A DNA stretch of 10,921 nt from the UHGV virus genome UHGV-0414405, one strand, 5' to 3'. The position numbers and the translations under genes were made by a program. The notes below the pieces were generated by a model. The model was not told where the DNA came from and did not search any database. It was given only the letters and a program-made list of their open reading frames with translations. Origin of the DNA: a virus. Shown piece after piece: positions 1 through 10,921 of this stretch; positions within the stretch are counted from its first letter, which is position 1; the number at the start of each line of letters is the position of its first letter.

Positions 1-200
1 AGGGACTGAATCAGACTAAAACGGAGTTTTTCCGCGACGGTATGCCGCGCAGGATTGAGTTCACCCTGTCGCTAAAACGCGTGGATGAATCCCTGTCCGA
101 TATGTTCGGTGATCTCAGTGCGCAACTGAATAATCTGCAGGGAACGGAAACATCTGCCTTAAGCGATATCAGTAAAACGGTGGGAGGGCTGCTGTCGTGA
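1..200 (+). CDS. U: Phage tail protein U (gpU-like), C-terminal fragment; 5' end lies outside the window
   Basis: Frame-3 reading frame is open from the window start to TGA at 198-200 (hand translation ...GLNQTKTEFFRDGMPRRIEFTLSLKRVDESLSDMFGDLSAQLNNLQGTETSALSDISKTVGGLLS*). The stop overlaps the GTG start of the next gene (GTGA). Assignment is by position immediately upstream of D and ogr, as in P2. Confidence 0.55.
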   Translation, partial: GLNQTKTEFFRDGMPRRIEFTLSLKRVDESLSDMFGDLSAQLNNLQGTETSALSDISKTVGGLLS

Positions 201-1297
201 ATTTCAGCTCTGAACTGCTTAACAAAGGCAACAAAACTCCGGCATTCAGCATCAGTATTGAAGGCAGGGATATCACCACTGTGCTGGACAACCGCCTGAT
301 GGGGCTGACGCTGACGGATAACCGGGGATTTGAAGCGGACCAGCTTGATCTGGAGCTGGACGACGCCGATGGAAAAATCGTGCTGCCGCGCCGTGGTGCG
401 GTCATTACGCTGGCGCTGGGCTGGAAGGGGCAGCCGCTTTTCCCGAAAGGGGCATTCACGGTGGACGAGATTGAACACACTGGCGCACCGGACCGCCTGA
501 CTATCCGGGCGCGAAGTGCTGATTTTCGGGAAACCCTGAATACCCGCCGTGAAAAATCGTGGCATAACACCACCATCGGGGAAGTGGTGAAGGAAATAGC
601 CGCGCGGCACAAGCTGAAGATGGCACTGGGTAAAGAGCTGTCGGATAAGCCCGTGGAGCATATAGACCAGACTAATGAGAGTGACGGCAGTTTTCTGATG
701 CGACTGGCGCGACAGTACGGTGCCATCGCGTCGGTGAAAAATGGCAATCTGTTATTCATCCGGCAGGGGCAGGGCAAAAGCGCCACTGGTAAACCACTGC
801 CAGTGATCACTATCACACGCAAGGACGGCGACAGTCACCGCTTTACCCTGGCAGATCGCGGAGCCTACACGGGCGTAATTGCCAGCTGGTTGCATACCCG
901 TGACCCTGCGAAGAAAGAAAGCACCACGGTGAAGCGTAAGCGCAGAACTAAGAAGCAGAAGAAAGAGCCGGAAGCGAAGCAGGGCGATTACCTGGTGGGT
1001 ACGGATGAAAACGTGCTGGTACTTAATCGCACTTATGCCAACCGGAGCAACGCCGAACGAGCGGCGAAAATGCAGTGGGAACGCCTGCAACGCGGCGTTG
1101 CGTCATTCTCGCTACAACTGGCGGAAGGGCGGGCAGATCTCTACACGGAAATGCCAGTGAAAGTCAGTGGCTTTAAACAGCCGATAGATGATGCGGAATG
1201 GACTATTACCACCCTGACGCATACTGTCAGCCCGGATAACGGTTTTACGACCAGTCTGGAGCTTGAAGTGAAGATTGATGATTTCGAAATGGAATGA
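197..1297 (+). CDS. D: Phage late control/tail protein D (gpD-like), 366 aa
   Basis: Long ORF with GTG start preceded by GGGAGGG (183-189). It sits between the U-like fragment and ogr, matching the P2 order U-D-ogr. Codon usage and GC match the phage backbone. Family call is by synteny and size, not a verified alignment. Confidence 0.8.
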   Translation: MNFSSELLNKGNKTPAFSISIEGRDITTVLDNRLMGLTLTDNRGFEADQLDLELDDADGKIVLPRRGAVITLALGWKGQPLFPKGAFTVDEIEHTGAPDRLTIRARSADFRETLNTRREKSWHNTTIGEVVKEIAARHKLKMALGKELSDKPVEHIDQTNESDGSFLMRLARQYGAIASVKNGNLLFIRQGQGKSATGKPLPVITITRKDGDSHRFTLADRGAYTGVIASWLHTRDPAKKESTTVKRKRRTKKQKKEPEAKQGDYLVGTDENVLVLNRTYANRSNAERAAKMQWERLQRGVASFSLQLAEGRADLYTEMPVKVSGFKQPIDDAEWTITTLTHTVSPDNGFTTSLELEVKIDDFEME

Positions 1298-1387
1298 TTC
1301 TTCGCAATGGAGAACTTTTAAGTTTTCAAAATGGAATAATGCGGTATCATTATTGTGAATTCAGCAAAAATGGGGAGAGCTCGAAAA

Positions 1388-1606
1388 ATGATGATTTGCC
1401 CACTGTGTGGAAGTGCCGCCCATACTCGCAGCAGTTTTCAGGTATCTTCATTGACCAAAGAGCGTTACAACCAGTGCCAGAACATTAACTGCAGCCATAC
1501 TTTTGTTACCCATGAAACTTTTGTTCGTTCGATTGCAACGCCAAAAGAGTCAAATCCGGTTCAGCCGCATCCTCATAAATTTAAACAGGTGGGTTTGCCG
1601 ATTTAA
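1388..1606 (+). CDS. ogr: Ogr-type late-gene transcriptional activator (zinc finger), 72 aa
   Basis: ATG at 1388 is preceded by GGGGAGAG (1372-1379). Translation MMICPLCGSAAHTRSSFQVSSLTKERYNQCQNINCSHTF... has Cys-x2-Cys-x22-Cys-x4-Cys spacing, the Ogr/Delta zinc-finger signature, at the right size and position downstream of D. The listed ORF 1355..1606 is an in-frame upstream extension without an RBS. Confidence 0.9.
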   Translation: MMICPLCGSAAHTRSSFQVSSLTKERYNQCQNINCSHTFVTHETFVRSIATPKESNPVQPHPHKFKQVGLPI

Positions 1607-1670
1607 ATGGCGACATAACTACATGATTTAAAACTATACTTTTCTATAAGTTGAGGTTAAATTAACAATG

Positions 1671-1847
1671 CCTGACGTTAGCGGGGATTTATCCCCACTC
1701 CGTAGATATGTAGTTTGTCGCTTTGCGACTGCGGACCGATTACCTGATTGCCATGTAATCGGACGCCGACTTGTTAAGCTTTCTGGGCTAACTGGTTGTT
1801 ATTTTTTATTTAGTTAGGGCCATGCGCTTGCGCTAAGAGACGTCAGG
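1671..1847 (+). ncRNA. Candidate retron-like structured ncRNA (msr/msd-like) upstream of the RT gene
   Basis: A non-coding stretch is bracketed by an interrupted inverted repeat: CCTGACGT-TAGCG (1671-1683) and CGCTA-agag-ACGTCAGG (1831-1847). It begins with TTAGCG, as in classical retron msr around the branching G. Local hairpins: GGGGAT/ATCCCC (1683-1696), GTCGC-ttt-GCGAC (1717-1729), CCGATTAC-11 nt-GTAATCGG (1736-1762). No long frame-1 or frame-3 ORF here. Exact ends and strand are inferred. Confidence 0.35.
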
Positions 1848-1867
1848 TATCTATGGAGGAACAAGTT

Positions 1868-2041
1868 ATGGATACAAACGAACTTGGCTTAGTTAAGGCG
1901 CGTGTTGAACTGATCACCGCTATGCTCAAATGCGCAACCGCGTTTGTTGGCTTAGTTGGTGCGGTTTACGCCGTTCTTAACATGGCCTTCAACTACAACA
2001 ATTTAACTCATGACAATAGAAGTTCAAAGGTGGGAAGATAA
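1868..2041 (+). CDS. Small hypothetical protein (57 aa) with one predicted hydrophobic helix; overlaps the RT start
   Basis: ATG at 1868 with GGAGGA (1855-1860) 7 nt upstream. Translation MDTNELGLVKARVELITAMLKCATAFVGLVGAVYAVLNMAFNYNNLTHDNRSSKVGR contains a ~17-residue hydrophobic segment. It overlaps the RT ORF by 32 nt in another frame. It could instead be the displaced N-terminus of a frameshifted RT, or non-coding RNA. Confidence 0.35.
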   Translation: MDTNELGLVKARVELITAMLKCATAFVGLVGAVYAVLNMAFNYNNLTHDNRSSKVGR

Positions 2042-2783
2042 ATTTGAGATTAAGCCCGGGGTTTGGGTTTATGTCCCAAGCGTTGAGGCACGTAAAGTCG
2101 GAGGGAAGATACTTCAGGCTGTCAGAAACAAGTGGATTCCGCCACTCTATTTTTACCATCTAAGAACTGGTGGGCATCTTAAAGCTGCCAGATTACACTT
2201 AAAAAGTGATTTTTTTGCCGTTGTTGATATTAAACAATTTTTTCAGTCAACGAGCCGTAGTCGTATCACCCGTGATCTAAAGAGCTACTTCACCTATTCT
2301 CAAGCGCGGGAAATCTCAACATTTTCAACTGTAAGAAACTTGTCCCATAGTCCACATAAGCATGTCCTCCCTTTTGGTTTTGTTCAATCTCCAATACTTG
2401 CAACCCTCTGCTTAGATAAAAGTTATTTTGGTAGCTTACTACGCCGATTGAACAAACATCATGATCTCAAGCTAAGTGTGTTTATGGATGATGTGATCAT
2501 CTCGTCAAACGATTTGGCCCAATTACAAGCGGCTTACGACGAAGCACTAGTGGCAATGCGTAAATCTGGTTATCAAGCCAACATGAGTAAAACTCAGGCA
2601 CCATCGTCAAAGATTAGCGTGTTTAATTTAACTTTGAGTAAGGGAGTTATGAAAGTCACATCTCAGAAAATGAGTGACTTCCTGATTGATTTCTATTCAA
2701 GCAATTATGAGCCGCACAGAATAGGGGTCAAAAACTACGTCGAAGCTGTTAATCCAGGGCAAGCGAAACTCTTTAAGTTGTAA
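2010..2783 (+). CDS. Reverse transcriptase, compact retron-like (257 aa)
   Basis: RT motifs in canonical order: motif A SDFFAVVDIKQFF (Asp at 2226-2228), motif B' LPFGFVQSP (from 2367), motif C FMDD (2481-2492), motif D/E QANMSKT, then KVTSQ where retron RTs carry VTG. An in-frame TAA at 2004-2006 fixes the start at ATG 2010, which has no obvious SD. GC is lower than in neighbouring phage genes. Confidence 0.8.
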   Translation: MTIEVQRWEDKFEIKPGVWVYVPSVEARKVGGKILQAVRNKWIPPLYFYHLRTGGHLKAARLHLKSDFFAVVDIKQFFQSTSRSRITRDLKSYFTYSQAREISTFSTVRNLSHSPHKHVLPFGFVQSPILATLCLDKSYFGSLLRRLNKHHDLKLSVFMDDVIISSNDLAQLQAAYDEALVAMRKSGYQANMSKTQAPSSKISVFNLTLSKGVMKVTSQKMSDFLIDFYSSNYEPHRIGVKNYVEAVNPGQAKLFKL

Positions 2784-2855
2784 TTGCGATCGCATGTAGT
2801 AGGAACTGGGCTTGACTGAATGCCTGCCGCCATTTTGCCGCCACTACCAAAGAAA

Positions 2856-2883
2856 AAGGGGCTACGCTTTCACGTAACCCCTT
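2856..2883. terminator. Bidirectional intrinsic terminator hairpin next to the ssrA-derived att core
   Basis: Stem AAGGGG(c)TACG / CGTA(a)CCCCTT (2856-2866 with 2873-2883), loop CTTTCA. T-rich tracts follow on both strands: GATTTATTT on + and TTTCTTTGG on the minus strand. On the minus strand it lies directly 3' of the tmRNA CCA end, so it likely doubles as the ssrA terminator after integration and as the RT-operon terminator. Confidence 0.5.
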
Positions 2884-2891
2884 GATTTATT

Positions 2892-2936
2892 TGGTGGAGC
2901 TGGCGGGAGTTGAACCCGCGTCCGAAATTCCTACAT
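2892..2936 (-). other. Phage attachment-site core: ~45-nt copy of the 3' end of ssrA (tmRNA)
   Basis: Reverse complement of 2892-2936 reads ATGTAGGAATTTCGGACGCGGGTTCAACTCCCGCCAGCTCCACCA, which matches my recollection of the 3' terminus (T-arm, acceptor, CCA) of enterobacterial tmRNA. The match ends abruptly at 2937. Only the 3' tail is present, flanked on both sides by phage genes. Confidence 0.6.
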
Positions 2937-2960
2937 ACCATTATTACTATAGCAAAAACA

Positions 2961-2988
2961 TTAACTTGCGTTTAAAATCAGCAAGTTA
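2961..2988 (-). terminator. Candidate intrinsic terminator for the int-membrane-protein transcript
   Basis: Inverted repeat TTAACTTGC (2961-2969) / GCAAGTTA (2981-2988) with an 11-nt loop, 34 nt downstream of the minus-strand ORF stop at 3022. On the minus strand it is followed by TGTTTTTGCT (reverse complement of 2951-2960). Confidence 0.45.
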
Positions 2989-3021
2989 GTATTATCTTGT
3001 GTTTGTCCGTTTTACTCATTT

Positions 3022-4068
3022 TTAATGCTCTGTCGCCAATCTGTCGCCATTGTAGGTCAACGAAGGTTGAGCCTTCCCTTTGTTTGTTACAATTTCATCA
3101 AAGATAGCTGGATTATTATCTTTCAGTAATCTTGCTAGTATAATGATTTGCCCAGACGAGCCATCATCCTTGAATGAAAGGAAATTATCGGTAATATCAA
3201 GAATATCAATGGTAAATTTGAAGTAGGTTTCAATTGTATCGCCAAGTTCAATGCTGGACATGAAGTTGGTAATCATTTCATATCCATCAAAGTATAAAGT
3301 TGCATGTTCATTTAACTCCATTGGAGTTAGGCAAAGCATTCGATTAAGTTCGGATAAGTGTTTTTCTATTGAATGAAGAGATTGCATTTGACGGATTAAA
3401 ACTTCGTCTAACTGAGAGCCACGATTAGATGAATGTATCTTCTCTAGGTTTTTTAGTATATCAACCCAGTGATTATTTACTTCACGTATGTATTCTTTAT
3501 CTGTATTTTTAGGCCGTCCCTTCTCTGGTGAGCTATTTATGAAAATATATCTATATAGATGTATTGGGTAGTTAATTTTATAACTTATCTCTTTAGTACC
3601 ATAATGACGTTCGCGTTTAATGGTTTTGTTAGGTAAATTGGTGAAATAATCAGTAACGAACTTTAGATGGCTATAGTAGCTATCAGATAGATTCTTTTGC
3701 TTGGTTTCCTCAATTTGTCGGTTTGTTTGAACTGTGCGGTGTATGTTTGCTACGACAGCAACAAATGGTATGGACAAAGAAAGTAAGGCGATAGGAAGCT
3801 TGCTAATTGCAATGAAATTATTAAAGCCCTCACTATCAAATTGAGGGGAGTGTCCAAGCCAGGAAAATATACCAAAGTATATCGCTGAAAATACAGGAAT
3901 CCTAAGTGATTGTTTAAATAAGTATTGACTTGTTAATGGCCTTTCATCCATGTTAAAGCCTTTTTTTGATACGCATAGATATAATTCAAGGCATATATAT
4001 ATAAAATATATTATGATAAGTAAGTACGATATCCATGGGTATTGTTGGATATAGTTATTAACAAGCAC
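3022..4068 (-). CDS. AT-rich hypothetical membrane protein (N-terminal TM helices plus ~230-aa soluble domain); accessory moron downstream of int
   Basis: Longest ORF begins at GTG 4068, overlapping the int stop by 11 nt (348 aa). The first in-frame ATG is at 3951-3949 (309 aa), preceded by AAAAAAAGG. Hydrophobic segments: IPVFSAIYFGIFSWLG and FIAISKLPIALLSLSIPFVAVVANI, plus WISYLLIIIYFIYICLELYLCV if the longer start is real. Strongly AT-rich relative to the backbone. No motif I can assign to a family. Confidence 0.55.
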   Translation of the reverse strand: MLVNNYIQQYPWISYLLIIIYFIYICLELYLCVSKKGFNMDERPLTSQYLFKQSLRIPVFSAIYFGIFSWLGHSPQFDSEGFNNFIAISKLPIALLSLSIPFVAVVANIHRTVQTNRQIEETKQKNLSDSYYSHLKFVTDYFTNLPNKTIKRERHYGTKEISYKINYPIHLYRYIFINSSPEKGRPKNTDKEYIREVNNHWVDILKNLEKIHSSNRGSQLDEVLIRQMQSLHSIEKHLSELNRMLCLTPMELNEHATLYFDGYEMITNFMSSIELGDTIETYFKFTIDILDITDNFLSFKDDGSSGQIIILARLLKDNNPAIFDEIVTNKGKAQPSLTYNGDRLATEH

Positions 4069-5098
4069 TTTCTAATTTTCTCCATCCAAGGTTAGCAAGA
4101 GGATTTTTGGTTACAGCATCTTCCAGATGGTCGGGAGCGAAGTGGGCGTAAATCATTGTCATTTTTATATCGACATGGCCCAGAATATCGCGCAGCACCA
4201 GTATGTTTCCGCCATTCATCATAAAGTGACTTGCAAATGTATGTCGTAATACGTGTGTGCATTGCCCTTCTGGTAGCTCGATACCAGCTCGTTTTACCGC
4301 ACGTTCAAAAGCTTTCCTACAAGGTGTAAATAATTTCCCCCTATTCTTAGGCAGTTCTTCATATAAATCCTTTGAAATAGGCACTGTTCGGTTTTTCTTT
4401 CCTTTAGTCTTGGTATAAGTGATACGGTATTTTGATACCTGATGACTCTGTAGGTTTTCGGCTTCGCTCCAGCGTGCGCCGGTGGCCAAGCATATTTTTG
4501 CAATCATCAGCAGACTGGGGCTTTGAGAATCAGCACAGGCATCCAGCAGACGTTTAATTTCTTCCGGGGTCAGGAACGCCAATTCACCCTCAGCAATTTT
4601 AAATGTTGGCAGCCCAGCAAGCGGGTTGGGGGCTGACCAGTGGCCCAGCTTTTTCAGTGTACCAAAAACAGATGATAGGTTGCGCTGTTCAAGATTTACC
4701 GTGCGGGGCTTAACGGGCGACATAAGCGTGCCATCTTCATTTCGTACTTCACCTTTTAACCGTGCTTCGCGGTATTTCGTAAACTCACCAGCTGTCAGTT
4801 CTGAGGCGATGGGATCGCCTAGACCATTACAGATAATTCTAAGTTTCGCCATGAGGCGCTTGGGGTCTGCGAGTGTTTGACCATACAGGGAATACCACAG
4901 CTCAATTAATTCTGATAGATGTCGCCGATCTTCCTTTTCCCCTAGCCATGGTTTTTTGTTCACTTCTTCCATTGTGAAGCTTTCAAACGCAATGGCTTCG
5001 CCTTTGGTAGCAAATTGCTTACGCACGCGCTTACCATTGCGTCCATTGGGATAGCACTCACACAACCATTTTCCGTTCGGCTGTTTTCTGATGGTCAT
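4058..5098 (-). CDS. int: Tyrosine site-specific integrase (P2/186-type), 346 aa
   Basis: C-terminal catalytic region CTHVLRHTFASHFMMNGGNILVLRDILGHVDIKMTMIYAH (H-x-x-R ... Y) plus upstream ATGARWSE (Arg box). ATG at 5098-5096 lies 3 nt after the cI stop, consistent with a cI-int operon. Located next to the att core. Confidence 0.92.
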   Translation of the reverse strand: MTIRKQPNGKWLCECYPNGRNGKRVRKQFATKGEAIAFESFTMEEVNKKPWLGEKEDRRHLSELIELWYSLYGQTLADPKRLMAKLRIICNGLGDPIASELTAGEFTKYREARLKGEVRNEDGTLMSPVKPRTVNLEQRNLSSVFGTLKKLGHWSAPNPLAGLPTFKIAEGELAFLTPEEIKRLLDACADSQSPSLLMIAKICLATGARWSEAENLQSHQVSKYRITYTKTKGKKNRTVPISKDLYEELPKNRGKLFTPCRKAFERAVKRAGIELPEGQCTHVLRHTFASHFMMNGGNILVLRDILGHVDIKMTMIYAHFAPDHLEDAVTKNPLANLGWRKLESAC

Positions 5099-5101
5099 AA
5101 G

Positions 5102-5734
5102 TTAGAGGTTCTTGATTACTTTGACTGCACGTCCTACGACTTCCACATCATCTACAGAACATTCAAATGAAGTGTCATCTTGGTTAACTACTATTTTGTT
5201 TCCGGGTATGCGCGCAATTTTGACGATGCTTTTAACTCCGTCCATATCGACTAACCAGAAGCCATTACTGACTTGTTTAACAGACGTATCCACTACAAAG
5301 CTATCATTAGCTGTTTTAACAAATAAAGCGTTGGATGAGTCACCATCGAGCAGGCTGCTATCAAGAAGAATTTCATCACTTGGCTGCAGTTCGCCGTTCT
5401 TCAGTTCAACACGTTTGATGCTAGGAGCAACGATCTTAGAAAGTGTTCTTACAGTGACGGGAGGTTCACTTTTGAGATTTGTTTCTTCGTTCTCACACGC
5501 ATACATATCTCCTTGACCAGTAGCCAGCCATAGAAGGGAAGCTCCTGTTTCAAGGGCACATTGGATTACCCATTCGGCAGGGAAGCTATCCCTTAAGTAT
5601 CTGTTAGCCATAGTGCTTTTTGATACTTCCAGATGTTCGCAGAGCTGCTGTCGTGAGCTGAAGTTGTAAGCCTTAATAAGCCTATTAATCGCATCGCGCC
5701 CACCACTATCATTCCCCGCCTTGATTAAACTCAT
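5102..5734 (-). CDS. cI: CI-type immunity repressor (HTH N-terminal domain, 186-CI-like architecture), 210 aa
   Basis: ATG at 5734-5732 is preceded by AAGAGG (reverse complement of 5742-5747). N-terminal HTH-like segment SRQQLCEHLEVSKSTMANRYLR. Divergent from the early operon and directly upstream of int. I see no S24 peptidase motif (no G-D-S-M ... K). Confidence 0.8.
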   Translation of the reverse strand: MSLIKAGNDSGGRDAINRLIKAYNFSSRQQLCEHLEVSKSTMANRYLRDSFPAEWVIQCALETGASLLWLATGQGDMYACENEETNLKSEPPVTVRTLSKIVAPSIKRVELKNGELQPSDEILLDSSLLDGDSSNALFVKTANDSFVVDTSVKQVSNGFWLVDMDGVKSIVKIARIPGNKIVVNQDDTSFECSVDDVEVVGRAVKVIKNL

Positions 5735-5745
5735 AATCAAACCTC

Positions 5746-5774
5746 TTGACGTATATAAAAAGTGATCCTAATAT
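5746..5774 (+). promoter_or_regulatory. Candidate early lytic promoter (pR-like), sigma70 type
   Basis: TTGACG (5746-5751), 17-bp spacer, TAATAT (5769-5774), reading toward the Cox/Apl-like gene. It overlaps the cI ribosome-binding region on the other strand. Confidence 0.5.
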
Positions 5775-5850
5775 CCATTCATGGTTTGAAAAGCAAAACC
5801 AAACCACATAAAACAAGATAAAACGAAACCAAACTAAGAGATACTGCACT

Positions 5851-6093
5851 ATGAGTACTGATATTTCAATTCGTGTACCTAAAGAGATGGCAACGCCTGC
5901 TGAGTTCGCGGAATGGGAAGGTATCTCCCGCGGCTCCGTGTATCAAAAAATTCACCATGGTCAGCTTGCTAAATACATGGTCAAGAAAGAAAAAAACAAA
6001 GGCCGCGTAAGCCTGCGTTATTTAATGTACAAAACCGATCAGGTCCGTGAATCCCTCGGTCATTCCAACTTCCGCGTCATTGTTGGTAAGTAA
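5851..6093 (+). CDS. apl: Cox/Apl-family excisionase and transcriptional regulator (80 aa)
   Basis: First gene of the rightward operon, divergent from cI. The segment PAEFAEWEGISRGSVYQKIHHGQLA resembles the P2 Cox HTH region (...EFAKLIGKSTGAVRRMIDKGKLP...) as I recall it. Size is typical. Confidence 0.6.
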   Translation: MSTDISIRVPKEMATPAEFAEWEGISRGSVYQKIHHGQLAKYMVKKEKNKGRVSLRYLMYKTDQVRESLGHSNFRVIVGK

Positions 6094-6125
6094 GTTCAAT
6101 TATGAGAACTTTCTAAGGGGCTAGC

Positions 6126-6635
6126 ATGTTTGATTATAAGATTTCCAAACACCCGCATTTTGATGAAGCCTGTAGAGCTTTTGCACTTCGTCACAATATG
6201 GCGAAGCTGGCAGAACGTGCAGGAATGAATGTCCAGACTTTGCGAAACAAACTCAACCCAGATCAACCGCATCAGCTAAATGCGCCAGAAATCTGGCTGC
6301 TTACCGATCTGACTGAAGATTCAACGCTGATAGATGGTTTTCTGGCACAGATTCACTGCCTGCCATGTGTACCGATTAATGAGGTAGCAAAAGAGAAACT
6401 GCCGCATTACGTCATGAGTGCAACCGCAGAGATCGGGCGTGTTGCTGCAGGTGCGGTATCTGGCGATGTAAAAACCAGTGCAGGTCGTCGTGATGCCATC
6501 AGCAGCATTAACTCTGTAACACGACTGATGGCGCTGGCTGCTGTTTCATTGCAGGCCCGTTTACAGGCTAACCCTGCGATGGCGAGTGCAGTTGATACCA
6601 TGACTGGCCTCGGTGCTTCATTCGGTTTGCTGTGA
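6126..6635 (+). CDS. cII: Phage 186 CII-like transcriptional activator (169 aa)
   Basis: ATG at 6126 is preceded by AAGGGG. Translation MFDYKISKHPHFDEACRAFALRHNMAKLAERAGMNVQTLRNKLNPDQPH... closely resembles my recollection of 186 CII in sequence, length and position (second gene of the early operon). Confidence 0.8.
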   Translation: MFDYKISKHPHFDEACRAFALRHNMAKLAERAGMNVQTLRNKLNPDQPHQLNAPEIWLLTDLTEDSTLIDGFLAQIHCLPCVPINEVAKEKLPHYVMSATAEIGRVAAGAVSGDVKTSAGRRDAISSINSVTRLMALAAVSLQARLQANPAMASAVDTMTGLGASFGLL

Positions 6636-6642
6636 GGTGCTT

Positions 6643-6843
6643 ATGCTGACGAAAGAACCATCATTTGCATCGCTGCTGGTAAAACAAAGCCCGGCAATGC
6701 ACTACGGTCACGGCTGGATAATGGGTAAGGATGGTAAACGCTGGCATCCGTGCCGTTCACAAGATGAATTGCTGGCAGAACTATCAACGAAAAAACGGGG
6801 GAACAAATGGCTATTGAAGGCGCTGCGGCGACTGTTCCATTAA
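6643..6843 (+). CDS. Small hypothetical early protein (66 aa), positional equivalent of the 186 fil / P2 orf78 slot
   Basis: ATG at 6643 is preceded by GAGGTG (6634-6639), just after the cII stop. The track ORF 6613..6843 starts at an upstream GTG without an RBS. Basic C-terminus. No recognisable motif. Confidence 0.4.
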   Translation: MLTKEPSFASLLVKQSPAMHYGHGWIMGKDGKRWHPCRSQDELLAELSTKKRGNKWLLKALRRLFH

Positions 6844-7148
6844 GCCCCGGTGAACGCCTGAATGGACTTAATCACATTGCGGAGTTAAGGGCGAAAGTAT
6901 TTGGCCTGAATATTGAGTCAGAGCTTGAGCGGTTTATTAAAGATATGCGTGATCCACGGGATATCAATAACGAAAAAAATAAACGAGCACTGGCTGCCAT
7001 ATTCTTTATGGCAAAAATTCCAGCTGAACGTCATAGCATCAGCATTAATGAGCTGACCACTGACGAAAAGCGGGAGTTGATTAAAGCAATGAATCATTTT
7101 CGTGCAGTGGTGAGCTTATTTCCCAGACGGCTAACCATGCCGAATTAA
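6807..7148 (+). CDS. Hypothetical early-operon protein (113 aa)
   Basis: ATG at 6807 is preceded by GGGGGA (6796-6802). Overlaps the previous ORF by 37 nt in another frame. Codon usage matches the backbone. No motif assigned. Confidence 0.5.
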   Translation: MAIEGAAATVPLSPGERLNGLNHIAELRAKVFGLNIESELERFIKDMRDPRDINNEKNKRALAAIFFMAKIPAERHSISINELTTDEKRELIKAMNHFRAVVSLFPRRLTMPN

Positions 7149-7215
7149 CCAACTAATGAAATTAATGGCGTAAACCCGCCGGGCATCCCTTTATCTAAAT
7201 TCAGGAGAATTGATT

Positions 7216-7449
7216 ATGCGTAATATTGAAACCCTCACGACTAAAACCGGACCGGATGATGCATGGCTTAATATTTTACTGACAGAGGCTCGTCTGGAAG
7301 AACGCCGGGCAAGGGCTGAAGCAATGGCAGCTCGCCTTGATAGCCTGGCGTGTCATATCTCATCCCGCCAGCTAAACCACGTCGAAGCAGCAGAACTGCT
7401 GCGTGTGACCGCTGAAGCAATCCAGAACGAAGCGCAGGAGATCCACTAA
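7216..7449 (+). CDS. Hypothetical early-operon protein (77 aa)
   Basis: ATG at 7216 is preceded by AGGAGA (7203-7208). The track start at 7210 is a TTG two codons upstream. Its stop overlaps the next start (TAATG at 7447-7451). Confidence 0.45.
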   Translation: MRNIETLTTKTGPDDAWLNILLTEARLEERRARAEAMAARLDSLACHISSRQLNHVEAAELLRVTAEAIQNEAQEIH

Positions 7450-7673
7450 TGGCTGATGCAATGGATCTCGTACAGCAGCGCGTTGAAGAAGAACGCCAGC
7501 GCCACATTGCTGCCCGTGCCAAAACACCAGGCGTGTCTCGCGTGCTTTGCATTGAGTGTGAAGCGCCAATTCCGCCAGCACGCCGCCGCGCCATTCCGGG
7601 AGTGCAGCTTTGCATTACCTGTCAGGAAATCGCAGAGCTGAAAGGTAAACATTACAACGGAGGCGCTGTATGA
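7449..7673 (+). CDS. TraR/DksA-family C4 zinc-finger protein (74 aa)
   Basis: Translation ...VLCIECEAPIPPARRRAIPGVQLCITCQE... has the C-x2-C-x17-C-x2-C pattern typical of phage TraR/DksA-like zinc fingers. Translationally coupled to the neighbours on both sides. Confidence 0.75.
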   Translation: MADAMDLVQQRVEEERQRHIAARAKTPGVSRVLCIECEAPIPPARRRAIPGVQLCITCQEIAELKGKHYNGGAV

Positions 7674-8527
7674 GCACCATCCTGAAATGGGCGGGTAATA
7701 AAACCGCCATTATGTCCGAACTGAAAAAACACCTTCCTGCTGGCCCGCGACTGGTTGAACCTTTCGCGGGTTCTTGTGCTGTGATGATGGAGACGGATTA
7801 CCCCAGCTATTTGGTTGCGGATATTAATCCTGATTTAATCAACCTCTATAAAAAGGTTGCCGCTGATTGTGAATCGTTTATATCTCGCGCCAGGGTTTTA
7901 TTTGAGATCGCAAACAGGGAGGTGGCTTATTACAACATAAGGCAGGAGTTTAATTACTCCACTGAAATTACTGATTTCATGAAAGCGGTATATTTCCTGT
8001 ATCTCAATCGTCACGGTTACCGTGGTTTATGTCGCTATAACAAGAGCGGGCATTTCAACATTCCCTACGGTAATTATAAAAATCCGTATTTCCCTGAAAA
8101 AGAACTTCGCACATTTGCAGAAAAAGCCCAGCGAGCAACGTTTGTCTGCGCCAGCTTTGATGAAACGCTGGCGATGTTGAAGGCGGGGGATGTGGTGTAT
8201 TGCGATCCGCCGTATGACGGTACGTTTTCCGGCTATCACACTGATGGTTTCACTGAAGATGACCAGTATCACCTGGCATCCGTTCTTGAACATCGGTCAT
8301 CAGAAGGACATCCGGTCATTGTTTCTAACAGTGACACATCCCTGATCCGTTCGCTGTATCGCAATTTTACTCACCACTACATCAAGGCAAAACGCAGCAT
8401 CGGCGTAGCAGCTGGTGAGAGTAAATCTGCAACAGAAATCATCGCTGTTTCCGGGCCGCGCTGCTGGGTGGGATTTGATCCTTCGCGTGGCGTGGATAGT
8501 TCTGCCGTGTACGGAGTGCGTGCATGA
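7670..8527 (+). CDS. dam: DNA N6-adenine methyltransferase, Dam family (285 aa)
   Basis: N-terminal KWAGNK motif, AdoMet-binding EPFAGSCAV (FxGxxG), and catalytic DPPY in [15 protein letters not shown] 7670 overlaps the upstream stop (ATGA) and is preceded by ACGGAGG. GATC specificity is inferred from the family. Confidence 0.9.
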
Positions 8528-10921
8528 GCCATGCTGATATGAACAACTGTAGCGGCTTTAACGAGGCCGCCGCAGCATTCTCATGGAACAGCCCGAAAAA
8601 GGCTATTAACCCTTATCTGGACCCGGCGGAAGTTGCGCCGGTTTCTGCGCTTTCAAACCTGATCACTCTGTACGCTGCCGATAACGAGCAGGAACAACTG
8701 CGCCGCGAGGCACTGAGTGATCAGGTCTGGGAGCGTTATTTCTTTAATGCATCCCGTGATCCTGTCCAACGCGAAATGGAGCAGGATAAGCTCATTAGCC
8801 GGGCAAAGCTGGCGCATGAGCAGCAGCGTTTTAATCCGGACATGGTCATACTGGCGGACGTTAACGCCCAGCCTTCCCATATCAGCAAGCCGCTGATGCA
8901 ACGTATTGAATACTTCAGCAGCCTGGGCAGGCCAAAGGCTTATTCCCGCTATTTGCGTGAGACGATTAAGCCATGTCTGGAACGACTGGAGCATGTACGC
9001 GACAGTCAGCTATCCACTTCTTTTCGCTTTATGGCAAGCCATGAAGGGCTGGACGGCCTGCTGATCTTGCCTGAAATGAGTCAGGATCAGGTGAAACGCC
9101 TGTCTACTCTTGTCGCTGCGCATATGAGTATGTGTCTTGATGCCGCTTGTGGTGATTTGTACGCCACCGATGATGTTAAGCCAGAAGAAATCCGCAAGAC
9201 ATGGGAAAAGGTGGCAGCAGAAACCCTGCGACTGGATGTCATACCGCCTGCGTTTGAGCAACTCCGCCGGAAAAGAAACCGCCGTAAACCCGTGCCCTAT
9301 GAACTCATTCCGGGTTCGCTGGCGCGTATGTTGTGCGCCGATTGGTGGTACCGTAAATTATGGAAGATGCGTTGCGAATGGCGGGAAGAGCAGTTGCGTG
9401 CTGTTTGCCTGGTCAGCAAAAAAGCATCTCCCTATGTCAGCTATGAAGCCGTGATGCATAAACGTGAGCAGCGCCGTAAGTCGCTGGAGTTTTTCCGTTC
9501 TCATGAACTGGTGAACGAAGACGGCGACACGCTGGACATGGAGGATGTGGTAAACGCCAGCAGCAGCAACCCTGCGCATCGCCGCAATGAGATGATGGCC
9601 TGTGTTAAAGGTCTGGAGCTTATCGCGGAAATGCGCGGTGACTGCGCCGTTTTCTACACCATCACCTGTCCGTCACGTTTCCATTCCACGCTAAATAACG
9701 GCAGGCCCAACCCGACCTGGACAAACGCGACGGTAAGACAAAGCAGTAATTATCTGGTCGGCATGTTTGCTGCATTTCGTAAGGCGATGCACAAAGCCGG
9801 GTTGCGCTGGTATGGCGTGCGGGTGGCTGAGCCGCATCATGACGGCACAGTTCACTGGCACCTGTTGTGTTTCATGCGCAAAAAAGACCGCCGCGCCATT
9901 ACTGCATTGTTGCGTAAGTTTGCTATCCGTGAAGACCGCGAGGAGCTGGGTAATAACACGGGGCCACGCTTTAAGTCTGAGCTGATAAACCCGTGCAAAG
10001 GAACGCCGACTAGCTACATCGCGAAATACATCAGTAAGAACATTGACGGGCGTGGTCTGGCTGGCGAGATCAGCAAGGAAACGGGTAAATCTCTGCGTGA
10101 TAACGCTGAATACGTTAATGCCTGGGCGTCTCTGCATCGTGTTCAGCAATTCCGCTTCTTTGGCATTCCGGGGCGTCAGGCTTACCGTGAACTGCGATTG
10201 CTGGCTGGTCAGGTGGCAAGGCTACAGGGTGACAAAAAAGCAGGTGCGCCGGTACTGGATAACCCGCGCCTTGATGCCATTCTGGCTGCAGCTGATGCTG
10301 GTTGTTTTGCCACCTACATCATGAAGCAGGGCGGCGTACTGGTTCCCCGTAAATATCACCTCATCAGAACCGCTTATGAAATCAACGAAGAGCCGACCGC
10401 CTATGGCGATCACGGCATTCGTATTTATGGCATCTGGTCACCCATTGCAGAGGGCAAAATCTGCACTCATGCAGTGAAGTGGAAAATGGTTCGTAAGGCC
10501 GTTGACGTTCAGGAGGCGGCAGCCGACCAGGGCGCTTGCGCCCCTTGGACTCGTGGCAATAACTATCCCCTTGCTGAAAATTTGAACCAACAAGGGAAAG
10601 ATAAATCAGCTGATGGGGATACCAGGACGGACATTACCCGCATGGATGACAAGGAGTTGCACGATTACCTGCACAGTATGAGCAAAAAAGAGCGCCGGGA
10701 ACTGGCTGCAAGGTTACGCCTGGTGAAACCGAAACGGCGTAAAGACTACAAACAGCGAATTACAGACCATCAGCGACAGCAGCTCGTCTATGAACTGAAG
10801 TCAAGAGGATTTGATGGCAGCGAGAAAGAGGTCGATCTGCTCCTTCGCGGTGGCAGTATTCCGTCAGGAGCAGGCCTGCGTATCTTCTATCGGAACCAGC
10901 GTTTGCAGGAAGATGATAAGT
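8524..10921 (+). CDS. A: Replication initiation protein A (gpA-like rolling-circle nickase), 3' end outside the window
   Basis: ATG 8524 overlaps the dam stop (ATGA). Frame 1 is open for 799 codons to the window end (hand translation, no stop found). Contains a HUH-type motif [10 protein letters not shown] (~9850-9880) and a Tyr-x3-Tyr active-site-like motif [10 protein letters not shown] (~10010-10040), as in P2 A. Confidence 0.9.

Follow-up and report, generated by a model that had tools for sequence, protein, structure and literature searches.

A close parallel to the locus analyzed here is provided by the Type VI retrons, which are laid out as ncRNA-SP-HTH-RT, and in the Type VI retron Vpa2 a hybrid RNA combines the msr-msd with a toxic small protein (SP) that is translationally repressed, the repression being lifted by msDNA (bioRxiv 10.1101/2025.10.22.683967). 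We analyzed a stretch of 10,921 nucleotides from a virus genome (UHGV-0414405; hereafter the window), in which a co-oriented cassette at positions 1668-2783 comprises a structured RNA of ~180 nt, a 57-aa SP and a 257-aa reverse transcriptase (RT). Coordinates are those of the window, and all features lie on the plus strand except the ssrA element described below. As in the Type VI retrons Retron-Vpa2, Retron-Sen3 and Retron-Eco12, a structured RNA is followed by a small helical or hydrophobic protein and a small RT, apparently on one transcript, the ribosome-binding site of the SP is buried in RNA structure, and a terminal inverted repeat resembles the a1/a2 repeat. A conserved hairpin also lies where the 5' end of the cDNA would be templated, and Vpa2 requires the 5' stem-loop of its msDNA. 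Unlike in Type VI retrons, a Cro/C1 HTH protein occurs in none of the present loci, the SP directly overlaps the RT start, and the RT is ~30-40 aa shorter, with VFN in place of VTG and a far lower score on the Type VI model. The SP can be likened to Type VI SPs (clusters cl2075, cl2760, cl3272 and cl3897) by its position and by sequestration of its ribosome-binding site.

The cassette also shares features with two other kinds of systems. As in canonical retrons (Ec86/Retron-Eco1), the RT can be aligned to the Ec86 RT, with a histidine at the place of the NAxxH histidine and YxDD-type catalysis, and in the RNA a UAG(C) guanosine comes after an a1/a2 helix; in contrast to them, the RT is ~60 aa shorter and scores far below the family cutoffs, and the candidate effector is a peptide of ~50 aa under translational control rather than an enzyme held by msDNA. 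Type I toxin–antitoxin systems such as hok/sok likewise encode a small hydrophobic peptide that is kept untranslated by long-range pairing within its mRNA, and are carried by plasmids and prophages, whereas the peptide gene examined here always comes with an RT and a retron-like template RNA. In our best reading, the cassette belongs to a large proteobacterial family outside the current retron classifications and models.

Genomic Context of the Cassette

The cassette is carried by a P2-like prophage, between ogr and the ssrA-derived att core, as the initial annotation had placed it. On one side lies ogr (1388-1606), the late transcription activator and last P2-like core gene (Pfam Ogr_Delta, 7e-22; a 72-aa gene call in identical loci), and on the other, on the minus strand, the ssrA terminator and ssrA 3' fragment that form the att core (2856-2982, the fragment itself at 2892-2982), as recognized by the Rfam tmRNA 3' end and a terminator scan. 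Comparison with phage records delimited an accessory cargo from the ogr 3' end to the att core (1573-2889): near-identical Klebsiella P2-like phages match positions 1-1572 of the window at 99.7%, after which homology stops and the cargo is absent, and the phage records with the cargo end at position 2889. The ogr-att junction is a cargo site in P2-like phages. A promoter scan found no sigma-70 promoter upstream of the structured RNA.

Distribution and Conservation of the Module

A search for related loci with the single RT protein returned no matches, and loci were gathered with a degenerate DNA motif based on LPFGFVQSPILA. The RNA, SP and RT recur jointly in ~100 loci from Alpha-, Beta- and Gammaproteobacteria, plasmids and phages, and a small ORF over the RT start together with an upstream ncRNA characterizes virtually all loci examined (71 from genomes, 5 from plasmids and 34 viral). 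The initial annotation had stated that no co-oriented effector follows the RT; a co-oriented candidate effector lies upstream, namely the SP, a conserved third part in essentially all loci; among the three options that it offered (a single-protein RT system, a system partnered by the small upstream ORF, or a decayed locus), the small upstream ORF as partner is now favored. No conserved HTH gene, third gene or other partner was found among the neighbors in the examined loci, and because the SP gene extends over the RT start in all loci, no further gene could fit between them.

Many family loci are positioned on plasmids, in prophages or in defense neighborhoods (AbiE and Abi genes), and in Pantoea plasmids the module occupies the leading region, directly 3' of ssb-psiB. 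The RT family comprises at least ~158 clusters at 50% identity, nearly all of 250-265 aa and with intact catalytic motifs. Thus, the RT is indeed short, as had been remarked, but the present copy is not truncated, and the size, uniform length and intact motifs of the family argue against the decayed locus that had been considered.

A Miniature Reverse Transcriptase Nearest to Retron RTs

The RT (2010-2783, 257 aa) was delineated by ORF calling, Pfam, PADLOC, and family and profile alignments. It matches Pfam RVT_1 (E 2e-21) and carries the motifs quoted in the initial annotation, namely D73-IKQFF, LPFGFVQSP (120-128), the catalytic FMDD (157-160) and N191-MSKT. The KVTSQ segment, previously placed where retron RTs carry VTG, does not correspond to that motif: the VTG position (RT7) aligns with a family-invariant (V/A)FN, which is VFN in this RT (F205 N206), and VTG itself is absent. 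H63, invariant in the family, aligns with the histidine of the retron NAxxH motif, although the preceding residues are AA or VAA instead of NA. In addition, the N-terminus is ~40 residues short of retron RTs. As both VTG and these N-terminal residues are missing, the priming chemistry may differ from that of retrons.

The best-scoring PADLOC models are nearly all retron RTs, with RT_VI first at 63 bits (best RT_VI E-value within the family, 1.9e-24) and the I-B, IX and II-A models almost equal; for comparison, the scores of a genuine Type VI RT are 279 bits on RT_VI and between 100 and 160 bits on models of the remaining retron types. The best relatives with solved structures are the RTs of retrons Ec86, Eco8, Kva2, Ec78 and Ec67 (PDB E-values of 3.5e-12 to 1e-8, against 5e-5 for group II RTs). 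Residues 13-250 align with residues 59-295 of the Ec86 RT, and hhalign gave a probability of 98.8% against Type VI RTs over residues 20-250. The scores are nevertheless far under all curated family cutoffs, for example 49.5 versus 235 bits for retron_St85_RT, and those on non-retron models are low, with 33 bits on UG33 (the best UG/DRT model), 17.6 bits on Drt3a against a cutoff of 200 and 23 bits on group_II_RT_mat against a cutoff of 300. The 257-aa protein contains neither a maturase nor an endonuclease domain, and the Rfam scan revealed no intron RNA. On this profile evidence, the RT is nearest to retron RTs and not to group II intron, DGR, Abi or DRT/UG RTs, which was the comparison proposed at the outset. 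Judged by model scores, it falls outside the Type VI clade (clade 3), Retron-Eco12, Vpa2 and Sen3 having been compared by description only, and a search with a genuine Type VI RT recovered close Bacteroidota relatives as its sole matches. PGAP names the protein 'reverse transcriptase domain-containing protein', and a single-sequence AlphaFold model had a pLDDT of 32, too low for use.

The Structured RNA and Its Terminal Helix

An msr-msd-like structured non-coding RNA extends from 1668 to 1850 and runs on into the SP mRNA, as indicated by its fold (z-score of -3.0 against shuffles), its conservation and a covariance model. Conservation in locus L031 begins exactly at position 1670, and a covariance model built from distant beta- and gammaproteobacterial loci only matched 1668-1870 at full length, albeit weakly (18.5 bits, E 0.04). 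The scan of 1600-1900 that had been suggested gave no Rfam match, the retron msr model included.

The interrupted inverted repeat that had been reported around the ~180-nt RNA is real. Its arms, at 1668-1678 and 1840-1850, lie within a terminal helix formed by the a1 arm (1668-1679, core CCUGACG at 1671-1677) and the a2 arm (1839-1850, core CGUCAGG at 1841-1847), and the helix covaries in homologous loci, where compensatory changes were observed at 8 of 9 pairs and 92.6% of cells are paired, whereas slid controls do not exceed 40%. In a set of 26 non-redundant helix variants, the mean pairing was 8.6 bp for cognate and 5.7 bp for non-cognate arms, a difference that none of 100000 permutations equalled. 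The position of the helix is also kept, directly 5' of U(U/A)AG(C/G). In the window this element is UUAGC (1678-1682), directly 3' of a1; in an 18-sequence alignment TAG is invariant, and U(U/A)AG(C/G) follows a1 in most loci. By analogy with retrons, G1681 is the candidate branching (priming) G.

Several hairpins are enclosed by the terminal helix. Hairpin 1 (GGGG-AUUUAU-CCCC, 1683-1696) is predicted by folding, and a hairpin occurs at the same place across gamma/beta loci; hairpin 2 (GUCGC-UUU-GCGAC, 1717-1729) appears elsewhere as GUCAC...GUGAC, with 91% pairing and compensatory change at 2 pairs. A long variable stem-loop (1731-1766) resembles an msd template hairpin, and its stem survives sequence change in relatives of 80% identity. 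Directly 5' of a2, a GCGC-UU-GCGC hairpin plus UAAGAGA (1824-1840) is invariant in 18/18 gamma/beta sequences, and templated synthesis would start here. With the upstream RNA conserved and covarying, the msr-msd/RT-like layout originally described holds. The initial observation is confirmed, and its interpretation is supported in part.

A Second Helix Sequestering the SP Ribosome-Binding Region

A second helix pairs an anti-SD segment, CUCCGUAGAUA (1698-1708), with the complementary positions 1848-1858 in the ribosome-binding region of the SP. This region (1848-1859, with GGAGG at 1855-1859) forms the 3' strand of the SD-sequestering helix and shares 3 nt with a2. The pairing covaries: in the gamma/beta group, the contiguous helix is 8.3 bp in cognate and 6.2 bp in non-cognate combinations (0 of 100000 permutations), and relatives of 80% identity display a compensatory change from U-A to A-U. 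A duplex-energy test over 46 loci was weakly discriminating (-16.7 vs -14.6 kcal/mol). The helix is clear in gamma/beta loci and is weak or placed differently in many alphaproteobacterial loci. Neither the SD-sequestering helix nor the close parallel with Type VI retrons figured in the initial annotation.

The a1/a2 and anti-SD/SD helices use a shared or abutting strand. When each state was imposed as a constraint, the energies differed by no more than ~2 kcal/mol in 12 of 14 loci, and the unconstrained MFE structure contains one helix or the other, according to the segment folded. Instead of acting as alternatives, the two helices might conceivably form together as a pseudoknot.

The Small Protein

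The SP (1868-2041, 57 aa), supported by a gene call in identical loci and by homologues, contains a hydrophobic helix (CATAFVGLVGAVYAVLNMAF) and a conserved NY motif, and its best start is at 1868, served by the SD noted above. Its 62 distinct homologues have a median length of 52 aa and an invariant Y, and overlap the RT start in all cases; their profile has a basic N-terminus and a hydrophobic helix (median KD17 1.86). No match to the SP was found in Pfam, PADLOC, NCBIfam, PHROGs or PDB. For this reason, and as the SP profile has no similarity to retron RT N-termini, the idea that the SP is a detached N-terminal domain of a retron RT was unsupported. A programmed frameshift from SP to RT was also rejected, the relative frame being +1 in most loci and -1 or 0 in others. 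In-frame SP-RT fusions occur in some lineages (K. pneumoniae, Serratia and a Desulfobulbales MAG), and argue for a physical link. No SD is evident for the RT itself, the start of which lies over the SP end, suggesting that RT synthesis may depend on SP translation, which would be awkward for a strictly repressed toxin. By analogy with the toxic SP of Vpa2, the SP is a candidate toxic effector.

Proposed Mechanism and Alternative Explanations

The three parts of the cassette co-occur universally, both helices covary, the two RNA states are nearly isoenergetic, and the RT has an affinity to retron RTs. On this basis, we think that the locus is probably an unclassified miniature retron-like system that would work in a Type VI-like manner without an HTH protein, in which the SP would be the effector under translational repression; the analogy with Vpa2 is our basis for proposing synthesis of cDNA, its branching at G1681, toxicity of the SP, the trigger and defense against phages. 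A single transcript would yield the RNA, the SP and the RT. In the resting state, the anti-SD segment would be paired with the SP ribosome-binding region and the SP would remain untranslated. In the alternative state, a1/a2 would close and set G1681 for priming by the RT on the adjacent invariant hairpin. Because the helices adjoin or overlap on their 3' side and have similar predicted energies, closing of a1/a2 should allow cDNA to be made and at the same time free the SP start. The RNA balance may then be tipped by infection or by loss of the element, so that the SP, presumably a membrane-active or otherwise toxic peptide, would be made and the cell stopped. Natural alleles with an IS421 insertion are predicted to be null for priming, with the SP still repressed. 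More tentatively, the family may represent a further retron lineage, a fourteenth type and the smallest known (~1.1 kb, with an RT of ~255 aa), in which one bistable RNA couples closure of the priming helix with unmasking of the toxin ribosome-binding site and dispenses with a protein repressor such as HTH.

Since the ncRNA-SP-RT layout and the sequestered ribosome-binding site agree with Type VI, and RT_VI is the best PADLOC model, the locus might instead be a branch of the known Type VI retrons that has lost the HTH gene. About 22% of the catalogued Type VI entries lack HTH, and identity with Retron-Eco12, an E. coli Type VI retron known here by description only, is possible. We regard such a branch as unlikely, given an RT that is scored nearly equally by three other retron models and far below a genuine Type VI RT, that carries VFN for VTG and is shorter by ~40 aa at the N-terminus, and given that HTH is missing at every examined locus rather than at a minority. 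Equally unlikely in our estimation is an addiction module of mobile elements, acting by post-segregational killing in the manner of hok/sok and not against phages, in which the RT and RNA would provide a labile antidote or regulator. The SP does resemble type I toxins, being ~50 aa long with a basic N-terminus, a hydrophobic helix and an mRNA fold that blocks its own translation, and the family is carried by plasmids and prophages. F-like plasmids have the hok-like flm locus in the leading region after ssb-psiB, where the Pantoea plasmid copies are also found. An RT would, however, be a costly means of regulating a type I toxin, and defense has been proven for related retrons that follow this logic, although addiction and defense roles can go together.

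The hydrophobic peptide need not be toxic: it might be a small RT subunit or chaperone that replaces the missing N-terminal region, with the cDNA itself as the output. The constant overlap with the RT start, which suggests translational coupling, the in-frame fusions and the N-terminal shortfall of the RT all fit such a role, but the SP profile is unlike retron RT N-termini and PDB or Pfam entries, and the covarying SD-sequestering helix implies a need to keep the SP from being produced, an unusual demand for a mere subunit; we consider this reading improbable. Least probable is a non-retron defense RT of the DRT/UG or Abi type that uses the upstream RNA template in another way, or a decayed remnant. 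Such a reading could draw on the atypical RT and its weak UG33 match, and a DRT-type RT had been put forward in the initial annotation; that match is, however, the best among UG models, almost all stronger matches are retron models, the Drt3a and group II scores lie at less than a tenth of their cutoffs, the RNA has a retron-type a1/a2 helix and UAGC, and the uniform length and intact catalytic motifs across the clusters speak against decay.

If the preferred reading of a miniature Type VI-like system is correct, the retron family would be widened beyond the 13 catalogued types by a lineage that the PADLOC and NCBIfam models miss, so that the cassette likely goes unnamed in genome annotation. 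It would also provide a natural, minimal form of the Type VI logic that dispenses with the HTH protein, in which the RNA-switch hypothesis can be tested directly by means of a 1.2-kb clone and a few compensatory mutations. In addition, an RT of ~255 aa with an adjacent template RNA is among the most compact RTs known and of practical interest for retron-based genome editing.

Genomic Setting of the Cassette

The window opens on the end of a P2-like prophage, represented by gpD (197-1297) and ogr (1388-1606), and a 1.3-kb segment between ogr and a 3' fragment of ssrA (2892-2982, minus strand) holds a reverse transcriptase (RT) ORF, a small ORF and a folded stretch. In near-identical Klebsiella P2-like phages the match to the window stops at 1572, and 13 other phage records carry the segment as far as 2889; thus, the segment after ogr is accessory cargo of a P2-like phage. 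This cargo is present in 28 of 5426 complete E. coli genomes, and other P2-like phages account for several of the viral contigs, with gpD and ogr diverged and the gpD-ogr-cassette order kept. The retron-like module of the initial annotation is real and more complete than was then thought, and amounts to a three-part retron-like cassette of structured RNA (1668-1850), small protein (SP, 1868-2041) and RT (2010-2783), with strong comparative support for the RNA structure. Full-text literature searches found no paper describing this cassette.

Beyond the ssrA fragment, a second, tandem element bearing an integrase (4058-5098) begins. A 348-aa ORF between the ssrA att fragment and this integrase (3022-4068, minus strand) matches phrog_17460, a family of unknown function (5e-156), and weakly a PADLOC "2TM effector" (2e-4). 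Situated at the int-att junction, it may be a further cargo or defence gene.

A Compact Family of Retron-Like RTs

The 257-aa RT has a complete RT domain (Pfam RVT_1, 2e-21). A word-indexed search yielded 72 homologues with identities down to 33%, mostly of 244-270 aa, and an exhaustive phmmer search of 1.8 billion cluster representatives yielded 158 clusters at E <1e-30 and 320 at E <1e-10, mostly of ~250-265 aa. Among the invariant residues are D73, those of the LPxGxxQSP block, D160, D161, N191, K194, F205 and N206, and the catalytic motif is FMDD in the E. coli copy versus YMDD or YVDD in the family consensus. With so many clusters of similar size and these invariant residues, the RT belongs to a family and is not the remnant of a decayed locus, as had been considered; a pseudogene reading is not supported. 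In addition, 71 genome loci and 34 viral contigs matched a degenerate DNA version of the LPFGFVQSPILA block; all encode a homologue, and their sources are Alpha-, Beta- and Gammaproteobacteria plus a single Desulfobulbales MAG.

Nearly all top PADLOC matches of the RT are retron RT models. RT_VI is the best, yet at 63 bits, followed by the I-B, IX and II-A models at 48-55 bits. For a genuine Type VI RT, taken from a Bacteroides plasmid, the RT_VI score is 279 bits, and most models of other retron types give 100-160 bits; by this measure, the family is further from every retron type than these types are from one another. Searched against PDB sequences, the family profile had retron RTs exclusively at the top (Ec86, Eco8, Kva2, Ec78, Ec67 and Ec83), with residues 13-250 aligning to 59-295 of the Ec86 RT, and profile-profile comparison with Type VI RTs gave 98.8% probability at 21% identity (residues 20-250 versus 58-282). 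According to the Ec86 and Type VI alignments, the family is without ~40 N-terminal residues, H63 is the retained histidine of the retron NAxxH motif, and the retron VTG position is occupied by an invariant VFN; the KVTSQ segment originally taken as the VTG counterpart lies ~10 residues downstream. Among NCBIfam models, retron_St85_RT scored 49.5 bits (cutoff 235) and the group II and Drt3a models far lower, and the DRT, Abi and group II readings are not supported.

RNA Architecture and a Conserved Terminal Helix

The stretch 1668-1850 folds better than its shuffles (z = -3.0), and nucleotide similarity between the window and an 86%-identity relative begins exactly at 1670. In relatives with RTs just 45% identical, the interior has diverged and two blocks are nearly unchanged, CCUGACGUUAGC and UUAGUUxGGGCxAUGCGCUUGCGCUAAGAxxCGUCAGG. 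The family-wide plan comprises a terminal helix of 7-13 bp between arms a1 and a2 (1668-1679 with 1839-1850 in the window), U(U/A)AG(C/G) immediately after a1, and an a2 end ~15-40 nt (typically ~20-25) before the SP start codon. The arms vary freely in sequence with pairing kept, as in CCUGACG/CGUCAGG, UUUCAGCAA/UUGCUGAA and ACUCUGGCG/UGCCAGAGU. In an 18-sequence MAFFT alignment, two-sided changes occur in 8 of 9 pairs, 92.6% of cells are paired versus 28-40% with the partner slid by 1-3 columns, and the covariation score was reached by none of 500 shuffles. As the helices were originally found by complementarity search, cognate and non-cognate arms were compared as a circularity-free control: across 26 non-redundant loci, the best 5'/3' helix averaged 8.6 bp for cognate and 5.7 bp for non-cognate pairs (0/100000 permutations matched).

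Internally, a GUCAC...GUGAC hairpin (GUCGC...GCGAC in the window) is conserved with compensatory change, and a GCGC-loop-GCGC hairpin adjoining a2 is invariant in gamma/beta loci. A covariance model trained on eleven non-enteric loci only matched further loci strongly and the window RNA at full length (1668-1870), weakly (18.5 bits, E ~0.04); no Rfam family matched the window RNA. A second UUAGU(U) copy at 1815-1820 could pair with GCUAA (1832-1836), which is also open to the a1-side UUAGC. In other gamma/beta loci, a UAGGC direct repeat flanks the terminal helix on both sides and leaves G residues facing one another, an arrangement known from canonical retron RNAs.

A Small Protein under Competing RNA Folds

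The initial annotation saw no co-oriented effector gene after the RT and raised the small upstream ORF as one possible partner. In essentially every locus, the RT is immediately preceded by an ORF of 38-77 aa (median 52 aa) that ends 4 to 101 nt within the RT gene, and this ORF is a conserved third part. In the window it encodes 57 aa from the start at 1868 assigned by gene callers, preceded by GGAGG at 1855-1859. The 62 distinct SP sequences share a basic N-terminus, a Leu conserved near position 8, a helix that is hydrophobic or amphipathic (CATAFVGLVGAVYAVLNMAF in the window; median best 17-residue Kyte-Doolittle mean 1.86) and an invariant Tyr inside an [N/S]Y motif, and no relatives were detectable in Pfam, PADLOC, NCBIfam, PHROGs or PDB. 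In K. pneumoniae (P0036, 302 aa, common, in at least 1000 contigs), Serratia (P0019, 309 aa) and one MAG, with L056 578-1573 among these cases, SP shares the reading frame of RT with no intervening stop codon and would give an SP-RT fusion, which argues that SP and RT act together.

Complementarity also links 1698-1708 (CUCCGUAGAUA) to 1848-1858 (UAUCUAUGGAG), where part of the SD lies. In other loci, the variable bases 5' of the SD covary with this internal anti-SD, as in UCCGUAGAA/UUCUACGGA, CUCUCUGUAC/GUAUAGAGAG, CCUCUAUUCGU/AUGAAUAGAGG, CUCCGUAUGUC/GAUAUACGGAG and CCUCGACUC/GAGUCGAGG, and 80%-identity P2-type relatives show one U-A to A-U exchange in this helix. Cognate pairs averaged 8.3 bp versus 6.2 for non-cognate ones in 14 non-redundant loci (0/100000 permutations matched); gamma/beta lineages show this signal clearly, and in many alphaproteobacterial loci it is weak or differently placed. 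The order a1, anti-SD, a2, SD makes the two helices cross, and since the a2 and SD strands abut or overlap (by three bases in the window), a compact pseudoknot of both is unlikely. Each RNA was folded under two opposite constraints, each imposing one helix and prohibiting the other; the two energies lay within ~2 kcal/mol of each other in 12 of 14 loci (-67.2 versus -66.3 kcal/mol in the window), and unconstrained folding gave either helix, depending on the exact ends of the folded RNA.

Comparison with Type VI Retrons and Alternative Explanations

Among documented systems, Type VI retrons come closest. Retron-Vpa2 has one hybrid RNA that combines msr-msd with a small toxic protein, the RBS of which is embedded in stem-loops; msDNA is undetectable at rest and induced by phage recombination proteins, and SP translation is derepressed only with msDNA, specifically its 5' stem-loop (bioRxiv 10.1101/2025.10.22.683967). 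In Retron-Sen3, the antitoxin to SP is an HTH protein and the trigger is RecBCD inhibition (bioRxiv 10.64898/2026.04.27.721009). The RNA-SP-RT logic is the same in our family, but no HTH gene or other conserved neighbour was found across its loci. Thus, we propose that SP would be the effector, silenced by RNA alone with no HTH needed. [quoted passage not shown] The RT gene has no obvious SD and overlaps SP, and RT synthesis may be coupled to SP translation, a difficulty for this mechanism. In a Rhizobiaceae subgroup only, a protein of 228-250 aa, predicted to have membrane segments, is encoded convergently in overlap with the RT gene at its 3' end (L008 3788-4474 and L010 3800-4510, both minus strand, and six further loci); it has no match in Pfam, PADLOC or NCBIfam and may be a lineage-specific extra component.

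Less probably, the family is an HTH-less branch of Type VI retrons, with identity to Retron-Eco12 a possibility. The SP-RT fusions would also suit an SP that is a mere RT subunit, a reading that leaves the masking of SP translation unexplained. An addiction module is suggested by the resemblance of SP to type I toxins and by Pantoea plasmids that carry the cassette in the leading region immediately past ssb and psiB (P. agglomerans NZ_CP090210, L007, 668-3756); F-like plasmids have their anti-defence genes in this region, along with flm, a hok-like toxin locus. Such a role is compatible with one in defence. The cassettes at L067 and L019 are near-identical, and both loci have downstream genes in common with L007. 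Taken together, the best description of the cassette is a new retron variant, working like Type VI without the HTH protein.

Several E. coli genomes (L003, CM142787, and search hits H2, H3, H4, H10 and H18) carry IS421 (IS4 family) inside the ncRNA at window 1683-1694, where 12 nt of hairpin 1 (1683-1696) are duplicated as the target site. With the element in place, the anti-SD, template, a2, SP and RT are cut off from a1 and UUAGC on the priming side, and this natural allele should abolish priming and leave SP repression intact.

Follow-up and report, generated by a model that had tools for sequence, protein, structure and literature searches.

The stretch analysed here (hereafter the window) comprises 10,921 nt of the virus genome UHGV-0414405 and corresponds to the late/early junction of a temperate phage of the P2 family, Fels-2/186 type. 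On the plus strand, the gene for gpD (197-1297) is followed by an ogr/delta-type late activator (1388-1606), which is the last conserved gene on the P-arm side, and then by a retron-like module (1616-2783) that occupies the slot between ogr and attP. This left cargo includes a small ORF of 57-62 aa with one TM-like segment (1853-2041) and a reverse transcriptase (RT) of 257 aa (2010-2783, stop codon at 2781-2783), and it is followed by a 3' untranslated tail (2784-2823) located outside the conserved attP. On the other side of the attP, the minus strand carries orf348 (3022-4068), the right cargo gene, in the slot between int and attP, then a tyrosine integrase (4058-5098) and a 186-type CI repressor (5102-5740). 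The plus strand continues with an Apl/Cox-like excisionase/repressor gene (5851-6093; PHROG 6912 and 575), the presumed directionality factor, whose homologue in the phage Cartapus is annotated as a Cox-like excisionase, and with cII and then replication genes. The integrase combines a catalytic domain (PF00589) with an N-terminal arm-binding domain (PF24624, Int_N), being 93% identical to the integrase of Fels-2. The closest record is the Klebsiella phage Kp4865-2, with 99.6% identity on either side of window position 2889/2890, and a contig from GCA_022198845.1 is 100% identical to window positions 2890-8068.

The attP core between the two cargo regions reproduces without a mismatch the final 45 nt of ssrA, the gene for tmRNA, on the minus strand (2892-2936). 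This resemblance had been pointed out in the initial annotation and is fully borne out: the reverse complement of the segment, ATGTAGGAATTTCGGACGCGGGTTCAACTCCCGCCAGCTCCACCA, shows 45/45 identity to the ssrA 3' end and is matched in all 5426 complete E. coli genomes, and in the sampled E. coli rows the match is 100% and lies inside the annotated 3' end of tmRNA. Moreover, the Rfam tmRNA model gives a partial match to its 3' end (E=4e-11). The copy in the window is a fragment, because ARAGORN finds no whole tmRNA in it. Matches to the Rfam families tmRNA_permuted, mir-2235, sbrA, and BjrC68 were disregarded, being below their gathering scores. In terms of tmRNA architecture, the core spans from the anticodon-loop-equivalent position through the T arm and the acceptor 3' strand to the CCA. 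In the Klebsiella attB flank, identity runs 3 nt past the core, to position 2889, and the shared block TTTGGTGG...CTACAT corresponds to window 2889-2936, which comprises the 45 nt of ssrA and as many as 3 nt past the CCA.

The integrated state was established with a three-way alignment of the window, the RT-bearing chromosomes, and the int-side lysogen junctions. In this alignment, the window has the order P arm, core, P' arm (P-O-P'). The eight chromosomes with the exact RT instead show the P arm, the core, and then the remainder of ssrA, where ARAGORN calls an intact tmRNA of 363 nt, followed by smpB, ratA, rnfH, bamE, and recN in seven of the eight; in the other one (L215), the tmRNA is followed by an efflux-type gene. 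At the opposite end, Kp4865-2 and GCA_022198845.1 present the host flank, the core as a displaced 3' fragment, the P' arm, orf348, and int, this junction being identical to the window from position 2890 at 100% in GCA_022198845.1 and at 99.6% in Kp4865-2. The prophage breakpoint is located at 2889/2890 in these two records and at 2936/2937 in the eight RT-bearing chromosomes (L209-L216). Both junction types expected for integration into ssrA, an intact gene and a displaced 3' fragment, are then present in host genomes, which substantiates the earlier proposal that the attP is built on the ssrA 3' end and that integration regenerates the gene. Also, among 120 IMG/VR loci that carry the hairpin located next to the core (2856-2883, see below), 74 are joined to the body of ssrA via the core and six are in the attP configuration; in several more of the IMG/VR hairpin loci, the partner is an ssrA variant from another genus. 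Of 17 species-representative genomes, 13 have an intact tmRNA gene directly next to the hairpin.

Displaced fragments frequently show small deletions in GCTCCACCA (nine loci; for example GCCAGC-CCACCA), with the same variant appearing across different host-flank contexts; decay, secondary sites, or traces of earlier elements are candidate causes. In Klebsiella sp. WOUb02, a replicon labelled 'plasmid unnamed6' (774-775 kb) carries the end of a Fels-2-type prophage along with an intact tmRNA gene. At L075 (1028-7110) and in the contig pair L091/L025, prophages are reduced to remnants of 6-12 kb in which both att junctions persist, with the order ssrA, P arm, cargo, ogr, D, U, T fragment, cI, int, cargo, P' arm, and displaced fragment; in them, the interval from gpT to cI is wholly deleted.

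Taking the junctions together with the comparisons of arms, hairpin, and integrase given here, we assign a probability of about 0.93 to the reading that a P2-like temperate phage of the Fels-2/186 type uses this region, with its ssrA 3' end, as attP. An opposite reading would be that the ssrA-like segment is a nonfunctional relic of an ancestral attP, in a phage that integrates elsewhere through a different core. Such relics do exist, at least 14 further IMG/VR loci holding a degenerate form of the hairpin-ssrA module in which the hairpin is kept but the ssrA end after it and the arm sites have degenerated, and phage KP12 combines the same type of arm site with a different core and integrase arrangement. 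However, the copy in the window is perfect at all 45 positions, lysogens with exactly these arms break at its edges, beside ssrA, and the integrase is close to that of Fels-2, whose ssrA site is annotated, all of which leaves the relic reading with almost no weight. No integration at another locus with another core was found for these arms. The other question concerns the state of the DNA, since the initial annotation offered either a phage or circular attP configuration or a junction between tandem elements, and the alignment confirms the P-O-P' order that both share. The window is most simply read as coming from a free or circular phage genome. In a tandem or rearranged prophage within a chromosome, the same P-O-P' would be regenerated between the late end of one element and the int end of the next, and this does occur: the chromosome of E. 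coli 503440 (L004, ~8001-8276) has a contiguous tail-D-ogr-attP-orf348 homologue-int arrangement with an IS100-type IS in gpA, and a 186-type P' arm and a P2-type (GTGGAC) P arm meet in L033, which indicates tandem arrays of different P2-like phages at ssrA. Also, 125 tandem arrays were reported in the Islander survey (PMC4383910). Nonetheless, a single prophage, Kp4865-2, has one end matching each half of the window at 99.6%, and the virion-derived genomes of Cartapus, SEN8, and MLG42 have the same contiguous order as the window, making a tandem junction an improbable origin for it. A tandem dilysogen of one phage would be indistinguishable from the free genome, and in that case the structure and function of the attP would be the same.

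With regard to the arms of the attP, the repeat TGCCGCCA, proposed earlier as a candidate arm-type site, is found at 2825-2832 and 2836-2843 as described. The view of a single pair does not hold, this pair being half of a four-copy family of 11-nt sites that start at 2824, 2835, 3030, and 3041. The P-arm pair (CTGCCGCCATT and TTGCCGCCACT, 2824-2845) and the P'-arm pair (CTGTCGCCAAT and CTGTCGCCATT, 3030-3051) are all on the plus strand, with the same orientation and an 11-nt register inside each pair. The motif TGYCGCCA appears five times in the window against 0.81 expected, and none of 200 shuffles reaches five. Moreover, the family matches the consensus tgccGCCActt of the 186-type integrase arm sites, described as direct repeats flanking the core in 186-type P2-like phages (PMC3448106). 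Both pairs are found in Cartapus and KP12, and the RE-2010 record, which begins at the att site, holds the P' pair. In the sets of unique arms compared (61 for P', 71 for P), the pairs belong to the best-conserved columns, and the distance between the P' pair and the core is constant in every locus with a relative of int that contains the core. This comparison supports that the four copies are putative arm-type binding sites of the integrase. A fifth copy of the motif, inverted (TGTCGCCA, 1608-1615, minus strand), is located right after the ogr stop codon, 1.2 kb from the attP, and is probably a relic or a chance match. Cartapus has an inverted copy 22 nt to the left of its P pair (L001, 2621-2628), and the RT cargo of the window may have been inserted between the inverted copy and the P pair.

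Other elements of the arms are less defined. The A/T-rich spacer of the P' arm (2937-3029) has a constant length and contains blocks conserved among the 61 unique P' arms (2937-2942, 2954-2960, 2971-2981, 2985-2989, and 2997-3014), being candidate sites for IHF and Apl/Cox. Two matches to the IHF consensus (WATCARNNNNTTR) are present in the window against 1.0 expected, and both are in the attP: one at 2875-2887 on the minus strand, overlapping the core-proximal half of the hairpin, and another at 2976-2988 on the plus strand. The diagnostic T of the consensus is missing in most relatives at both matches, and these are weak candidates. The P' arm and the cI-apl switch region have in common a 9-mer and a 7-mer, a statistically weak coincidence: ACAAGATAA and TAAAACG appear both at 5808-5825 and in the best-conserved P' block (2992-3014, minus strand), and these words might be recognition sites of Apl/Cox. 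Repeats of ATAAAAC, at a distance of 10 nt, are present between cI and apl. An inverted repeat in the spacer (2957-2969/2981-2993) was discarded, not being conserved among relatives. In the P arm, conservation collapses to the left of position 2824 (71 unique arms). Beyond this limit lies the palindrome TGCGATCGCA (2785-2794), to which attention had been drawn for its Dam site immediately after the RT stop codon. Its presence is correct, but it has no apparent significance as a Dam-regulated or protein-binding element: ten perfect palindromes of 10 bp are present in the window where 10.7 would be expected, the window shows no enrichment of GATC, and the palindrome belongs to nonconserved cargo sequence.

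The hairpin at 2856-2883 has a stem of 12 bp and a loop of 4 nt, and starts 8 nt past the CCA of ssrA. Its position and the T-rich tracts on both sides agree with the initial annotation. On the minus strand the stem is followed by TTTTTCTTT and, together with the U-tract (2846-2855), passes the terminator scan as an intrinsic terminator (2846-2883), with a ΔG of -27.8 kcal/mol and a z-score of -5.45. On the plus strand the T-rich TTGATTTATTT follows the stem, two G-U pairs become A-C mismatches, the ΔG is -23.8 kcal/mol, and the terminator scan does not flag the element. The greater strength on the minus strand suggests that the element is optimised for the strand that reads ssrA and int, where it is predicted to act as a rho-independent terminator.

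The description of this hairpin as the terminator of ssrA is not sustained. The native ssrA terminator, GCCCGCA...TGCGGGCTTTTTT (GCCCGCA...TGCGGGC and a T-run), is located ~45 nt after the CCA and is unrelated to the hairpin, of which ~24 nt are conserved in the 71 unique P arms. If the hairpin had been a host terminator captured along with the 3' end of the gene, it should be found downstream of ssrA in hosts, and the terminal repeat of 84 bp annotated in RE-2010, which has the hairpin at both prophage ends, is what would be expected if the host attB flank had already carried it. However, about 30 different host flanks past the displaced fragment have a different terminator, or none, and an E. 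coli ssrA locus without an island lacks the hairpin. Moreover, of the 17 species genomes with the hairpin beside an ssrA end, 15 also have phage arm sites next to it and one more has a gpD remnant there, which makes it phage-linked in 16. A phage remnant already resident in the host, or a tandem array, is a better explanation for the RE-2010 repeat, and a host origin of the hairpin is very improbable. Judging from these sequence comparisons, the hairpin is a phage-borne substitute rather than the terminator of ssrA itself.

The same hairpin is also present in P2-like phages with P2-type arm sites (GTGGAC) and in P2-like phages with shorter blocks of ssrA identity, of 12-37 nt; nine loci of the short-block/P2-type-arm kind were noted. 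One hairpin-ssrA module seems to have been combined with integrases of different crossover subsites. We found no published description of a hairpin-ssrA module common to P2-like phages with different integrase arm types and crossover subsites.

For the phage of the window, the position of strand exchange is approached through the length of the block. The attL/attR pairs found on the same contig are identical across it, with no polymorphism bounding the crossover, except that two displaced fragments (L071 and L062) carry small deletions close to the CCA. Position 7 of the core (G/A) covaries with the host. Because the block is identical and position 7 follows the host, the paired junctions give no bound on the crossover. 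A block of 45 nt equals the distance between the anticodon loop and the CCA in a tRNA, which by analogy suggests a subsite of the anticodon type, a class described by Williams and colleagues (PMC4383910). Strand exchange would then probably occur near the 5' edge of the identity block, at the anticodon-loop-equivalent subsite.

Both intervals adjacent to the attP, ogr-attP and int-attP, are variable cargo slots. In the left one, the distance from the end of ogr to the hairpin falls into classes of ~100 nt (35 loci, including Fels-2), 500-560 nt, 631 nt (32 loci, with a gene of 160 aa), 970-1015 nt, ~1147 nt, and 1254 nt, this last with the RT module. In the right one, the distance from the int stop codon to the P' pair is 0 in many loci, ~0.7, 1.0-1.25, 1.5, 1.9, 2.2, and up to 2.7 kb in others. 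Its contents include relatives of orf348, a family of ~400 aa (annotated as RES in Cartapus), a family of 490-513 aa, membrane proteins of 220 aa, and a defence gene of the dCTP deaminase type in L055 (PADLOC dCTPase, E=2e-146). The families of ~400, 490-513, and 220 aa (L022, L043, L051, L070, and other loci) have no match in Pfam or PADLOC and are candidate defence genes. A hotspot between int and att in P2-like phages was recently noted (PMC13586616); mention of the ogr-att slot was not found in that paper, nor was a published description of this slot found.

The left cargo of the window contains a structured noncoding stretch of ~180 nt (~1655-1860, z-score of -2.95) bracketed by an inverted repeat (1668-1678/1840-1850). 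The RT matches curated retron and DRT classes weakly (PADLOC RT_VI, 63 bits; NCBIfam St85, 49.5 against a cut-off of 235) and belongs to a family of ~255-aa RTs from Enterobacterales, named merely 'reverse transcriptase domain-containing protein' in the sources. The module may represent an unclassified type of retron with a tiny membrane effector. On the right, the orf348 product has three TM-like segments at its N-terminus, and its C-terminal ~230 aa are soluble; it belongs to PHROG 17460, of unknown function, with a weak match to the PADLOC '2TM effector' (E=2e-4). The gene overlaps the int stop codon by 11 nt, and its last nine codons overlap the P' pair. With these codons and the stop inside the conserved P' arm, the insertion point is placed between the int stop codon and the arm pair. 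Diverged relatives of orf348 fill the same slot in L016, L017, and L077. In L009, whose integrase is 100% identical, orf348 is split by a DDE-type transposase (IS) gene.

The initial annotation also stated that the RT module and orf348 would reside at opposite prophage ends as independent cargo. Their location on either side of the attP, and the two junction types described above, corroborate the first point. For the second one, among 5426 complete E. coli genomes, 28 carry the RT and 14 carry orf348, with no overlap among the matches listed; the exact RT is present in 2610 index blocks, whereas the exact orf348 is in one contig, and orf348 is also found with a different left cargo. The idea that both constitute a single system assembled solely in the circular form was rejected, given that the genes are convergent and that they neither co-occur among the matches listed nor keep the same partner. 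These comparisons support the view that RT and orf348 assort independently.

From the features of the locus, a sequence of events can be proposed. The N-terminal domain of the heterobivalent tyrosine integrase would bind the two tandem arm sites of each arm (2824-2845 in P, 3030-3051 in P'), and the enzyme would also bind core sites located within the 45-48 bp identical to the host ssrA 3' end; along with one or more host bending proteins, it would recombine attP with ssrA. Integration would split ssrA, the phage copy (2892-2936) replacing the lost 3' end and the hairpin (2856-2883) replacing the native terminator, and in the lysogen ssrA transcripts would presumably terminate 8-10 nt past the CCA. 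An intact tmRNA gene would be left beside the ogr/RT end of the prophage, with the original 3' fragment and the native terminator displaced to the orf348/int end, where the int-orf348 transcript of the prophage would run into the native terminator. Excision would need the Apl/Cox-like protein, and in the excised phage the hairpin would be downstream of int-orf348 and would end these transcripts. The retron-like RT module and the membrane-anchored orf348 protein would be unlinked in the prophage. A wider proposal, that the attP of the Fels-2 group is a two-sided cargo hotspot in which the hairpin and the native terminator swap partners on integration, is possible but doubtful at present. If true, the mRNAs of int and the cargo genes would have state-dependent 3' ends, with a logic like that of lambda sib, and defence cargo would be located at both prophage termini.

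The value of this analysis is mostly in annotation. The prophage ends are placed at single-base resolution, 2889/2890 on one side and 2936/2937 on the other, the RT module and orf348 should be regarded as mobile phage cargo, mutually independent, and not as host genes, and the ssrA fragment and the hairpin should not be annotated as a tmRNA gene or a host terminator. Moreover, the variable slots on both sides of the attP in Fels-2-type phages would be useful for the mining of defence genes. The survey of the two slots extends published work and opens no new question.

Several known systems offer points of comparison. As in the sib/tI element of lambda, the hairpin lies beyond attP downstream of int solely in the nonintegrated form; the likeness to retroregulation is a functional analogy, and RNase III processing or differential expression of int would be pure inference here. 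As in the islands that target tDNA (Islander), the split target is restored by a 3' gene fragment within the attP, and the element is delimited by the regenerated gene at one end and the displaced fragment at the other, tmRNA being the most enriched island target (PMC4383910). However, unlike in generic tDNA islands, int is distal to the intact ssrA, beside the displaced fragment, and a cargo gene is located between int and the att site. The arm consensus tgccGCCActt, the direct repeats in both arms, and the CI/Apl/CII module are those of coliphage 186, whose target gene (tRNA-Ile) and core are different. The site type is already known from Fels-2, SopEPhi, and RE-2010, and there is nothing new in the attP itself. 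An attP in ssrA was reportedly described by Pelludat et al. in 2003 (cited in PMC3448106) for Fels-2 and SopEPhi, P2-like phages of Salmonella. The Fels-2 record (NC_010463) annotates the same 47 bp as attP, and the window has in common with this phage an identical core of 45-47 bp, the hairpin, the type and layout of the arm sites, the closely related integrase, and the gene order D-ogr-attP-int-cI-apl-cII. Nonetheless, Fels-2 has three direct sites in the P arm, against two in the window, and also a separate ogr terminator. Finally, Fels-2 has no cargo beside its attP, with ~100 nt between ogr and the hairpin and the int stop codon abutting the P' pair, whereas the window holds 1.2 kb of RT cargo on one side and 1.0 kb of orf348 on the other.

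Follow-up and report, generated by a model that had tools for sequence, protein, structure and literature searches.

A conserved cargo gene between int and attP of a 186-type temperate phage encodes a predicted membrane protein, a candidate single-polypeptide anti-phage factor

The cargo ORF and its slot

The window, the whole 10,921-nucleotide stretch of the viral genome UHGV-0414405 analysed here, carries genes for a CI repressor and a tyrosine integrase (int), both of the phage 186 type, a cargo ORF, the phage attachment site and a retron-like reverse transcriptase (RT) gene (Table 1). CI is presumably the first and the ORF the last gene of a CI-int-ORF lysogenic operon. A three-way comparison of the window with both prophage junctions in E. 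coli, which begin at the core, showed the attP core to be identical to the 3' end of ssrA; its position puts the ORF within the phage, at a distance of 85 nt. The sequence-only reading had proposed a moron between int and att, and the gene occupies this interval. The stretch from the ORF stop to the core yielded no terminator-like site, and the first one downstream of the ORF on its strand, in the attP configuration, is the phage-borne terminator just past the core.

Table 1. Features of the locus and of the cargo ORF product in window coordinates.
Feature	Position	Strand	Remarks
Retron-like RT gene	2010-2783	+	convergent with the ORF across the attP core
ssrA-type intrinsic terminator, phage-borne	2856-2883	-	12-bp stem, then T-run; just past the core
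attP core	2892-2936		45 bp, 3' end of ssrA (tmRNA), reverse complement on the + strand
Cargo ORF, long form	3022-4068	-	348 aa, GTG start, TAA stop at 3022-3024
Cargo ORF, short form	3022-3951	-	309 aa from ATG 3951; would have 2 TM helices
C-terminal alpha/beta domain, residues 147-348	3025-3630	-	predicted cytoplasmic, hypervariable
Conserved core, residues 40-146	3631-3951	-	dN/dS 0.023; columns from 58 diverse members
TM1, residues 12-34, variable N-terminal extension	3967-4035	-	hydropathy, AlphaFold2 helix; mean column conservation 0.27
Tyrosine integrase, phage-186 type	4058-5098	-	Pfam Int_N and Phage_integrase
CI repressor, 186 type	5102-5740	-	Pfam Phage_CI_repr and Phage_CI_C

An uninterrupted run of 348 codons has a chance probability of about 1e-11 given the base composition of the ORF itself, and each of the 14 complete E. 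coli genomes with the gene has an intact copy. Its AT-richness, already noticed from the sequence, is pronounced, with GC 0.340 and GC3 0.315 against 0.469 for the window, 0.46 for int and 0.55 for gpD. Close relatives differ in what the slot between int and att contains: SEN8 has nothing there, Cartapus has a protein that is annotated as RES-domain in the record and had no Pfam or PADLOC match in our searches, and hypothetical proteins of 516 aa and 412 aa fill the slot in ST437-OXA245phi4.1 and E. coli SCU-115, respectively. The data support the gene as horizontally acquired cargo, a moron. For P2-like prophages, this slot has been listed among the minor defence hotspots (PMC13586616).

Two start options had been put forward together with a separate promoter for the second, and both codons, GTG 4066-4068 and ATG 3949-3951, are indeed present. 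An ORF starting at the GTG overlaps the last 11 nt of int, as had been suspected, and GGAG stands 11 nt ahead of the GTG; AAAAAAAGG-N7 directly precedes the ATG. The supposed promoter-like AT-rich spacer was not confirmed: the consensus scan found no site in 4068-3951, the sole nearby match (3936-3909) lies downstream of ATG 3951, and promoter-like sites in the whole region were fewer than in shuffled sequence (5 observed vs 8.5 ± 2.9). An independent promoter for the 309-aa form is not supported. NCBI PGAP calls this short form in E. coli, M40 is nearly invariant inside the close subfamily, and codons 2-39 appear weakly constrained (dN/dS 0.66, from just 11 differences). The N-terminal extension of homologues is an open and hydrophobic frame, and distant homologues have an ATG at the place equivalent to GTG 4068 and lack the internal Met. 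On these comparative grounds the long form is probably the one translated, and the NCBI annotation may begin the gene 39 codons too late. A holin or lysis protein does not fit: such proteins are small, with a dual-start motif, and are encoded in the lysis cassette, whereas this gene encodes 348 aa and lies in a lysogeny operon, and although it has two possible starts, the internal Met is absent from distant homologues.

Protein architecture and family

By Kyte-Doolittle hydropathy, residues 12-34 and 85-108 form strong TM segments and residues 55-72 a weaker one, and AlphaFold2 placed helices at 12-34, 49-70 and 90-143, the last one continuous. The N-terminal TM helices followed by a soluble domain, as first read from the sequence, recur here as three predicted TM segments and a C-terminal domain of about 240 aa, which AlphaFold2 modelled confidently. 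The core is predicted to run from a cytoplasmic loop through TM2 (55-72), a periplasmic loop and TM3 (88-108) into a juxtamembrane stalk helix, with the stalk residues N108-x-H110-R-T-I-Q-T115, Q118, I119, K125, N126, D129, H134 and K136. Over 58 members, K+R counts average 3.4 for the TM1-TM2 loop, 1.0 for the TM2-TM3 loop and 3.6 for the part following TM3. By the positive-inside rule, the sole basis of the predicted topology, this distribution would make the C-terminal domain cytoplasmic. We infer an inner-membrane protein with its N-terminus outside, three TM helices in its own subfamily and a cytoplasmic C-terminal domain.

The protein belongs to an unnamed large family of 958 clusters at 50% identity. 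It matches PHROG 17460 over its full length (E 5.4e-156, residues 4-332 vs profile positions 2-343 of 343); because this PHROG has no assigned function, membership is uninformative on the mechanism. Comparison with the E. coli A41 copy revealed purifying selection (overall dN/dS 0.17), at 0.023 in the core vs 0.21 in the C-terminal domain. Similarly, BLAST mutually detected 99% of core pairs vs 8.8% of C-terminal domain pairs. Conservation is thus modular, with a very conserved core of two TM helices and a stalk and a hypervariable C-terminal domain. The invariant and near-invariant core columns among the 58 diverse members include the motif N-x-HRTIQT, and TM2-loop-TM3 contains an invariant Pro, Gly and Trp. 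Carriers of the gene are clinical and commensal Enterobacteriaceae. A homologue was present in one of 72,556 plasmid records, that one a phage-like element, and within the survey made the family is confined to phages. The gene is real, conserved and under selection, and represents a large family so far uncharacterised.

The libraries searched were PADLOC 2023, Pfam 2025, NCBIfam 2026 and PHROGs. The soluble domain had been described as bearing no placeable motif, and the protein accordingly had no match in Pfam or NCBIfam. Scans of Pfam, NCBIfam and PADLOC with the protein and with sets of 29 and 58 members yielded no consistent match: neither SLATT nor any other Pfam domain was matched in the 58 members, NCBIfam gave noise only over family members, and ten members with a C-terminal part beyond the family-profile match showed no Pfam domain. 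Foldseek against BFVD returned nothing significant, and the sequence-profile search of PDB returned designed coiled coils only, with no solved-structure match for the C-terminal domain. No significant similarity to a characterised defence protein was found with Pfam, NCBIfam and PADLOC, and our literature search found no characterised homologue. PADLOC 2TM profiles were matched by 3 of 29 and by 2-3 of 58 members (E 2e-4 to 4e-5), the PADLOC entries concerned being PDLC00691, PDLC00695 and PDLC02912. The sporadic weak matches to membrane effectors of defence systems are to CBASS 2TM (E 2e-4), retron-IV 2TM (4e-5) and KwaA. They cover the TM segments and may reflect composition alone.

Genomic contexts of the homologues

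Homologues lie within the lysogeny operon, in the order CI-int-X or CI-X-int, in 77 of 80 IMG/VR loci, a sample skewed to 186-like phages by the search pattern used. In 72 of these 80 loci int directly precedes the homologue in the same orientation, five have the order CI-X-int, and 68 of the 70 loci measured have a gap of -23 to +30 nt between the homologue and the gene before it. The CI-int arrangement is kept in homologues at 38-44% identity. Providencia P2-like prophages carry homologues in the GpQ-GpA (portal/ogr-GpA) hotspot, one of them two tandem divergent paralogues; P2 has its main defence hotspot at GpQ-GpA (PMC13586616; PMC9122126). At the end of a Vibrio prophage-like element of the Vinavirales (tectivirus-like), a homologue begins 1 nt past the stop of a gene noted as LexA/Signal_peptidase in the record, which we read as a repressor. 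Further homologues occupy the ogr-att slot in Budvicia and a place beside a lambda-type int/xis in Xenorhabdus, and in two contexts, one in Pseudomonas and one in a spoT-yicC region, a phage setting is not obvious. The neighbours of the Pseudomonas, spoT-yicC and Xenorhabdus homologues, which lack a 186-type CI-int module, offered no functional clue. Hotspot slots also hold genes unlinked to defence, and residence in such a slot is circumstantial.

Proposed role and alternatives

We regard the ORF as accessory cargo carried by temperate phages of the 186/P2 type. It may encode a lysogen-expressed one-protein anti-phage factor that serves competition between viruses, a reading to which we give somewhat below an even chance. 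It is a good candidate for protecting the lysogen from other phages, and the putative exclusion or abortive-infection function is suggested by its architecture and its position. The position of homologues in the lysogeny operon with minimal gaps argues for this reading, as does the occurrence of a homologue right after a repressor-like gene in the unrelated Vibrio virus type. Moreover, members fill other cargo slots such as the GpQ-GpA defence hotspot of P2, the int-att slot is itself a reported minor hotspot that varies between close relatives, and the family is restricted to phages in our survey. The joining of a conserved core to a hypervariable C-terminal domain and the weak sporadic profile matches to membrane effectors of defence systems point in the same direction. 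So does the fact that transmembrane proteins of known systems are generally taken as suicide effectors (PMC9122126).

In the lysogen, transcription from the repressor promoter would reach the gene as the final cistron of the CI-int operon, and translation of the gene would be coupled to that of int. The fast-evolving domain, predicted from the K+R counts to be cytoplasmic, might recognise a component or an activity of an incoming heterologous phage. The invariant juxtamembrane stalk (N-x-HRTIQT..QI..KN..D....H.K) would relay the signal to the 2TM core, which could oligomerise or open, so that membrane integrity or the proton-motive force collapses and the infection aborts. In function, such a protein would resemble lambda RexA/RexB condensed into a single chain. 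It is possible, though less likely than not, that it is the founding member of a large phage-confined family of single-polypeptide anti-phage proteins, with an invariant 2TM-stalk module as a regulated effector that disrupts the membrane and a hypervariable cytoplasmic domain without a solved fold as the sensor that sets specificity, wired into repressor/integrase operons of temperate phages in at least two viral realms.

Lambda Rex consists of two proteins, of which RexA senses and RexB, with four TM helices, depolarises the membrane and thereby aborts infection. Both are encoded in the repressor operon (cI-rexA-rexB), hence expressed in lysogens, and the system includes a membrane component. 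The ORF is alike by gene position and in its predicted membrane part, but its product is one polypeptide with 2-3 TM helices and the functional likeness is one of analogy. No similarity to RexA/RexB in sequence or fold was detected by our searches, Pfam, PADLOC and NCBIfam among them. The 2TM (SLATT-like) effectors of CBASS, Pycsar and type IV retrons share with the ORF product a pair of TM helices leading into a long helix. In those systems, however, a cyclase or RT partner supplies the signal, whereas the ORF product stands alone and carries its own 240-aa cytoplasmic domain; no conserved enzymatic neighbour (cyclase or RT) was found, the upstream gene being int or CI in 77/80 loci. The P2 cargo genes Old, Tin and Fun(Z) follow the same genomic logic, with homologues of the ORF in the Old/Tin (GpQ-GpA) slot of Providencia, but none of these families is related to the ORF product, and Old and Tin are cytoplasmic proteins. 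A cI-int hotspot in K139-like vibriophages and the cargo of P2-like hotspots have been described (PMC9122126; PMC13586616), and homologues of the ORF follow this genomic logic in CI-X-int and int-att slots as well.

Superinfection exclusion, in which the protein would block phage genome entry at the inner membrane without cell death, draws on the same positional support (lysogeny operon, cargo slot, restriction to phages). P22 SieA, T4 Imm and HK97 gp15, which block DNA entry, are phage-encoded inner-membrane proteins, as is predicted for the ORF product, and TM2-loop-TM3 with its invariant Pro, Gly and Trp could contact a conserved entry component of host or phage. We nevertheless consider this explanation unlikely, because known Sie proteins are small and have no large cytoplasmic domain, the large variable domain of the ORF product is predicted on the wrong side of the membrane for the ejection apparatus, so that its topology does not indicate a block of DNA entry, and no homology to Sie proteins was found in the Pfam, PADLOC, PHROG and NCBIfam searches.

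Many morons expressed from lysogenic promoters have roles unrelated to defence, and the ORF might accordingly be a lysogenic-conversion or host-fitness factor acting, for example, in envelope physiology, stress tolerance or colonisation. The clinical and commensal carriers would suit such a role, and the sequence gives no pointer to a specific biochemical activity. A hypervariable C-terminal domain joined to an invariant core, divergent paralogues in tandem within the defence hotspot of P2 and the rarity of plasmid-borne copies fit an inter-virus arms race better, and we give this alternative a low probability. A regulator of the life cycle of the phage itself, such as a membrane sensor tuning induction, integration/excision or the timing of lysis, would explain why the gene stays beside CI and int, given the near-exclusive linkage in 77/80 IMG/VR loci. 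This count comes, however, from a sample biased to 186-like phages, the gene is missing from the complete close relatives SEN8 and Cartapus, the latter with an unrelated gene in the slot, and homologues also reside in GpQ-GpA and ogr-side slots, all of which makes a regulator quite improbable.

If the anti-phage reading is true, a widespread defence family absent from PADLOC 2023, Pfam 2025, NCBIfam 2026 and PHROGs would be added, and its modular design of a conserved membrane effector and a swappable sensor would suit domain-swap work on specificity and triggering. The last cistron of CI-int operons would then be a position reserved for cargo expressed in lysogens and conserved among very different temperate viruses. 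If this reading is wrong, the ORF is one more conserved prophage gene without an assigned function.

The retron-like RT gene is adjacent to the ORF in the window and one member of the family weakly matches the retron type IV 2TM effector profile (4.4e-5), but the idea that the ORF is the membrane effector of a split retron, with its parts joined across attP, is effectively refuted by the co-occurrence data, and the orientation also speaks against it. As had been noted, the two genes converge across the att core; since the core separates them, they lie at opposite prophage ends in lysogens. Among complete E. coli genomes, the RT is present in 33 and the ORF in 14, and the 30 RT genomes listed include none of those 14; likewise, no RT occurred within 5 kb of a homologue in any of the 80 IMG/VR loci. 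The doubt raised beforehand about a classical retron operon was therefore justified. Furthermore, each half of the window has its best match in a different prophage record, and one RT-bearing prophage has a different gene behind int. The RT is thus an independent cargo module, separate from the ORF, and comes with a structured RNA and a small hydrophobic ORF of its own, as in type VI retrons.

The gene behind int and its setting

The gene under study, a membrane-protein open reading frame behind the integrase gene (the ORF), is an accessory gene under selection, restricted to phages and built physically into lysogeny operons. The window that contains it covers the region where the early and late genes of a 186/P2-type temperate phage meet, in attP configuration.

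Features of the window, in order along the strand
Feature	Position	Strand	Remark
gpD	197-1297	+	
ogr	1355-1606	+	
retron-like module	1607-2783	+	
inverted repeat, two arms	1668-1678 / 1840-1850		11 nt; flanks the structured spacer
hydrophobic ORF	1853-2041		62 aa; overlaps the RT start
reverse transcriptase gene (RT)	2010-2783	+	257 aa
phage copy of the ssrA 3' end, with terminator	2784-2891		
ssrA-type terminator	2883-2856	-	
att core	2892-2936		45 bp; identical to the ssrA 3' end
the ORF	3022-4068	-	348 codons
int/ORF overlap	4058-4068		11 nt
int	4058-5098	-	
CI	5102-5740	-	
apl, cII	beyond CI		assigned from annotated relatives
Dam methylase gene	farther on, past apl and cII		

The limits of the att core were fixed by a three-way comparison with both prophage junctions (E. 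coli SCU-115 and MINF_1D). Given this position, a lysogen read in the ssrA direction runs from the ssrA body through the core, the phage-borne terminator, RT, ogr and D on to CI, int, the ORF, the core again and the bacterial flank. Because the phage brings its own ssrA 3' end and terminator, the tmRNA gene is complete again after integration. The best matches of the two halves of the window are different Klebsiella prophage records (1-2889, Kp4845-2 and similar; 2890-10921, Kp4865-2), and the window therefore stems either from prophages arranged in tandem at ssrA, whose junction it would span, or from a genome that is recombinant or in virion form.

Our analysis bore out most of what the sequence-only reading had observed of the gene. 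The reading frame is real, as 348 codons without a stop would arise by chance with a probability of about 1e-11 at its own base composition, and it is AT-rich as described (GC 0.34 and GC3 0.315, whereas GC is 0.47 in the window as a whole and 0.46 in int). Only the promoter-like spacer proposed in front of ATG 3951 was left unconfirmed by a promoter scan. Compared with the 88%-identical copy of E. coli A41, dN/dS was 0.17 overall; codons 40-146 gave 0.023, codons 147-348 gave 0.21 and codons 2-39, with just 11 differences, gave 0.66. The frame is unbroken in all 14 carriers found among 5,426 complete E. coli genomes.

Two starts were weighed, GTG 4068 (long form, 348 aa) and ATG 3951 (short form, 309 aa). 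The GTG overlaps int because the earlier TAA stop of the A41 int is AAA here, which gives int a short C-terminal extension. PGAP chose the internal ATG in three E. coli RefSeq genomes and thus omitted the first transmembrane (TM) helix, while other gene callers give 348 aa. The short form is favoured by a nearly invariant M40 within the close subfamily, by the weak constraint on codons 2-39 and by a Budvicia relative that is natively 2TM. Three findings speak for the long form: in every homologue down to 38% identity the N-terminal extension stays open and hydrophobic and contains a Glu that is near-invariant; distant relatives have ATG at the long start and no Met at the M40 position; and of 70 IMG/VR loci measured, 68 have the longest-ORF start -23 to +30 nt from the upstream stop. 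Distant relatives carry one or two TM helices ahead of the conserved core. Judged by these comparisons the long form is likely the genuine one, and it is possible that both starts are in use.

A sequence scan found no promoter-like or terminator-like site at the int/ORF and ORF/core boundaries, and the first terminator on the ORF strand is that of the phage-borne ssrA, which would end a CI-int-ORF transcript in the attP form. Lysogens of phage 186 and of P2 transcribe the repressor gene together with int; by analogy, the ORF should therefore be expressed in the lysogen.

An invariant membrane core and a hypervariable domain

The ORF encodes a membrane protein in which the 2TM-stalk core is invariant and a further domain, predicted to lie in the cytoplasm, is hypervariable. 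Hydropathy and AlphaFold2 concur on three TM helices (residues ~12-34, 55-72 and 88-108), in line with the two to three proposed earlier, and the third extends into a long stalk helix to residue 143 that is followed by an alpha/beta domain. The full-length model reached a pLDDT of 81.7, residues 109-348 modelled alone reached 86.7 (pTM 0.83), and the modelled fold appears to be without a solved counterpart. Among 58 diverse members, K+R counts were 3.4 for the TM1-TM2 loop, 1.0 for the TM2-TM3 loop and 3.6 after TM3, a distribution that places the C-terminal domain in the cytoplasm.

The same members share invariant L45, P58, H110, Q114, D129, K136 and Y172 and near-invariant Q48, F51, W70, G81, F85, P92, L96, R111, T112, T115, Q118, I119, K125, N126 and H134. 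The conserved unit thus runs from TM2, over a short loop on the periplasmic side, through TM3 and ~30 residues into the stalk, which the contiguous motif N-x-H-R-T-I-Q-T opens at the membrane/cytoplasm interface. BLAST detected 99% of core pairs mutually (median identity 48%), compared with only 8.8% of pairs (29.5%) for the C-terminal domain, which is homologous over most of the family yet hyper-divergent.

The family is unstudied. The sequence-only reading could place no motif in the protein, and it indeed had no match in either Pfam or NCBIfam; over its full length it belongs to PHROG 17460, an entry with no assigned function. An initial search returned 29 clusters, all enterobacterial and labelled 'hypothetical', a profile run against 1.84 billion representatives gave 958 clusters at E <= 1e-3, of which 432 reached E <= 1e-10, and a second profile search, of a 5.8-billion database, found 'hypothetical' proteins only, none with Pfam domains.

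Sites of the homologues and proposed function

Context was analysed at 80 IMG/VR loci with a homologue of 27-99% identity, the automatic locus classes being corrected by hand where the longest-ORF rule ran into int or the ORF left the contig. A 186-type int lies directly upstream on the same strand at 72 loci, where int is 55-100% identical to that of the window and CI as little as 35%. The order is CI, homologue, int at five further loci, two lie too near a contig end to classify, and one has an insertion of ~1.4 kb between int and an N-terminally truncated copy (UViG_2513237219_000007, 3664-5145), perhaps an IS element, perhaps a recently inserted cargo gene. Among 72,556 plasmid records a single one held a homologue; the copy is partial and the record a phage-like element in its own right.

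Outside this arrangement, homologues of Providencia P2-like prophages lie between portal/ogr and GpA, the main defence hotspot of P2-like phages (PMC13586616; PMC9122126). One such locus (Logan SRR8591527, 3958-6098) holds two tandem paralogues of 348 and 365 aa with a 4-nt overlap and a GC of 0.26-0.28 against 0.39 for the locus; at two other loci an unrelated 259-aa gene replaces the first paralogue. The Budvicia homologue occupies the ogr-att slot, and that of Xenorhabdus is convergent with a lambda-type int/xis. In a tectivirus-like Vibrio cyclitrophicus prophage element classified in the Vinavirales (Vibrio phage 10N.286.55.F1_PE001, 4230-5957), the homologue is the final gene, directly after a gene noted LexA/Signal_peptidase that we read as the repressor. 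Since the Vinavirales belong to a different viral realm, the succession of repressor and family member thus recurs in another realm.

The ORF belongs to PHROG 17460 and to the cargo genes of P2/186 hotspots, and in kind to the lysogen-expressed membrane morons of prophages that are presumed defence factors. We infer that its product probably has an anti-phage role of some kind. In a more specific model, which we put forward tentatively, it would be expressed together with the repressor and act against competing phages, the variable C-terminal domain serving as sensor and the conserved core as effector, and as a result the membrane would become permeable and the infection abort, after the manner of lambda RexAB though within a single chain. 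Rex-type and 2TM-effector systems offer the closest likeness in this proposed working, but the product is a member of neither: 2TM-effector profiles are matched sporadically and in TM segments only, and the partner enzymes that define those effectors are not found beside family members at the 80 loci. Exclusion, with the product blocking genome entry, is unlikely, lysogenic conversion without any link to defence is equally so, and a part in the phage's own life cycle is very improbable. Close relatives differ in what their int-att slot contains, and this slot is listed as a minor defence hotspot with 3% of P2 systems (PMC13586616). As a probable defence gene, the ORF is a well-delimited and widespread candidate, although it has ceased to be surprising that prophage hotspots yield uncharacterised cargo.

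Other uncharacterised genes were seen in the slot behind int, one of 412 aa (E. coli SCU-115, 3199-4437) and one of 516 aa (Klebsiella phage ST437-OXA245phi4.1, 1661-3211; no match in Pfam or PADLOC), starting 7 nt past the int stop or overlapping int by 4 nt. In Citrobacter sp. FP75 an additional ORF of 397 aa (7099-8292), unmatched in Pfam and PADLOC, separates the homologue from the ssrA core; it could be a partner or another cargo gene. The ssrA locus of Kosakonia pseudosacchari is a mobile-element array, in which a truncated int and a family member precede an ssrA remnant and a PifA homologue (7348-9651; PADLOC 1e-261, KAP NTPase) lies just past it.

The neighbouring reverse transcriptase

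The RT best matches retron RT profiles (type VI, 6.6e-18), and the spacer upstream of it is structured (fold z-score -2.96). The cassette occupies the ogr-att slot, and with its small hydrophobic ORF it resembles, in gene layout, type VI retrons, for which preprints of 2025-26 describe SP (a small toxic protein), HTH and RT (bioRxiv 10.64898/2026.04.27.721009; 10.1101/2025.10.22.683967); no HTH gene is visible within the module. That the ORF product is the effector of this retron is scarcely credible: this RT lies within 5 kb of the homologue at none of the 80 IMG/VR loci, and none of the 30 listed of the 33 RT-carrying genomes among the 5,426 is one of the 14 ORF carriers. The cassette always lies at the ogr end, adjoining ssrA, and the RT-bearing prophage of E. 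coli SCU-115 has the different, 412-aa gene behind int. The earlier doubt about a retron operon was therefore justified, and RT and ORF are independent cargo modules on either side of attP.
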